A DNA stretch of 64,000 bases from IMG/VR virus record IMGVR_UViG_3300012324_000010; one strand, written 5' to 3'. The translations under genes were made by a program, and so were the position numbers. The first letter of the stretch is position 1, and the number at the start of each line of letters is the position of its first letter. Below, piece by piece: positions 1 to 64,000 of this stretch. The notes beneath the pieces were generated by a model. It ran no database searches. It was given only the letters and a program-made list of their open reading frames with translations, and was not told the origin of the DNA. The DNA comes from a virus (Duplodnaviria > Heunggongvirae > Uroviricota > Caudoviricetes).

Positions 1-250
1 GTGGTTGTCCGTCCGCTTGCCAAGCTCGGGGCAGGTCAGGGCGTGGGGTGATCATCCACGGGTCAGGTGCCCATGCTGTAGGGCTTGGTGCTCCTGGGTT
101 TACGCATGGTACGCGGCCTGCTTCGTTTACGTCTCCAACCATGATGATGAAGTCTGATGGTTCGCCGCCTTTGACGTGTCGGTTATAGCCGCACCACATT
201 CCTATGCAGTTGGCGCGTTCTTGTGGAGTCATATCTGCCAGTGTTTTCAT
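1..250 (-). CDS. hypothetical protein, 5'-partial in window (runs off the left edge); GC-rich
   Basis: Minus-strand ATG at 248-250 preceded by AGGAGG (rc of 258-263). Open frame continues to window edge (MKTLADMTPQERANCIGMWCGYNRHVKGGEPSDF...). Not in ORF track because it has no in-window stop. GC far above window average. Confidence 0.45.
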   Translation of the reverse strand, partial: MKTLADMTPQERANCIGMWCGYNRHVKGGEPSDFIIMVGDVNEAGRVPCVNPGAPSPTAWAPDPWMITPRPDLPRAWQADGQP

Positions 251-1146
251 TTCTCCTCCTGTTTCCTAGCTGTTGTGAGTAGAGCTAGGGCGGGTTCTTG
301 GATGTTTTGGTGTGTTCATGTTTAAGTATAACGTACTCCTTGCTGTGCGTCAATGCATGTTCATAAAACCCTAAAATTTCCTCATACAAACCACAACTCA
401 TATACTAAAACCATGGCAAACAACGACTGCACAACCATGATCAATAAACAACACCTCGCATGCGAGGGGAATACTAGCATTCTGGGTTGTCATTGTTGCC
501 ATAACGAGGATCACCCCCCCCAGCATACGCGGGGAATAGTGTAAAATAACATATTTTTCTTTCTATGGTTGAAGCTCGGGGTATCCGGCTATCTTTGCGG
601 TGATATCTTCTAGTTGGTCTTTAACCCATGCCAGTGCATTTCTTACAACAAAGTTTTGGGTTGTTATAATCTCAGTATCAATATCGCGCAATAATAATTG
701 TTTGAGTTCATCTCCTGACTCTTGGGTAAGTATAGTTCCGTCGAGTTTTTCGAGAATATCAAGAAGTTCATCGCGGGCAAATGAGACTGTCCACGTAGAC
801 GTAGGTATCTACCCCCAGGGGTATTCTTACCAAACAGTGCACCACCAGCCACAGTCATCACAGGGATAGCCACAAAGATGATCCAAAAAGACACCTTCCG
901 CTGCCAATGGGCAGTACTATAGTCATTGGCAAAACATGTTGACAATCTTTTTCATAACCTCTCCTTATAATCATTATATGGTGGGAGTAAAACCTGCTAT
1001 ATAATACATATATGACAAAACACCACAATCAAGAAGATTCATGAAATAATAGCTAAGGAAACCACGGGGCTTGTCCCCGTGGTAGTTGATCTATGAGTAA
1101 TATTGGTTGAGTAAATGGTGATATTTTTCCAAAGTCATGGTGTCTT

Positions 1147-1668
1147 TTACCAACCCCAGCGCAGCACCTTGCAAGAAAGTCCTGCCAACGCTGCTTCGGA
1201 GAAAGTCTTGTCAAGCATGTTTGACCAATCCCTCTTCCCACTCTTCAGATAAGGGGGGAATCCGTTAAGCGCCACGATAGTGCCCACAGGCGCGTTCTTG
1301 TAGTCCTCTGCCGTGGTCAGTGTCTCCGGGTGACCTGGATTGTCCGTAATCTCCACCAGCTTGTACTCCTTCCCATTAGGGACAAGCGAGTCAGGTGAAA
1401 ATCCCCCTTCATTTGTGACAATACAGTCAATACCCTCTTCATAACACATCATCACCACTTCGTTATCTCCTGACATAGTTGCCCCAGCCAGGTAATGCTC
1501 ATCATCATCCCATTCCGCGTCTGCCATTGTCACCGGGGAGGTGGCACCCAAAATGATCTTAGCGGCGGCGGTAGCTGACTGACCATATGTATTCTCCGGC
1601 GCAGATGTAATGCTCTTAGCCCACTGACGGGCTAGGCGCAGAAGCTTTGTGTCAATATCATTATTCAT
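1147..1668 (-). CDS. hypothetical protein (moderately GC-rich relative to window)
   Basis: ORF-track 1147..1743 trimmed to ATG at 1666-1668 preceded by AAGGAG (MNNDIDTKLL...); no recognisable domain. Confidence 0.55.
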   Translation of the reverse strand: MNNDIDTKLLRLARQWAKSITSAPENTYGQSATAAAKIILGATSPVTMADAEWDDDEHYLAGATMSGDNEVVMMCYEEGIDCIVTNEGGFSPDSLVPNGKEYKLVEITDNPGHPETLTTAEDYKNAPVGTIVALNGFPPYLKSGKRDWSNMLDKTFSEAALAGLSCKVLRWGW

Positions 1669-1822
1669 AGGTGTTCTCCTTGTGTTGGTTGTTTTCCGTA
1701 TTTGTGCTTGAGTATATCGCACAGTGTAAATATTGTCAATCAAGGTTAGCTAGCCTATGCCTATTGTTGTATACTAAGTGAATATTCACATTAATACATG
1801 ATACAGAGAGGTGTATAATAAC

Positions 1823-2830
1823 ATGCCTGCACAGAATACTAACCCTGGTCATTTTGGCCCTAAAGCCCCACCTGTGGTGTTTGGGCGCAAAAATCTTGAT
1901 TATGTAGGTGGTAATCACCCAGCTACTCCAAAAACCTCCGGTAGTGTGTCTAGCATCCGTGATGATTTCAACAGTGCTCCAAGTATTAGTCCAGAGGACA
2001 TCAGTGAGGAGACCTATTATGCTTACCATGATTCCCTTGATGATATGCTCAGTGATTTCGACATGATTGGTGAGCCTTTTGTTAGCGCTACTGTGGGTGG
2101 ATCATGGTCTGATGTAGACGATTTGACTGACACTTTGGCAACCATTAAGGCAGATGAGGCTGAGGCTTTAGCTCGCGGCGAAGAGCCAGATGATGAGGAT
2201 CTTACTGACTACTCCCTGGAAGTTAATGTGAGCACGGGAAATCAGCTAGAAAGCCTTACTAATAAGATTTTCCTTGGTATTGAGCCCTATTTTAGGGATG
2301 GGCATCGCTACACCAGTGATGAACAGGTGCCTGAGGAGTGGGTGAATACCAGCCGTGGAAACATCTCTGTTGATGGTAAAACACTCCTGGAAGGATCAGA
2401 TGATACTAGAGATAAGCTCCGTCAGTTGTCCGAGAGCTTAGAGTATCTGGAGTCTGATGGTGGTGTGATTGACCAGAACCTCTATTATGAACTAGAGGAT
2501 ACAGCAGCCAAGAATACTTTTGGGCCAGATAGTGATGTGCGCTTTATTATCAGTGATCTAGTTGACAATGATCTTGAGAGCCATATTTATGACAATAGGG
2601 ATGACGAAGAGTTCAATGAAATATTCGACGAGGATCAGTACATAGAGGAGAGGACAAAATTCTATGAGGATCAACTCACTTTTGACAGAATGTATATGGC
2701 CTACTCAGATATGCGAGCCGAAGAAGGTATCTATGATGATTATGTAGATACCGGAGATCCTAATACTGGATACTTTGATGTGGATATGCAAACCTTAAGC
2801 AATGTAACTATGAGAGTATTAGATTATTAG
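1823..2830 (+). CDS. acidic hypothetical protein
   Basis: Long ORF; ATG at 1823 with GAGAGG upstream (ORF-track 1811 is a GTG with no spacer); very D/E-rich. Confidence 0.6.
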   Translation: MPAQNTNPGHFGPKAPPVVFGRKNLDYVGGNHPATPKTSGSVSSIRDDFNSAPSISPEDISEETYYAYHDSLDDMLSDFDMIGEPFVSATVGGSWSDVDDLTDTLATIKADEAEALARGEEPDDEDLTDYSLEVNVSTGNQLESLTNKIFLGIEPYFRDGHRYTSDEQVPEEWVNTSRGNISVDGKTLLEGSDDTRDKLRQLSESLEYLESDGGVIDQNLYYELEDTAAKNTFGPDSDVRFIISDLVDNDLESHIYDNRDDEEFNEIFDEDQYIEERTKFYEDQLTFDRMYMAYSDMRAEEGIYDDYVDTGDPNTGYFDVDMQTLSNVTMRVLDY

Positions 2831-3365
2831 GTTACTCACCAAAAAAGATATCCCCTCTGCGATCATTATCAGAGGGGATATCTTTGTGTGTAGTCCGCAG
2901 TTGTCGTTTTTGTTGATCAATCATAACCACTGTTGTCTACACTTCAAGATGAGTCAAGAGGTACTCACTAACGTATGCACAAAAACCCCAAGACCCACAC
3001 TGCGCATAACATTACAACTGTTGTCCCTGCATAAACTCTGGGTTAAAAACCAAAAAGTTGATCATTAAATAAGAACCAATCATCCCTGAAACTAAAGATT
3101 TTGGGGCTTTTTAGATGATTTTCTTGATAAACCTCAAGATTGAGTTGCTTAGTTGAGGTTTAATCTCACTTATAGGATAAGGATTTACTCCACAGACGGA
3201 TGCTAAATTGTCTACAAGGTGCATTGCTCATGCACTAACACGTACCTCTAGAAGGAGTTGCACCCTCACAAGCACCTTATAAGAGTGCTGTGTTAACCGT
3301 TACACCACAGAGTCTTAACTTCTACATGAAATCATTCTGGCAAATAATATGGTCTCATGTAGAGA

Positions 3366-3440
3366 GCGCCCCTGAGAGGATTCAAACCTCCAACCTTCCC
3401 TTTAGGAGAGGGGTGCTCCATCCCGTTGAGCTACGGGGGC
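3366..3440 (-). tRNA. tRNA-Arg (anticodon CCT, tentative)
   Basis: Cloverleaf on minus strand: acceptor gcccccg/cggggc, D-arm gctc..gagc, anticodon loop CTCCTAA, T-loop TTTGAAT; one acceptor mismatch. Confidence 0.75.
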
Positions 3441-3513
3441 TTGTATGACTAGATATCCACTGTGTCAACCACTATGGCTATCTAGTTGTTATGTGGAAGA
3501 TAATCACTTGCCA

Positions 3514-3589
3514 TGGTGCCCCCGGCAGGATTTGAACCCGCGACACATGGGGTAGAAACCCACTGCTCTATCCACTGAGCTACGGAGGC
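3514..3589 (-). tRNA. tRNA-Arg (anticodon TCT), CCA encoded
   Basis: Minus-strand cloverleaf gcctccgtagctcagtggatagagcagtgggtttctaccccatgtgtcgcgggttcaaatcctgccgggggcacca; anticodon loop TTTCTAC; GTTCAAATC T-loop; genomically encoded CCA. Confidence 0.85.
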
Positions 3590-4109
3590 ATGTGTTCAGC
3601 CAATGAAAGCAACCTTTCATGACAACTACCATTTAACCACAGTATCATCTTGATGTCAAGAACAACTCTTCCAAGGGTGTTCAAAGTCCTTTGTCAAGCT
3701 GTTCCATGTGAAAGGAAAGACCCAAGATGTATTTGCAGGAAAATCATCCCTACAAATGACACTGATTATCTCAATACTAGATAATCAGTGCGGGAAGTGC
3801 AAGCATCACCCTATCAAAAAGCACACCATCATAATGTGATGCTTATCACTTGTGCGGTTATGAAGTTGTCATCAGATGATGAGGAAACAAGGAGGAGGAA
3901 AACAGCACTATTTTCTACAATAGCGCACCTCATCACCAGTTTCTGGTGCTCTCATCGGCTGACATGAACTACTATAGCACTGCGCAAAATAACTTGTCAA
4001 CTCCCTTACCCGTTTTCACTTAAATGCTGCTGTTTTGCTATTGTTTTAGTCATTCATACAGTCTCATTTTTCAACATGAAAACAACCTACTAGATAAAGG
4101 AAAAGATTT

Positions 4110-5243
4110 ATGGCAACTCTTACTTTTGATGACTTGACATCCAAAGCACTCAAATGGGTGCTTTCTGGTGCAGACAACTCTGATTATGGACACTACATTA
4201 TAATCTCCATTGACAAGGATGGATTTACTAAACTTTCCACCAACACTCCTTTTGGACGCTCTTTGGAGATGCAGGCTGAAAACACTGAAGGTGAATACTC
4301 TGATGTAGCTTTTGCAGCTTCCACTCTTTCTGGTTTGGCTAAAAGTGTAGAAGAAGGAGATCAACTCACTTTAAACATTGACAATAAAAAAGATGTTGTC
4401 TACATCTCACTCGCTTCTACCACTATCACAGTAGATAACCTCTATGATGTATGTCCTGTGGTTGCCAGTTTGCGCGGAAAGACCACTCTGACCACCGTTG
4501 ATGCTAGTTCTGTAGCTCAGGCTTTGACTACTGCTACAAAGATGCTTCCCAAAAATGGTGATGTAGCTATTGATTGTGATAGTGATCGTTTGACTGTTTC
4601 TGCTATTTCTTCTGAACTAGTTTCTAGAGAAGAGTTCCCTTCTACTCTTCCCGAAGGTGAAGAGTCTCATATTCTTGTATCAGGAAAGAAGCTTTCTCCT
4701 CTTAATGCAGTAGTGCGCACTGGAATTGTAGAGGATATGAAGATTAAGGAAGAACGTGGTGTGGTAAGTTTTGTCTTCCCTATCCATGATGATTCCATTG
4801 GTATTGATGCTTTGTCCATGAATGTTTCTACCGCTGTAGAAAACTACAATGGTGAAGGAGGAGAGTTCCTTGATGATGAGGAAGATGAGATCGCTACCTT
4901 GTCTATTTCTGAAGTCAAAGAAGCTCTTGCTCCTTTGACTGCTGTTGTCTCTGATGCCAATGTCACCATTGATACTACAGGCGCTCATGGTGTATCTCTT
5001 ACTATTACCTCCAAAGGTACAGCTGCAAAAACCATTGTTCTAGATGCTGAAGTGGCTTCTGGCACTACCTATACAGTTTCTTTGTCAATGTTTATGGCTG
5101 CTTTGAAGAACATTTCTACTGCACAGGTTATTATCTCTTCCATTTCTGTTGATAATGAACCACTGTGGTATATCCTTACTCCAGATCATGGTGATGATGA
5201 CAACCCTGGTGAAGATCTCATTGTTGCTATTCCTCTTAGGTAG
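4110..5243 (+). CDS. DNA polymerase III beta sliding clamp-like protein (divergent DnaN homolog)
   Basis: 377 aa, SD AAAGGA; three-domain-length protein with DRLTVSA/TLTxxD type segments and a C-terminus ...LIVAIPLR resembling the DnaN ...VVMPMRL end. Weak similarity, pattern-based only. Confidence 0.5.
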   Translation: MATLTFDDLTSKALKWVLSGADNSDYGHYIIISIDKDGFTKLSTNTPFGRSLEMQAENTEGEYSDVAFAASTLSGLAKSVEEGDQLTLNIDNKKDVVYISLASTTITVDNLYDVCPVVASLRGKTTLTTVDASSVAQALTTATKMLPKNGDVAIDCDSDRLTVSAISSELVSREEFPSTLPEGEESHILVSGKKLSPLNAVVRTGIVEDMKIKEERGVVSFVFPIHDDSIGIDALSMNVSTAVENYNGEGGEFLDDEEDEIATLSISEVKEALAPLTAVVSDANVTIDTTGAHGVSLTITSKGTAAKTIVLDAEVASGTTYTVSLSMFMAALKNISTAQVIISSISVDNEPLWYILTPDHGDDDNPGEDLIVAIPLR

Positions 5244-5262
5244 CCTGAGGGATACTTGATAT

Positions 5263-5303
5263 TGCACCTTTTGCTTTTTTAAAGTTGAAAGGTGCATTTT
5301 TTG
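5263..5303 (+). terminator. intrinsic terminator after clamp-like gene
   Basis: Hairpin gcacctttt...aaaggtgc followed by T-run ATTTTTT. Confidence 0.6.
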
Positions 5304-5314
5304 TGTCCCTTTTA
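5297..5314 (+). repeat. polar intergenic motif TTTTTGTGTCCCTTTTAG (copy 1)
   Basis: See finding: one of at least 16 same-strand copies. Confidence 0.8.
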
Positions 5315-5653
5315 GACCTGTGTAGTGCATATGCAACACTTTGTGTTCCTTTTTGAAGATACCTGATGAAAGTTATTTCCAACAATAATCTTTTGATTTC
5401 TCCCTCAATAAGATCAAGGGGAGAATACAACTTTTTTACAGCATTATTACTGCCACATTTTTCAAGTTGGTTATTTATATTCGTGAATATAAATGCAATG
5501 TGCATGCTTTGACCTGCTGTTTTATAACCACTACCCCCATTTTCCACCCCCGTAGAAGTCAAAAAACTTGCGCTGTTCATCTTGCTGTGTCATACTAATA
5601 ACCACAAGGAAAAAACACACCATATCAACACTTCTTAAAGGAGAAAAAATATC

Positions 5654-8221
5654 ATGCGTTATAACACTGGCGTATCTACTATCAGCAATGCACAGTCTAA
5701 TCTTATGACTGTAGATCCTGACAAGGCTGCAAAGGTAGCAGCAATGCTTGTCAACAACTACACCTCCTATGTCACCCCTGTGCGAGAGGTGATCATCAAT
5801 GGTTTGGAAGCTGTTGAGGGTCAAGAAGATGGTCATGTCACAGTAGAGTTTGATGCTCAACAGGAAAAGGCTAGTGCTGTTTTCTCCAACTATGACATCA
5901 ATGGAGAGGGAGACTACATCATTCATATCACTGATAATGGCTGTGGTATGAGCCATGACTTTGCTAAGAACAAGTTTGTTCACCTGACTGCTTCCAGCAA
6001 GGATGACTCTGATGATTCTATTGGTGGCTTTGGTATTGGTGCTAAGGCTGTAGCTTCCATTTCTCACCACACTGTATTCCGCACTGTTCAAGATGGTGTT
6101 GCTACTGTCATTGTCTTTGGTATGTCTGACAAGGGTGCTACTACCTCTGTGAGTGATCCTATGGAAGTAGATGAACCTAATGGTACTAAGGTATCTATCC
6201 ATGTGGATCGGGATACTTTCTACAGTATTATCTCTGATATTGAGGATCAGTTCCTTGACTGGATTGATCCTGAGACTCCACTAACTGTTTCTTCTCCTGA
6301 AAGGGATTTTCAGGTAGGCAAGAAGTCTCAGGATACATTCCATTCTTATGCTCATAGCAATGGTGTTGTAGTTCACATGGTAAAGAACAATGATAAGGGT
6401 ATGTTTAGTTTTAATCCTGCTGACTCTATGCTTCGCTGTGTAGGAATGCCTTATCCTACTACTAACTCTATGAAAGATTCCTATGAGATTGGTACTTCTT
6501 TTGTCAGGGCTTTGAACGGTGTTATCCCAGGAGCGCAAGTAAGAAACAATAGTTTCTACCTCATCATTGATGTTCCACCACGTGATATCACTATTGACTC
6601 TAGCCGTGAGCGTGTAGCTGACACTGTGCATCTTCGCACTGTCATTGATGAAGCTATTGATGCTGCTGTAGAGGATTATGCTTATAGCATTGCACATAAC
6701 CTTAAAAACTCTAAGGATAGCCAGGAGTTTTTTGATAAGATCGCCCAAGGTTTTCCCTGTGTTGGACTCACCCTACGTAGTGGAGCATTGGGCAATGCTA
6801 ACTCCATTGTGGAAGATTACACTACTTATGTAGAAAAAGATAATGATCTTGAGGGCAAGGGCATCTTTATTATCAATGATGAAGATGATAAGTGCTACAA
6901 GAGTGGCAATCTGTATGAAATGGATAATGATTCCATTAGGTACATTCTTGATGCGTGGCGTGCAGAGTCTATTTCTCGTGTTTTTGCAAGCTCTGACAGT
7001 ATTGATGATGCTTTGGGTGTTGATACACACAAGTGCTCTTTTGTGGTAGTTGTTGATACCAAGAATGGTGGCTATACTACACAGATCAACGGTGGCGGTC
7101 TCTATGATAAGATTCTTCCAGATTCTTTCTTGAGTCTTTTTGATGACAAGGAAGACATTGATCTTACTATGGAACTTGTTAAGTGGCATCTTGGCATTGA
7201 TGCTTATACTGCGCCTAAGAGCTACCATGCTATCCGCAAGTCTATGATGACTCGTGGGCGTAGCAAGGGTAAGAATGGTTCCCATTCTAAGCGTGAGATC
7301 TTCTCCTATATTGACAACAATGGAAATCGCAAGATTGTCACTGCTGGTGATGCCAATGATATTCTTACCCAGTGGAAGAATGATAACATTTCTACCCTTG
7401 TTCTGCTTCAAGACAACAATGACAATACTGGTCTTGACTACTATCAAGAAACACTAAAAAACATTGACAAGGTTGTTCAAAAGGTCTATGGCACAGATCA
7501 CAAGGTAGTATTTGTTTCTGCTAAGCGTTGTGATACTGTGGCAAAGAATGTGCGCATCTTGAAAGAAAATGCTGACAAGGCAGTAATGGAAGTCAATGAA
7601 GATATCTTTGATGGTAAAGATGTCACAAACTCTATGTCTCATATCACCAAGGATATGTCTCAAGGAATGGGTTTCTTGTTCTTTGAAAGCTCTCTAGACA
7701 ACTTCTTTGGTGGGGAATATGTCAATAGTGGAATTGGATACAAGTGGCTAGATGCTGAATATGGCAATGGCACTATCCAGGATATTCTTGTTGATTACTT
7801 GAATCTAGATCCTGAAAAGTATCACAAGGCTAAGGAAAATATCATTGAAGCCATTAATGTTGTTTCTGATGATGAACCTCAATCTCCTGATGACACCTCT
7901 GTAGATTACTACCGTGCTATTACTGGAAGTGCTATTGTTTCTGCATTCCACAAATTCTACTACAGCCTTGGAAACAAGGACAAGACACTTGACACTGTAG
8001 GAAAGCTCTTTGCTGATGATGCAGATTACGATGAATACACCCGCCGAGTGCAAATCCTTTTTAACGTTGTAAACTATACTTGCAAAAACCATGTTGGATA
8101 CAGTGGTATTAGCAACAAGGAATCTGCTAAGTTTATGGGTAATACCATTGCTACTGCTCAGGAACTTGCAGACAATCCTGACTCTTTGGCAACTCAAATG
8201 ATGACAAATGGCTGGGTGTAA
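5654..8221 (+). CDS. GHKL (Bergerat-fold, MutL/MORC/Hsp90-type) ATPase domain protein, 855 aa
   Basis: Strong SD AAGGAG. N-terminal motifs EVIINGLEAV (N-box-like), HITDNGCGM (G1 box), IGGFGIGAKAVASIS (G2 box). The rest is acidic with no recognised Toprim or QTK motifs. Confidence 0.65.
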   Translation: MRYNTGVSTISNAQSNLMTVDPDKAAKVAAMLVNNYTSYVTPVREVIINGLEAVEGQEDGHVTVEFDAQQEKASAVFSNYDINGEGDYIIHITDNGCGMSHDFAKNKFVHLTASSKDDSDDSIGGFGIGAKAVASISHHTVFRTVQDGVATVIVFGMSDKGATTSVSDPMEVDEPNGTKVSIHVDRDTFYSIISDIEDQFLDWIDPETPLTVSSPERDFQVGKKSQDTFHSYAHSNGVVVHMVKNNDKGMFSFNPADSMLRCVGMPYPTTNSMKDSYEIGTSFVRALNGVIPGAQVRNNSFYLIIDVPPRDITIDSSRERVADTVHLRTVIDEAIDAAVEDYAYSIAHNLKNSKDSQEFFDKIAQGFPCVGLTLRSGALGNANSIVEDYTTYVEKDNDLEGKGIFIINDEDDKCYKSGNLYEMDNDSIRYILDAWRAESISRVFASSDSIDDALGVDTHKCSFVVVVDTKNGGYTTQINGGGLYDKILPDSFLSLFDDKEDIDLTMELVKWHLGIDAYTAPKSYHAIRKSMMTRGRSKGKNGSHSKREIFSYIDNNGNRKIVTAGDANDILTQWKNDNISTLVLLQDNNDNTGLDYYQETLKNIDKVVQKVYGTDHKVVFVSAKRCDTVAKNVRILKENADKAVMEVNEDIFDGKDVTNSMSHITKDMSQGMGFLFFESSLDNFFGGEYVNSGIGYKWLDAEYGNGTIQDILVDYLNLDPEKYHKAKENIIEAINVVSDDEPQSPDDTSVDYYRAITGSAIVSAFHKFYYSLGNKDKTLDTVGKLFADDADYDEYTRRVQILFNVVNYTCKNHVGYSGISNKESAKFMGNTIATAQELADNPDSLATQMMTNGWV

Positions 8222-8235
8222 CATTTAGTAAATAG

Positions 8236-8273
8236 AAAACCTCTCCCCTTAGTGGGAGTGGTTTTCATTTTTT
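8236..8273 (+). terminator. intrinsic terminator
   Basis: cctctccc cttagt gggagtgg hairpin followed by TTTTCATTTTTT. Confidence 0.6.
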
Positions 8274-8284
8274 ATTTTCAATGA

Positions 8285-8298
8285 TTTTGTGTCCCTTT
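8285..8298 (+). repeat. polar intergenic motif TTTTGTGTCCCTTT (copy 2)
   Basis: same family. Confidence 0.8.
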
Positions 8299-8453
8299 AG
8301 AAGTATTCTATCCTGCATACTAGACAACATTATTGCTGTATGATACAATTGCTCATGTAAGAAAAACACACCAGAAAATATCAAAAAATGTAGTATATAT
8401 ACTTGTCAGAACAATGACTGACTGATATACTATAAAGTACACACTAATCCTAT

Positions 8454-9299
8454 ATGAAAGGAATAAAGGCAATGGCTCAGCCACTATCTTTTACTATCAT
8501 TTCTCAAGATGACACTTCTATCCTCTCTTTTGTAGATATGACTACAGGACAGTCTGGAAATCTTCCACAGTGGTCTAGTCTTGATGAGAAATCACAAAAC
8601 ACCATCATGGATATTATTAAAGATCCAGAAAGTGTAGATGGTGATGCTATCAAGGCTATCTATGATGCAGCAAGCAACTATAACTCCAATGCTATTCAAG
8701 AGATCCGACGTAAGCTAGGTATCAAGGTAGGTCTTGACAATATCTACATTGGTTCTATTGTTTTGCCTAAGACTTTCCAAAAGCTACTGGGAAATGTTGA
8801 AACACTAGAAGAAGCACAAAGCATTGTTGCTTTTGCTAAGGATCTAGAAAATAATCCTGGTGAGCACTGCAAGGAAGCACTCATTGAGTGGTTAGTAGCT
8901 AATCCTAGCTTGTCTTTCGCACCAGATGGTCGCATCATTGGCTACCGTGCAGTTGATGACAAGTTCCTTTCCTATCACAGTGGTTATGGCATTGTCAATG
9001 GAGAAGAGTTTTCTAACTCTAAGCTAGATAACACTCCTGGAAATGTTTTGCAGTTCCCTCGTTTTATGGTAGATCAAAATACTGATAAGCATTGTTCTAT
9101 TGGTCTCCATGTGGGTACATGGAAGTATGCTTCTACATTTGGACATCAAAAGCACATTTCTGTTGCTTTCAAGGCTTCTGATGTAGTCTCACCACCATCT
9201 GATGCTTATCAGGAGAAGATCCGAGTTTCTGAGTTTACCGTTCTAGAAGAAATCACTGAACCCTACCATGACACCATTGTTGTAGGTAAAACCTACTAA
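8454..9299 (+). CDS. hypothetical protein
   Basis: 281-aa ORF directly downstream of GHKL gene; alternative start at ATG 8472. Confidence 0.55.
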   Translation: MKGIKAMAQPLSFTIISQDDTSILSFVDMTTGQSGNLPQWSSLDEKSQNTIMDIIKDPESVDGDAIKAIYDAASNYNSNAIQEIRRKLGIKVGLDNIYIGSIVLPKTFQKLLGNVETLEEAQSIVAFAKDLENNPGEHCKEALIEWLVANPSLSFAPDGRIIGYRAVDDKFLSYHSGYGIVNGEEFSNSKLDNTPGNVLQFPRFMVDQNTDKHCSIGLHVGTWKYASTFGHQKHISVAFKASDVVSPPSDAYQEKIRVSEFTVLEEITEPYHDTIVVGKTY

Positions 9300-9343
9300 T
9301 AAATCAAGCACCATCACTTTTTTAAGAAAGGACACTTTATACT

Positions 9344-10192
9344 ATGTCTAAGATCATTACCATTTTTTCTAATCCTGGAACCTATAGCTCTACGCTTCCA
9401 TCTTCTTCAGTATCTGACAAGGTAGAAGATAACAAAACTCTTACTGCTTTGGGTCATACTGTCGATGAAAAGAACTTTGCTAAGTCTCGTCATGTAGCAT
9501 CTCTTTTCAATGCTATTTCCCGTGGACGCAACGTTCATACCACAGCACAGCGCATTGGTCTTGTTTCTGATCATCCTGGCAAGGGTGACAATGATATTGA
9601 ATATCTATCAGAAGCCATGAAGAATATCTATGGCATTCATGGTGATAATGCCATTCTGGGTAGCATTGAGGTAACAGATGCACAAATGGAATACCTAGAA
9701 TCTAATCCAGCAGCTATGGAGGTATTCATTGATAATGCAACCATTCAGGCTGATAATCTTTCCTGGGATAAGGAAGATGTAGAGCACCGTGAGTCTTTGT
9801 GTGAAGAAGTTCACTCTTTTGCCAATGATGTCAATGATCTCATTGAACTAGCATCTCATGCAGAATATGAAGATGATGACTGGGGCAATGAAGATGACTG
9901 GGACAATGAAGATGATTGGGATGATGAAGATGATTGGGGTGACTGGGGTGTTGAAGATGACTGGGATGATGAAGATGACTACGGTGTAGAAGAAGATGAT
10001 GAAGTTTCTAGTGCTGGGGTCAACTCACCCTCACAGATCAAGGATGATGAATATATCAGCATTGATGATCTCAGCCCACATGCACAGCTTGTAGTGCTAA
10101 CCCCAGAAGAACTAGAGAAGCTGAAAAAGCACCCACGTTTTGCAAATGCAGAACAGCTAGAGCTTTCCTTTGATGATGTAGATGATGAATAA
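9344..10192 (+). CDS. acidic hypothetical protein with tandem EDDW(D/G)N repeats
   Basis: 282-aa ORF, SD AAAGGA; approx. 9871-9990 is an 18-bp tandem repeat encoding DDWGNEDDWDNEDDWDDEDDWGDWGVEDDWDDEDDY. Confidence 0.6.
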   Translation: MSKIITIFSNPGTYSSTLPSSSVSDKVEDNKTLTALGHTVDEKNFAKSRHVASLFNAISRGRNVHTTAQRIGLVSDHPGKGDNDIEYLSEAMKNIYGIHGDNAILGSIEVTDAQMEYLESNPAAMEVFIDNATIQADNLSWDKEDVEHRESLCEEVHSFANDVNDLIELASHAEYEDDDWGNEDDWDNEDDWDDEDDWGDWGVEDDWDDEDDYGVEEDDEVSSAGVNSPSQIKDDEYISIDDLSPHAQLVVLTPEELEKLKKHPRFANAEQLELSFDDVDDE

Positions 10193-10209
10193 TCTTTCTG
10201 TATCTTAAA

Positions 10210-11640
10210 ATTTCACCAAAACCACAAGTCAGAGAAGCCCCGGAATCTTTAGCTCCGGGGAGTGAATGGCTTAAAACTTTCACCCCTCTGGTCCACTTTT
10301 GACAAAGAGGTGAAGAGTATGATATACTTATCCATATCGCCCACAAGACAAAGAAGGGAGGGTTGAAGACATGGAGATAACCTTAACTAGGAAGATTTTA
10401 ATTGAGCCTAGTGAGGAGCAGGAGATACTGCTCAAGAGTACAGCTCAAGCATATACAGATGCCTGTAACTACATCTCAGCGTTCTGTTTCAGAGAGCATA
10501 CAACTTCAAAGAAGAATATTCAGGAATCTTTGTATTATGATCTCAGAGAGCACTTTAACCTCCCTAGTCAGATGGCGATTTCTGCGATTCGTTCAGTGGT
10601 ATCCGCATATGCTACTGTTCACGCAACACAGAAAAGGTGGTCTGTACAACCTGCTTTTAAGAAGCAAAAGTACAATCTTACCTGGAACAGAGACTATTCT
10701 CTCAACAGAAAAACTGGTGATTTTAGCCTCAATACCCTAGATGGTAGGCAGCACATTAAAACCCAGTGGAAGGGACAAGAAAAGTATTCTAGCTTGGAGA
10801 AATACGGCACAGCCACCATTGCTTTTAAGCATGGAAAATGGTTTGCACATATACCCGTATCTATCACTGTGGACGAGTTGAGTCTTGATGATGTGGTAGA
10901 TATTATGGGAATTGACTTGGGTGTAAACTTTCTGGCGACTGCTTACAGCTCCACCACAGGAAAAACACAGTTCTTCAGTGGAAAGCACATCAAGCACAAG
11001 CGAGCACAGTATAATAATCTGCGTTCTGAGCTGCAAAGAAAAGGTACCCGATCTTCAAGAAAACGACTTAAGGCTATTGGTAATCGAGAAAACCGTTGGA
11101 TGAGTGATATCAATCACACCATCACTAAGGCACTCGTGAATACTACCAATCCCACCTTGTTTGTTTTGGAAGATTTAAGCGGTATCCGCTCAGCTACAGA
11201 AAAGGTTCGCACAAAAGATCGCTATGTGCAAGTATCATGGGCATTTTATGATTTCAGAAAGAAGCTAGAATATAAAGCTCAGCTACATGGGCATAAGGTT
11301 CTTATTGTAGATCCTCGGTACACTTCTCAAATGTGTCCTAAATGCGGTTATACACATAAGAAAAACCGCAATAAGAAAACACACACTTTCTGCTGCACAA
11401 AGTGTGGTTATTGTTCCAACGATGATAGAATAGCAGCAATGAATCTGTGTGCAAAGGGAATTCAGTACCGTGCACAGTTCGCTATGAGCAAAGCTCCTAG
11501 CGAAGGGGAAAGTCATCATCCCCACGATGTTCCGACAGCATCTTAGTATGTTAAAAAGGCAGGAGAGATAATCATTCTCGATTACTGCTGGTCAGGGACA
11601 AGCCCTGGAGTCTTTAGCTCTGGGGTAGATGACCCCTTGT
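10210..11640 (+). mobile_element. IS200/IS605-family insertion sequence carrying only tnpB (IS1341-like); boundaries approximate
   Basis: Left-end hairpin ccccggAATCTTTAGCTccgggg at 10238-10260 and near-identical right-end hairpin ccctggAGTCTTTAGCTctgggg at 11603-11625 flank a single TnpB ORF. No tnpA present. Confidence 0.8.
10371..11546 (+). CDS. tnpB: RNA-guided endonuclease TnpB (IS605 OrfB family transposase-associated protein)
   Basis: 391 aa; RuvC-I motif GIDLGVNF, RuvC-II LFVLEDL region, C-terminal zinc finger CPKCGYTHKKNRNKKTHTFCCTKCGYCSNDDRIAAMNL; typical length and architecture. Confidence 0.9.
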   Translation: MEITLTRKILIEPSEEQEILLKSTAQAYTDACNYISAFCFREHTTSKKNIQESLYYDLREHFNLPSQMAISAIRSVVSAYATVHATQKRWSVQPAFKKQKYNLTWNRDYSLNRKTGDFSLNTLDGRQHIKTQWKGQEKYSSLEKYGTATIAFKHGKWFAHIPVSITVDELSLDDVVDIMGIDLGVNFLATAYSSTTGKTQFFSGKHIKHKRAQYNNLRSELQRKGTRSSRKRLKAIGNRENRWMSDINHTITKALVNTTNPTLFVLEDLSGIRSATEKVRTKDRYVQVSWAFYDFRKKLEYKAQLHGHKVLIVDPRYTSQMCPKCGYTHKKNRNKKTHTFCCTKCGYCSNDDRIAAMNLCAKGIQYRAQFAMSKAPSEGESHHPHDVPTAS

Positions 11641-11668
11641 GTGTTATATATACAAGGGATATTTTTTG
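11633..11668 (+). terminator. hairpin plus T-run at IS right boundary
   Basis: ccccttgtgtgttatatatacaagggat then ATTTTTT. Confidence 0.5.
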
Positions 11669-11676
11669 AATCATTT

Positions 11677-11696
11677 ATTTTTTGTGTCCCTTTTTG
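11677..11696 (+). repeat. polar intergenic motif TTTTTTGTGTCCCTTTTT (copy 3)
   Basis: same family. Confidence 0.8.
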
Positions 11697-12106
11697 CCTA
11701 TCAAGATGACACTCTAAAATGTAAAAATAAATGACAACTAATAATGCCACTCGTTTTTTGCTAAGCTCTTCAAACGCTCAACAAAAGGAGTATAAGGTCT
11801 AGGCTCACGGGATTCCAATTCACCTAGTATGTCACTATCAACCACAGTAACGCTGTCTGCTATAGCTTTGTTTCTAGAACATTCTTGGCATTGTCTTATA
11901 TGTTCATCATGCTCATCCATCAATAATCACTTACCTTTCAAAATATCTTCATCAATAGCTTAGTTGCTACAAGATTAAGTTCCTGTTCTTTCATCTATAT
12001 TGATAGTAGATTTCAGTATAACATCAAAAGGATATGTAGTCATTTCATTGTTGATAGAATGATCCACATATCTTAAAAATCATCAAAAAGAAGAGGTAAG
12101 TTCTCT

Positions 12107-13900
12107 ATGGCAAGAAAAAAGACACGCAAATCACCCGCTAGGCGCTCACGTAAGCGTTCAACATCTTCTAAGAAGTCAACTACCCTCAATAGCTCACAAA
12201 AGTCCTTAAAACAGCGTCAGAAGGCTCCTTGGGATAGGTTGAAATTAGCAGGATATGACAATCCTATTATCTATCAATTCCCCTGGGAGGATAGGGCGTT
12301 ATCTAAAGTAGCACAAGCTGAATACTTTCCTGGTATTGGGTATGTATCTTTAAAAGAAAATCCTCTCTTTGAAGATTACAGGGTAAAAAACTACTCTTGG
12401 GAAAAATTCGTAGAAGATAAAACTAGCAATACAACATCTACTCCTTTCCTAGAGGGAGAAAGCCCTTATGTTTTAAGAGAAGATCAAAAAGAAGATGTTG
12501 CAACTATTATGCAAGCCTATAATGCTGGCTCTCCTGAATTCTTGATTGCTAATGCTACTGGTACGGGAAAAACAGTTACCACTCTTGCAGCATTAGATGA
12601 ACTTTCCCCTCACAGTGTTCTTATAGTGTGTCCTGCAGCAGTCATTCCTGTATGGAGAAGACATATTGAAGATATGGGTGATAAGGGAAGGAAATATGTT
12701 GTCATCAACTATGAATCCTTAAAGAAACTTGTGTCCCCTCCTGATGAAGCAGTTAAAGCTAAAAAGGCAGCAACTCAAAATAAACACATTTCTCTATCAG
12801 GAAAACCCTATACATATTTTGATGCAGTTGTTATTGATGAAGCGCACAAGACTAAAAACCCCACTGCACAACAATCACGCATATGCTCTATGATCTCTGC
12901 ACATGCACGCTTTACTCTAAGGCTAACAGCTACCCCTGGAAAAAATCCTTCACAGCTTCATTACTTATATAGACTTTTATCTTTTAATACTGGAGACAGC
13001 ATTGAAGTAAAAGATGATAAAGATTTCTCCCGCTATATTTCCTGGTGTAAAAAGCATCATGTTGATGGCATTGTCTCTGCTCCTTTTGGAAATGGTATTA
13101 CCTTTGAAGGCGGTAGCGATTCTGTAAGAGCTATGGAAAAAATACTCTATGGAAAAACTACCCACGGTGTTACAACAGCCATAAAGAAGAAACCACACAA
13201 TTGGGATAAAGTAATAAGACAACCCTACCCTATTGACATTTCTGCACAAGAAAAACAGGACTATCAACTTCTAGTGGAAGATGTAAAAAACATTATGCTC
13301 AATGCTGGAAAATCTAGAAGAATGGATATGTCTAAAGGTATTGCTGCAATGATGAAGATGCGTCAAAAAGCTGGTCTTTTAAAAGCATCACATATTGCTG
13401 ATTATGCACAGTATTGTGTTCAAGATCTAGGAGAACAAGTAGTCATATCTACTGTATTTCACAACACTGCAGAAGTTATTGAAGAAAAACTCCACTCCTT
13501 AAAAATTGATTGTGTGACAATCACAGGAAAAGACTCTGCTGAAGACAAAGAAGATAAAAGACTAGCCTTCCAACAAGGCAAGGTTCCTGTGGTGATTACC
13601 TCTATTACTACAGGTATTTCTTTACACAGTAATGAAGAATCAGTAGGAGGAAACTCTACTCCTCGCAGACTCATTGTAGGAGATATTCACTTTTCTCCTA
13701 TTGAACATACACAACTAGAGGGAAGGATCAACAGGAATGGAGAAAACGGGATTGTAGTCATTCCCATGCTTGCTGATACAGTAGATGAGAAAGTTGTATC
13801 TACTTTGCTTCATGGTGTAGAAACTCAATCTATTTTGCAATCAAATGGTGATGAAGATGATATTGCTTTTTTGGCTGATGCTTTAGGAGTTAAGCTATAG
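12107..13900 (+). CDS. SNF2/Rad54-family DEAH-box helicase with basic N-terminal tail
   Basis: 597 aa; motif I ANATGTGKT, motif II VIDEAHKTKN, motif III LTATPGKN, C-terminal motif VI QLEGRINRNGE; N-terminus is K/R/S-rich. Confidence 0.85.
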   Translation: MARKKTRKSPARRSRKRSTSSKKSTTLNSSQKSLKQRQKAPWDRLKLAGYDNPIIYQFPWEDRALSKVAQAEYFPGIGYVSLKENPLFEDYRVKNYSWEKFVEDKTSNTTSTPFLEGESPYVLREDQKEDVATIMQAYNAGSPEFLIANATGTGKTVTTLAALDELSPHSVLIVCPAAVIPVWRRHIEDMGDKGRKYVVINYESLKKLVSPPDEAVKAKKAATQNKHISLSGKPYTYFDAVVIDEAHKTKNPTAQQSRICSMISAHARFTLRLTATPGKNPSQLHYLYRLLSFNTGDSIEVKDDKDFSRYISWCKKHHVDGIVSAPFGNGITFEGGSDSVRAMEKILYGKTTHGVTTAIKKKPHNWDKVIRQPYPIDISAQEKQDYQLLVEDVKNIMLNAGKSRRMDMSKGIAAMMKMRQKAGLLKASHIADYAQYCVQDLGEQVVISTVFHNTAEVIEEKLHSLKIDCVTITGKDSAEDKEDKRLAFQQGKVPVVITSITTGISLHSNEESVGGNSTPRRLIVGDIHFSPIEHTQLEGRINRNGENGIVVIPMLADTVDEKVVSTLLHGVETQSILQSNGDEDDIAFLADALGVKL

Positions 13901-13996
13901 ATTATTGCTGATTTAGCATATATAACTATATTATGATATAGTTTTCAACTATGAACATTTGCACATATCTTTTGTCACGAAGAGAAGAGGAAAAAC

Positions 13997-14380
13997 ATGG
14001 CAAAAACTTACCAAACTCATATCATGTGGTCAGGTCACGGAGATGACATCTACAATCAACCTGTCAGTCTTTTAGCTTCTGGAGAAGACAATGCACGAGA
14101 GATGTTTAGCAACATTGTCTCTGAAGGTCTTGCTATTAAAAATGATGGTCTTTTCCTAGCGGCTGTTTCACCAGAGATGACTGAGGAAGAAATCAACACC
14201 TACTCTGGTGACAAGGAAGCACTATGTGCAATCATCAAGGGTGAGGATGAAAAGTTCTCCCTTGGATCACTGATTAAAGAATATGCTACCAGCAATGATG
14301 ATTGGGCAGAAGGATCTTTGACTGTTGTCTATGATAATGATGAAACTGATGCTGATGTTACTATGACTAACCGTGGATAG
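13997..14380 (+). CDS. acidic hypothetical protein
   Basis: 127-aa ORF with SD GAGGAA; followed by strong terminator. Confidence 0.6.
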   Translation: MAKTYQTHIMWSGHGDDIYNQPVSLLASGEDNAREMFSNIVSEGLAIKNDGLFLAAVSPEMTEEEINTYSGDKEALCAIIKGEDEKFSLGSLIKEYATSNDDWAEGSLTVVYDNDETDADVTMTNRG

Positions 14381-14396
14381 TTTTTCTATGGTGTAG

Positions 14397-14443
14397 AAAA
14401 ATCCCCCTTCTAAGGTTGTTTTCCTTAGGAGGGGGATTTTTAT
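14397..14443 (+). terminator. bidirectional intrinsic terminator
   Basis: aaaaatccccc...gggggattttt perfect hairpin flanked by A-run and T-run; sits between convergent genes. Confidence 0.8.
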
Positions 14444-14454
14444 GTCCCTTTTAG
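14437..14454 (+). repeat. polar intergenic motif TTTTTATGTCCCTTTTAG (copy 4, ATG variant)
   Basis: same family. Confidence 0.75.
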
Positions 14455-14465
14455 AAGGTTGGTTG

Positions 14466-15761
14466 TTACTTGCTATCTACTTTTTCAGTAGGATTTTCTT
14501 CTTGAAACTCTACACTATCTTTTTGGCTATTATCTTGAAGTGGTTGAGCACCAGCTTTCTCCATAGCCTTCTGGTAAGACTTTGCAGCTTTTTCTTTCTG
14601 CTTTCTTCTTTCACGAAGTTGCTGGGTAGATTGAGATTCATCTGTTTCCTGATAACGGAATTGAGGAACAACCCAACCACGGTTTTGAGGGCTAGAAGAA
14701 CCTCCTACACCCTTCTTTTTGTTGGTATTAGCAAAACGAGCCTTAGTCAAGGAACGTCCTACCTGTGCAATAGTTCCAGCAAAGTTAACCCTTTGATCAT
14801 CAGGAAGATTTTTAGCATTATTAGCAATCATTCCACGGCGAGTGGTAGCAGCATGAAGAGAATCAAATTCACCCAACTTGACAGTGACATCTTTACCTCT
14901 GGTATTGGTAAGCATATGTCCTAGTTCTTGAGTGTTTTTATCCACTGGAGAAGCATCCTCAAAAGAGGTTGCTACAGTGGTGCGCATGGATACTACATAT
15001 TTACCATCTTTATTTTCAGTAACATGCATATCATGGCGTCCCTCAACTACAGAACCATCTGGCATGGAAAGACGAGTCATCTTAGTCAAGCTGTCAGCAG
15101 CTTTAGTACCAATTTCTTCCCCATCAATCTTTTTTGGAGGTCTAGTTGACTCCTCTTTTCTCCATGCAGAATCTGCACCAGTTTCTACCCATGTAGATGC
15201 ACGCTGTAGCTGTTCATCACTAAGATCATCAAGTTCTACTTTTTGAGGTTTTCCTGTAGTGTAGTCAATCCCTGATTTGTTGCGTTGTGCTCTAGGAGAA
15301 AACTCTGCACCACGGTTGATTGCTTCTTGTCTAAGGATTGGTCTTTCACTAATAAACTCATGATAGTCCTTATAGGAATCATCCCTTCTAGCAATACCTT
15401 CTTTCAAGAGCTTATCATAACGCTCAATCTTGCCTTGCTTTTCCTCCCACAATCTTAGAGCACCTTGTTTGGAAGGAGAAGGTTTGCGTTTAGGCAAAGA
15501 GTCTTGCACCTCTTTAATCTGCTCTGCAAGGTACTCTTGTCCAGCTGGAGTAGCATAAAACACACGGTTTGCCTGCTCCATGCGAAGTTCAGCATTATGT
15601 AGACTTTTAGCTACCTTTTCTGGCATAGGATTGTCATTGCCACCATCTTCAAAAGGTTGTGCTTGTGCTTGTGCCTTTTGAAGATTTTTCCTTGCTGCTG
15701 CATGACGTTTCCTACCGCTATTAGAACACCGTGGGCCTGGTCTTGCTCTACACATGTTCAT
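14466..15761 (-). CDS. hypothetical protein (431 aa; basic N-terminal and charged C-terminal regions)
   Basis: Long uninterrupted minus-strand ORF with SD AGAGGGA; no recognised motif. Confidence 0.65.
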   Translation of the reverse strand: MNMCRARPGPRCSNSGRKRHAAARKNLQKAQAQAQPFEDGGNDNPMPEKVAKSLHNAELRMEQANRVFYATPAGQEYLAEQIKEVQDSLPKRKPSPSKQGALRLWEEKQGKIERYDKLLKEGIARRDDSYKDYHEFISERPILRQEAINRGAEFSPRAQRNKSGIDYTTGKPQKVELDDLSDEQLQRASTWVETGADSAWRKEESTRPPKKIDGEEIGTKAADSLTKMTRLSMPDGSVVEGRHDMHVTENKDGKYVVSMRTTVATSFEDASPVDKNTQELGHMLTNTRGKDVTVKLGEFDSLHAATTRRGMIANNAKNLPDDQRVNFAGTIAQVGRSLTKARFANTNKKKGVGGSSSPQNRGWVVPQFRYQETDESQSTQQLRERRKQKEKAAKSYQKAMEKAGAQPLQDNSQKDSVEFQEENPTEKVDSK

Positions 15762-15919
15762 CCCTCTTTCTTTTATATATTATTTGTTGTAATAAGATTA
15801 CATTGTTTAATAATAACAGTGTCCCCTATCACTGTGCATTAGATGATTTTTGACTTTTTATCTATTCTCATCTACCATAAAATACACATAGGAAAACAAC
15901 CACTAGAAAGGATATACCA

Positions 15920-16264
15920 ATGACTGCACAGTATTTCTTTGTTAAATATGCCAAGGGGCAAGATGGAGGATTTGGAGACTACTGTTCTCCTGACTGGGAA
16001 TGCGCAGAATATCTCAGGGATGATAATGGAAACCTATTATGGTTTTCTAATGGGGAAGAAGCAGGCAAGTTTGTTCAATCTTGCAATGACTATTCTGAAA
16101 ATGTGTTTTACTCTCATGGTGACCATTATGATTATGATGGCGATTTTCCTGTAGAATACACTGTATTTTCTTTTGCAATCCCCAATACTGAACCTGCTGT
16201 AGATGCTGATGCTGCATTTGCAGAATACAAAGAAAAGGTAAAAGAAGAAGCGCTTTCTTGGTAA
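15920..16264 (+). CDS. hypothetical protein
   Basis: 114-aa ORF with SD AAAGGA. Confidence 0.55.
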   Translation: MTAQYFFVKYAKGQDGGFGDYCSPDWECAEYLRDDNGNLLWFSNGEEAGKFVQSCNDYSENVFYSHGDHYDYDGDFPVEYTVFSFAIPNTEPAVDADAAFAEYKEKVKEEALSW

Positions 16265-16377
16265 AAGGTTGCACTGCAACAAACAACCATGCTATGATAT
16301 AGTTAGTTGTTAACCTTTTATTAACTTTCTATCAATATAGATGAACATACACAATAAAAGTAAGGAGATGTTATATC

Positions 16378-16470
16378 ATGAAGTTCATTGCTAAGCTCTT
16401 CAAGATCAAGAAGGATGTCACCCCTGTTGATGCTGCTTACCAGCGTGGCTATGTAATGCTAGTTCGATAA
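16378..16470 (+). CDS. small ORF (30 aa, MKFIAKLFKIKKDVTPVDAAYQRGYVMLVR)
   Basis: Perfect SD AAGGAG 8 nt upstream of ATG; immediately followed by a strong terminator; below ORF-track size cutoff. Confidence 0.4.
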   Translation: MKFIAKLFKIKKDVTPVDAAYQRGYVMLVR

Positions 16471-16480
16471 TAATAGCATA

Positions 16481-16517
16481 AAAACACCCCTTGATATCTC
16501 TGTCAAGGGGTGTTTTT
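16481..16517 (+). terminator. bidirectional intrinsic terminator
   Basis: aaaaacacccctt...aaggggtgttttt. Confidence 0.8.
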
Positions 16518-16536
16518 ATGTATGCCTGAAATCTCT

Positions 16537-17313
16537 TTATACCGCTGGTCCCGTGCTTCCTACTGCAATAGCAAAAAGTGATACAATGATAAACAGAAAT
16601 AGCACTGCCAATGGTAGCAAGAGTGCTACCCAGTTTATCACCTTGGATGCTTTATCTTTCTTGTAAGAGTCATCTAGTATAAACAGGTAGTAGAATGGAA
16701 GAATGATGCCAATTCCAGTTCCCAATGATACCGCTAGGTTGATCATAGAAAAGAAAAGTTGATTCCCCTGTGTTTTCAAAAACTCAGGCCAGTTGCTACT
16801 ACCATCACCAGTATCACCAGAATGAATGAAATCTTCATACTGTTGTTTCACCTGAGCAGGTGGAATAGGAGGAACTGGTCCTCCTCCAGTGAAATAAGAG
16901 TTTCCTTGCTGCTGTTGAAGATGGCTATCTTCATCATAGTCATATCCATCATAGTGTGAAGAAGAAAAGTCTTCATACTGTGCAGCATTGGATTCTGGAA
17001 TATTATCTACATCAGCAAAAGGAGTTCTGCGAGGAGTGTATTCTTCTGCAGTGTCTTCTTCCTGGTAATCATTGTCATCATCATTGATAAAATCATCACC
17101 AGTGTAGTATTCATCAAGACCACTGTCAGTATCTGGGTAGTAATCTTGATCTTCAGTATTATCTTCTTCTACTACAGCATGTGTATCTTCCTGTTCTGTA
17201 TAAGGAGTGGCTGTAGAGTTATTTTCTTCTGTATTATCCACCTCATCATCATAAGGTGCATGGGTGGGGTATTTATTGTTTTGTGGTTGAGTCACTATGG
17301 TGTCACCTTCCAA
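16537..17313 (-). CDS. acidic protein with C-terminal double transmembrane anchor
   Basis: 258 aa; D/E/Y-rich N-terminal 170 aa, then two hydrophobic helices at the C-terminus. Confidence 0.6.
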   Translation of the reverse strand: MEGDTIVTQPQNNKYPTHAPYDDEVDNTEENNSTATPYTEQEDTHAVVEEDNTEDQDYYPDTDSGLDEYYTGDDFINDDDNDYQEEDTAEEYTPRRTPFADVDNIPESNAAQYEDFSSSHYDGYDYDEDSHLQQQQGNSYFTGGGPVPPIPPAQVKQQYEDFIHSGDTGDGSSNWPEFLKTQGNQLFFSMINLAVSLGTGIGIILPFYYLFILDDSYKKDKASKVINWVALLLPLAVLFLFIIVSLFAIAVGSTGPAV

Positions 17314-17408
17314 TTGCGAGGTTAAAAGATTGAAAAAATGTATATAACATATGATAACAGGAAAAGTGCTTATCCTGTTATAGTTGTTACTAGTGTGTTT
17401 TAAAAAAA

Positions 17409-17425
17409 GTTTGTGTCCCTTTTAT
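17409..17425 (+). repeat. polar intergenic motif GTTTGTGTCCCTTTTAT (copy 5)
   Basis: same family. Confidence 0.8.
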
Positions 17426-17494
17426 ATATGTAAAAAAATAACCTCTTTTCCTTATAAAGGGTTAACTTATAGGGAAAAGAGGTTATAAGTTATT

Positions 17495-18211
17495 TTATAC
17501 ACTCAAAGCACGGTGTCCTGAAATGCATCCAGTCTTTCCTGTATCAAACTTAGAACCATCAGCATAACCTGCATTATAAGAGTTCCTATCTACAGAAGAT
17601 CCAGAAGAAGTCTTAAGCTTTCCCTTGCAATCACCCATAGCATATTCTTTAGCCTTTTCCTGATCATTGATAATGGATACTACACCATCACCATTATCAC
17701 TGCGAGCTTCAGCTTCATGTCCTCGAAGAGAATCCTTAATAGCAGAAGCATAACCTACCATGTGGGAAAGACGCTTTTTGCGAACCCCATATACTCCAGA
17801 AGGAATAGCTTTCATGGCAGAATCAACCATGGTCAAAGACGCTACAGAAAACAACATCTTCACACGCTCACGATCAATATCTCGACCATAAATATCCACA
17901 GTATTAACAGCCTTCCCTGGAATATTACTTCCCACTGCATAGCAACCTAGAGCATGAGCAATGACTGTTACTAGAATGTGCTGTTGCTTCTTATAAGGAA
18001 TAGTTGAATCAAAGACAATGCTATCTTTACCCATTTCATTATTGTTATGTGCATTGTGATCATGAACATCATTTTCTTCAATGCCATATTGAGCCATAAG
18101 CTTCATGGCACGAGATAGAGCTGCATCTCCCTCTGCTGTTCCTTGCTGATCATTAGCAAGGTTAAGAAGCTTAGAAATCTTTGCAGTAATAGTAGCACTC
18201 TTATGAGACAA
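17495..18211 (-). CDS. DUF2786-like (phage-associated) protein
   Basis: N-terminus KISKLLNLANDQQGTAEGDAALSRAMKLMAQYGI matches the K(I/V)xKLLALA...NExEAxxAL..AQ.LM signature of DUF2786. Confidence 0.5.
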   Translation of the reverse strand: MSHKSATITAKISKLLNLANDQQGTAEGDAALSRAMKLMAQYGIEENDVHDHNAHNNNEMGKDSIVFDSTIPYKKQQHILVTVIAHALGCYAVGSNIPGKAVNTVDIYGRDIDRERVKMLFSVASLTMVDSAMKAIPSGVYGVRKKRLSHMVGYASAIKDSLRGHEAEARSDNGDGVVSIINDQEKAKEYAMGDCKGKLKTSSGSSVDRNSYNAGYADGSKFDTGKTGCISGHRALSV

Positions 18212-18486
18212 GATATTCTCCTTGATATGGATGGTGTTTTTCTTTGATGTAGTTTCTACTATATACCACTGTGTTTTTCTTGTCTATCTATATCCCTCAT
18301 ATGTGGGTGGATAGGTAGCATGAATATAACTATTGACAAATATCAATCATTATGATAGAGTTGTAAGCAACTGCATTGGTTGATCAATAGCAGGAATATA
18401 TGTTTTTTCTTTGACATTTTTTCAAAGAAATGGTGGAGCTAAAAAAGACACAGGAAAAATCCTGTGTCTTTTTCTATTTATCTTTC

Positions 18487-18735
18487 TCAATGAGAAACAT
18501 CATCAGGTTGAGGGGTTTGTGAAACCCCTACATCACGAGAATAAGTATTGTGATCACTGTGGCGGGTAGGTCCAGCAAAAATAACAGCCATTAATACAAT
18601 TACAAGAATAGCGCAAGATAATACTAAAGATACAGCAAAATCCTGAGCATTATTTTCTTGTGGAGTTCTGTTTTCCCTATAATACATGTCTTGATAGTCT
18701 TTAATGCTTTGAGAACTGTCAGTATAAGTGCTCAT
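18487..18735 (-). CDS. small membrane protein
   Basis: 82 aa with one central TM helix. Confidence 0.5.
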   Translation of the reverse strand: MSTYTDSSQSIKDYQDMYYRENRTPQENNAQDFAVSLVLSCAILVIVLMAVIFAGPTRHSDHNTYSRDVGVSQTPQPDDVSH

Positions 18736-18802
18736 GATAAATGTTCCTTCACAGTTGATATTTTCTTTTTGACAACCATTATAGTTGCTTCAACTTCTTT
18801 AA

Positions 18803-19069
18803 TCAAGGAGTATTTTCTTCAGAAGTACTTTCTGGTTCTACCACTTTATCATTCATAGGATTAATGATTTTTCCTTCACTGTTTCTGATAGTGTTGCCTG
18901 GTCCAATATTATAGTCTGTGGTTTCCTCTTCTATAGGAGAGCTGTCATTGAAATTTGTTTCAAAAGTAACAGATGTTGTTTCTTTATCTCCCTCTACATC
19001 AGAACACGCACTAAGGATAATAGAGCTTATAATGATTGCAGCTGTTGCGCATTGTGACTTTGTAGACAT
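18803..19069 (-). CDS. small lipoprotein
   Basis: Signal peptide ending in lipobox LSAC. Confidence 0.55.
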   Translation of the reverse strand: MSTKSQCATAAIIISSIILSACSDVEGDKETTSVTFETNFNDSSPIEEETTDYNIGPGNTIRNSEGKIINPMNDKVVEPESTSEENTP

Positions 19070-19142
19070 GTTTTTTATTCCCTTTGGATTTTATGTATTT
19101 GTACCATTTTAACATAGAAAACATGTCTAATCATTTGATATA

Positions 19143-19159
19143 TTTGTGTCCCTTTTTAT
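19143..19159 (+). repeat. polar intergenic motif TTTGTGTCCCTTTTTAT (copy 6)
   Basis: same family. Confidence 0.8.
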
Positions 19160-19305
19160 CAAAAGAAGAATGGAATGTGAGAAATGCAGTATAGAGCACC
19201 AATACCAGTACTACAATTCCTCCTCCTCTACCACTATAATGCTCTATAAGGAAGAGCAAAAGAGCACATGTGCAAAACACACATGTGCTCAACAGCATTA
19301 TCTTT

Positions 19306-19524
19306 CTAGTTATCAAAGAAATATCCCTTGATGACATCATAGACATACCAGTATCCTACAAGAGGAATAAGCCCTGCAATATTTTCTAGATACACAGTGC
19401 CATAATAAGCTATGACACCAGGAGTGATAAGAAGAATAGCCAAGGCAACAAACACTGCAATGTTAAATGCATATTGAGATGCCTTATGTTGGATATTCTT
19501 TTCAGAATGGGTAAAAGTAGTCAT
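19306..19524 (-). CDS. small membrane protein
   Basis: 72 aa, two hydrophobic helices. Confidence 0.45.
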   Translation of the reverse strand: MTTFTHSEKNIQHKASQYAFNIAVFVALAILLITPGVIAYYGTVYLENIAGLIPLVGYWYVYDVIKGYFFDN

Positions 19525-19825
19525 TGTGGTGCTACATCCTTTTTCTTATCAGGAGTTGAACAAGTGAAATGTTCTTTTCTTGAAGAACACCTTTCACTGT
19601 AGTCACAAAAGCACCACAAGTCAATATTCACCCCATTTAGGGTGTAGTAGACACTGTTTCTGCTTGTTCCACCTGTGTATTTTCAACAGAAGAAGATTCA
19701 ACCTGATGATGAAAATAAATGGCCATCGCAGCTCCAATAGCTAGAATCCCCAGCAAAATCAAAGCACAGAGAAAGTCTTTCCCTTTTTCATTTAGTTGTT
19801 TCATAAATACTTTATCTCCTTTGTA

Positions 19826-20662
19826 TTACCAGCTAGATAGTAGAGAAGAGCCAGAGCTTAGACCAGGAACTGCAGGTTTAGGCAGTGTAGAAGGAATGTC
19901 TGGAAGAGGGGAAGGAGAAGGATCTGGTGCAGGTGAAGGCTGTGGAATATTATCCTGTCCAGAAACCTCTACACCCCATTGTGCAAAATCTTCAGATACT
20001 TCATCACCAAAATTAAGATCATCATTGTCAACATATCCACCAGAAAGAGAAGCAATGATATGTGCTACACCATTGTCATCTACAGAATAAATAGGAGATC
20101 CTGAATCACCACCAATAGCAAAAACACTAGCTTCTACACTTCCACGCTGGTAATCAATCTTAGTGACTTTACCACATGTCTTTTGAGTGCTCCTGCCATA
20201 TTTACATACAGCGTCTCCTTTACGCACATCACCAAGGGGTTGTGCATTTCCAACAGGAGTATTTCCATTAATAACACCAGAAGTTGTCACTCCTGGTGTT
20301 AGTTTGAAGATAGCCATATCACTAAATACCTTACCATCAGGATTGTGATGATAAGAGTTAGGACCATAGTAGTTTTTCATAAAAGTATCATCAGAAATGG
20401 GAACATTGCGAGAAGAAATCTTCTTCACAGTAGATCCATCATCACGCTTGCGCACACAATGTGCTGCTGTTACACCATAAAGATCTCCCTTTTTATCTTT
20501 TACCACTGAAGTAAGGGTGCATAGTGACACCCTGTTGTTAGAAAACTGGATTTCAATTTGATCTCCAGGATTTACTGAAGCAGGTGCAGCATGTGCCGCA
20601 ACAGGAGATAAGATAGCAACAGATGCAGCAAAAACAGCCGCTGCAAACTTAATCTTAAACAT
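19826..20662 (-). CDS. secreted S1-family (trypsin-like) serine protease with Pro-rich C-terminus
   Basis: Start trimmed to MFKIKFAAAV (SD GAAAGG). Signal peptide, catalytic His motif VTAAHC and Ser motif GGDSGSP; C-terminal PSPAPDPSPSPLP tail. Confidence 0.8.
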   Translation of the reverse strand: MFKIKFAAAVFAASVAILSPVAAHAAPASVNPGDQIEIQFSNNRVSLCTLTSVVKDKKGDLYGVTAAHCVRKRDDGSTVKKISSRNVPISDDTFMKNYYGPNSYHHNPDGKVFSDMAIFKLTPGVTTSGVINGNTPVGNAQPLGDVRKGDAVCKYGRSTQKTCGKVTKIDYQRGSVEASVFAIGGDSGSPIYSVDDNGVAHIIASLSGGYVDNDDLNFGDEVSEDFAQWGVEVSGQDNIPQPSPAPDPSPSPLPDIPSTLPKPAVPGLSSGSSLLSSW

Positions 20663-20793
20663 AGATAATGTGCCTTTCCAGATAGGTTTTTGATAGTTTG
20701 TATAGTAATAGATACTACTGTACAAGCAGAAGAGTACTACGCTGTGAAAAATCTGTCAAGAATATAGAAAAGAAATATGCATTATTTATATAG

Positions 20794-20814
20794 GTTTTCG
20801 TGTCCCTTTTTTAA
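20794..20814 (+). repeat. polar intergenic motif GTTTTCGTGTCCCTTTTTTAA (copy 7)
   Basis: same family. Confidence 0.75.
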
Positions 20815-20890
20815 TCTTATATAAAAATTCCCCTTTGATTCTTATAGAAAATCAAAGGGGTAGCTGAAAGAAGTGATTCTTCATATCACC

Positions 20891-21145
20891 CTAGAAGGTA
20901 ACACGATCAAGAATCTCTACATCAGACTTAGACTCAATGGATTCTTCCTCAATAAGCTCACGCTCTAGTGCAGAGATTGCACGCTTAAGGTTGGAACCAT
21001 AAATAGCACGCTTGTGAACGTCCTTGTTAAGGTCAAACTTTCCTTTATCATCTTTGTCCTTTTTGAAAACATAAGCAAAAACGTAGTTCATATAGTTTGT
21101 CCTTTGTCTAGGGTACAGTTTCTTTCTATGTGTTATGTGAAACAC
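20891..21145 (-). CDS. small basic/acidic hypothetical protein
   Basis: 84-aa ORF. Confidence 0.45.
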   Translation of the reverse strand: MFHITHRKKLYPRQRTNYMNYVFAYVFKKDKDDKGKFDLNKDVHKRAIYGSNLKRAISALERELIEEESIESKSDVEILDRVTF

Positions 21146-21192
21146 ATTGCAAGCATTTTACCACTATAAAAAATACTTTGTTGACAATAAAA

Positions 21193-21233
21193 ATAAAACA
21201 CCACTGTTTTCCCTTGATACAGTGGTGTTTTTG
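21193..21233 (-). terminator. intrinsic terminator downstream of tRNA-Thr
   Basis: acaccactg...cagtggtgt hairpin with flanking A/T runs, abutting tRNA 3' end. Confidence 0.7.
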
Positions 21234-21306
21234 AGCCTTCTATCGGGATCGAACCGATGACCTACGCATTACAAGTGCGTTGCTCTACCATCTGAGCTAA
21301 GAAGGC
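21234..21306 (-). tRNA. tRNA-Thr (anticodon TGT)
   Basis: gccttcttagctcagatggtagagcaacgcacttgtaatgcgtaggtcatcggttcgatcccgatagaaggct; anticodon loop CTTGTAA. Confidence 0.85.
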
Positions 21307-21503
21307 ATATGTGCTTATTAACCTGTGTCTTTATCACTGTCAATCAGCATAAATATAACTATAACACACAGTTTTTCTAACTGTCAAATTGATGCTCAAG
21401 ATTGTTTCTAACCAGAGGAAATTGAAAATAATAGAATAAGAATATCAATTGCTATAATCAATACATTGTAGTACTTTTTAACCTCTACTTTATTTTTAAG
21501 GAC

Positions 21504-21953
21504 GTGTCACCCATGGAGTTTTTTACCACCCCTTCTTGGTCAACATTGAGTGGAATATTTGTTCTATCACTCATTCTTTTTGGAGCTTTCATTGCCATCA
21601 TCTATGATCAGCAAGGTGAAGAAAATCACAGAAATGTAAGAATCATCACTGTGATATATGCAGCCTTGCAAATTACACTTAAAGTATTCCTTGTCATTGG
21701 AATATTCAAAATCACAGGTGGAACAGCTCAAGCAGGATGGGGGCTTTTCATTGGATATATCCTTGTTTTGGTTGTTGACATTCCTACTATTGCTTTAGCA
21801 TCTATTAAACGTCTTTCTCGTGGATATGAGGTATTGCAAGATAGTCTATTTGAAGATGAAGATGATATTAGCAAGGATGGAGATGAGGGTGAAAACAAGG
21901 ATGAAGATAAAGATGAGGATGACATTGACAAAGATAATGAGCCAACCAAATAG
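21504..21953 (+). CDS. membrane protein with acidic C-terminal tail
   Basis: 149 aa, 3-4 TM helices then DEDDISKDGDEGENKDEDKDEDD. Confidence 0.55.
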   Translation: MSPMEFFTTPSWSTLSGIFVLSLILFGAFIAIIYDQQGEENHRNVRIITVIYAALQITLKVFLVIGIFKITGGTAQAGWGLFIGYILVLVVDIPTIALASIKRLSRGYEVLQDSLFEDEDDISKDGDEGENKDEDKDEDDIDKDNEPTK

Positions 21954-22030
21954 AGCTGGTTGTTCCCATACATTCACAGCAGGTAATAACTTATACCTTC
22001 ATCCACATCATGCGGTTAAATACTAGTACT

Positions 22031-22414
22031 TTATAAATGAATCTCTTTGTAAAAAGCACAAGAGACATCTTTGCACACAGCATCAACCATAGATCTTTGT
22101 ACATTTTCCAAATATGATTCATCATCTTCTAATGGAAGCAAAGGAAAATCTCGGTTGTATAAGTTCTGCTCAAAAATATCAAATCCAATATCTTCCACTA
22201 CAAACTTAACTGCATCTATTAACTCTTTGAAGATCTCTTGGACAGTTGCGCCATATCCAAAGATATCCTCATACAGAACATCTTTGATAGCATCCTGTAT
22301 ATCTTTGAAATCCTCTTCATTGATATTGATTCTCATATAGTTTCTAAGACTGTCATCAACAATATCAGTGCATAGCTTCTTGTACATATCCAAATGAGTT
22401 TCCACTGATGTCAT
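22031..22414 (-). CDS. acidic hypothetical protein (paralog of 61884..62309)
   Basis: C-terminal LENVQRSMVDAVCKDVSCAFYKEI aligns with LETVIRSMSAAVVEDISSALQKEI of the 61884 ORF. Confidence 0.55.
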   Translation of the reverse strand: MTSVETHLDMYKKLCTDIVDDSLRNYMRININEEDFKDIQDAIKDVLYEDIFGYGATVQEIFKELIDAVKFVVEDIGFDIFEQNLYNRDFPLLPLEDDESYLENVQRSMVDAVCKDVSCAFYKEIHL

Positions 22415-22569
22415 TTTATTCTCCTTATTATGATTGCAATGATATCTTCAACAAAAAGAATATAAGAGTATGTAGTATATAGACATAGCAACACACCTAT
22501 ATGTGATAGAAAAAACCACCCTGTATAAAATGTTACACAGGGTAGCAAAAGACTGATTAAATATCAGTT

Positions 22570-23673
22570 TTATTCTTCTTCATCATCACGTTGAGCTTGC
22601 ACAACAGATTCTAGAGAGCGAACAATGGTAACGGTAGAATCCTTGGTATAAGGACTTTGCTTCAAGAAAGGATATTCTGGAATATCAATATCCTGTGTAG
22701 CAAAAACCTTGATATCACCTTCATCATCTTCTTCCATAATGAAAGATGCAATAGTGTCAAGGAAATCACCAATTTGATCCTTAGCACTTTCAGAAGAAAG
22801 ACCTTCTACCCAATTATGAGATACCTTCCATACAGCAACCATGTTTGTAGGAGATGAATCATCTTCATTAATATCAAGATCAGCATTGCAAGCAACTACA
22901 ACATGACCTGGAATAATACCTTCAATAGCACTCAAAACCATTGCGTTATCTACTGCAAGGTATCTTCCTTCACCAGTTCTTGCTATCTGAATATCTCCAC
23001 TTGTGCCAGGGGAGTTATCATCATAGATATCCATTCTATATGCAGAAGACATCATTGCTAAACCTTCATATTCAGCTTCTTCCAAATAAGAAGTGTCAGG
23101 AATGAAGAAAAGAGCATACACATCACTTTCATGAGGAAGCATCCTAGGAAGGATACTCATTGTTTCTGTATCTACAATTGTAGAAAGAGCATCATCTACC
23201 TCATCTTTATGAGCTTTTTCATCTGGTTTCTCATCCATCAATGAATCAAACTCATCCTGGTTGAATACTGCAGTAGTAGAAATCCTTCCCAAGAAATCTA
23301 CTGCACGCTCACGGTTTAAGATATAACTTTCTTCTTCTACAGAATCAATGATGTCTTCAATTTCTTGCTCTTGGTTTTCATCTTTGTTCTTTTCATCCTC
23401 TAAAAGGTCTACTTCAAAAGGTGGAAGAGAAAATCCATAGTCATCCAAAACTTGTTTCATTTCTGAAAGTTGCTCTTGTGAAGAACAATGAATAAAACAT
23501 AGATCTTTGCTTTCTACATCTAATACATCAGCTTCTTCTTTAGAAAGATATATCCTAGTGCTTTGTGACACCACTGCTAGAGGTGTGAGAACCTTGACGT
23601 TGGTGAAGTTGGTTGTTTCCAAAAACTTCTCCATAGTAGACAGAGGAGATTGTACCGCAATAATATAAGACAT
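22570..23673 (-). CDS. acidic hypothetical protein
   Basis: Start trimmed to MSYIIAVQ (ATG 23671-23673, SD GAGAAAG); 367 aa. Confidence 0.55.
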   Translation of the reverse strand: MSYIIAVQSPLSTMEKFLETTNFTNVKVLTPLAVVSQSTRIYLSKEEADVLDVESKDLCFIHCSSQEQLSEMKQVLDDYGFSLPPFEVDLLEDEKNKDENQEQEIEDIIDSVEEESYILNRERAVDFLGRISTTAVFNQDEFDSLMDEKPDEKAHKDEVDDALSTIVDTETMSILPRMLPHESDVYALFFIPDTSYLEEAEYEGLAMMSSAYRMDIYDDNSPGTSGDIQIARTGEGRYLAVDNAMVLSAIEGIIPGHVVVACNADLDINEDDSSPTNMVAVWKVSHNWVEGLSSESAKDQIGDFLDTIASFIMEEDDEGDIKVFATQDIDIPEYPFLKQSPYTKDSTVTIVRSLESVVQAQRDDEEE

Positions 23674-23772
23674 AAAAACTTTCTCTTTCTTTCTCAAAAA
23701 GACTATTGTGCTTTTATGCTATCATGCTACAGTTATATAAAGCAAGGAAAACAAAACAACAAGGAGAAAAAA

Positions 23773-23964
23773 ATGATTATTTATACTTCGATCCATAACC
23801 ATAAAAGAGCAGAAAAACAACAGGAAATGCGCAGAAGCAATGCTGCAGGTGTTCATAGCTGTACTGTTTCTCGAAGTGCAGCAGCACATTCTGACATCTA
23901 TGACAACCTGGAATCTTTTGGGCTATCCAGTGCTGATGATGCACTAAACCTAGAAAACTGGTGA
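23773..23964 (+). CDS. small hypothetical protein
   Basis: ATG with perfect AAGGAG SD; 63 aa. Confidence 0.4.
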   Translation: MIIYTSIHNHKRAEKQQEMRRSNAAGVHSCTVSRSAAAHSDIYDNLESFGLSSADDALNLENW

Positions 23965-23969
23965 TTTAG

Positions 23970-24290
23970 ATGATAAAGATTTTTGTTGATGATATGAGAG
24001 TACCTTTATCTAAAGATTGGGTTTTAGCTTCCACTGTGAAAGAAGCACAAGATCTCATCAAACAAGGAGGAGATTTTGTACTTTCCCTAGATCATGATCT
24101 AGGTCAAAGGGAAGGAGATGATGATAACACACGTTCATTGCTTTTATGGTGTATAGACAATGGATATATACCACAAGCTGCAGCAGTGCATTCTTCCAAT
24201 CCTGTTGGTGCTCAATGGCTTAGAGAATGTCTTTTCTATGATTTCCCAGAACCTATTCCTCCTATCACACCTCCATCATGGTCTATTTAG
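23970..24290 (+). CDS. hypothetical protein (contains SLDHDLG and HSSNPVG motifs)
   Basis: 106-aa ORF, SD GGTGA. Confidence 0.5.
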   Translation: MIKIFVDDMRVPLSKDWVLASTVKEAQDLIKQGGDFVLSLDHDLGQREGDDDNTRSLLLWCIDNGYIPQAAAVHSSNPVGAQWLRECLFYDFPEPIPPITPPSWSI

Positions 24291-24335
24291 AAAAAACTTC
24301 CCTCTTATCTTCTAAGAGGGAAGTTTTTCCATATA

Positions 24336-26573
24336 CTAGGGAATAGGATGGACAGCTTTCCTTCCAAACATCTGATCTTCAATCATAGGAGTCAATGTCT
24401 CTGCAAAGAGATTAGTAATGTGATGACTATCACGGTACACTACAACATTTCCCACAATAGGATTAACCCACCCATCAGTGATAATAGAGCTGTTAATATC
24501 CATCAAAGTAACTCCAGGAATACCCCTATATGCTTCTAGAGAAGGATCTATATCATTTAAAAGACCTTGTGAAGAAAATCCACATTCACTTGAGATATCT
24601 TTTCCATCTACCCTAGACTTGCTAACACAAATGCGCATATCATCATATTTACCATCTTCAGTAGTAGACCATGCAACATCTCGCATGAGATAGATGGGAA
24701 TATTCTTATCAGCAAACTTGCGCATAGATTCTACATACTTTTCTGGAACGATCTCTGGTCCTACACCTGTAGCAGTGCTAGGTCTAGTAGAGGTATGGAA
24801 AATACCTTCTGTAGGAGGGTTATTGAGAACATAGTCTACAACTTTGTCAGAGAAGTCTTTACATCCAGGATAATCTGAATTATCCCACTTCTTATCTAGA
24901 TAAAGAGCACAACCCATCTTAATCAAGGGTATAAGCTTTATACCTCTACGCTTAGCAATATCATCTAAAGCTGGTAGATACATTTCAGAATGGGATCCAC
25001 CTAGAATATACATTGTCTTATCAGAAGAGGTGTCTCCATATTCACAAGGAGTACCATCTTTTTTATTAAACACAATGTCATCGTTTTTAAAATCAGAAAA
25101 ACAGCCATCTTTCTGACTTTGTGGATACATGTTATCTACCCCTTCATCAGGGTTAGGCATAATGTCTACACCATCAGGAACAATCTTATTTTCTGTTACA
25201 GCCCTAGCTCCAGGATAAGCAACATCTTTGCCACCATTAGCAGCAATAGCATGTTCTACCTGAATCTTTTTAAGATGTTCCACCCCTGCATAAATTCCAG
25301 GAGAAGTAGCAACAGTAGCAATCATTACCACAATACATGTTGCAGCAGAACGCATTGCCACAGAAGGAGATCTGCGATGCTTCCTCTTAGCTTTTCCTGA
25401 AAGTATCTCTTTTAGTGTTGCTCTTTTAGGCTTTTTCTTTTGCCTTAATGGTTGTTCTACATAAACATGAGTAACCCATGCAAGAGCACTAGATATAACA
25501 ATGACAACAATACCTTGAAGAATGTCAAATTGTGGTCTAGACGTAATATGAGTAGCAATGATAAGCACCATCCAATGCCACAAATAAAGGCTATAAGAAA
25601 TTTTTCCTAGCCATAGCATAAAAGGAGTTTCAAAGATAAGCACTGGACCCATAGTTGCCCATGATTTCTCTTCTGCTTGATTATGATTTCCAGAAAAGAT
25701 AATCAACATAGCACCAACTAAAGGAACTAGTGTTAAAGGACCAGGAAACTGCTCTACACCATTGAGAACTAAGCCTGTACCTATAATGAGCACTACTCCT
25801 ACTAGTGTAGATACCCACCTTAGAAGAGGAGAAAATACTACCTTGTCCAATACAAAAAGACCAATAAGACCACCTAGTGCAATCTCCCAGAACCTAGAAA
25901 AAGTAGAATAATAGTTTTCTACCTGATTGTGACCACCTAGCCATATAGCATAAACAAAGGAGGAAACAGCTAAAATACCAACTACTGTTGCAACAAGATT
26001 CTTAGCATCTTTCCCTGTCTTCTTACACAGTGAAACACATATCACAATCAAAGCAATGACAAGTGCATAGATTTGTACCTGCACTGACATTGACCATAAA
26101 TGCTGGAAGGCATCAGCATCACTGCTAGCTCGTGCATAGGAATCACCATCTTGGATAAAAATCCAGTTAATACAATACAGTGCTGCAGCAGAAGCATGCC
26201 TTAGCATATCCTCCCACTGTGCAGGAGGAATAACCATAAGAGACAAGACAACTCCTGTGGCAATCATCACAATCAAAGCAGGATACAACCTACGCAAGAT
26301 TCTCAACATAGACTGTGTGTAGGATAGACCATCTTCTTTTTGTGCATTGCGTAGCTGAGAAGAAATCAGCAAAAGACCACCAATAAACAAAAAGATATCC
26401 ACACCAGAAGATACCCTGCCAATAAAGACATGGAAGATAACCACTAGAGCCAGAGCAAACCCTCTAAGACCATCAATGTGATGATAATAGCGCCGAGTGG
26501 AAGTAGAACTACTAGCCCTGTGACTCCCCCCTTTTCTAGGAACTAGTGTTTTAGGTGTCATCATTGTAGTCAC
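24336..26573 (-). CDS. acyltransferase-3 family membrane protein with C-terminal SGNH/GDSL hydrolase domain (OatA/OafA-like O-acetyltransferase)
   Basis: 745 aa; about 10 TM helices with acyltransferase-3 motifs (HHIDGLRGFALALVVIFH); C-terminal soluble domain containing GGSHS-type SGNH block. Confidence 0.8.
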   Translation of the reverse strand: MTTMMTPKTLVPRKGGSHRASSSTSTRRYYHHIDGLRGFALALVVIFHVFIGRVSSGVDIFLFIGGLLLISSQLRNAQKEDGLSYTQSMLRILRRLYPALIVMIATGVVLSLMVIPPAQWEDMLRHASAAALYCINWIFIQDGDSYARASSDADAFQHLWSMSVQVQIYALVIALIVICVSLCKKTGKDAKNLVATVVGILAVSSFVYAIWLGGHNQVENYYSTFSRFWEIALGGLIGLFVLDKVVFSPLLRWVSTLVGVVLIIGTGLVLNGVEQFPGPLTLVPLVGAMLIIFSGNHNQAEEKSWATMGPVLIFETPFMLWLGKISYSLYLWHWMVLIIATHITSRPQFDILQGIVVIVISSALAWVTHVYVEQPLRQKKKPKRATLKEILSGKAKRKHRRSPSVAMRSAATCIVVMIATVATSPGIYAGVEHLKKIQVEHAIAANGGKDVAYPGARAVTENKIVPDGVDIMPNPDEGVDNMYPQSQKDGCFSDFKNDDIVFNKKDGTPCEYGDTSSDKTMYILGGSHSEMYLPALDDIAKRRGIKLIPLIKMGCALYLDKKWDNSDYPGCKDFSDKVVDYVLNNPPTEGIFHTSTRPSTATGVGPEIVPEKYVESMRKFADKNIPIYLMRDVAWSTTEDGKYDDMRICVSKSRVDGKDISSECGFSSQGLLNDIDPSLEAYRGIPGVTLMDINSSIITDGWVNPIVGNVVVYRDSHHITNLFAETLTPMIEDQMFGRKAVHPIP

Positions 26574-26732
26574 AGTATCAAGTCACTTCCTTGCATATCC
26601 TTTTTATTGGTGTGGTTCTTATTATTAAAAGATAATATTTTTAACTCTCATTGTATATCAGTATTGTTTAATATCCAACTTTTTGCAGCTATAGCACTCT
26701 TTTGTGGCATTCCATTGAAAAAACAATGATTC

Positions 26733-27110
26733 CTATATCTCTTTATAATCAATAATGTTTAATGGTCTGCTATAAGGTTCAACCCCTGTACCTGTTACTG
26801 TAAACTCATACAAAGAGTCTTCTTTAATGTGGGAGAAAATATCATCAGGATCAGTGCTCAAAGATAGAAAAGAAGGCTTAACAACCAATGTTCCACATTC
26901 TAAAGTGTCAACCTTATATTGCTTTTCATCTTCCTTCCCTTCACCTGAATAGGAAGCTATCTCTTTGCCTGAAACAGTACAGGGAATGGTGTTTTTATGG
27001 CTAGAGTGATAAACCCACAAAGAAAATACCAAAATAGATACAGCACATATAGCTAAAACTGCTAATGCAATCAAGCTGATTGTATAACTTTTCTTTGTGT
27101 TCATCATCAC
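26733..27110 (-). CDS. membrane-anchored/secreted hypothetical protein
   Basis: 125 aa, N-terminal TM/signal. Confidence 0.5.
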   Translation of the reverse strand: MMMNTKKSYTISLIALAVLAICAVSILVFSLWVYHSSHKNTIPCTVSGKEIASYSGEGKEDEKQYKVDTLECGTLVVKPSFLSLSTDPDDIFSHIKEDSLYEFTVTGTGVEPYSRPLNIIDYKEI

Positions 27111-27253
27111 TCTTTCTCTCTATGATTTTTCATCCTTATAGAAGATAAAAATACCACAAAAATAACACCAATCTAAATCAATCATCTGTGATTTTTAAAA
27201 TGATATAGTTTTCAAAATGCCATTAAACAAATCTTTTAAGAGGAAATCAATCC

Positions 27254-27925
27254 ATGACAACAACGTTTCTTATTGCTCAAATCCTAGGATTTTGCGCTGC
27301 TAGTGCAGCATGTATGCAGCACCCATCTCATGTGATTTACCTTTGGGGGCATAGAAAAGATGTTTCTATTCTTAAAGGTTTATCTCTGTTATCTATCCTT
27401 TTTACCACTGCAAACTCTATTGCATGGGGTGTATATGGATTGATGTATAAAGCTTATCCTACAGCACTTATTGCAGTATCAGGAACCATTGTCATGGCTA
27501 TCACAGTAGGAATCCTAGTCAAAGCGCGCATGTGGAAGATTCCTGCACTGATAGGATATATCCTTTTTATCTTGCTGTTGATATTTTTGTCCCTTATAGC
27601 ACCACAGGATCAACTAGGTTTTTGGGGAAATATGATTTCTATTGGAATGTGGATTCCAGCTGCATTAAAAGTTATTAAAGTCAGAAACACACCAGCAGCT
27701 TTATCTTATCCTCCTGTAACATCCTGGACAATCATCATCACCAATATTCTATGGATATCCTATGGTGTTCTTTTACAAGATATATGGCTATGGCTTTCTG
27801 CACCTTTTTCTATCACATGTGCTCTCATGATGCTATGGGCATATCACAGCACAAAGAAACACCTTGATGGTCACGCAACCCATATCATAGAAGAAGATTA
27901 CTCTTTCACTTCTGAAAACTCATAA
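27254..27925 (+). CDS. 7-TM membrane protein with internal 3-TM duplication (PQ-loop/SWEET- or PnuC-like, tentative)
   Basis: 223 aa; two halves each carry the TN..W..YG....P pattern. Confidence 0.35.
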   Translation: MTTTFLIAQILGFCAASAACMQHPSHVIYLWGHRKDVSILKGLSLLSILFTTANSIAWGVYGLMYKAYPTALIAVSGTIVMAITVGILVKARMWKIPALIGYILFILLLIFLSLIAPQDQLGFWGNMISIGMWIPAALKVIKVRNTPAALSYPPVTSWTIIITNILWISYGVLLQDIWLWLSAPFSITCALMMLWAYHSTKKHLDGHATHIIEEDYSFTSENS

Positions 27926-28347
27926 GTCCTATCAGGAGTATTATCTGCTTGGAGTTTTCCTCTGGGCCTTACTTTGAACTCATAAGTATGTCTAGGTTTA
28001 ATAGAGTTATCTATGACTCTGCTGTGCAACTCCTCAATGTTCACTTTAGCTTCAATATCATGATCACACTCATCATCTTGCTTGGTATCAATAAGATATA
28101 TACCCCCAGAATATGATGAGTTATATTGCCCTCCTCCAATCAATCTTTTTAGCTTCACTGCATCAGGAGAATCTTCTATAGTACAAGTCTTTACTGTCTC
28201 CTCTGGATCTGCCTGCTTGACAATATTTTTAGACAAGGAGTTTTCCCCTGAAAACATTCCAGAAGCAACTGCGGTACTTACTGTTACCACTACTACTGCA
28301 AAAAAGAAAAACGCTATTTTCTTCTTGCTAAGATTGTTGTTTTCCAT
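27898..28347 (-). CDS. secreted hypothetical protein
   Basis: 149 aa with N-terminal signal/TM. Confidence 0.5.
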   Translation of the reverse strand: MENNNLSKKKIAFFFFAVVVVTVSTAVASGMFSGENSLSKNIVKQADPEETVKTCTIEDSPDAVKLKRLIGGGQYNSSYSGGIYLIDTKQDDECDHDIEAKVNIEELHSRVIDNSIKPRHTYEFKVRPRGKLQADNTPDRTYEFSEVKE

Positions 28348-28353
28348 ATTGAT

Positions 28354-28370
28354 TTCATGTCCCCTTTTAT
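28354..28370 (+). repeat. polar intergenic motif TTTCATGTCCCCTTTTAT (copy 8)
   Basis: same family; 7 nt from start codon of 27898..28347 (-), its reverse complement doubles as an SD-like AAAGGGGA. Confidence 0.7.
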
Positions 28371-28414
28371 GAGTTGGTTATTCCTTAAAAGTGTGGTTTA
28401 TATGTTATTTCCTT

Positions 28415-30145
28415 TTACAGTATAATCAACCAACGCTTTTTCCCATAATCCCACACCTTATCCAACTCATTAAGCTCAGCAAGTTGAGACTCAGTAAGAC
28501 CATCTATATATTTCAAAGTGGGATCTTGTCTAAACCTAGAAATCCTATAGTTAAACTTATGCTTTCTTTCCATGCCAACTTTGTAGTAGTAATCTGGAAG
28601 AAGATCACCATCAAATGTAAATCCAAGAGTTTTATATAAGCTTCCATCAGAAACTGAATTGTCAGAAAATGTCACAATCTTTTCCAAACCATATTCTCTT
28701 GCGTAAGACATACCCTTTTTAAGAAGCTTTCCCATGCCACCTACAACCACACAAGAGGTTGCATACCTGTCTAGGTAGAGGGTGTTTTTATTCTTTCTCC
28801 AAGAAGACACAGCAACTAGATCACTATCTTGATCATAGAGACCAATATATTTACTTCCCTTTGAGCTTCCCTGAATATGGTATTCATCTAGGAAATCTCG
28901 TGCTGTAGCAAAATCCACAAAATCAAGAGTGGTATTTCTAGCATAAACTTTTCTATCTTGAGATACCCCAAGTTTATGAGAAATCATAGACTCTACTACT
29001 TTTCTTCTTTGCATCCAGTCATCTTCCCATACCACAATCAACTGAATTCCCTTATCTGCACAAATCTTCCACTTGGTAATGTGCTTATCTTTGGTTCTTC
29101 CTACCTTTTCACTGTGCCAATAAAGACCATTGAACTCAATAGCAATGGAAAGTTCTGGAATATAAATATCTAGCTCATGAGTTCTCAAAGCAGATCTATT
29201 GGAAGTTTTCACCTCTATTTCTTGAGGAAGTATAGATTTTACAAAATCAGCAACTTCAGTTTCCATGGTGGATACTTTCTTGCAGCAATGAGGACATCCA
29301 CTACCTCTTGTTCTATCACTTACAAGAGATTTCCAACTGTGACCATTGCCACATAGCCACCATACTTTCTTGGTTGAACTAGCAGGTACATCCTGTGGTG
29401 TAAGAGGAAGATTTTTGCTTGCATCCCATTCTTTAGATAGATCTGGAAAAAGAGTAGCAATATCATTGTCTCCAGATAGTACCTTTTGACCTGCGCATAT
29501 TGGACATCCACTTTTGTTCATGGATCTGTGATAAATGGAAGCTTTGTAACTATGATTTTTCTTTGGACATAACCACCATACTTTTTTACGAGATCCATAG
29601 CTATAAGATGTAGGTGGTAGGTCATTTTTATCACAATCCCATTCTTTTATAAGCTCAGGGAAACGTGTTTCAAGATCTGTTTCTCCTATAATCACCTTGT
29701 TTCCAGAACAATAAGGACATCCTGTTCCACCTGAAACACGTGAATTAATTTTGGTTTCCCACTCATGACCTTTATCACATATCCACCATGCTTTCTTTCC
29801 AGAATTTTGCATTACTTCCTGAGGACTAATCACATTCTTTTGGTGATTCCATTCCTTTGCAATATCAGGATGAATATGTGCAAAGTCATTAAATCCTTGC
29901 AAAACCTTTCTCCCTGCACAATAAGGGCATCCTCTTCCATGCACCCTGCTTTTAATAACAGCAGCCCAACTATGACCTTTATCACATTTCCACCATGCCT
30001 TCTTATGTGATCCAGGAAGTACTTGTTCAGGAGGAATGGTATTTTTATCCTCATCCCATTGTTGAGCAAGTCCAGGGTGTAAATAGACAAGGTTGTTTTT
30101 GCTTGTTACACTCCTGCTTGGTTTAGAAATGATATCATTTTCCAT
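28415..30145 (-). CDS. protein with four tandem zinc-ribbon repeats plus a Vsr/DUF559-like PD-(D/E)xK nuclease-fold domain and an unassigned C-terminal domain
   Basis: Four repeats of W(W)xCxxGHxWxxxxxxRxxGxGCPYCxGxKVxxGxNDxxxxxPxLxKEW; then ELDIYIPELSIAIEFNGLYWHSE...IQLIVVWEDDW. Confidence 0.6.
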   Translation of the reverse strand: MENDIISKPSRSVTSKNNLVYLHPGLAQQWDEDKNTIPPEQVLPGSHKKAWWKCDKGHSWAAVIKSRVHGRGCPYCAGRKVLQGFNDFAHIHPDIAKEWNHQKNVISPQEVMQNSGKKAWWICDKGHEWETKINSRVSGGTGCPYCSGNKVIIGETDLETRFPELIKEWDCDKNDLPPTSYSYGSRKKVWWLCPKKNHSYKASIYHRSMNKSGCPICAGQKVLSGDNDIATLFPDLSKEWDASKNLPLTPQDVPASSTKKVWWLCGNGHSWKSLVSDRTRGSGCPHCCKKVSTMETEVADFVKSILPQEIEVKTSNRSALRTHELDIYIPELSIAIEFNGLYWHSEKVGRTKDKHITKWKICADKGIQLIVVWEDDWMQRRKVVESMISHKLGVSQDRKVYARNTTLDFVDFATARDFLDEYHIQGSSKGSKYIGLYDQDSDLVAVSSWRKNKNTLYLDRYATSCVVVGGMGKLLKKGMSYAREYGLEKIVTFSDNSVSDGSLYKTLGFTFDGDLLPDYYYKVGMERKHKFNYRISRFRQDPTLKYIDGLTESQLAELNELDKVWDYGKKRWLIIL

Positions 30146-30307
30146 TAATATTTTTCCTTTTGTATTTAATATGTTTTGATATTCCTTTTGTAGAGGGTAT
30201 TTCTCTATGCGCTGCTAAATATATAGTTCCATTATAGCATAAAGAAAAACCCTAGAGCAAACATCAACATGCTCTAGGGTTAATATTGTAACTATATTTC
30301 CCATTTG

Positions 30308-31189
30308 CTAAACACGGGAAAATTCGGCAATGAAGTTATCATTGCTAGATTGCATACAGGTAATAAAGACAAGGCGGTTAGGCTTCTTCTCATTCCAAAT
30401 ATCCTTATCTCTTGAAATCAAACCTTTACCAGCACGGTGAGACTTCTCAAATTTAAACTTTACTCCGCCAACTTCCATAATATCACCAGGGTTAAGTTTA
30501 GACTCTCTGGTTACAGGATCATAAAGCCAGTTTCCAGGTGCTAGACCTGATAGTGCTCTACCATCAGGAGTTGTGTCGAGCGCATGAGCCGCCAGGTAGG
30601 ACGTACCTTGTGAGGTCTTATCATACTTCACACCACGGTTTTTAATCCAGAACACGGAAGTAAAGTTGGTTGGCTCAACAGTGCCGTTCTTTGGCTCTAC
30701 CAAAGATCCCAATGCAAAATCAGCATTGAGGGAAGGAATCTTCACTCTTTTACCAGTATTGGAAATCTGTTTCATTTCCTTAGCACTAGGCTTCCTATCA
30801 GTCTGCGCTGGGGTGCTTCCCCTGCGATGAGTATTCTTGTCCCTTTTATTCTTGTTCTTATTATCATTGTGAGGAGATGAGCTGCCATCTCCTCGTCCTG
30901 GAAGATCTGAGTGATTAACTGGATTTCCTAGAAGATCCACATTCTGGTTAGGATCATCATCTTTATCTTGTCTTCCTACAGGTGCATCTTTTACTGCTGT
31001 TAGCTGTGAAGAATCTTCAGGCACTGTCACAGCATTGAACTGGGCACCTGCGTTATCAGATACTTCTTGTCCCTTATCTGACTTCATAAACATTGTTACA
31101 GAACCAACAATGACTAGAATAGCCACTACTGCTACAGCAACAATGATTGCTAGAGTCTTTTTCTCTTTTGCTCCAATTTTTGATGACAT
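30308..31189 (-). CDS. putative sortase (class E/F-like transpeptidase)
   Basis: N-terminal TM anchor, S/P/N-rich linker, catalytic-domain motifs YLAAHAL (His), LVFITCMQ (TLxTC-like Cys), C-terminal Arg (AEFSRV). Confidence 0.55.
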   Translation of the reverse strand: MSSKIGAKEKKTLAIIVAVAVVAILVIVGSVTMFMKSDKGQEVSDNAGAQFNAVTVPEDSSQLTAVKDAPVGRQDKDDDPNQNVDLLGNPVNHSDLPGRGDGSSSPHNDNKNKNKRDKNTHRRGSTPAQTDRKPSAKEMKQISNTGKRVKIPSLNADFALGSLVEPKNGTVEPTNFTSVFWIKNRGVKYDKTSQGTSYLAAHALDTTPDGRALSGLAPGNWLYDPVTRESKLNPGDIMEVGGVKFKFEKSHRAGKGLISRDKDIWNEKKPNRLVFITCMQSSNDNFIAEFSRV

Positions 31190-31194
31190 TATAC

Positions 31195-31211
31195 TTTGTG
31201 TCCCTCTCTTA
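31195..31211 (+). repeat. polar intergenic motif CTTTGTGTCCCTCTCTT (copy 9, degenerate 3' part)
   Basis: same family; 6 nt from sortase start codon. Confidence 0.65.
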
Positions 31212-31358
31212 GTGTTATCCTTGTACTTATAAGAAGTATACTCTATTTTCTATTATCTTCTCATATCAAGAAGCATGTACAAAAACTGCATTGATTCCTA
31301 ATATAAAAAGACATTCTATACCTTCATAGAGTACAACATAGAATCAAGAAAAAGAAAA

Positions 31359-31392
31359 AGCCACAAAGAAAAGTCATCCTTTGTGGCTTTTT
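31359..31392 (-). terminator. intrinsic terminator downstream of flotillin-like gene
   Basis: aagccacaaag...ctttgtggcttttt. Confidence 0.7.
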
Positions 31393-31409
31393 ATACAAGC
31401 TTCTTTGCT

Positions 31410-32528
31410 TTAGCTATTGTCAGAAGATACTTCCTTGTTGTCATTGTCATCAATGGAAAGAGACTTCTTTAGCTCATTGAGAACAGTGGTAGAAGAAACA
31501 GCTAGAGTAGAAAGAGTCTTGGTGATATCCTTGTCATCTCCTACAATGGTGAGGTTGGAGTTAGCAAGAGACTTTCCTAGAGACTCCATGATTTCTGGAA
31601 GATACTTAATCATCTCAGCTTGCAAGGTAACAGAGTTGGAAGAAGATAGTGCTTCTGCTTCCAGCTTGGTAGCCTTTGCCTTGGTTTCTGCAGCAATAGT
31701 ATCTCGCTTGGATTCTGCTTCTGCTAGCTTGACAATATCAGCTTCATACTCAGCTTGACGCAGCTCAGCTTCAGCTTGACGAAGCTTAGTTTGCTCTTGT
31801 GTCACAGAAAGCTTCTCGCGGGCTTCTGCCAATGGACCTGATTGTTCTGCTTCAGCTCGTGCCTTGGCGGTTTCTACAGTGTTCTGGGAGGTCTTGAGAT
31901 CAGTTTCCTTCTGGTTTTCAGAAATATCCCTATCAGCTTCTAGCTGTGCCTTGCGAATTCGTGCCTGGGAAGCTGCATCTTCCCGTGCTGCATTTTCTGC
32001 AACACGAATAAGCTCTGGCTTGGAAAGGTTCTGGATATGTCCATTGTCATCTGTGACACCATTGATCTGGAAAGAATCAATCTTCCAGCCGAATTCTGCC
32101 ATCTTCATTGATACTTCTTCCATAACAGAAACAGCTAGTTCCATGCGATCATTGATGATTTGTTCTACAGAAAGTCCACCAATGAGTCCACGTGTTGCAC
32201 CTTCAAACACATCAGCTGCTGCCTTTTCAATATCATCATCGCTATAGTTCAAGAACTTGGATGCAGCCCTGGTAATACCTTCAATAGAACGTTCTACAGA
32301 AAAGACCACAGTAGCAGAGACTTTGATTTCTACATTGTCCTTTGTCTGTGCTAGAAGTTTAAAGCTAACATTGTGTGCATCTGTGCGAAAACGCTCCACC
32401 CTGTGAAGAAGTGGAATAACCCACGTTCCTGAACCTACCACTACCTTGAATGGTTGCTTAGGATCTCTTTTGCCAAATCCACCTGTGATGATAATGGCTT
32501 CTGTAGCCTTTGGAGTGATAAAAAACAT
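31410..32528 (-). CDS. flotillin/SPFH (band-7) family protein
   Basis: Start trimmed to MFFITPK (SD AAAGGAAA). SPFH-like N-terminal region (IIITGGFGKRDPKQPFKVVVGSGTWVIPLLHRVERF) followed by long E/A-rich coiled coil typical of FloT. Confidence 0.7.
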   Translation of the reverse strand: MFFITPKATEAIIITGGFGKRDPKQPFKVVVGSGTWVIPLLHRVERFRTDAHNVSFKLLAQTKDNVEIKVSATVVFSVERSIEGITRAASKFLNYSDDDIEKAAADVFEGATRGLIGGLSVEQIINDRMELAVSVMEEVSMKMAEFGWKIDSFQINGVTDDNGHIQNLSKPELIRVAENAAREDAASQARIRKAQLEADRDISENQKETDLKTSQNTVETAKARAEAEQSGPLAEAREKLSVTQEQTKLRQAEAELRQAEYEADIVKLAEAESKRDTIAAETKAKATKLEAEALSSSNSVTLQAEMIKYLPEIMESLGKSLANSNLTIVGDDKDITKTLSTLAVSSTTVLNELKKSLSIDDNDNKEVSSDNS

Positions 32529-32776
32529 TGTTTTCCTTTCTTTTGTGATATATTTTTCATCAGTTGAATACATAGTACTGGATATAGATTAAAAGATCAA
32601 CAAAAACACATAAAAGCATAATGAGTAGTAATGTGGTATTATATGCTTAAAGACTTATATGTGATTGTAATCACATATACAATATGGTCTTGTTTTTCAG
32701 TATAATAACAACCTAGATATAATAAACCTTAGAAAAAACCATTGAATAAATAGCACTTGCAGAAAGGGATACACCT

Positions 32777-33235
32777 ATGAACTCTCCTAGTGCATCGCTG
32801 CGCACTCTTGCTGCAAAGGGTCTAGTTCCTTTGTCTTTAGTTGCAGCTCTTGTTACTGGAAACCCTACTGTTTCTGCACAAGAAACCACCTCTTATAATA
32901 AAGATTACAGCTTTTCCCAAGAGGAAAAACCACAGGACAAAAAGCCTTCTTATTCTTTTGGAGCTAAACTCTTTGCTCCTTCTTCTTTTGATGGCCATGC
33001 TGGAATGTGGATAAGCAGAAACCTATCTACTACATCATCTGGGGATATGAACATACCTCAGCTTCATGAGTATTTTGTCTCCAATGAAGGAGTTTTGTAC
33101 AAAACCACTATTACTTCTGGAAAAAACACTATGGAAGAAAAACACACTGGTGTTCTTCCTGAAAAAATAGCACAAAGTCTTAGAGAAAAAATGCCTTCTA
33201 TGCCTGCTGAACTGGTATTTCAGCACTTTTCTTAG
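32777..33235 (+). CDS. secreted hypothetical protein
   Basis: Signal peptide ...VTGNPTVSAQ. Confidence 0.55.
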   Translation: MNSPSASLRTLAAKGLVPLSLVAALVTGNPTVSAQETTSYNKDYSFSQEEKPQDKKPSYSFGAKLFAPSSFDGHAGMWISRNLSTTSSGDMNIPQLHEYFVSNEGVLYKTTITSGKNTMEEKHTGVLPEKIAQSLREKMPSMPAELVFQHFS

Positions 33236-33324
33236 AATATAAGAGATACTATACTACCTCTTTTTAGGGGTGGCATTTTTTTATCTCTTGACAATGTTTT
33301 TTCTTCTATGTCATACTATATTCA

Positions 33325-33675
33325 GTGCTTCACACAGTAGGGAAGAATCTTGCTGTATTAACAAGCACTATGAACTTTGTACAACAACACACTATATCAA
33401 GGAGAAACCTCGTGTTTAGCTTTACTACCCCTGGAATGGAAGAGACTTCTAACGCTATGGAAGACAATCTTGTTGCTTCTGGGGATGACATCACTACCAT
33501 TGATGATTTTGACTTTGAAGATATGGAATATTCATATGATGATTTTGATGATGTGGAAGAAAATCCATATGAGGAAGAGTATGGTGATCTCAGTGATGAA
33601 TGGCTAGATGATTGCTATGAAGACAATCTTCGCATGAAGTTTTCTCGCAGCGCTCGAAACAATGGTGATTGGTGA
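33325..33675 (+). CDS. acidic hypothetical protein (start uncertain)
   Basis: 116-aa ORF, D/E/Y-rich. Confidence 0.4.
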   Translation: MLHTVGKNLAVLTSTMNFVQQHTISRRNLVFSFTTPGMEETSNAMEDNLVASGDDITTIDDFDFEDMEYSYDDFDDVEENPYEEEYGDLSDEWLDDCYEDNLRMKFSRSARNNGDW

Positions 33676-33681
33676 TATATA

Positions 33682-34386
33682 ATGGCTGATCAGCCGTCAT
33701 CTAACAAAAAGGATAATGACTATCTAGATATGCAACTTTTTACCAAGGAGCATTTCTATCTTTTCCCTGTGATTAAATATGATTACACAGGTGATGATGG
33801 TCATATCATTGCAGTATCTTCAGAAGTTTTTGATGGTGGTCTATCCAATGCTATTGATTATACCCAAGGAAAAGCTCTAGAAGAACAGCAGGTACAAAAA
33901 TACAGGCTGATTACTATTCTACCTGCTGTTGCTATGGCTTCTTTTATGATTTTATCTGGAGGTATTTTCAACTACATCATTGCCACTGCTTTGATGATCT
34001 CTATCTTTTTATCTATTAGAAAGTTTCTTAATGCTGAAGCTTTAGTTACTGTGATGAAAAAGTCTTTTAGAGACAACCGCATTATGGATAAATCCACTGA
34101 TCTATACAAGATAGCAACAGTAAAAGAAATACAATCTTTTAACTGTCCTATGGATGTTTCTGAAAATCTCCATCAGATTCCACGAAAAGTATGGGAAGAA
34201 GCTGGTCTGGGAACATATTTTGCCCCACAGGATATGTTTTCCATTATTGTTCTCATAGCACTATCTTCTCCTATGACACACAATAAAACTGTGAGCATAG
34301 TAGAAGATATGATTTATGCTACTGAGGAAGAGAAAATGAAATATATTGACAAGCTTCTAGATCTTGTCATGCAGAAAGTGGATTGA
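33682..34386 (+). CDS. membrane hypothetical protein
   Basis: 234 aa with two central TM helices. Confidence 0.55.
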   Translation: MADQPSSNKKDNDYLDMQLFTKEHFYLFPVIKYDYTGDDGHIIAVSSEVFDGGLSNAIDYTQGKALEEQQVQKYRLITILPAVAMASFMILSGGIFNYIIATALMISIFLSIRKFLNAEALVTVMKKSFRDNRIMDKSTDLYKIATVKEIQSFNCPMDVSENLHQIPRKVWEEAGLGTYFAPQDMFSIIVLIALSSPMTHNKTVSIVEDMIYATEEEKMKYIDKLLDLVMQKVD

Positions 34387-34432
34387 AAAAAACACCCTCT
34401 TGTTAATAAGTTTTTCAAGAGGGTGTTTTTTG
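34386..34432 (+). terminator. bidirectional intrinsic terminator
   Basis: aaaaaaacaccctcttg...caagagggtgtttttt. Confidence 0.8.
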
Positions 34433-34440
34433 CTATCTAG

Positions 34441-35724
34441 TTAAAAGAATACCTTTTTTACTTTATCTAGGAAAGATACACTAACTTCTCCACCTGTATT
34501 AACCTTAGGTCCTACATTGGTAGAAATATTTTTCTTCTTTACAGGTGTAGAGTCATTTTTGTCCCTTGATACCCTTTCTTTGTTGGAAGTATCATTGTCT
34601 TCTTTATCTTCAGTATCATCTACTGATACTGATATATCATCTTGTGAAACTTCTCCCTCAGCTGGTTGTGGGGGTTGTATGGTATAGCCATCATCACTAG
34701 GCTCGCTGGTAGAGGTTGTGGATTGGTCAGAATCTGTGCTGCTATCTTCTGAGGAAGAAGGAAATTGAGATGAGCTACTGGGTGTAGAACTTTCTGTGTG
34801 AGAAGATGCTGTAGAAGGAGATTTATCATCTACATCCTTGTCACCATCTACATCTTTATTCCCGTTAGTTTCCTCTGGTGAAGTTGTAGAAGGTTGTGGT
34901 TCATTCTCAGAAGGATTGGGTTCATCTTCTCCTGTACTATCATCTCCTGTATTATCAACAAACACTTCCTGTCCTACTGTTTTTTCAATCCAGTCTTTGT
35001 ACCCAGAAACAGGCATGTACATAGTTCTTTTGTTTCCTACTGGATCTATTCCTTGTGGGGTTGCTCCAAAAGCAAGAACACCATAAAGTGTATCATTGAT
35101 CACAAATGGTCCTCCAGAGTCTCCCACTGTGGAGATACCATCTTTGAAGATAACAGGATTGATAGTCATTCCTGGGTTAAACTCGTCATCTTTTTCTGTC
35201 TTATGAAACATTGTTCCATCTAGAGTATTAAGATTTTCTAGTTTCTTCTTTTCACCTGGACCCCAACCATATCCTTTTCCTGGGGTATCTTTACTAATAG
35301 TACCATTGTAAAGTTTCATAGGAGTAGCATTGTCTACAGGTTTATTAAGACGAAACAACGCCATATCTCTATCTGAGGAGTAAGTCTTTACATCATCTAC
35401 TGTATAAACAGGCTGTGATTTAGCACTGGTTCCAAAAGAAATATTTGAATACCATTTATCCATTCCATCTTTAGGAATGCAGTGTTGTGCTGTCAACACC
35501 CATTGTGGAGAAATCAAAGTGCCAGTACAAGTCAAGGTATGAACTGTAGGGTTTACATTATCAATATCCTCTTTATTTTTCATAAAAATTCTTGCTACTG
35601 CACTGGTGGTGTCATTGTCAGGTGCATCTGTGGTAGAAACCATTGCTGATGCTGGTACTGCACAAGATGCAAGTGCAATAGCAGCTGTAGCAGAAGATGT
35701 ATATATTTTGCGTTTTAAAGACAT
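34441..35724 (-). CDS. secreted S1-family serine protease with S/T/D-rich linker and conserved C-terminal tail
   Basis: Signal peptide; CTGTLISPQWVLTAQHC (His), GDSGGPF (Ser); C-terminal VGPKVNTGGEVSVSFLDKVKKVFF. Confidence 0.85.
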   Translation of the reverse strand: MSLKRKIYTSSATAAIALASCAVPASAMVSTTDAPDNDTTSAVARIFMKNKEDIDNVNPTVHTLTCTGTLISPQWVLTAQHCIPKDGMDKWYSNISFGTSAKSQPVYTVDDVKTYSSDRDMALFRLNKPVDNATPMKLYNGTISKDTPGKGYGWGPGEKKKLENLNTLDGTMFHKTEKDDEFNPGMTINPVIFKDGISTVGDSGGPFVINDTLYGVLAFGATPQGIDPVGNKRTMYMPVSGYKDWIEKTVGQEVFVDNTGDDSTGEDEPNPSENEPQPSTTSPEETNGNKDVDGDKDVDDKSPSTASSHTESSTPSSSSQFPSSSEDSSTDSDQSTTSTSEPSDDGYTIQPPQPAEGEVSQDDISVSVDDTEDKEDNDTSNKERVSRDKNDSTPVKKKNISTNVGPKVNTGGEVSVSFLDKVKKVFF

Positions 35725-35895
35725 AAAAGAGCATTCCTTTTTTAGACATCATTGTGTTGTTATGCATATTTTGCACATAGCATTGTATATCTATGATACA
35801 TTTTTTCTCCTTTTATTGTCACAGGAGAAAACAATACAAAAACACCTCCATTCCTTAGAATGAGAAATAGAGGTGTTATAAACTAAATTGCAATA

Positions 35896-37185
35896 TTAGA
35901 ACAGATTTTTTATCTTAGAGAAAAATGATTTCTGCTCTACATTTCCACCAGTTTTCACTGTTGGTCCTACAGCATCATCCTCTGACTCATTGTGAATATT
36001 ATCCTCTTCTAAGACAGGTGCTGCATTGTTATTGTCTTCTGCAACATTGCCCCCTAAGGTAGTGTTTTCTACTCCATTGCCACCTAGAGTAGCGTTTCCT
36101 ACTCCATTATTACCTACAGTAGTGTTTCCTGCAACAGTTGCATCACCAACAGGGATGGCTTCAGAAGAATCTTCCTCAGGTGGGTTTATTACTGTTGCTT
36201 CAGTAATACCGCCATCATCATTATTGTGTGTCCCTTCAGATGTGGAAGCTTTCTTGGAAGATGATGGTTTGGAAGATGATGGTTTGGTTGTATGTGATGT
36301 AGAAGGAGTGGAAGATTTGTCTCCATTGGAATCATCTTCTTCAGTGGGTACTTCTGCATCAACAGTTCCACCGTCTTCTTGTGGTTGGGTGTTTCCAGAG
36401 TCTGATCCTGGAGTAGAGACAAAGCTATCACTTTGTTTAATAGTATTTTCAATCCACTCTTTGTATTGTGCTACAGGCATATACAAACCATGAGACACTT
36501 CACCTTCATCAGGAATGGTTGCCATAGACAACACTCCATATACTGTGTCATCTATGATAAATGGAGATCCAGAATCACCCTTTGCAGAATGTCCTCCATT
36601 AAAGATTACCTCATTGGTATCCATTTCTTTGAACGGTCCACCGTGAATAGCTTCTGGTGACATTGTTCCATTAAGAGTGTTGAGAGCTTTTAGTCGTGGC
36701 TCGTCCATGGGCTTTCCCCATCCATAAGCTTGACCTTGTTTTTCTTCTTGCAAGACACTATCCCAAAGTTTCAATGGTTCAACATCATTGACTGGTTTTT
36801 CCAGGTGGAATAAAGCCATATCATCCTGATTAGAATGTGTTTTAACATCATCTATCTTATATGATTGTCCATCATCAGTAGTTCCAAAAGTGACACTTCC
36901 AGAATACTTGTCTAGTCCTCCATTAACACAGTGTGCAGCAGAAAGAATCCATTGTGGAGAAATCAAAGTTCCTGTACAAGATGTAACATGCACAATTCCA
37001 CTACCATTAGCTTGCACTGCATCTAGTTCAGCTTTATCACTTAGCTGAATATGTGCTATAGCATTAGTAGTATCATTAGCTTCTGCATTTGTATCACTCA
37101 CTAGAGCTTGTGCAGGAATGGCCATAGTTGTCAATGCTAGTGCTGCTGTTGCAGAAGCTGTAGCCATTTTTGTTTTACAACCCAT
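35896..37185 (-). CDS. secreted S1-family serine protease paralog with conserved C-terminal tail
   Basis: CTGTLISPQWILSAAHC, GDSGSPF; C-terminal VGPTVKTGGNVEQKSFFSKIKNLF. Confidence 0.85.
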   Translation of the reverse strand: MGCKTKMATASATAALALTTMAIPAQALVSDTNAEANDTTNAIAHIQLSDKAELDAVQANGSGIVHVTSCTGTLISPQWILSAAHCVNGGLDKYSGSVTFGTTDDGQSYKIDDVKTHSNQDDMALFHLEKPVNDVEPLKLWDSVLQEEKQGQAYGWGKPMDEPRLKALNTLNGTMSPEAIHGGPFKEMDTNEVIFNGGHSAKGDSGSPFIIDDTVYGVLSMATIPDEGEVSHGLYMPVAQYKEWIENTIKQSDSFVSTPGSDSGNTQPQEDGGTVDAEVPTEEDDSNGDKSSTPSTSHTTKPSSSKPSSSKKASTSEGTHNNDDGGITEATVINPPEEDSSEAIPVGDATVAGNTTVGNNGVGNATLGGNGVENTTLGGNVAEDNNNAAPVLEEDNIHNESEDDAVGPTVKTGGNVEQKSFFSKIKNLF

Positions 37186-37268
37186 GAAAAATCCTTCTTT
37201 CTTTTATTATCTATCCCTCTTATGAAAAATCATGAACTCATGATTGGTAACATGTCTATTGTAGATGT

Positions 37269-38651
37269 CTACCGTGTTGCATTGTCATGGCTGGATGCAT
37301 GAGCATGGTGGGTATCTACATCATGATCATGAGTAACATCTTTTCTTACAGTGCTTTTGTTTCCATAGGCACTATCTTGTGCAACTTTTTTGTGAGAAGA
37401 GTTTTTGATTGTCTTGAGACGTTTATGCAAACTATCAAATCTCTTGCCACTTTTCCTTTCTACTTTGGAGATTATCTTTTCAGCCAAAGATGCATCAGTT
37501 CCTGCTAGAGCATGTGACTGTGCTCCACCTTGTGCTGTTGCATGTGCTGTGTTTTTACCACCAATAGATGAAGCATGTGCTGAAGAGTGTGATTTGCGTC
37601 CCTTCTGTGCATGATGGGAAGGTTTCTTATTCCCCTTCTTTGCATGTGAAGAAGGTTTCTTCCCTGCTGCTTTAGACCTGTGGTGTCCAGATGCAGGCTG
37701 AGGAGAAGATACTAGTTTCTCACCTGTGGTCTCATTGATCCACTTGCCATAAGGAGAAACAAGAGCATAAAGCACAGTATCAGTAGCCTTTTGCCCATCA
37801 TCATGAATAACACCCTGAGACAAGATTCCATAAACTTTTCCATTGATAATAAATGGAGAGCCAGAATCACCATAGGTAGACTGTCCAGAGTTTAATGTAG
37901 CACGCTGAGTTTTCATACCTGGTACAGCACTGTCAGTTTCTACTTTGGGTTGAATCTGTGCAATATCAGCAGTGAGATTTTCTGCTTCTGCAGGCACACC
38001 TTGATCATCTACATCACCCCATCCATATACAGCACCAGGGGTAGGTGATTTTACTATTTTGGAAGCAATCTTCAAAGGTTGCGCTGCAGAAGGAGTACTA
38101 AGATGAAGCAAAGAAAGATCTACCTTGTCATTATTGACAACGCTATCCACTTCAATTTTATCTGTAGATTCTGGTGTTTCCCCCAAAGTCACTTCAGAAA
38201 ATGCTTCTTGTTTATCTACACAGTGTTTTGCTGTGAGAATCCACTCAGGAGCAATGAGAACACCTGTACAAATAGTGGAACCATATCCTTGACCTGAAGA
38301 GATATCATCAGAGTCAGAGGAATCATCAGAGGAATCATCAGTAGAATCTTCCTTATTGTCCTCATCTTTTATTTCATCAGAATCATCATTGTTGTTGTCT
38401 TCTGAAGATTTTTCATCTGAAGATGATCCATCCTCTTCATTAGCATAGTTTTCTGTTTCTTTGTCCCCAGAACCAGATTCCTTATTACTATCTTCTGGGA
38501 ATGTTGTTTCAACTCTAGCAATAGCACCAACATTTTCTTGATTTTTAGGCTGAGAGCCATCAACAATAGCAAAAGCAGGTGAAGCAACAACACTTGTTGT
38601 TACCACACCTGCACATAGCGCTGCTACATATCTAGACATGTGCTTAGTCAT
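37269..38651 (-). CDS. secreted S1-family serine protease paralog with acidic pro-region and His/basic-rich C-terminus
   Basis: CTGVLIAPEWILTAKHC, GDSGSPF; lacks the VNTGG tail. Confidence 0.8.
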   Translation of the reverse strand: MTKHMSRYVAALCAGVVTTSVVASPAFAIVDGSQPKNQENVGAIARVETTFPEDSNKESGSGDKETENYANEEDGSSSDEKSSEDNNNDDSDEIKDEDNKEDSTDDSSDDSSDSDDISSGQGYGSTICTGVLIAPEWILTAKHCVDKQEAFSEVTLGETPESTDKIEVDSVVNNDKVDLSLLHLSTPSAAQPLKIASKIVKSPTPGAVYGWGDVDDQGVPAEAENLTADIAQIQPKVETDSAVPGMKTQRATLNSGQSTYGDSGSPFIINGKVYGILSQGVIHDDGQKATDTVLYALVSPYGKWINETTGEKLVSSPQPASGHHRSKAAGKKPSSHAKKGNKKPSHHAQKGRKSHSSAHASSIGGKNTAHATAQGGAQSHALAGTDASLAEKIISKVERKSGKRFDSLHKRLKTIKNSSHKKVAQDSAYGNKSTVRKDVTHDHDVDTHHAHASSHDNATR

Positions 38652-38751
38652 GGGTAAATCACACCTTCATGGATAGGAAAACATTTTTCCTTGATATTTT
38701 ATCAGGTTGAAGGTGTTATTAGAGTTGACTTATTTTTCGCTGTGTGCCTTT

Positions 38752-39054
38752 CTACAAAGCTGCATATTCTGCAGCAGAACACAACATCTTTCCCCACTGT
38801 GCCTGGCTGCTATCTTTGTCCTCTTCCCCACGGAAGACTTTCCTTCCTAGCTTATATGCTTCAGCAGAGCTAAAAGAAGCTACCAGTTCTTCTGATGACA
38901 GCAATTCAACGCTATTAGAGTGTGCTTTAGCTACTACACTTTTACCTTCTAGAGACCACGTACAGGTATCACCAATAGATACAGTAGCCTTAATGCGGGG
39001 AACATCCCCATTTCTGTAATAGTTCTTCTTGCTCTTATTATAAGTCATTGTCAT
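38752..39054 (-). CDS. hypothetical protein
   Basis: 100-aa ORF; weak support. Confidence 0.35.
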   Translation of the reverse strand: MTMTYNKSKKNYYRNGDVPRIKATVSIGDTCTWSLEGKSVVAKAHSNSVELLSSEELVASFSSAEAYKLGRKVFRGEEDKDSSQAQWGKMLCSAAEYAAL

Positions 39055-39238
39055 TTTCTCCTTTTATTACATGATATATATTGTGCTTGTTGATATTACA
39101 AAATCAATAGTACCTGATACTACTTATAAATGCAAGATTGTTCTACTTTTGCATAAAAAGTAAAACAGGCTGTGAGCTTGTTATTATAATATATGACCTT
39201 TTCACATTGTAAAAAAAAGATTGGATACTGAAACACCC

Positions 39239-41752
39239 ATGAAGAAAAACACTATTTTAGCTTGTACTGCTCTGTCTCTTATTCTACCTTGTGTCCCTGC
39301 TCATGCTGCTAATGATATTTACAATATATCTCCAGCTTCCACCCCACAGCAGATAAAAGACTCTACCTCTTCCCAGGTAATGACTATCCATGATAGAGAA
39401 CGATCTTCTGATCTCACTACCATTTGGATAGCACCAAGGAAAGACTGTAATGATAAAGCTGATGGTAGTGAAAGCAACCCAGTATGTGATGTGTCACAGG
39501 CTAGCTCTATTCTTAACAACCTTTACCAACAAGGAAAAGCCCAAGGTGATGTAGACATTAGATTTAAAACAGGAAAAGGTGTTGTCTATCAGCCTGAGAA
39601 TGGAAAAAGATTTGGTGATTTTACCTTCGCTCCTACAGCAGGACATGTAGTGAGGTTTATTCCTGATTGGTACAACAACATTGATGACCTAAAGAAAATC
39701 AATGCTGATAACAGAATCAATGTTAAGGGATATCCAGCTTCACAATCTAAAAACAATGACTCTGGGGTGGGTCTATCTATTTCTCCTAAATCTAATAAGG
39801 GAGGAACATATCAAATCAGTGGATTCCATTTTGACAACCTGGTAAACCCCTTAAAAGTTATCACCCCTCAAGTAACCAAAGATAAAATATCCAATAGCTC
39901 TGATCCAGAAGCTATCTACAAAAACATTAGACATTCCCAGAATGCACCCATAGGGAACATGCTTATTTCCAATAACGTTTTTGATCATGTAGGTGATGCT
40001 TACACAGCTGGTGGTGGCAACTACATCTCAGGTGCAATGAGGGTATGGGGTGCTACCAACATGCTTATCAAAGACAACACTTTCATCAATGGAAAAGCAA
40101 CCTCTAAAAACACTTCTACTTCCCATGTTATCTACAACTATATGACATCAGGAACAGTCTATGAAGGAAATACCTTCAAAAATAATAACTACTCTTTGAT
40201 CAGAGCACGTTTGAGCAATGATGATGTTATTACCGGAAATAACTTTTCTACATCTAAAAGCCTTTTTGGAAAAGACAAGGAAGTGATTGGAACATGGTAT
40301 CAAGGATACCTCTATGGTAAAGGTGGTTTAAGAGATAATAAATCTTATGCAGAATGCAAAGGTGATGGTCCTTTTGAGTTCAACAACACCTTTACAGGAA
40401 GACACTCTACTGTCATCAGAAAACTTAGACAACAACCTTATTGCACAGACAAAAAACGCATCACAGCACCTATGTTTCTAGAAGGAATACAAACTGGAGA
40501 AAAAGAATATTCCCTTCGTTGGGGAGATGCTGATACCAATGGTGATGGTGTGAAAAACTACCATGTCTATGTAGGAAAAGCTAATAAATATGGAACCCCT
40601 ACCTCTGATGTACCTGTAAAGGTAAAAACCACTTCTTCTTCTGTACATGAAGCCACAATTGATAAATCTATGTTTGACAAAGCTGGTATTAAACCAGGAG
40701 ACAACTTCCACTATTACGTGGTAGCAGAATCTACATCTGGATGGTTGTCTTCTAGAAACCAGCTAAAGACATCAGCATTCCTTGATAAAACCTACCAGGG
40801 AAGAGACAACTATAACGTAGCTAGAGTGGAATCATGGGATAGAATCACTGATGGAAAGAAGCCAGAAAAATCCACCTTCAACTATGAACTTGTCTCACAT
40901 AAGGTATCACCTAGCTATAAGAGTGTGAAAGTAAAACCAGGAGACAAGGCAACACAATCTGTGTCCCTCTCCAAGGTTCCTGCTTATACTACATTTTCCT
41001 TAAAAGATTCCACGTTCCCTAAAAAGGTATCTATAGATCCACACACAGGGAAAATCACTGCTGACACTGAAGAAGTAAAACCTGGAAAATACACAATAGA
41101 TGTTGATGTGCAATATGGTGACTGGTCTCATGATACAGCAACATTGAACCTTGAAGTAGAAGAATCAACAGCTGACAAGACAACCACTGATAAACCCTCT
41201 ACTAGCAAGCCAACCACTGATAAACCCTCTACTAGCAAGCCAACCACTGATGCTGGTGAAAAACCTTCTACTAGCACTAGTGAAAAACCAACTTCTGCTG
41301 ACAAGCCAACTAGCACATCTAATAATGTCTCTTCCAAGACATCTAGTTCTAAGCCATCATCTAGTTCTAGTGGTGTAACAACTAGCAAAAATCCTACTTC
41401 TCACACAACATCAACTAGTAAGAAGAAAACCACTTCTAGTGCTGTAGATCCTTCTACAGCACAACCTTCTTCTTCAGTAGATAAAGGAAGCTCTCATCAC
41501 TTGTCACTATGGGATAAAATAAAGTCCATCTTTTCTCCACATAAAGAAGATCAACCTTCTTCCAATGGACAAGTAAGAACCTCCTATCATGCAGTTGATA
41601 CAGAAAATAGTGAAAACAACACAGGAGATAGATATAACTATCACCCTGATGATACAAACAATGACATGGAAGAAAAAGTAGGTCCAGAAGTCAACACAGG
41701 TGGAAAAGTGGATAGATCTTTCCTAGATAAAGTTGTATCCATTGTGAGATAG
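39239..41752 (+). CDS. large secreted right-handed beta-helix (pectate-lyase-like) surface protein with S/T/P-rich stalk and conserved C-terminal tail
   Basis: Signal peptide MKKNTILACTALSLILPCVPAHA; repeated N.(F/V).(N/D)N..xG beta-helix turns; TTDKPSTSKP tandem repeat (30-bp unit at 41183-41242); C-terminal VGPEVNTGGKVDRSFLDKVVSIVR. Confidence 0.8.
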   Translation: MKKNTILACTALSLILPCVPAHAANDIYNISPASTPQQIKDSTSSQVMTIHDRERSSDLTTIWIAPRKDCNDKADGSESNPVCDVSQASSILNNLYQQGKAQGDVDIRFKTGKGVVYQPENGKRFGDFTFAPTAGHVVRFIPDWYNNIDDLKKINADNRINVKGYPASQSKNNDSGVGLSISPKSNKGGTYQISGFHFDNLVNPLKVITPQVTKDKISNSSDPEAIYKNIRHSQNAPIGNMLISNNVFDHVGDAYTAGGGNYISGAMRVWGATNMLIKDNTFINGKATSKNTSTSHVIYNYMTSGTVYEGNTFKNNNYSLIRARLSNDDVITGNNFSTSKSLFGKDKEVIGTWYQGYLYGKGGLRDNKSYAECKGDGPFEFNNTFTGRHSTVIRKLRQQPYCTDKKRITAPMFLEGIQTGEKEYSLRWGDADTNGDGVKNYHVYVGKANKYGTPTSDVPVKVKTTSSSVHEATIDKSMFDKAGIKPGDNFHYYVVAESTSGWLSSRNQLKTSAFLDKTYQGRDNYNVARVESWDRITDGKKPEKSTFNYELVSHKVSPSYKSVKVKPGDKATQSVSLSKVPAYTTFSLKDSTFPKKVSIDPHTGKITADTEEVKPGKYTIDVDVQYGDWSHDTATLNLEVEESTADKTTTDKPSTSKPTTDKPSTSKPTTDAGEKPSTSTSEKPTSADKPTSTSNNVSSKTSSSKPSSSSSGVTTSKNPTSHTTSTSKKKTTSSAVDPSTAQPSSSVDKGSSHHLSLWDKIKSIFSPHKEDQPSSNGQVRTSYHAVDTENSENNTGDRYNYHPDDTNNDMEEKVGPEVNTGGKVDRSFLDKVVSIVR

Positions 41753-41766
41753 ATTGAAAACACACC

Positions 41767-41802
41767 AAAAAAGCGCTGAGAGCATTTCTCAGCGCTTTTT
41801 GC
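41767..41802 (+). terminator. bidirectional intrinsic terminator
   Basis: aaaaaagcgctgagag...ctcagcgcttttt. Confidence 0.8.
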
Positions 41803-41874
41803 TTTCCTATACCATATCTATATCATATTCACTTTTTAACCTTTCAGAATGCGATATAGAAGCATTTTTGTCAT

Positions 41875-42243
41875 CTAGAAATAGGTAACAAAAGATATAT
41901 CATTTAGGTTGATATCATCATCTCCAATGACAGTATCACCTTTAACCTCAGAATAATCCACAGTGAAATATTCAGGATAATCTTGAATCAAAGAGGAAAT
42001 ATCATAGTAGTAGTCTCCATCCCAGAAAAACCTATCATCTTCATCATAGATATCCTGAGAAGAAATATCACCATAGTCATCTTGCAAAGACCCATCTTTG
42101 ATGAGATTAAAAAGATCAACAAAACCCTCAGGTGCTAGATTATTGATATGGCAATCAACTTCAGCAATATAGTCTTGTGCAATCTCATCATCTTCTACAG
42201 TCTTAAATACTCCAGTAAAAGAAAAGACCTTATCCTTGTTCAT
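41875..42243 (-). CDS. acidic hypothetical protein
   Basis: Start trimmed to MNKDKVF with AAGGAG SD. Confidence 0.55.
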   Translation of the reverse strand: MNKDKVFSFTGVFKTVEDDEIAQDYIAEVDCHINNLAPEGFVDLFNLIKDGSLQDDYGDISSQDIYDEDDRFFWDGDYYYDISSLIQDYPEYFTVDYSEVKGDTVIGDDDINLNDISFVTYF

Positions 42244-42341
42244 GTTGTTTCTCCTTGTTGTGATGGTGTTTTTATCTTCACCTCTTACCTTAGACAAGAA
42301 AGAACAACATTTCCACCCAACACCCTCTTTCAGGGGTGTTT

Positions 42342-42755
42342 TTAGATTGTGTCTTTGCTGGATTTAATAGTGATATCCTGAGCATTGTTGCTGTGTTGTG
42401 CTGTGGTGAGATCTACTACAATATAATCATCTTCCTCAGCAAGCTTGTTTTCAATATCCTTGCTTTGAACCTTATGGACTACAGCATGTACAGTTCCCAT
42501 ACTTCTATCAGTTTCACAATACTCCATACCTAAGTGAAGAGTACTAAGATAGACCTTAAATACAGTACGCAAAATAGTATTTGCAGCTCCATATGTTCCT
42601 ATATTTTTCAACATAGAAGAAAAGAAGTCATCTCCAAAGATCTCTTCTTCCAAAATCTTTGAGTAGTACTCTGAAACAACTGGAGTGGTAACTATTACTG
42701 CTGTGAAAGTATCTTTATTAATGTTGCTTTCCATCAAAATATCACACTGTGACAT
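42342..42755 (-). CDS. hypothetical protein
   Basis: Start trimmed to MSQCDIL with AAGGAG SD. Confidence 0.5.
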   Translation of the reverse strand: MSQCDILMESNINKDTFTAVIVTTPVVSEYYSKILEEEIFGDDFFSSMLKNIGTYGAANTILRTVFKVYLSTLHLGMEYCETDRSMGTVHAVVHKVQSKDIENKLAEEDDYIVVDLTTAQHSNNAQDITIKSSKDTI

Positions 42756-42819
42756 AAATATCATTCTCCTTTATTATATTTTTCTATTGATTTTCATATT
42801 ACCAGAAAATTTAAAAGCC

Positions 42820-42924
42820 ATGACAGTACTTGAACAAACCATTGATCCAGCAAAGACAGCTAAAGCCACCAGTATGGATGGTAGCGAGACTGTCACGCTT
42901 AACACACATCTGCTACAACCGTGA
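42820..42924 (+). pseudogene. truncated remnant of the 43047/43700 paralog family
   Basis: Encodes MTVLEQTIDPAKTAKA... (compare MTILEQHIDPDQ and MTVFEQHVDLSQ) but terminates after 34 codons. Confidence 0.5.
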
Positions 42925-43046
42925 CACTCAACTGGTGAAGCTTACAGTAGAGGGTGATAAGTAGCGCTCTCTCTTGTGTTAGCAATACAACTACTGTAGT
43001 GTTAACACTTATCAATACTAACCTACCACGCAAAGGAACATACCTT

Positions 43047-43619
43047 ATGACTATTTTGGAACAACACATTGATCCTGATCAGATTCAGATGTCACTACAC
43101 ATTGTCGCTCTGTTGTGTATATGTGTAGTTATCGCTTTTGTAATGGCGTTCGGCCTCTTCAAATATGTAAATAAAACGAAGAATGAAGATAAGGAAGGTA
43201 AGATATCTGCCAAGTCTTTCCTTTTGAGAATTTTCCTAGCAGTATTTGTTGCGGGGTTTGGCGCTATGGGCAGTATATATCTTGTCAATGTTTATGCATA
43301 CAAAGTACCAGGTCTAGATCACTTTGCTCAGCCACAAGGTAGTCCAAATACCCCATCTTTCAATAAGCAACTCTTTGCTGATGCTTACCGCGATGAAATC
43401 AATTATGCAGTAGCAGATAAACTCAGCGACTACGATATGCCAGAGTGCTCAATTGACAAGAATCTCAAATCTCTTCTGTGCCCTGATGGTAGCTATGGCT
43501 ACAATATAGCAGCCACCCGAGATGGTAAGACTTACACCCTCACTCCACATCTTAACTATGACAAAGACACCTCTACTGCCACACTCGATGTAGATATTGA
43601 GGAGGGCTACCATGAGTAG
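43047..43619 (+). CDS. membrane-anchored hypothetical protein (tandem paralog A)
   Basis: Start MTILEQHID with SD AAAGGA; one TM; C-terminal domain shared with next gene (YRDEIN..ADKL..Y...RDGK.Y.L.P...(Y/F)DK.TST). Confidence 0.6.
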   Translation: MTILEQHIDPDQIQMSLHIVALLCICVVIAFVMAFGLFKYVNKTKNEDKEGKISAKSFLLRIFLAVFVAGFGAMGSIYLVNVYAYKVPGLDHFAQPQGSPNTPSFNKQLFADAYRDEINYAVADKLSDYDMPECSIDKNLKSLLCPDGSYGYNIAATRDGKTYTLTPHLNYDKDTSTATLDVDIEEGYHE

Positions 43620-43699
43620 ACTTACTCTTGTGTTAATACTGTAGTCATTATAGCATTACACAGTATCGTAACCACTTACTAAACAAAGGGAACACACCT

Positions 43700-44263
43700 A
43701 TGACTGTCTTTGAACAACATGTTGACCTATCTCAGATTGCTACAGAACCAACACTGCTGGGGCTTGCAATCATTATCCCCATTGGCCTTGTTGTCTCTGG
43801 TACAATCTTTTATCTTTTTGATAAACTTGCTGACAATAAATGTAAAACCTCAACGCAGAGTCTCTATGTAAATGTAATGCTTATCGGGTTTATAGTGGCG
43901 ATTATGGCCTTCTTTGGCTCCGTATTGGCAATCACCGCACTTACCGCAAATAACAGCACAACTGCACAACCAGAGATAGCAAAAAATATTTTCAGCAGCA
44001 ATAAACCCCTTCTCGCTGACAAATACCGTGAAGAAATCAACGCTGGTATTGCTGATAAGCTCGGTGGTTACACCATTGACAACGTTGATCTTGCTGATGA
44101 CTCTATTCTCAACGGCGGTTATTATGACCACGACATCACCGTTCACCGCGATGGTAAGAACTACCTTCTGCACCCGGAAACGAGCTTTGACAAGAGTACT
44201 TCTACTATCAGCATCACCATTGATGTAGAACAACTACCTTTCGATCGTACCACCAAGGAGTAA
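43700..44263 (+). CDS. membrane-anchored hypothetical protein (tandem paralog B)
   Basis: Paralog of preceding gene; SD AAAGGGAA. Confidence 0.6.
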   Translation: MTVFEQHVDLSQIATEPTLLGLAIIIPIGLVVSGTIFYLFDKLADNKCKTSTQSLYVNVMLIGFIVAIMAFFGSVLAITALTANNSTTAQPEIAKNIFSSNKPLLADKYREEINAGIADKLGGYTIDNVDLADDSILNGGYYDHDITVHRDGKNYLLHPETSFDKSTSTISITIDVEQLPFDRTTKE

Positions 44264-44624
44264 TCAACTATGTTTATCACTGTCCTACCTCTACTACTCT
44301 ACTTCGCTGGCTTCTGTGCAGCACTATACAATATGTTCTTCGCTGCTGCACCGTGAAGGTATCAACCGTGTCCTCTGGATACTGTGCAATTTTGGCTTCG
44401 CAGCCTGGCTTGGTTTTCAACTCATTGTCAGCATCACTCAGAGCACCTAGACAGACACAGATATGTTTTCTTTCCTTACACTTATCGTTGCGCGGCAGTG
44501 TGATGCACATGCCATCTAACCGTGGTAAAAGTGATATGCAAAACATCTCAACATTGGATTTTTAAGAGCAGTTGGTATACTTTTTGCATATATCAGAAAA
44601 TAAAAAAAGAAAAGGTGTAAAAGT

Positions 44625-45152
44625 ATGGATACCACAGAAAAACCCCACAACTCTACTGCTAAAAAGCTTGCCACTATTGCAGCAGCTATAGGTGTGCTCA
44701 TAGCTATGATTGTAGCTTTTGTCATTTTTTCTCAAAAAGATAGCAATGATTCTGAAAAAATCAACTCAACACAAACACAGCAACCTTCTGATGAAGACAT
44801 GCTCCCAGAAGAGTCAAAGACTTCATCTGCACGAGACTTGCTAGAAAAACATGATGGAAAAGTAACACAACAGGATAAAGATGCAGTAAAATCAGCTAAA
44901 AAGTATCTTGACAACCCTGGTGGATTCTCTCCTGATACACTAACAGAAAAGCTTAAAAAAGATCATATTCCTGAAACTTCCATTGACTATGCACTAGATA
45001 ACGCTGATGCAAATTGGAATGAACAAGCAAAAACTTCTGCACAAGAGATCAAAAACAGTCTTGGATGGACCAATGAGCAAATCACCAACACACTAGTTCT
45101 TTCAGGTTTTACTGATGAACAAGCACAATATGCTGTAAATAATATTTCCTAA
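44625..45152 (+). CDS. Ltp-like (host cell surface-exposed lipoprotein family) membrane-anchored protein
   Basis: N-terminal TM; C-terminal repeats AKKYLDNPGGFSPDTLTEKLKKD... and LGWTNEQITNTLVLSGFTDEQAQYAVNNI match the Ltp repeat pattern (A..YL....FSr..L..QL...GFs...A.YAV..). Confidence 0.5.
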   Translation: MDTTEKPHNSTAKKLATIAAAIGVLIAMIVAFVIFSQKDSNDSEKINSTQTQQPSDEDMLPEESKTSSARDLLEKHDGKVTQQDKDAVKSAKKYLDNPGGFSPDTLTEKLKKDHIPETSIDYALDNADANWNEQAKTSAQEIKNSLGWTNEQITNTLVLSGFTDEQAQYAVNNIS

Positions 45153-45168
45153 AAAGCATATTATACAA

Positions 45169-45210
45169 AAAGCAGGGAAGAGCACAAAGCTTTATCCCTG
45201 CTTTTTTCTA
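45169..45210 (+). terminator. bidirectional intrinsic terminator between convergent Ltp-like genes
   Basis: aaaagcagggaag...cttatccctgctttttt. Confidence 0.7.
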
Positions 45211-45666
45211 ATTGAGATGATATTCTTTTAAAGCATTTTTAATCATTTTTCTAGTGAAACCATCTGCAACCAACATATCTATCATGTCATTGGTAGATAA
45301 TCCTGTTGTCTTTTCTATATCCTGTAATGCTTGCTGTATTTCTTTGGTATAATCAACATCAACATTATCCAAAGCATATTTAATAGCTTCATCATTATTG
45401 ATATCTTTTTCCAGCTTCTCATAAAGTTTCTTTTTAGAAACAGAATCACCATCAACATACCCTTGAGCTGCATCAAGTGCTTTTTCAAAAAGTTCAGGAG
45501 TTTCTCCTTGTGCGGCTTTTTCTGCAGTAGAAACTATATCTTCTGCAGGTTTAACTTCCTTATCTTTTCCAATATAAGTATCTTTGTCCATAAGAGTACT
45601 ACAAGAAGAAGTAAGCACAGAAGATATAGCTACACTACATATCATTGTTGTTTTTCTAGAAAACAT
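45208..45666 (-). CDS. Ltp-like lipoprotein (second copy, convergent)
   Basis: Signal peptide with lipobox-like LTSSCS; repeats EAIKYALDNVD...LVADGFTRKMIKNALKEY. Confidence 0.5.
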   Translation of the reverse strand: MFSRKTTMICSVAISSVLTSSCSTLMDKDTYIGKDKEVKPAEDIVSTAEKAAQGETPELFEKALDAAQGYVDGDSVSKKKLYEKLEKDINNDEAIKYALDNVDVDYTKEIQQALQDIEKTTGLSTNDMIDMLVADGFTRKMIKNALKEYHLN

Positions 45667-45758
45667 CTCTCCTCCTGTGATACATAATGCATATTATTAA
45701 TATACACTAATAATATCACAGTTATATATCTTTTCTTACAACAACAACAACTTACTTC

Positions 45759-46190
45759 CTACTCGACATAAGAGTCAATAAAGGCTAGTGCATAGGTGAT
45801 ATTCATTGAGTGACGCTGAAGCTGCTCAGCAGAGATATCACCCATGTTGTTTTCTTTAAGGTGAGCAGACAAACGCTGATAATCCTCTTCTTCTACCACC
45901 AAATTCTCTGCTGCTTGACTCAAGCTATGAAACATTCCCACATAAAACCCAAACTGGAATGCTACTAGATGAGACATGTTATCTACACTATATCCTAGAG
46001 AATCAGCTATAGTATAGAACTCATCTTCTCCTACTCCATGAGCCTGAGCATTATCCCCTGTCATCATTCCATGATAAATAGGGGTAGAAAACCCGTAAAA
46101 ACGCTCCTTGTCTAGAGCATAAGTATTCATAGTCTCTACCATGTCTTCAAAATTGTTGCGAAGAAAAGTAGAAGAAAAGATGTTAATCAT
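45759..46190 (-). CDS. hypothetical protein
   Basis: 143-aa ORF. Confidence 0.5.
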   Translation of the reverse strand: MINIFSSTFLRNNFEDMVETMNTYALDKERFYGFSTPIYHGMMTGDNAQAHGVGEDEFYTIADSLGYSVDNMSHLVAFQFGFYVGMFHSLSQAAENLVVEEEDYQRLSAHLKENNMGDISAEQLQRHSMNITYALAFIDSYVE

Positions 46191-46270
46191 TTGATATTTC
46201 TCCTTGAAAAATAGTGGTGTGTTTTTTTGATACTCTTAAAGCATAGCTTACAAAACAACAATGAGCAACC

Positions 46271-46312
46271 TTTTCATAGAAAAACACCTTCTTGGTGAAA
46301 AATCACGAAGAA
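46271..46312 (-). terminator. intrinsic terminator
   Basis: aaaaacaccttcttggtg...cacgaagaaggtgttt. Confidence 0.7.
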
Positions 46313-46360
46313 GGTGTTTATGTCTTTTAAGAGGAGATAAGATACACCTCTTAAAGTTGA

Positions 46361-47224
46361 TTAAATCAAGTTAGCAAATGTCATAAGAACATTCCTATCA
46401 CCTGTAGGGTAGACATCAAAATTAACAGATGGTTTGAGGTTAGCCACCTGAGATACAACCTCAAAAGTCTTATCAGCAGGGAAAGAAACCACTGCTGTTA
46501 CAAAAGTGTTCTTATTAACAGTAGAGATAATATCTACTGCTTCTTCTGCACTATCAACCTCTACACTATAAGAACGCACATCCTTATCATCTACCTCGCT
46601 AAGAACAGTGACCACAGTAGGGTTATCTTTGAGATAGTCTGTAACAAGCTTTTTAGCGTTGCCAATGTGAGAAAGATCCTCATCATATTCAGGGTTGTCA
46701 ATGATAATAACAACCTTGGAGTTTTCACCTAGATAGGCAATAAACTCAGTGTCTTTGTTTTCATTTTCATCACCAAGAACATCCCACATATTCTTCTTAA
46801 TCTGCAAGGTAGCATCACTAACAGTGATAGTCTTGTTCTTATACTTTACCTCAGTAGAGATTTCTTTAAAGAATTGTGAGCATTCTTGTGAGTTGTTATT
46901 TGAATCTTCTTGAGAGTTTGTTTCATCTGCAACAGGAAATCCAGAGAGTGGATCTTTTTCAAGTGTTGATTCCTTGTCACAGCAACAATCATCCTCACAC
47001 TTGTTGGAACAGTCTTTGTCAAAAGAAAAATTCTTTTCTAGAAGAGCAGAGACAACATCAAGAGCAGAGAAAACGTCAGGAGCGGAGTTATTGAAGTTTT
47101 TAAACCCTTCCTTAGGATCACAGACAATAAAGTTGAAATCCTCTTCAGTCGCTTTTCTAATTTGAGGAAGGTGTTCTTCTACTTGGTCAAGAATATTGTT
47201 GATCATATTCTCAGAATAAGACAT
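46361..47224 (-). CDS. acidic hypothetical protein with Cys cluster (CSNKCEDDCCCDK)
   Basis: 287-aa ORF. Confidence 0.55.
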   Translation of the reverse strand: MSYSENMINNILDQVEEHLPQIRKATEEDFNFIVCDPKEGFKNFNNSAPDVFSALDVVSALLEKNFSFDKDCSNKCEDDCCCDKESTLEKDPLSGFPVADETNSQEDSNNNSQECSQFFKEISTEVKYKNKTITVSDATLQIKKNMWDVLGDENENKDTEFIAYLGENSKVVIIIDNPEYDEDLSHIGNAKKLVTDYLKDNPTVVTVLSEVDDKDVRSYSVEVDSAEEAVDIISTVNKNTFVTAVVSFPADKTFEVVSQVANLKPSVNFDVYPTGDRNVLMTFANLI

Positions 47225-47305
47225 GTGTGGTGCTCCTTAAAAATGTTAAAACTACAGTTGCATAATGCATCATAGCATATAGAAAAACAGTTTTTCAACT
47301 ACAGT

Positions 47306-47659
47306 TTATTGTGCTGCAGCAATGCACTCTTTTTCCAGTTGAGGAATCTCAAAAGAAATGCGCTCAATCTTTTCAGTAGAGCGGTATCCATCTCGCACTA
47401 GATAATCACACTCCCTTAAAGCTTTGTCTAGTTTTTGTCCCTCTGGAGTATCTTGTAAAGAAATATTTTTCTCTTTTAGATGCAAGCGCACCTGTTCTAC
47501 TTGTTGTTGCACTCTATCTCTAATCTTTTTGCTTTTCACGTGTGCTCTTTTCTGCTTCTTTTTCTCATTTCCAGCCAGAAACAAAAAAGTAACTAACCCA
47601 ACCAAGAGAATGATAGCAACTGCAACAATGCCAATAGTGACCCAAGTACTTATGCCCAT
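47306..47659 (-). CDS. membrane-anchored hypothetical protein
   Basis: Start trimmed to MGISTWV (SD AAAGGA); one TM then charged coiled region. Confidence 0.5.
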   Translation of the reverse strand: MGISTWVTIGIVAVAIILLVGLVTFLFLAGNEKKKQKRAHVKSKKIRDRVQQQVEQVRLHLKEKNISLQDTPEGQKLDKALRECDYLVRDGYRSTEKIERISFEIPQLEKECIAAAQ

Positions 47660-47824
47660 AGAAATATAATCCTTTTTTATTGAAAAACTTTTTTGTATAT
47701 TCCTTCCACTGTAGTTGTAAACAGTGACATAATCCAAATTTCAATGAAAGTCAAGGATGTAGGGTTGATTTTTTAAAATATACCAACTATCTTGTACAAA
47801 AACAAAAAATGTTACATGGGAAAA

Positions 47825-47839
47825 CCATGTCCCTTTTAG
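47825..47839 (+). repeat. polar intergenic motif CCATGTCCCTTTTAG (copy 10)
   Basis: same family. Confidence 0.7.
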
Positions 47840-48171
47840 TGATTGCAAAAATAAAAGCTCTATTTTCCATTTTAAGCCTTTGAAAACACTTGTATGGGTA
47901 TTTGTACAAATCTCTCCCCTGCAACGCTCTCACAGCCACGCAGGGTATCTATTTAGCTCATTTTGAATACAGCATCAGAAGACATCTTCTCTATATAGGA
48001 TCTTCTTCTCTTTGAGTTGAGTTGTTTCTCATCTCTTTGCACAAAAAAGCAAATCCATTTTAAGAAGATAAACTCTTTTCATGTAGGACCCTACCTAGAT
48101 CTTGTGCTCAACTTCTTAAAACGTCTCATAGAACAAAAACTTCTATCTTTCCCCTTGAAAAATCACAAAAT

Positions 48172-48193
48172 AATAACAGAATAATAACAGAAT
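48172..48193 (+). repeat. direct repeat AATAACAGAAT x2 (iteron-like)
   Basis: aataacagaataataacagaatag in a large non-coding region. Confidence 0.5.
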
Positions 48194-48318
48194 AGTATAC
48201 TTATTTTTCTCAGATTTTTCTTATGAAAATATGAACTTCAGTAAGGGGTAATGTTAAGGTTCCAAATTTTACCAATTTTCACCATATCAGCAGGTAGATT
48301 TATGTTTTTTGCAAAAAC

Positions 48319-48334
48319 TAGACAGAGCTGTCTA
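48319..48334. promoter_or_regulatory. perfect palindrome TAGACAG-AG-CTGTCTA (operator-like), copy 1
   Basis: 7-bp inverted arms with 2-bp spacer; related copies at 48710 and 51435. Confidence 0.5.
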
Positions 48335-48709
48335 TAAAGTTATACAAATGTTATCAAAATTAGTGTTTCTGTGAAATCCCTGTGAATCCTGATTTTTGAT
48401 AGATCTGTGCTTAAATCCAGAAACATTATCTGGAAGAGACATTTAAAGAATCATGGAAGTGAACATTCAAGACAACTAGCAAAGATTATCTAAAGCTTCA
48501 TGGAAATAATGTTTCAAGATCTTTACAAGTTTCAAGATAAGTTGTCTTATGTTCATCTGCAGAATCTTTTTTCAAAAGCTTCAGCAGATGTCTTAAACGG
48601 AATGCTAACGCATTCCTAGAGAAGATTACTTAGAGGTGAATCAAATTGCATAATTTTGTTTAATTTAACCCCCCTATAATTCCCCCCTAAACAATAGTCA
48701 CGTGGTAAG

Positions 48710-48725
48710 TAGACCGAGCTGTCTA
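48710..48725. promoter_or_regulatory. palindrome TAGACCGAGCTGTCTA, copy 2 (one arm mismatch)
   Basis: Same element as 48319 with A>C in the left arm. Confidence 0.45.
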
Positions 48726-48778
48726 TCAGAGATTTCACAGAATACAATATTTTCAAACTATCTCCTGGTAGAGGTATG

Positions 48779-48834
48779 TTTTTCCACCTGGGAAAACGTT
48801 TTATACACATTTTTATCCACAGGGTTGTGGATAA
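48779..48834. promoter_or_regulatory. cluster of DnaA-box-like sequences
   Basis: TTTTCCACC (48779), TTATCCACA (48813), and inverted TTGTGGATAA (48825), which is rc of TTATCCACAA. Lies in AT-rich non-coding DNA. Confidence 0.5.
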
Positions 48835-49195
48835 CTCTAAATAAGCTTTCTACCTGCTGTTATGCAAAAATGTGATCAAACTCATATAGAGGTGAAAATG
48901 ACTTATTTTTATACCTTGAGCTGCAAGTTAATCTTTTGTTAACCTAATGTTCATCTATTATTTTTATTCATAAGTGGTTTTTTGCGAAAAAATGACTCTG
49001 GGGACATGAAAATAGCACCTTTTCTAGTGGTTGAAAATAACGATTTTTGCGTGATCCACTTCACAAAAATGCCCTAAAAATTCAGCCAATTTCTCCATAT
49101 AAACGATTTTTTATAAGGTCTGCACTTTTGATGTAAAAAGTGCAAAAACTTAACATAATGGAGAAGTTTTCTTGGGTTTCTTTTCCTCAAGTATC

Positions 49196-49214
49196 ATTTT
49201 TGTGTCCCTTTTAC
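49196..49214 (+). repeat. polar intergenic motif TTTTTGTGTCCCTTTTACC (copy 11)
   Basis: same family. Confidence 0.8.
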
Positions 49215-49556
49215 CAATTGCTGTTAGTGGATAACACCTATCATTGGATATATCTTCCTACAGCAAAATCGCACCCAAAATCTATTGCTTTAAAAGTGAA
49301 TCTGAAACAGAAGATAAACACCCCTGAAAAACTAAAAAATATAGCTATACAAGGAAAGAAAAACGCATTGAAGTACAAATACTCACAAAAATACTTTCAA
49401 CCGCTTAGAAAGCAATATAGAGCTTTTTATCTCTTCTTCTTTTAAAGATCAAAAATGAGACTGATCTTCAAAAAAACCAGTCTCTTTTCCAACCTATTTG
49501 GTTGTATATTTCATGATAACCTGTGAGGAAAACACAGCTCTTGTTCCTGTGGTAGA

Positions 49557-50540
49557 TTACCACTGTCCATAGATTTCAGAATGTGCTTTAATATTCATAT
49601 TTCCAGCAATAATACCTCCATGGCAGATTGCATGATCTAGAACATGAACATTTTCGCATACCATGCTATCTCCTTGGATTGCACAGTTGCCATAAACATG
49701 TGAAGTGCCGCACACCTGGGAGTTATCTTTTACTACAGCATTGTCATAAACGTGAGATCTTCCATAGCACAATGCTTCACCTGATACTTCTGCATGTCCA
49801 TAGACAACACTGTTGTTATAGATTTTGGCGCTTCCCTTGATTACACAATGTCCATAGGCTTTAGCTTCATCTGATAGACAAGCATGATCAGAAACATGAC
49901 AATATCCTTTAAGTTGAACACTGTCTACAACAATAGAAGATCCATCAACTCGTGCATAGTCTGAAACTACAACATTTCCACAAACATGAGCATTGTCTCC
50001 TACTTGAGCATCATCTTTTACTTGTGCTTTTCCATAGACACAAGCTTTCCCACAAAGGTAAGCATAGCCATAAATATCAGCACTTCCACTGACTTTCACA
50101 CTGTCTTTGACAGTAGCCCTTTGATGCACTTGAGCATTGTCAAAGACTTGACTGTTATCTCTAATGATTGCACTGCTATAGACATGAGCATTGCCATATA
50201 CTTGTGCATTTCCTAGAACAGAAGATTTGCCTGAAACATGAGCTTTGTCATACACCTGCGCATTGTTTTTAATAGTTGCATAATCTTTTACTACTGCATT
50301 TCCATATACTTGTGCAGTGTCTTTTGCACAACTAGAACCAGAAAGAACAGCATTGTCATATACCTTGGCGTTATCAAAAACCCATGCATTATCAGAAAGG
50401 TTATGTGGTGATTCTACAAAACCTCCTTTGTCTCCCTGAGATACACCATGATCAGGAATATCTTTTAATGCTTGAATCCTGTGTAGAGTATGTCCTGAAA
50501 CAACAATGGTGTCATGGGTGAGTCTAAAATAGGTATCCAT
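49557..50540 (-). CDS. hexapeptide-repeat (left-handed beta-helix) protein
   Basis: 327 aa composed of about 45 consecutive hexads ([AS]x[VI]x[GDN]N-type, e.g. AQVYGNAVVKDYATIKNNAQVYDKAHV...). Confidence 0.65.
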   Translation of the reverse strand: MDTYFRLTHDTIVVSGHTLHRIQALKDIPDHGVSQGDKGGFVESPHNLSDNAWVFDNAKVYDNAVLSGSSCAKDTAQVYGNAVVKDYATIKNNAQVYDKAHVSGKSSVLGNAQVYGNAHVYSSAIIRDNSQVFDNAQVHQRATVKDSVKVSGSADIYGYAYLCGKACVYGKAQVKDDAQVGDNAHVCGNVVVSDYARVDGSSIVVDSVQLKGYCHVSDHACLSDEAKAYGHCVIKGSAKIYNNSVVYGHAEVSGEALCYGRSHVYDNAVVKDNSQVCGTSHVYGNCAIQGDSMVCENVHVLDHAICHGGIIAGNMNIKAHSEIYGQW

Positions 50541-50833
50541 AGTTGATAAGATCTCCTTTTAAAGATATGTAGTGCTTTTTAAAACCTAATGATAGGCTTG
50601 TGTAAACAAAAAGTCAATAGCATTTATCACATCATTAACATTTCAAGAGCACAGAAAAAAATCCCTGTGGAAAAAACTCCACAGGGAAAAGTTCTTTTTT
50701 TATTCTGTGCTAATAGCAGCTAGTTGCTCTGCTGTAGCAAGAACAGCAATGAGACCCCATGCTAAAGCTAGTGGCATCATAACAGCACTAATAGCAGCAA
50801 TAACAGTATTTTTCACCATGTGATATCACCTTT

Positions 50834-51271
50834 CTATACAAGATTAGGTTGTGCAGTCTTGTGGAAATCTAGTTCAATAGAGCGCACATCATAAGTAGAT
50901 GCAGCCTTGGATAGATTGATGATCATGAAGTTGTCATCATCACCTGCAAGATTATACACCTCATGCATGGAATCTAGAGCAAAAATATCGGCATCAGTCC
51001 AGTTACGTGCAGCAGCATTTCGGTGGTAGTTATCTTTACCCAAATCCAGCTTAGAATAATCAATCATAAAGACATCTTGCAAAATCAGTCCTGTTACAGA
51101 GTGTACTCCTCGCTTGTTGAGCATCATGGTGATGTCGTTGTCACCAAGTACATTTTCAATCAAAGAAACAGTGGAATCAAAAGTATTCTTGGTAGATGCT
51201 ACTACTCCAGTGACAACTCCAGCACCCTGGTAGTGGTTTTCTACAATAATAAACTTGGACATATATCTCAT
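50834..51271 (-). CDS. hypothetical protein
   Basis: 145-aa ORF. Confidence 0.5.
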   Translation of the reverse strand: MRYMSKFIIVENHYQGAGVVTGVVASTKNTFDSTVSLIENVLGDNDITMMLNKRGVHSVTGLILQDVFMIDYSKLDLGKDNYHRNAAARNWTDADIFALDSMHEVYNLAGDDDNFMIINLSKAASTYDVRSIELDFHKTAQPNLV

Positions 51272-51392
51272 CTCTTTCTGATAGATGGTGTGTTTTCCTC
51301 TTGAACAACTTCCATATTAGTGGGTGATTGAATGGTGATCAAGTTGTAGAAAAGTGGAATACCCCTGTATGGGTGTAGATAGAGAATATATG

Positions 51393-51412
51393 TTTTGTGT
51401 CCCCTTTTTACC
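51393..51412 (+). repeat. polar intergenic motif TTTTGTGTCCCCTTTTTACC (copy 12)
   Basis: same family. Confidence 0.8.
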
Positions 51413-51434
51413 AAATGAAGAGAACTATGAAAAA

Positions 51435-51452
51435 TAGACAGACTTGTCTGTA
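51435..51452. promoter_or_regulatory. palindrome TAGACAGACTTGTCTGTA, copy 3 variant
   Basis: ACAGAC..GTCTGT inverted repeat upstream of 50834..51271 (-). Confidence 0.4.
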
Positions 51453-51523
51453 TATTCCTACCTTGAAGATATAACTATAAAAGAAAAGACAGCACAAGGT
51501 GTTCTTGTACTGTCTTATTCCTG

Positions 51524-51597
51524 CGCTTCTGACGGGACTCGAACCCGCGACCCCTTGCGTGACAGGCAAGTGCGCTAACCGGCTGCGCCACAGAAGC
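51524..51597 (-). tRNA. tRNA-Asp (anticodon GTC)
   Basis: gcttctgtggcgcagccggttagcgcacttgcctgtcacgcaaggggtcgcgggttcgagtcccgtcagaagcg; anticodon loop CTGTCAC. Confidence 0.9.
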
Positions 51598-51731
51598 AAT
51601 AAATATACTATAACACACGTGAAAATATGGTGTCAAGTTCTAGCTTAAAAAACTTTTTATACACAAGAAATACTATGCTGATATGATAGAAAAGAACATT
51701 TATTCCTCTATTTTTTGCAAAGGAAAAGCAC

Positions 51732-52142
51732 ATGGCTAAAAAGAAAAAGACCACCTCTTCATCTACACCCTCTAGAACTGATATTGCAGCATCATTTATT
51801 GCTGACAACATCTACCGCTATAACACCATGACTGTTGAAGATAAATCTGTTAATCCTTGGGATCTCAAAGATGCACTGATTTTAAAAAATCCTGGAAACC
51901 TTTATGAAGTAAAAAACACCTCTGATGGTGATGTAATATCTATCAATGGCAATAACTGTGTTATCTATGCAGGTGATTCTGCTTTTAGTGATGCTGGACA
52001 GAGAGGTTTTAAACTAGACAGGATCATCTATGACCGCATGGGTGGATCTAGAGGGAAAGGATCTGGATCAGGGGGAAGTTTTGTCACTGTTGCACTTGTA
52101 CTTCTTCTTGTCATTATCATTGCAGTGGCTATTTTCTTCTAA
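51732..52142 (+). CDS. tail-anchored membrane protein
   Basis: 136 aa; basic N-terminus, Gly/Ser linker, C-terminal TM VTVALVLLLVIIIAVAIFF. Confidence 0.55.
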   Translation: MAKKKKTTSSSTPSRTDIAASFIADNIYRYNTMTVEDKSVNPWDLKDALILKNPGNLYEVKNTSDGDVISINGNNCVIYAGDSAFSDAGQRGFKLDRIIYDRMGGSRGKGSGSGGSFVTVALVLLLVIIIAVAIFF

Positions 52143-52334
52143 GTTTCACTTGTTCAATGCAAGTAGGCTGGTTTTGTTCTTATACAAGACCAGCTTTTTA
52201 TCTATCACACAAGATAAAAACACCTCTAATAATGCCATATTCTTGCCTGAGATAGCTTGAAACAAGCTCTCTGGATAACTTATGCATAAAGAGATTTCCG
52301 ACTGCTTAGAAAGCAATCTAGGAGGTATTATTAC

Positions 52335-52353
52335 ATTGTGTCCCTTTCTTTTT
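52335..52353 (+). repeat. polar intergenic motif ATTGTGTCCCTTTCTTTTT (copy 13)
   Basis: same family. Confidence 0.75.
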
Positions 52354-52365
52354 CTTTTAAAAAAA

Positions 52366-52412
52366 GAAAAACACCCCTTAAAACACATCTAAGAGGTGCA
52401 TTTAAATCATAG
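52366..52412 (-). terminator. intrinsic terminator downstream of deoxyribonucleotidase-like gene
   Basis: aaaaacaccccttaaaacacatctaagaggtg hairpin with flanking A/T runs. Confidence 0.55.
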
Positions 52413-52419
52413 GCTGTTT

Positions 52420-53106
52420 CTATACAGCCACAGAACCATGATGATCAATGACTACATCAGCAAAATCTTCCAAGGTAGAAACACGAACACCAGGAAGATG
52501 ATTGTTATAGGGCTGGTTGTAGATAACAGGGAAAGACTGAGAATTAGCTAGAGCATCAATAATGTTTTTAGGTGCATCATCAATGATATAGTCAAACCCC
52601 ATTTCTGACTTGTTCTTTTTATCCATGAAGAACAAACGATCATCAGTGATATTGATATTATGGCGAGAGAAGAAACGCAAAGTCTCCTTCCTCCATGGCT
52701 CACGGCGAGCTGTAACAGCAAGTACCTTGAAACCATGATCTACAAGCTTATTGACAGCTGTAGGTGCAGTAGAATCAGCCAAAGGAATATCTCCTGCCTT
52801 ATCCATGACTGAAACATGTGCTTTTTCAAAGTCATCAAAGTTTCTAAACCATCCAGAATCAACAAAGTTATAAGATTCTGGACAGTCAATATCACTGTGT
52901 GCAACAAGAGAATAAGGCTTCATAGCTGCATTAAAATCAGCCATAACACCATCAATGTCCAGTGCTACTACAGGAGACTTCTTAGTAATGGTAAAAGTCT
53001 TTTCTACCATAAGATCTTTGATAAGATGTGCTTCTTTGATCTTTCCTGGAGATACCTGATCTACAGGAAGATGAGAATACGTAGTGTAGAAATCCAATGA
53101 GGACAT
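52420..53106 (-). CDS. HAD-superfamily 5'(3')-deoxyribonucleotidase (NT5C family)
   Basis: Start trimmed to MSSLDFY (AAGGAG SD). Motif I VVALDIDGVMADF matches the NT5C DxDGVxADF signature; later DHGFKVLAVTAR and IIDDAP blocks fit HAD motifs II and III. Confidence 0.65.
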   Translation of the reverse strand: MSSLDFYTTYSHLPVDQVSPGKIKEAHLIKDLMVEKTFTITKKSPVVALDIDGVMADFNAAMKPYSLVAHSDIDCPESYNFVDSGWFRNFDDFEKAHVSVMDKAGDIPLADSTAPTAVNKLVDHGFKVLAVTARREPWRKETLRFFSRHNINITDDRLFFMDKKNKSEMGFDYIIDDAPKNIIDALANSQSFPVIYNQPYNNHLPGVRVSTLEDFADVVIDHHGSVAV

Positions 53107-53787
53107 AAGTGATAAAACTCCTTGATAATATAAGTGCTTTTTTTTAGATACACACAGTACTATAGCAGTGTATCTTTGCTTGATCAAGGGAAATGCAAAG
53201 AAAAATAAAAAACACCCCCTCTATGCAGAGGTAGCTCTTTGCATAAAGGGGTGTTTTAATTGAATACTAAGGAGTAAATAGTTCATCAGATACACCGCAG
53301 CATAAGCTATAAGTAAGCTTCTGCTGCATGTATGACTATACCACAAGATAAAAGAAGATAAAAAGAAAAAGCACACATGTACTTTTTACTCCTTGGTAGC
53401 GATCAAGCCCCCACCACACAATAAGGAAAACAACAGCAAAGGGCGATCAAGCTGGTGGAATAAAAAGCAAACATATGTGCTTCTCCCTCTATTCATTTAT
53501 ATGAGCACTATATAAGAAAACATCCTTTTCCTCAAGTGCTGTTTTTAAGTATACTACATAGGGTAAAAATGTGTCAAAATAGGGTGTATGAAATGGGAGT
53601 TTTTGCAGGTAGATGGCAATAAAATATGTTGATTATTTTTTGCACATCTTTACAGCTTTACAGATTTGCAGATTTACAGCTTTTTCTTGGTTTTTCTCTT
53701 TTCCCTAGTAGTTAGACAAAGATATTATTAAAAAATATAATGCAGATTACAATGGAGTTTATCTTTCAAAAACAAAAGGAGTGCTCT

Positions 53788-54255
53788 ATGGAGAATACAA
53801 ACTATCTTGTTACTTCTTCTGATGAGGATATGTATTATCTTTTAAAGGATGATACTTCTACCCCACAAGAAAGCTTAGAATACTTCCTGCATTGTGATAT
53901 GAAAGCTTTGTCAGAGTTTATAGCAACAGTAGAATCTTCTTCCACGTTGATTTACTACTGGAGGGAAATAGAATCATTGGATATTTCCCTAGATTATTGC
54001 ACTCAATCTCAAGAACTTCTTTTCTCTTTTGTGGGAAATGATAATACTCCACAAGAAATCATCCATGATGTAGTGAGCAATAATACTGTATTAAAAGATG
54101 ACAGGCTAGGAGTAGAACCTTGTGTGGCGCATATGTTTGCTGCGCATAAAAACTCCACTGGAGAACTCATGGAAACATATCATGATAACTTTGATCATCA
54201 TCAGGATATACAAGATGATTTTAATGAGTTAATGGTAGAAAAGTTATTGAATTAA
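53788..54255 (+). CDS. acidic hypothetical protein
   Basis: Start trimmed to MENTNYL with AAAGGAG SD. Confidence 0.55.
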   Translation: MENTNYLVTSSDEDMYYLLKDDTSTPQESLEYFLHCDMKALSEFIATVESSSTLIYYWREIESLDISLDYCTQSQELLFSFVGNDNTPQEIIHDVVSNNTVLKDDRLGVEPCVAHMFAAHKNSTGELMETYHDNFDHHQDIQDDFNELMVEKLLN

Positions 54256-54326
54256 ACCACAATAGCTAAATCTTCTTCTAACTTTTCTATTGTGGCTGCT
54301 TTTGACGCTTGCTGCATCATAGATTC

Positions 54327-54346
54327 TATTTGTGTCCCCTTTTGAC
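54327..54346 (+). repeat. polar intergenic motif TATTTGTGTCCCCTTTTGAC (copy 14)
   Basis: same family. Confidence 0.8.
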
Positions 54347-54483
54347 TTCTTCCAATAGCACTCTTTGAAACAATGCTATGTTCTGCTATCATTGTGTATT
54401 CTTAAAAAAGATACCCCCCATGTAATCACATTCTCTAGATCCTTTTCCACTTAAGCCTATAAAACTCAAGGAGATAACAACTT

Positions 54484-54768
54484 ATGACTACCTCAAATAT
54501 TTCAAGTATAGAAGCAACTGAGCTTCTCTATAGAAAAGTACGCTATACAGGATACCTTCTTCCTGTAGACAACTACATCATTGCTATTGAACAAACATGG
54601 AATGATGATACCAACACCAACAACTTTGATGTTCACATCTTTGCTTATGAAGAAGATCCACAGTTTGTTTCCCACATAACTTCTAGTCTTGTGGAAGATA
54701 ACACCTTGTTTGAGACAGAAAACGCTGCAGGAAAATGGGCTATTGATAAGCTAAACAAGATTGCGTAA
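54484..54768 (+). CDS. hypothetical protein
   Basis: 94 aa with AAGGAG SD. Confidence 0.55.
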   Translation: MTTSNISSIEATELLYRKVRYTGYLLPVDNYIIAIEQTWNDDTNTNNFDVHIFAYEEDPQFVSHITSSLVEDNTLFETENAAGKWAIDKLNKIA

Positions 54769-54775
54769 ATGTAAG

Positions 54776-54826
54776 AAAAAACACCCCATTGGAAGATTAT
54801 AAAATATCAACCAAGGGGTGTTTTTC
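54776..54826 (+). terminator. bidirectional intrinsic terminator
   Basis: aaaaaacaccccattgg...ccaaggggtgttttt. Confidence 0.8.
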
Positions 54827-54836
54827 ATATATTTAA

Positions 54837-55076
54837 CTACAATGCAATGTGAGTAGAAACAACAGTCTTTTCTCCATTGTCTTCTACTTTTACCTTATCT
54901 ACAAAAATGAAATCATAGTGTAGAGATTGAATATGTAGCTCTGCTTCCTTTTTGCTTTTCCACTCTGACTCTACATGAGTATCCTTGCTATAAGAATGAG
55001 CAACCCTTACTACCCACAGGTATCCATCTTCTTGTGGTTTGGATGTTGTTGCTAGAGTATCTAGAACATTAAACAT
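54837..55076 (-). CDS. hypothetical protein
   Basis: 79-aa ORF. Confidence 0.5.
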   Translation of the reverse strand: MFNVLDTLATTSKPQEDGYLWVVRVAHSYSKDTHVESEWKSKKEAELHIQSLHYDFIFVDKVKVEDNGEKTVVSTHIAL

Positions 55077-55171
55077 TGTATCTTCTTTTCTCTCCTTGAA
55101 ATAGTGGTGTGGATTTATCTTCTAATAATGATTATTGCATAGATAGTTTTGTTAGAGCAAATAAAAGAAAG

Positions 55172-55243
55172 CTCCCCCGGTAGGATTCGAACCTACATAT
55201 CACGCATTAACAGTGCGCTGCTTTACCAATCAGCCACGGAGGA
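55172..55243 (-). tRNA. tRNA-Asn (anticodon GTT)
   Basis: tcctccgtggctgattggtaaagcagcgcactgttaatgcgtgatatgtaggttcgaatcctaccgggggag; anticodon loop CTGTTAA; U1-A72 first pair. Confidence 0.8.
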
Positions 55244-55284
55244 ATGTTTACAAAAAATAGTATAATACATAAAGTGAATCATTG

Positions 55285-56007
55285 TCAAATACCATTTTCA
55301 CCAGCAGTATTGCCACTATTTTCTGTATTTGGGTTAGGAAGAGGAATATTAGGTAAAGGCTGATCTCCTACTCCACTGTTGTTATCAGAAGTGCTACCAC
55401 CACTATTTCCTTGAGTTGCATTTCCTTGGGTGGTATTTCCCTGATCTGTAGGAGAAGGACTATTTCCATTATTTCCAGATGTGTTTCCTTGTTGAGCAGG
55501 GGTGTTGTTTCCCCTGTTGTTTCCCCTGCTGTTTCCTCTGTCAGAAGTGTTTTTATCTGGTGTATTAGGACTGTTGTGTCTTTGTGGAGTATTCACATTT
55601 TCTTCAGGATAGCTATTCCCATTGGTGTTTCTTTTTTGATTATTACCTCCAGTATTATCACTGTCATTTTGCTGCTGGTTTTCACCATTTCCTGTGGTAT
55701 TGTCATTTCCTTTCCCAGGAATGCCAGTAGGTGTTGTACCAGTGTTTGCAGAAGAATCTTGCCCTGGATTGTAGGTCTCTACAGTATCTACTGTAGTGGT
55801 AGTAGGGGTGTTGTTTTTGATAATAACCCTTTCTGTAGGAACAGTGGTAACAATCACTGTTTTAACAACAGGATCTTCAGGACCTTTCTTTCCTTCATAA
55901 TAGTCAAAAGCTTTCCCTACAAGGTTATAAGACAGAAGGGAAGATAATACTGCTCCTATAGAGTAGATAACAATGGTTGTTTTCTTGCCGGGATTAAACT
56001 CAAACAT
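55285..56007 (-). CDS. membrane-anchored low-complexity N/G/T-rich surface protein
   Basis: N-terminal TM then ~170 aa of NTxGN-type low complexity. Confidence 0.55.
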   Translation of the reverse strand: MFEFNPGKKTTIVIYSIGAVLSSLLSYNLVGKAFDYYEGKKGPEDPVVKTVIVTTVPTERVIIKNNTPTTTTVDTVETYNPGQDSSANTGTTPTGIPGKGNDNTTGNGENQQQNDSDNTGGNNQKRNTNGNSYPEENVNTPQRHNSPNTPDKNTSDRGNSRGNNRGNNTPAQQGNTSGNNGNSPSPTDQGNTTQGNATQGNSGGSTSDNNSGVGDQPLPNIPLPNPNTENSGNTAGENGI

Positions 56008-56090
56008 GTCTTTTTCCCTCCTTGAAAGTACGTTGTATTTTTTTACCTGTGGTGTGGTTTTTGCCTTATCATATCACTACAGTGCAGCAT

Positions 56091-56966
56091 CTACATCATT
56101 GACATTTTATGTGCCAGCTTCTCCATGGCTTTTTCTATAAATAGTACCTGTGTAGAGTAAGGATGCGGGATAAAAGAAAGAGAAGAAAAGTAAGTTTTTG
56201 CCAATGTATAGCTATCTGCAGAAAATCCCCTCCATTGAGGACCAGTAGCACGAGTGCTAATAAGGAAGTTTTCTGCTCTAGAGATTATGAAACTTTTGTA
56301 CTTATTATCACTATTGTACTTTTTCTCATTATCAATAGTGGTATAAAAATTGGAATAGTTATTACCAAAAAATCCAATGTATACTCCTAAAAGTCCTTTC
56401 CCAGGAATCCATACAGGTCCACCAGAATCCCCAAGTTTCCCATAAGCTCCAGAATCTCCTACAATGACATTGCCTGCTACTATTTTGATACTTCCACAGT
56501 TAATCTTTTTCTGCACTCTGCTATATACACATACTTTTTCACTGCTTTTAACATCAGAAATATCTACTTTTCTATCACCAGAATAGATATTTTCTCCCAA
56601 GGAAACATAGTTGTTAAGTTTTATAACATTGAAATCATTTCCCATAGATTGAGACAAAAGAGTTTTGCTACTTCTGTCAGTGCGAGACTCAATAGTTCCA
56701 ATGATGTGATCATCATTGTCATATACTACTGATTTCTTCCCTTTGAAAGAACAGTGATCTGCGGTATAAGCAAGCCTTTCTTTATGATCTATATATCCAA
56801 TAGTGCAAGTTTTCTTTTCATCAATAGATATTTGATCACCTTGCACAAGGGTAGGAAGATCCTCAATAGGTGTGGTATAAATAGGTTGTGCAGAAGCGTG
56901 AGCGGGAAAAAGAGCAATAAAGCAGAAGGCACACAGTAGCGCTATCTGCTTTGTCAAAGTATGCAT
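56091..56966 (-). CDS. secreted S1-family serine protease
   Basis: Signal peptide ...FPAHASA; His motif YTADHC; Ser motif LGDSGGPVW. Confidence 0.8.
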   Translation of the reverse strand: MHTLTKQIALLCAFCFIALFPAHASAQPIYTTPIEDLPTLVQGDQISIDEKKTCTIGYIDHKERLAYTADHCSFKGKKSVVYDNDDHIIGTIESRTDRSSKTLLSQSMGNDFNVIKLNNYVSLGENIYSGDRKVDISDVKSSEKVCVYSRVQKKINCGSIKIVAGNVIVGDSGAYGKLGDSGGPVWIPGKGLLGVYIGFFGNNYSNFYTTIDNEKKYNSDNKYKSFIISRAENFLISTRATGPQWRGFSADSYTLAKTYFSSLSFIPHPYSTQVLFIEKAMEKLAHKMSMM

Positions 56967-57047
56967 AATAGTTTTATAACCTTTTTGTGTATCTAGGATA
57001 GCTGATCTGTTTTAAACAACTATCCTAGCACAATCATTTCACTATAT

Positions 57048-57575
57048 CTATGCAACATTGACAGTTTCAGGAAGAGTGAGAAGAACATGATCTTTTCCAA
57101 TGCTTCTGTTGAGGATTTTAATAGCAGCATTATGCATATCTTGTCCTCCTGAAGAAGAACACCATGGTTCTACAATGAAAGTTTCTACTCCCTGATCAAA
57201 AAGATCTAGTGCTGTAGCAAGAACACAGCCATCAGTATCAAACCCTGCAAGGAATACCTCACAGTCATCTCCTTGCATCTCTATAAGAGGTACAAGCTGC
57301 TCTGCTGCACTATAGGTATTTTTAGGAAGAGAAATGTCATAAGCATGCTGGATTTGTTTAATGGAAGCGGTTTTCTCATTTTTAATCATCATGTCATCCC
57401 ATCCTAGTTGTTTAACAAAAAGACTGGTAGGATCATTGTAAAATGCAGTAGCAGCAACAAGATCAAATCCAGAAAGATCTGCTGATGCAATAGAAGACAC
57501 TACATCTTGTGTCCCTTGAGTAGTGTTAAAACCATCTTGCATATCAATCAAAGCAAGAAGTTGTGGTGAATCCAT
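57048..57575 (-). CDS. isochorismatase-family cysteine hydrolase
   Basis: LLALIDMQDGF (N-terminal D motif) and GFDTDGCVLATALDLFDQG (catalytic Cys block). Confidence 0.7.
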   Translation of the reverse strand: MDSPQLLALIDMQDGFNTTQGTQDVVSSIASADLSGFDLVAATAFYNDPTSLFVKQLGWDDMMIKNEKTASIKQIQHAYDISLPKNTYSAAEQLVPLIEMQGDDCEVFLAGFDTDGCVLATALDLFDQGVETFIVEPWCSSSGGQDMHNAAIKILNRSIGKDHVLLTLPETVNVA

Positions 57576-57742
57576 AGATATCATCTCCTTGTATTAAAAG
57601 GTGATAGTTAATATTATTTTTACCTATCATAACATTGATACATTGTTTTTATACCAGTGAAAACATCATTTTTAACACATCAGTGCTACTCTATAATAGT
57701 TAAAAACATACAAAATACTACATAGGAGGTTGTATCTATCTT

Positions 57743-58627
57743 ATGGATTTTTTACGTCACATATGGTGGGTGATAAACCACAATCCAATAATCATTGGTC
57801 TATGGTGGTTTGTCATGATCGTCATAGCAGGGGTGCTTATCACCAGAATGCTCAATATGTTGCAGAAAATATTGATTAAGTTCTATGGCATCACTATCAC
57901 AGATTCACAGTGGAATATCACTCTTGTTCAAGCAGTGGTGTGGCTAGCAAAAGTTATGACATGGATTATTATCATTGCCATGATTGCTTCTAGAGTAGGA
58001 ATCCCTGCAGGACTCATTGCAGCTATGGGCACTATTATTGGTGCAGCATTAGGTTTTGGTTCTCAAGAAACAGTAAGAGATGTGGTTAAAGGAAGCATCC
58101 ATCTTCTAGAAAAGCAGTTTTCTGTAGGAGACTATATTGGACTTAATGTTTCAGGCGTAGAACATGAAGGTGTGGTTAAAGATGTATCTTTGAGAACTTT
58201 AACTCTAGCTACAGAAGAATATGGCGTGGTAACCATTCCACAGGGGAATATTACTTTGATCCAAAACTACTCTAGAAATGTTGGTGAATTTGTAGTGCGT
58301 CTTCCTTTTGACACTTCTACTCCAGTATCACCTATTATTGCACTTACAGAAGAAGTAGTGGAAGACATTCACATCAAAGATCACAGTGTTGTTAAAAAAT
58401 ACATCACAGAAGATGATATTAAAGATCTCACCACTATCACTAGTGCAACAGTAAGAGGAGTATCTAGTGTAGAAGATGGAAAGATTATCATCCAGGTAAA
58501 AGGTGAATCTATCCCAGGTTCTCAGTTTGCAGCAAAAAGAGCATTACTTAAAGCTATTGCAGGACATCTAGAAGAAAATGATGTTCAGTTCTACTCTATC
58601 CACCTTCCAGCAAGACAGGAGGTATAA
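57743..58627 (+). CDS. MscS-family mechanosensitive channel
   Basis: Three N-terminal TMs then FSVGDYIGLNVSGVEHEGVVKDVSLRTLTLATEEYGVVTIPQGNI matching the MscS beta-domain signature. Confidence 0.8.
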   Translation: MDFLRHIWWVINHNPIIIGLWWFVMIVIAGVLITRMLNMLQKILIKFYGITITDSQWNITLVQAVVWLAKVMTWIIIIAMIASRVGIPAGLIAAMGTIIGAALGFGSQETVRDVVKGSIHLLEKQFSVGDYIGLNVSGVEHEGVVKDVSLRTLTLATEEYGVVTIPQGNITLIQNYSRNVGEFVVRLPFDTSTPVSPIIALTEEVVEDIHIKDHSVVKKYITEDDIKDLTTITSATVRGVSSVEDGKIIIQVKGESIPGSQFAAKRALLKAIAGHLEENDVQFYSIHLPARQEV

Positions 58628-58630
58628 TAT

Positions 58631-59185
58631 ATGTCTTATATTACAAAGATTATTGAAACATTAGGTGGATGGAAACAAGCATGGTCATTGGTAAAACCAT
58701 CTACCTCTACTACTGTTATGGCTATTGTGCTTTTCATCTTGGTGATATTTTTCCCGGAAAATCAGTGGCAATCACAAGAAGATAAAGATGAAGCATCCCA
58801 TCCACTATTTACTCAAACCCAGCAAGTAGAAGAAACTGAGACCTCTTCTACACCTCAGGAAACTACCACCACTCAGGTAGAAGATGACACTAACAATGAA
58901 GAAACTGATGATACTTCTGTGCAAGACACCCCACCTACCAGTGAGGTAGAAAATGATGATTCCTATAATGATCAAGGAAGCAATGAATCTTATGCTCCAC
59001 AACCATCACAGCAAGAATCAGTACACAATGATCCTAATGGCACACAGGGTGTAGATGATACAACAGATGGATATAGTGGTTATAACAATAGACAAAATAT
59101 ACCTTCTCAAAATCAAGAACCTACACCTGAAGAAGATGCACCTGCACAAAACTATAATGGAGAAGAAAACAATAATCAGCAATAA
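58631..59185 (+). CDS. membrane-anchored acidic Q/T/E/D-rich protein
   Basis: SD AGGAGG; one TM then low-complexity tail. Confidence 0.55.
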   Translation: MSYITKIIETLGGWKQAWSLVKPSTSTTVMAIVLFILVIFFPENQWQSQEDKDEASHPLFTQTQQVEETETSSTPQETTTTQVEDDTNNEETDDTSVQDTPPTSEVENDDSYNDQGSNESYAPQPSQQESVHNDPNGTQGVDDTTDGYSGYNNRQNIPSQNQEPTPEEDAPAQNYNGEENNNQQ

Positions 59186-59187
59186 AT

Positions 59188-59206
59188 AGTTTTGTGTCCC
59201 TTCTAT
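59188..59206 (+). repeat. polar intergenic motif AGTTTTGTGTCCCTTCTAT (copy 15)
   Basis: same family. Confidence 0.75.
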
Positions 59207-59210
59207 GCAT

Positions 59211-59264
59211 AAACAAACTCCTCTTTAACTTTTAGAAGTTATCAAGAGGAGTTTGTTGCTTTTG
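59211..59264 (+). terminator. intrinsic terminator
   Basis: aaacaaactcctcttt...aagaggagtttgtt. Confidence 0.7.
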
Positions 59265-59340
59265 GGGTGAAAACACCACTTTGCTATGATTTTTATCAAC
59301 AACAAAACTTTTTCAAACCACATACAAGGAAATATCTACC

Positions 59341-60264
59341 ATGACAGAAAACAAAGAAGTAATCTCTTCTCCTGATAGTAAAAACTGTTCTGATATCTAT
59401 CCAGCTAGCTCTAATGAGGTAATCAACAATCTCATTATGCGCAATGATAATCAAGAAATATCCTTCTTTCCTACTACCTTTCAAGGTCTTTCCTACATTG
59501 ATGATCTGGTAAGAAACTATAAAAGAAATGGCATTTCTTTTAAAAACAAAACATCAAGAAAAATATCTATTGCTACTTTCAAAGTTGCACGTGTTATAGC
59601 TAGTTTAATAGCTCTTGTTCTTTTTGTGGCCATAGTTGTTTGTGCAGAGCTATTATTTTTCCATCATTTCTCCTACAGTGCTACTAGGCTGGGAGAGTTT
59701 ATTATAGGTCTTAGCATTGGATCTTTAATAATTTATCTTGCCATGAAATCAATGGGAAAAATCAATGATGTAGAAATGAAGATAGAAAACAATATCACTG
59801 GAGACAAAAAGCTCTTTTCTGCTAAAGAGGAAAAGACACTGGATTCTATTGAGGTCATTGATCTCAATGCAACTATCAATAATGATACAGAAGAGATACA
59901 TCATTATTTTCTTAACTCTGTTAAAGATATTTTTGTCTTAAACAAAGACACTTTGCAACATATTGATCTTTTCCCTGTTGCACAGCAATATGATAAATAC
60001 ATGTCCCTTTATAGTTTCTTGATTGCTAACCAACATTCCATCTCACAAGATTTGTCAGAAAAATACATAAGACAGCTAGAAGCTACAGCAAAAAAGTTTA
60101 ATCTAGAAGTGCAAGATGTCTTAGATTTATCACAAAAGTATGACAAAGACATTGAAAAATCACAACTAGAACAAAAACAACTGAAACAAAAAATGATTGA
60201 TGAAGATGCTTTGAGGGCTGTACCTGTAGAAGAAGATGGTCTTTTTGGATTGATGGAAAAGTAA
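59341..60264 (+). CDS. membrane protein, tandem paralog 1
   Basis: 307 aa; shares YD(K/R)YMSLY.FL.AN and C-terminal KQKM(I/L)D(E/D)DALRA.P...DGLF with next gene. Confidence 0.6.
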   Translation: MTENKEVISSPDSKNCSDIYPASSNEVINNLIMRNDNQEISFFPTTFQGLSYIDDLVRNYKRNGISFKNKTSRKISIATFKVARVIASLIALVLFVAIVVCAELLFFHHFSYSATRLGEFIIGLSIGSLIIYLAMKSMGKINDVEMKIENNITGDKKLFSAKEEKTLDSIEVIDLNATINNDTEEIHHYFLNSVKDIFVLNKDTLQHIDLFPVAQQYDKYMSLYSFLIANQHSISQDLSEKYIRQLEATAKKFNLEVQDVLDLSQKYDKDIEKSQLEQKQLKQKMIDEDALRAVPVEEDGLFGLMEK

Positions 60265-60265
60265 A

Positions 60266-61183
60266 ATGTTAGGAAGAGAAAAAATGGCACTAGAAACAAC
60301 ACAAGTTAATGACACCCCCACTATAGAAAACTGTGATGCTTTAATAGATTATTCTGATGATAGATTTGTCTTTCAATGGTTTTTCAACAGGGAAAAAGAA
60401 AACCCTACTATATATCCCCAAGAGCTGAAGGATGTCATATTCATCAATAATATATCTCACAGAAGGGAAAAAGTAGAGAAGCAGTATGGATTGTTCTCTG
60501 AGATTGAAGAAATAGAAAAATCTTTTCTATTGTGTAAAGCAGTTTTATCAATAGTACTTACTCTAACAATGTTTTTGTTACTTGTTATTGCATCTCATAT
60601 TTTTATTCCAGAAGATTTTCCTCTATGGCACTGGTTAGTAGAGCACAACCTTTCTGTTGGCTTACCTTTTCTTATCTCCTTGTCTACTACTTTTCTTCTT
60701 CCTATTAAACAGTGGTCTGAACACATTGATAAAAGCATTTTAATGCAATCTGGAGGGAAGGAAATGAGAAGGATAAAAAATATCACCTTGGTGGATTTTT
60801 CTTTCACTATAAATCAAGAAGTAGATAGTATCAATCAACAGTTTTTGAGAACAATGAAAGAACTTCTATCTCTGGAAAATAATGCACTATCTCACTCAGG
60901 ATGGGAATGTCTTTTCCCTTATTATGATAGGTATATGTCTTTGTATATCTTCTTATCAGCAAACAGAAATGCTATATCCTCTTCCCTTATGGATGAATAT
61001 AGTAGGAAGTTAAATATCAGTTATAAAGAGTTTTATCAGGCTGCACAAGATGTCATTGTCAATGGAAGAAAATATCAAAAAGATATTGATGCAGAAAAAG
61101 ATAATGCAAGACAGATTAAGCAAAAGATGCTAGATGATGATGCATTGAGAGCTATTCCATTAGATAAAGATGGTCTTTTTTAA
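60266..61183 (+). CDS. membrane protein, tandem paralog 2
   Basis: Start 2 nt after the preceding stop; paralogous to 59341..60264. Confidence 0.6.
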   Translation: MLGREKMALETTQVNDTPTIENCDALIDYSDDRFVFQWFFNREKENPTIYPQELKDVIFINNISHRREKVEKQYGLFSEIEEIEKSFLLCKAVLSIVLTLTMFLLLVIASHIFIPEDFPLWHWLVEHNLSVGLPFLISLSTTFLLPIKQWSEHIDKSILMQSGGKEMRRIKNITLVDFSFTINQEVDSINQQFLRTMKELLSLENNALSHSGWECLFPYYDRYMSLYIFLSANRNAISSSLMDEYSRKLNISYKEFYQAAQDVIVNGRKYQKDIDAEKDNARQIKQKMLDDDALRAIPLDKDGLF

Positions 61184-61202
61184 AAGATGTCTTTCCTCTT
61201 GT

Positions 61203-61222
61203 GGTTTTATGTCCCTTTTTTG
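61203..61222 (+). repeat. polar intergenic motif GGTTTTATGTCCCTTTTTTG (copy 16)
   Basis: same family. Confidence 0.75.
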
Positions 61223-61227
61223 AACTT

Positions 61228-61281
61228 AAAAGAAAATCCTTTCTTCCCTCAAGTACTTAAAGGAAGAAAGGATTTTTTCTT
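61228..61281 (+). terminator. bidirectional intrinsic terminator
   Basis: aaaatcctttcttcc...ggaagaaaggatttttt. Confidence 0.75.
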
Positions 61282-61600
61282 ATGCTATTGCTTCAGGAGT
61301 ACCATCCTGGTTCAAAGTGATAACCAAACGCTTCTTATTGAGCATCTTGTACTGGAATTTTACCCTGTAGCTACTTAGTGGCATTTTCATAATGTCATAG
61401 TTTCCAGCAAGATCCTGAGCTGGGGTGTTATTAGCATCCTTCTTCTTGATGCAGTACCAACGGATTCCCTGGTTATCCACTGCATAGATATGGCCACGCC
61501 CATTAGGTGCATTGTTATTAACTGCTTGAAAAATGTTGAGGTATTTCTTACCACTCTTGCTTAGCTGAATGGTTCCCAGTTCAATGTCATTGTTGTTCAT
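61280..61600 (-). CDS. hypothetical protein
   Basis: Start trimmed to MNNNDIELG (SD AAAGGAAAAA). Confidence 0.5.
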   Translation of the reverse strand: MNNNDIELGTIQLSKSGKKYLNIFQAVNNNAPNGRGHIYAVDNQGIRWYCIKKKDANNTPAQDLAGNYDIMKMPLSSYRVKFQYKMLNKKRLVITLNQDGTPEAIA

Positions 61601-61883
61601 GATGTTTTTCCTTTGATGGTGTGGTGTTTTCCTTTGAACACTTATTACTTTAGTGGGTAGACAAGAAGTGGTCAAGTTATCTAAAGGTAAAACACCCCTT
61701 AATGGGTGTAGATGAATAAAAAGAGTATCATGTCATAGGCTTCAACTTGCGCCCCTTTTACTTCACCCCCCTATTAGGGGGTATTTCACACCCCCTCCAC
61801 TTGACCTCCTGCCAACAACCCTATAAAGTAATAAGTGTTCAAGAGGAAAACAACAAATACATCTTCTCAGAAAGGAAAAAACA

Positions 61884-62309
61884 ATGTACACCACTTTGGA
61901 TAATAAGGAAGAATTTTGCCTGGCAGTAAGCAATGTCATGAGATGCAAGCTTGAAGATTATATGCGCATCAAGCTCACTAAGAAAGATATGTCTATTCTT
62001 TTCAGTGAAGCAAATAGTGTGTCTTTTCCAGAAAATTTCCCTCCTGTGACATCTACTAAAAATGTCATTGATGATGTTTTGTGGACGTGCCAGGATGTTG
62101 TGAGCTGGATCTCTTCTGATATCTTAGAGCACAACTGCTACAACAATGATTATGAGCTTTTGCAGGCTAAGGAAGATGAATCTCCTCTAGAAACTGTTAT
62201 CAGGTCTATGTCTGCTGCTGTGGTAGAAGATATCTCTTCTGCTTTGCAAAAAGAGATCGAAGCTAAAACTGGACGCAATCCACTTAAAGATCCTTGGGTC
62301 TTGAAGTAG
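61884..62309 (+). CDS. acidic hypothetical protein (paralog of 22031..22414)
   Basis: 141 aa; shared C-terminal block. Confidence 0.55.
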   Translation: MYTTLDNKEEFCLAVSNVMRCKLEDYMRIKLTKKDMSILFSEANSVSFPENFPPVTSTKNVIDDVLWTCQDVVSWISSDILEHNCYNNDYELLQAKEDESPLETVIRSMSAAVVEDISSALQKEIEAKTGRNPLKDPWVLK

Positions 62310-62318
62310 AAAAACATA

Positions 62319-62365
62319 AAAACACCCTAGAAAGATGTGTTTCTTCTAGGGTGTTTTTCTTTTTA
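62319..62365 (+). terminator. bidirectional intrinsic terminator
   Basis: aaaaacaccctagaa...ttctagggtgttttt. Confidence 0.8.
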
Positions 62366-62659
62366 CAAGACAACCATGCTGTTAGATAAAGCTACCTCTT
62401 CTTGTGTGATATCAGTGAACTCCAACCCACAATGATGCAATATCTTATCCAATCCAGCACTTTCCTTAATGTATAAGCTGTAGCTGCTGTTTTCATCTAA
62501 AGCAAAACAATACCCATAATCATCCCAGCACTGTTGTGCATCTTTTCCTTTGCATAGTTGCATAGCATGTCCATAGGAAATATTATCTCCCAAACCTTGA
62601 ATAATATAGATAGTTTTGTTATTGATAGTTTCTTCTTCCACAGGGAAGATGTCTTGCAT
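62363..62659 (-). CDS. hypothetical protein
   Basis: Start trimmed to MQDIFPV (SD GAAGGAAAG). Confidence 0.5.
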   Translation of the reverse strand: MQDIFPVEEETINNKTIYIIQGLGDNISYGHAMQLCKGKDAQQCWDDYGYCFALDENSSYSLYIKESAGLDKILHHCGLEFTDITQEEVALSNSMVVL

Positions 62660-62777
62660 CACAGTTTTCTTTCCTTCTTGAAAAATCAATCTTTTATGTG
62701 GTGTGTTTTTTAACACCTAGATATTTTAGCATAGATAGACACCTAGGTGTTAAAAACCACTACAGAAGAAGCATTCA

Positions 62778-63284
62778 TTATGCAGCATCAAGAGTCCAAA
62801 CTACTTCACCTGAAGAAGTAGTCATCTTTCCCTGCACAAAATCATTTCGCCACATTTCACCACCTTCTGCTTGCCACTCAATAAAGGATCCAGGCTTGAC
62901 ATAAGGTGCTAGAGCTTTCAAAAACACCTCTTCATCTCCACCATGATCACTTTCAAAAGAAAGAATATGAACATTTCCTTCTAGATCTTTTTCTACTGAA
63001 AAGTTCAACAGCTCTAGGATTTCTTCTACTGCTTCACATACCTCATCATAGTTCCATGGCATGTTGATAAAACGCACAGAAGGATCTTCTGCTAGAGAAG
63101 TGGAGTTTTCTGGCTTGATAAGTTTTTTGCTGGAAAAGATGCATCCACTTTTGAGATCATCTTTGGTGTTAAGATTGCATAATGCTTGGAAAGCTTCCTG
63201 AGTGTTTTCTGCAGGAATGGTCAAATCAACATCCATGGTTTTTAGTGCAATATCACAATCCATGAGATTTAGCTTGTTGTACAT
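62778..63284 (-). CDS. acidic hypothetical protein; poly-G(9) tract in its 5' leader
   Basis: 168 aa, SD AAAGGAGAG; G9 run at 63309-63317 just upstream. Confidence 0.6.
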   Translation of the reverse strand: MYNKLNLMDCDIALKTMDVDLTIPAENTQEAFQALCNLNTKDDLKSGCIFSSKKLIKPENSTSLAEDPSVRFINMPWNYDEVCEAVEEILELLNFSVEKDLEGNVHILSFESDHGGDEEVFLKALAPYVKPGSFIEWQAEGGEMWRNDFVQGKMTTSSGEVVWTLDAA

Positions 63285-63485
63285 GATAGTTTTTCTCTCC
63301 TTTATGATGGGGGGGGGTAAAAAAAGATATGTTCTTGTTTGGTTTCTATTGTACTTTATCTTTGGAAGTATGTCTAGAAAAATATGAAAAAATGCATTCT
63401 CAACTGGAAAAACATAAAAACTTGAATAAAAATTTGCTTTCTTTTTTAGATGGTGCTAAACTAGATTCTTGTCAAGGCAAACAAA

Positions 63486-63558
63486 GCCCCTATAGCTCAG
63501 TTGGTAGAGCAACGGACTCTTAATCCGTGGGTCGCAGGTTCGATCCCTGCTGGGGGCA
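63486..63558 (+). tRNA. tRNA-Lys (anticodon CTT)
   Basis: gcccctatagctcagttggtagagcaacggactcttaatccgtgggtcgcaggttcgatccctgctgggggca; anticodon loop CTCTTAA. Confidence 0.85.
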
Positions 63559-63708
63559 CATAGAGTCTTTACCCGTGGAAGGCTCTGAAAAACAAGGCAC
63601 TAGTGATTTGGGATTTATTTCCACCACCTCTTGTTGCTCACACGGAAAACAAAATAATGTACCCCCTCCCCAACTCCTGTGTGTTCTTGCGTGGAAGGGT
63701 GCATTTTA

Positions 63709-63782
63709 GCCCTGGTAGCTCAGCAGGATAGAGCAACCGTCTCCTAAACGGTAGGTCGAAGGTTCAAATCCTTTTCAGGGCG
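63709..63782 (+). tRNA. tRNA-Arg (anticodon CCT)
   Basis: gccctggtagctcagcaggatagagcaaccgtctcctaaacggtaggtcgaaggttcaaatccttttcagggcg; anticodon loop CTCCTAA. Confidence 0.85.
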
Positions 63783-63887
63783 CAGTTCCTATCTATCCCC
63801 ACAGAAACTTCTTATCTCTATTATTGTAAAAGAGAAGAAACTTCACAGGGGGTAAAGCTAATATTTGTTTTTGAAAAAGGAATCATC

Positions 63888-64000
63888 ATGCAAGAAACTA
63901 GAGTGTACGGTAGAAACACAAGAGTTAATACCATCAGTGCTGAAGAAGCCAAGGATTTTTGCATCAAGTATCACCGGCAAGGATTCCCATCTAGAGCTAC
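63888..64000 (+). CDS. hypothetical protein, 3'-partial at window edge
   Basis: ATG at 63888 (MQETRVYGRNTRVNTISAEEAKDFCIKYHRQGFPS...) open to end of window. Confidence 0.35.
   Translation, partial: MQETRVYGRNTRVNTISAEEAKDFCIKYHRQGFPSRA

Follow-up and report, generated by a model that had tools for sequence, protein, structure and literature searches.

Three clustered and conserved palindromes in and near an ORF-free, DnaA-box-containing region of a large uncultivated genetic element

The 64 kb window (the whole stretch of DNA that was analysed, 64,000 nucleotides) contains three 16-bp palindromes that share the core TAGAC-N6-GTCTA; they are real, clustered and conserved, and their occurrence is non-random. 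From their symmetry, variation and location, we consider it somewhat more probable than the opposite that a putative dimeric protein acts locally at these three sites, in and around an ORF-free control region that contains DnaA boxes. The window covers ~17% of a ~370-kb element, and 'local' may therefore mean that copies elsewhere have not yet been seen.

Results

Occurrence of the palindromes in the window

The original prediction described a perfect 7-2-7 palindrome at 48319, an arm-variant at 48710 and a related copy at 51435, and all three sequences were found at these positions, with site 1 perfect as described and site 2 carrying one arm mismatch (Table 1). When the 64 kb window was scanned for the pattern TAGACAGNNCTGTCTA, two matches were obtained with at most one mismatch (0.01 expected) and three with at most two mismatches (0.28 expected), the latter being sites 1-3 only, and none of 100 shuffled controls equalled the observed count; the sites thus do not occur at chance level. 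With up to three mismatches there were five matches against 3.65 expected, which is not above chance, and a weak extra match at 52015 falls within a coding region. A search with the reduced core AGAC-N6-GTCT gave sites 1-3 and no other position in the window. All three sites are intergenic, and they span 3.13 kb of the 64 kb (p ~0.007 for three random points). In IMG/VR, the exact 16-mer gave six single unrelated matches, which is the chance level. The sites do not fit CGAAC-N4-GTTCG, in agreement with the earlier statement that they are not Gram-positive LexA boxes.

An A-run had been reported before each copy. Sites 1 and 3 do have A5 runs (48313-48317 and 51430-51434), but the flank of site 2 (GTGGTAAG) has neither an A-run nor a T-tract. 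Read on the minus strand, the coding strand for the local genes, the A-run is a T-rich 3' flank, which follows the palindrome as GTTTTTGC at site 1.

Table 1. Coordinates of the palindromes and of neighbouring features in the window
Feature	Position	Strand	Description
Site 1	48319..48334	none	perfect 7-2-7 palindrome TAGACAGAGCTGTCTA
Site 2	48710..48725	none	TAGACCGAGCTGTCTA, single arm mismatch
Site 3	51435..51450	none	TAGACAGACTTGTCTG; minus strand CAGACAAGTCTGTCTA, then a T5 run
Conserved ORF-free core	48052..48994	-	~0.95 kb, holds sites 1 and 2; no ORF >64 aa
Three DnaA boxes	48801..48834	+, +, -	TTATACACA at 48801 (+); TTATCCACA at 48813 (+); TTATCCACA at 48826 (-); consensus TTATNCACA
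C6-TATAAT-T-C6	48669..48687	+	read as G6 direct repeats on the minus strand; unchanged in every relative
55-nt inverted repeat, right-hand arm	47853..47907	none	flanks the ORF-free region
55-nt inverted repeat, left-hand arm	49373..49427	none	partner of 47853..47907
Predicted sigma-A-type promoter of the 142-aa gene	51314..51342	-	-35 TTGATC (51342..51337), 17-nt spacer, -10 TAATAT (51319..51314)
Strand-polar motif copy	51394..51411	-	TAAAAAGGGGACACAAAA; found in every lineage 26-32 nt past site 3 on the minus strand
Intrinsic terminator of tRNA-Asp (51523-51597, minus)	51486..51516	-	strong (-18.4 kcal/mol, z = -6.8); directly upstream of site 3
142-aa protein gene	50834..51262	-	downstream of site 3; no Pfam or PHROG match
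39-aa hydrophobic peptide gene	50701-50820		after the 142-aa gene

Conservation among related elements

Searches of GenBank phages and PLSDB plasmids by megablast and blastn gave no match to the window, a conserved 27-mer containing C6-TATAAT-T-C6 was absent from IMG/VR and from GTDB representative genomes, and GTDB genomes gave no hit in a scan with a protein pattern. This 27-mer retrieved five related metagenome contigs. Protein searches with the Ltp and acyltransferase genes pointed to no host. The relatives are related ~370-kb uncultivated genetic elements, and all three sites were kept in every fetched related metagenomic contig that covers the locus (contigs of up to 363-382 kb, among them ENA ERZ27316819 k141_81752 of 363,210 bp and ERZ26881949 NODE_1 of 382,212 bp). 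An Inocle identity, considered for the size, the IS content and the tRNAs, was not established: the window has 38.1% GC against ~32% reported for three Inocle groups and 24% for the fourth, and the Inocle marker gene InoC is absent from the window.

Site 1 was invariant in 9 of 9 aligned relatives. At site 2 the outer TAGAC/GTCTA was invariant and inner positions 6, 10 and 11 varied among relatives, and despite this inner variation ~30-40 nt of flank on each side was invariant or nearly so. Neither of these two sites varied in its 2-bp centre, which is CT on the minus strand, and their spacing was 391-392 bp in all lineages. At site 3, CAGAC and TCTGTCTAT were invariant and only the three central bases varied (11 aligned sequences and five further contigs). 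With 15 invariant columns, this site is the largest invariant block of an intergenic region that otherwise has a mean identity of 65%, and its conservation exceeds that of the promoter hexamers (11 sequences). The right half, TCTGTCTAT, was more conserved than the left half, so recognition may be asymmetric. Site 3 had been read as ACAGAC-TT-GTCTGT; this register exists in the window, but the relatives carry TAGACAGACCTGTCTG, from which the window version differs by a single C>T, so that site 3 shares the register of sites 1 and 2. AGAC/GTCT was constant throughout the 12 distinct site variants. The lineages that keep these fixed positions have protein identities of 65-95%, and no such palindrome was found at the loci of distant homologues of the beta-solenoid protein (L001-L006). 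Taken together, these sequence comparisons support the view that the sites are under selection.

The possibility that the palindromes mark the ends or crossover points of a mobile or recombining element, such as IS200/IS605 subterminal hairpins, MITE ends or a serine-recombinase 2-bp core, appears extremely improbable. TnpB/IS605-family genes are present in the window (10371-11546) and are inserted at differing points of the locus in the relatives, a weak resolvase-like fragment is inserted nearby in one relative (L013), and the invariant 2-bp centre of sites 1 and 2 would suit a crossover core. However, the TnpB copies, both in the window and at the relatives' loci, have no similar palindrome at or close to them, the 391-392 bp segment has the same orientation in every relative with no empty or inverted alleles, and the positions are fixed across lineages whose proteins have diverged as far as stated above.

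Variation within the palindromes

The inner pairs varied on one side only, with no compensatory change among the 12 variants, and the paired fraction of 81.3% was below that of every shuffle (mean 84.0%). Together with the weakness of the predicted hairpins, this points to a protein site and not to an RNA or DNA hairpin. We considered whether the palindromes could nevertheless act as RNA or single-stranded DNA hairpins, that is, as weak terminators or attenuators of the minus strand, RNA processing sites, or hairpin promoters or origins. The T-rich tracts after sites 1 and 3 on the minus strand are in keeping with such a role; the lineage of two relatives, L012 and L013, has a longer, 14-bp stem at site 3 (-12 kcal/mol), and a comparison of the two shows one apparently compensatory change; a small hairpin may form at site 3 through an alternative 5-bp stem, ACAGA-N4-TCTGT, whose 4-nt loop absorbs all the variation of the site. 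Yet the predicted hairpins reach only -4 to -6 kcal/mol (z -0.4 to -2.0, no different from shuffled sequences), compared with -18 to -22 kcal/mol (z -6.8) for the local terminators, a further relative (L017) breaks the extended stem, and the missing T-tract of site 2 does not suit a terminator. A terminator scan did not call the three sites and did call the neighbouring real terminators; moreover, a second terminator at site 3, which lies 35 nt beyond the strong tRNA-Asp terminator, would be redundant. A hairpin function is therefore very unlikely, and the variation pattern fits a protein site.

Site 3 and the 142-aa gene

According to the original prediction, the sites are operators of a regulon under a helix-turn-helix (HTH) repressor, with site 3 in the promoter region of a gene at 50834..51271. 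The first part of this survives as architecture: the half-sites are dyad-symmetric and ~10-11 bp apart, which is a feature of dimeric-repressor operators, and the symmetry and conservation of the sites count in favour of this reading. The remainder was not supported. There are no additional copies in the 64 kb, all three sites being confined to the same 3.1 kb, and the conserved promoter of the 142-aa gene lies downstream of site 3, the centre of which is 112-135 nt upstream of the predicted transcription start, at a distance that varies by lineage. The promoter hexamers and the 17-nt spacing were kept in 11 of 11 sequences while the spacer sequence diverged; across lineages the -35 is TAGACA or TTGATC, mostly TAGACA, and the -10 is TAATAT or TATAGT. 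Sites 1 and 2 have no gene close downstream; they lie within a conserved ORF-free region, and no conserved promoter overlaps either of them. By inspection, a plus-strand TTGCAA-18-TATAAA at site 1 would put the palindrome in a promoter spacer, but L014, the most distant relative, does not keep it, and it is not followed by an ORF. A separate candidate, divergent promoters in which the palindrome arms are back-to-back -35 hexamers (TAGACA), was rejected because inspection of every site on both strands showed no -10 at 16-18 nt downstream. A dispersed HTH regulon, with repression of the 142-aa gene's promoter through site 3, is thus unlikely.

The surroundings of site 3 also recall the ComR-boxes of streptococci. 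In Streptococcus thermophilus the PcomX ComR-box is TAGTGACATATATGTCTCTA, with a GACA-N4-TGTC core in which the fourth base pair of the GACA half was reported to be essential (PMC5131891). ComR-boxes are given their orientation by a T-rich stretch at the 3' end (PMC11564875), they are followed by a -10 at a fixed distance of ~23 nt after TGTC without a -35 (PMC4072589, PMC6703854), and the comX box of some streptococci has its distal arm within an upstream tRNA terminator (PMC4072589). If the palindromes were boxes of an Rgg/ComR-type (RRNPP) peptide-sensing activator, encoded by the host or the element and driving minus-strand transcription, several local features would fall into place: the core spacing is found in site 1 (GACA-GAGC-TGTC) and in the window's site 3 (GACA-GACT-TGTC), the minus-strand 3' flank of both is T-rich, site 3 lies just past a tRNA terminator, and a gene for a hydrophobic peptide of 39 aa lies downstream. 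However, inspection of the window and the relatives showed no TAnnnT -10 at ~23 nt after TGTC at any site, the centre is GC-rich and not AT-rich, and no Rgg/ComR-like gene is present in the window. In addition, one GACA half is not stable at its fourth base, which is C in site 2 and may be A, C or T in site 3; this half appears as GACC or GACT in site 2 and in the site 3 of other lineages, whereas GACA-N4-TGTC is kept in site 1 and in the site 3 of the window. We therefore regard ComR-type boxes as decidedly unlikely. If this reading were true, with boxes of a host regulator, the behaviour of the element would be linked to host quorum sensing.

The ORF-free core around sites 1 and 2

The core that holds sites 1 and 2 is 83.8% identical to the most distant relative (L014), whereas identity is 69-76% in the flanking genes and 67% in the adjoining non-coding DNA. 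RNAalifold gave no covariation support for the core (covariation term +3.17), and Rfam, applied to the window with gathering and E-value thresholds, matched tRNAs only and nothing in the core. The three DnaA boxes lie within 34 bp, and at least four of the five substitution events in the relatives fall at the degenerate N of TTATNCACA (p ~7e-4); the DnaA boxes beside the palindromes look functional. An AT-rich conserved block lies at 48880-48994, and the arms of the 55-nt inverted repeat are 78% complementary, 1465 nt apart and both present in divergent relatives. Many other short direct and inverted repeats occur in the context of the ORF-free region, and a strand-polar motif, AAGGGACA, keeps its strand across it. 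No second copy of the region was found within the window, no DnaA-trio pattern was seen in the core and no initiator (rep) gene adjoins it; further TAGAC.G or C.GTCTA half-sites, as iterons, were not found in the ORF-free region. Cumulative GC skew showed a slope change near 50 kb only, with no clear minimum; this, the lack of an adjoining initiator gene and the unchanged strand of AAGGGACA count against an origin.

Because the core is ORF-free and its three DnaA boxes vary almost exclusively at N, it is a candidate replication or maintenance origin, as judged from sequence. A fuller version of this proposal is possible but doubtful: the core would be the replication or maintenance origin of a ~370-kb extrachromosomal element or jumbo phage and would recruit host DnaA, the palindromes would bind an element-specific initiator, a ParB-like protein or a copy-control protein of a non-Pfam family, and the third site, 2.7 kb off, would be a pairing or handcuffing partner.

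A search for the binding protein

The original prediction called for a nearby HTH regulator. None was found by Pfam among ~65 ORFs (~55 of the window and 10 further ORFs of the relatives, several of which are absent from the window), nor was an RHH, ParB or Rep domain, and the small ORFs of the intergenic gaps include nothing that resembles a Cro-type protein. The part of the HTH operator claim that stands is thus the dyad-symmetric, dimer-type architecture, not the regulator.

These results also bear on a centromere, which would be a sub-case of our preferred explanation: the palindromes would be centromere-like (parS/sopC-type) or initiator sites, with a ParB-, SopB- or Rep-like binder encoded elsewhere on the ~370-kb element. 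The 16-bp 7-2-7 repeat matches the format of the F sopC SopB site and the length of chromosomal parS, the copies are few and clustered round the DnaA-box region, and a large, low-copy replicon needs partition. On the other hand, neither the 64 kb window nor the flanks in the relatives yielded a gene for ParA, ParB or Rep, direct comparison showed no sequence similarity to parS (TGTTNCACGTGAAACA), the inner bases are poorly conserved whereas parS is usually conserved throughout, and the origin assignment is itself only putative. We consider this sub-case rather unlikely.

Discussion

The explanation that we favour by a modest degree is local action of a putative dimeric protein. One sequence-specific, two-fold symmetric DNA-binding protein would recognise all three palindromes, each monomer reading an outer half-site, TAGAC, with little or no contact to the central 6 bp. 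With 11 bp between their centres, both half-sites would face the same side of the helix. The sites would act locally, two of them 391 bp apart inside the ORF-free control region, a candidate origin, of an extrachromosomal element or jumbo phage of ~370 kb, and the third flanked by the tRNA-Asp terminator and the regulatory DNA of the 142-aa gene. By marking or bridging the sites, the protein would control replication, partition or local transcription, and not a dispersed regulon. The lack of a candidate binder among the ~65 ORFs, the stronger conservation of the right half and the alternative stem at site 3 weigh against this explanation. Dimer binding, the identity of the binder and the effect of binding are what we infer from the form, variation and setting of the sites.

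To our knowledge, almost all genes of giant uncultivated replicons of about this size are functionally unassigned, and their replication and regulation are uncharacterised. A palindrome beside functional-looking DnaA boxes offers a concrete cis-element for capturing a binder, locating an origin and defining a minimal replicon.

Several known systems resemble parts of this arrangement. The ComR-box, a pseudo-palindrome bound by an XRE-HTH activator, is alike in the GACA-N4-TGTC core seen in site 1 and in the window's site 3, the 3' T-tract and a copy just past a tRNA terminator; the sites here differ from it in that they have no -10 at the fixed distance, a GC-rich centre, a degenerate GACA half in sites 2 and 3 and no regulator gene in the window. 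In ParB/SopB centromeres, the F sopC SopB site is a 7-2-7 16-mer (TGGGACCACGGTCCCA) and chromosomal parS is 16 bp without a spacer. The likeness lies in the 16-bp inverted repeat (7-2-7 at site 1) and in few copies near a putative origin; sequence similarity is lacking, the inner positions are variable and there is no parAB in the 64 kb. The P1 oriR and pSC101 origins share clustered consensus DnaA boxes by AT-rich DNA, extra dyad or direct repeats and sites at kb distance, of which P1 incA is an example, whereas the core described here has no adjacent rep gene, no tandem TAGAC iterons and no DnaA-trio. Finally, the phage 434 operator, ACAA-N6-TTGT, has conserved outer half-sites round a variable 6-bp centre, and lambda OL and OR lie ~2.4 kb apart. 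Unlike the 434 and lambda operators, the palindromes here are not in tandem over the -35 and -10 of divergent promoters, no cI/cro-like gene is adjacent, and two of them lie in an ORF-free region with DnaA boxes; like those operators, they combine dyad symmetry, outer half-sites of 4-5 bp about one turn apart, a variable 6-bp centre and several copies within a few kb.

Three intergenic palindromes occur more often than expected by chance

All three 16-bp palindromes (sites 1-3; core TAGAC-N6-GTCTA) were confirmed in the window sequence where the original prediction had placed them. In the 64-kb window, two matches were found with at most one mismatch (0.01 expected) and three with at most two mismatches (0.28 expected), a count reached in 0 of 100 shuffles, so that the palindrome is more frequent than chance; at three mismatches the signal was no longer above chance. 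The reduced core AGAC-N6-GTCT was present in the 64 kb at these sites only, all of which (3/3) are intergenic and fall within 3.13 kb (p ~0.007 for equal closeness of three random points). Another sequence, TAGACAGGATCATCTA, has one perfect and one poor half-site; it lies within a 136-aa ORF, is found in two related loci (L017 and L024) too, and is probably conserved owing to its coding position.

Positions of the features discussed (window coordinates unless a locus is named; rows from the tRNA-Asp promoter to the membrane protein gene follow the minus strand, which is sense for the local genes)
Feature	Position	Strand	Sequence or remark
tRNA-Asp promoter	51607-51665	-	TTGACA-18-TATAGT
tRNA-Asp	51597..51523	-
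Strong terminator	51516..51486	-
Site 3	51435-51450		TAGACAGACTTGTCTG
TAAAAAGGGGACACAAAA motif		-
Sigma-A-type promoter of 142-aa gene	51314-51342	-	equivalents in L012-L030
142-aa gene	50834..51262	-
39-aa hydrophobic peptide gene, then terminator	50701-50820 (gene)	-	MVKNTVIAAISAVMMPLALAWGLIAVLATAEQLAAISTE
Beta-solenoid gene, then terminator	50540..49557	-
1.8 kb without ORFs	49556..47738	-	holds sites 2 and 1
Membrane protein gene	47737..47306	-
Site 2	48710-48725		TAGACCGAGCTGTCTA
Site 1	48319-48334		TAGACAGAGCTGTCTA
Conserved core	48052-48994
DnaA boxes (three)	48801-48834
C6-TATAAT-T-C6	48669-48687
55-nt inverted repeat	47853-47907 and 49373-49427		78% complementary
TAGACAGGATCATCTA	52015-52030		ORF 51732-52142
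Trypsin-like paralogues	34441-38651 and 19826-20725
TnpB/IS605-family elements	L010 9175-10866 (= window ~48090); L012 7759-9279; L022 5415-6638; L014 1626-3301; window 10371-11546
AAGGGACA	5304, 8290, 11685, 14443, 17414, 19147, 20801, 27588, 30838, 31068, 34560, 36229, 47828, 49203, 52339, 57510, 59195, 60002, 61210	-
AAGGGACA	10770	+	sole plus-strand copy

The palindromes are conserved as sequence rather than as a stem

Across 24 related metagenomic loci (L007-L030; 65-95% identity to the window in the 142-aa protein), sites 1 and 2 were kept in every contig covering them, at a spacing of 391-392 bp, and no lineage lacked site 3. In an alignment of 11 sequences with 65% mean identity, site 3 formed the largest invariant block of the intergenic region; its CAGAC and TCTGTCTAT columns were fixed, and variation was limited to three central bases. 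The three sites occur in 12 different versions; among these AGAC...GTCT was constant (12/12), the inner pairs changed on one side only and no compensatory changes were found, which agrees with the dyad, dimer-type architecture originally proposed. The paired fraction of the palindrome (81.3%) was below that of 500 of 500 shuffles. Folded as RNA, the sites reached only -4 to -6 kcal/mol (z -0.4 to -2.0), and two real terminators next to them reached -18.4 and -21.7 kcal/mol (z -6.8). An intrinsic terminator is rejected on this folding energy, and a structured RNA on the lack of compensation. In the L012/L013 lineage the stem is extended with a seemingly compensatory change; L017 breaks the extended stem. 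The conserved outer bases, one-sided inner change, absence of compensation and weak folding collectively argue that the feature under selection is the sequence TAGAC-N6-GTCTA, not a stem. Variation of this kind is what a protein-binding site of two-fold symmetry would show; the predicted half-sites are centred 11 bp apart, and contact with the bases between them would be weak.

Only partial support for the regulon-repressor reading

The original prediction had assigned the sites to a regulon under a helix-turn-helix (HTH) repressor. Among ~65 ORFs (window plus the relatives' extra genes), Pfam detected none of the HTH, ParB or Rep type, and none of the small ORFs in gaps had a Cro-type look. 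No further copy of the site was found in the 64 kb, which speaks against a dispersed regulon. Neither site 1 nor site 2 is close to a gene start, and the hexamers in their surroundings that resemble a promoter are either weak or not kept in L014, the most distant relative. Measured from its centre, site 3 is 112-135 nt upstream of the transcription start inferred for the 142-aa gene. This distance differs between lineages and does not fit the geometry of a repressor site; the distance from site 3 to the GGGACA motif (26-32 nt) is steadier.

The predicted promoter of the 142-aa gene is a textbook conserved one: its hexamers (-35 TAGACA in most lineages or TTGATC in the window; -10 TAATAT or TATAGT) and 17-nt spacing are kept and its spacer sequence has diverged. 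In most lineages this -35, TAGACA(G/A)G, repeats the hexamer of the palindrome half-site. The 39-aa peptide gene directly 3' was called in most relatives covering the position (DNA 90% identical to L014). The strong, canonical tRNA-Asp promoter has an A/T-rich upstream element and, just upstream, a DnaA-box-like TTATACACA; L030 (1-120) carries a tandem duplication of this promoter module.

Sites 1 and 2 lie in a candidate control region

The ORF-free core holding sites 1 and 2 was 83.8% identical to L014, compared with 69-76% for flanking genes and 67% for flanking non-coding DNA. It contains no ORF >64 aa and matches no Rfam family, and covariation gives no support for a structured RNA. Three consensus DnaA boxes lie within 34 bp, and their change across lineages is almost confined to the degenerate N of TTATNCACA (C/T, G/T, T/A/C; at least 4 of 5 substitution events, p ~7e-4), which indicates that the boxes would be read by DnaA. 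The core also has several other palindromes and direct repeats, and an AT-rich block that is conserved. C6-TATAAT-T-C6, invariant in all relatives, is a perfect -10 hexamer between C runs without a recognisable -35. Both arms of the inverted repeat bracketing the 1.8-kb ORF-free region persist in divergent relatives, with differing mismatches. In some relatives IS605/TnpB insertions occur at the edges of the core (1.69 kb in L010). The insertion points at this locus differ between lineages; in L022 the insertion replaces tRNA-Asp and site 3 is still kept.

Judged from its sequence, the core looks like a candidate origin or maintenance control region. No initiator gene adjoins it, GC skew near 50 kb shows a change of slope only, and the strand-polar motif AAGGGACA does not flip strand there. 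This 8-mer (extended consensus about cTAAAAGGGACAcAAAA) has 20 copies in the window (2.3 expected), 19 on the minus strand and 12 of these intergenic; five further copies, of AGGGGACA, are on the minus strand as well. Within 1-16 kb the genes run on the plus strand, yet the orientation of the motif is unchanged; it lies there just 3' of plus-strand terminators.

Taken together, sites 1-3 would be functional cis-elements, and we lean slightly towards a predicted binding site of a dimeric protein that would act locally, at the conserved DnaA-box control region.

The window belongs to a giant element

Homologues of the 142-aa protein lie on 337-382 kb metagenomic contigs recurring in many samples, which places the window in an element of ~370 kb, either a jumbo phage or a giant plasmid-like one. 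It has a GC content of 38.1%, eight scattered tRNA genes and mostly ORFan proteins; the recognisable domains, present in a few ORFs, include a RIIA-like ATPase, SNF2 helicase, TnpB, Rib-domain protein, Ltp lipoproteins, AT3-SGNH acyltransferase, SPFH, MscS and NT5C. It also encodes three trypsin-like serine protease paralogues side by side (427, 429 and 460 aa) and a weaker fourth, cargo not usually expected on a phage or plasmid. No relatives were found in GenBank phages, PLSDB, IMG/VR or GTDB representative genomes. Oral 'Inocle' elements are similar in size and IS content; however, their reported GC is ~32% (three groups) or 24% (fourth) and their marker gene is absent from the window, so this identity is not established.

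Comparison with known systems

The sites are not a LexA box, as originally stated, since that reading fails a defining test; an IS605 end likewise fails one. Streptococcal ComR-boxes have GACA-N4-TGTC core spacing and an orienting 3' T-track (PMC5131891, PMC11564875), both of which sites 1 and 3 match in the window, and site 3, which follows a tRNA terminator, is in this respect reminiscent of comX promoters (PMC4072589). However, no -10 is placed at the fixed distance that such boxes require, the palindromes are GC-rich at their centre, and one of the two GACA halves is degenerate. parS/sopC centromeres share the 16-bp inverted-repeat format, and sopC also the 7-2-7 arrangement, a spacer being absent from chromosomal parS; the sequences themselves show no similarity, the inner bases of the palindromes are loose, and no par genes were seen in the ORFs examined. 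The 434-type operators are alike in their conserved outer half-sites and variable 6-bp centre, but neither their promoter overlap nor their adjacent repressor gene was found here. By kind, the palindromes would belong to a familiar class, dyad protein sites, here carried by an uncharacterised giant replicon.
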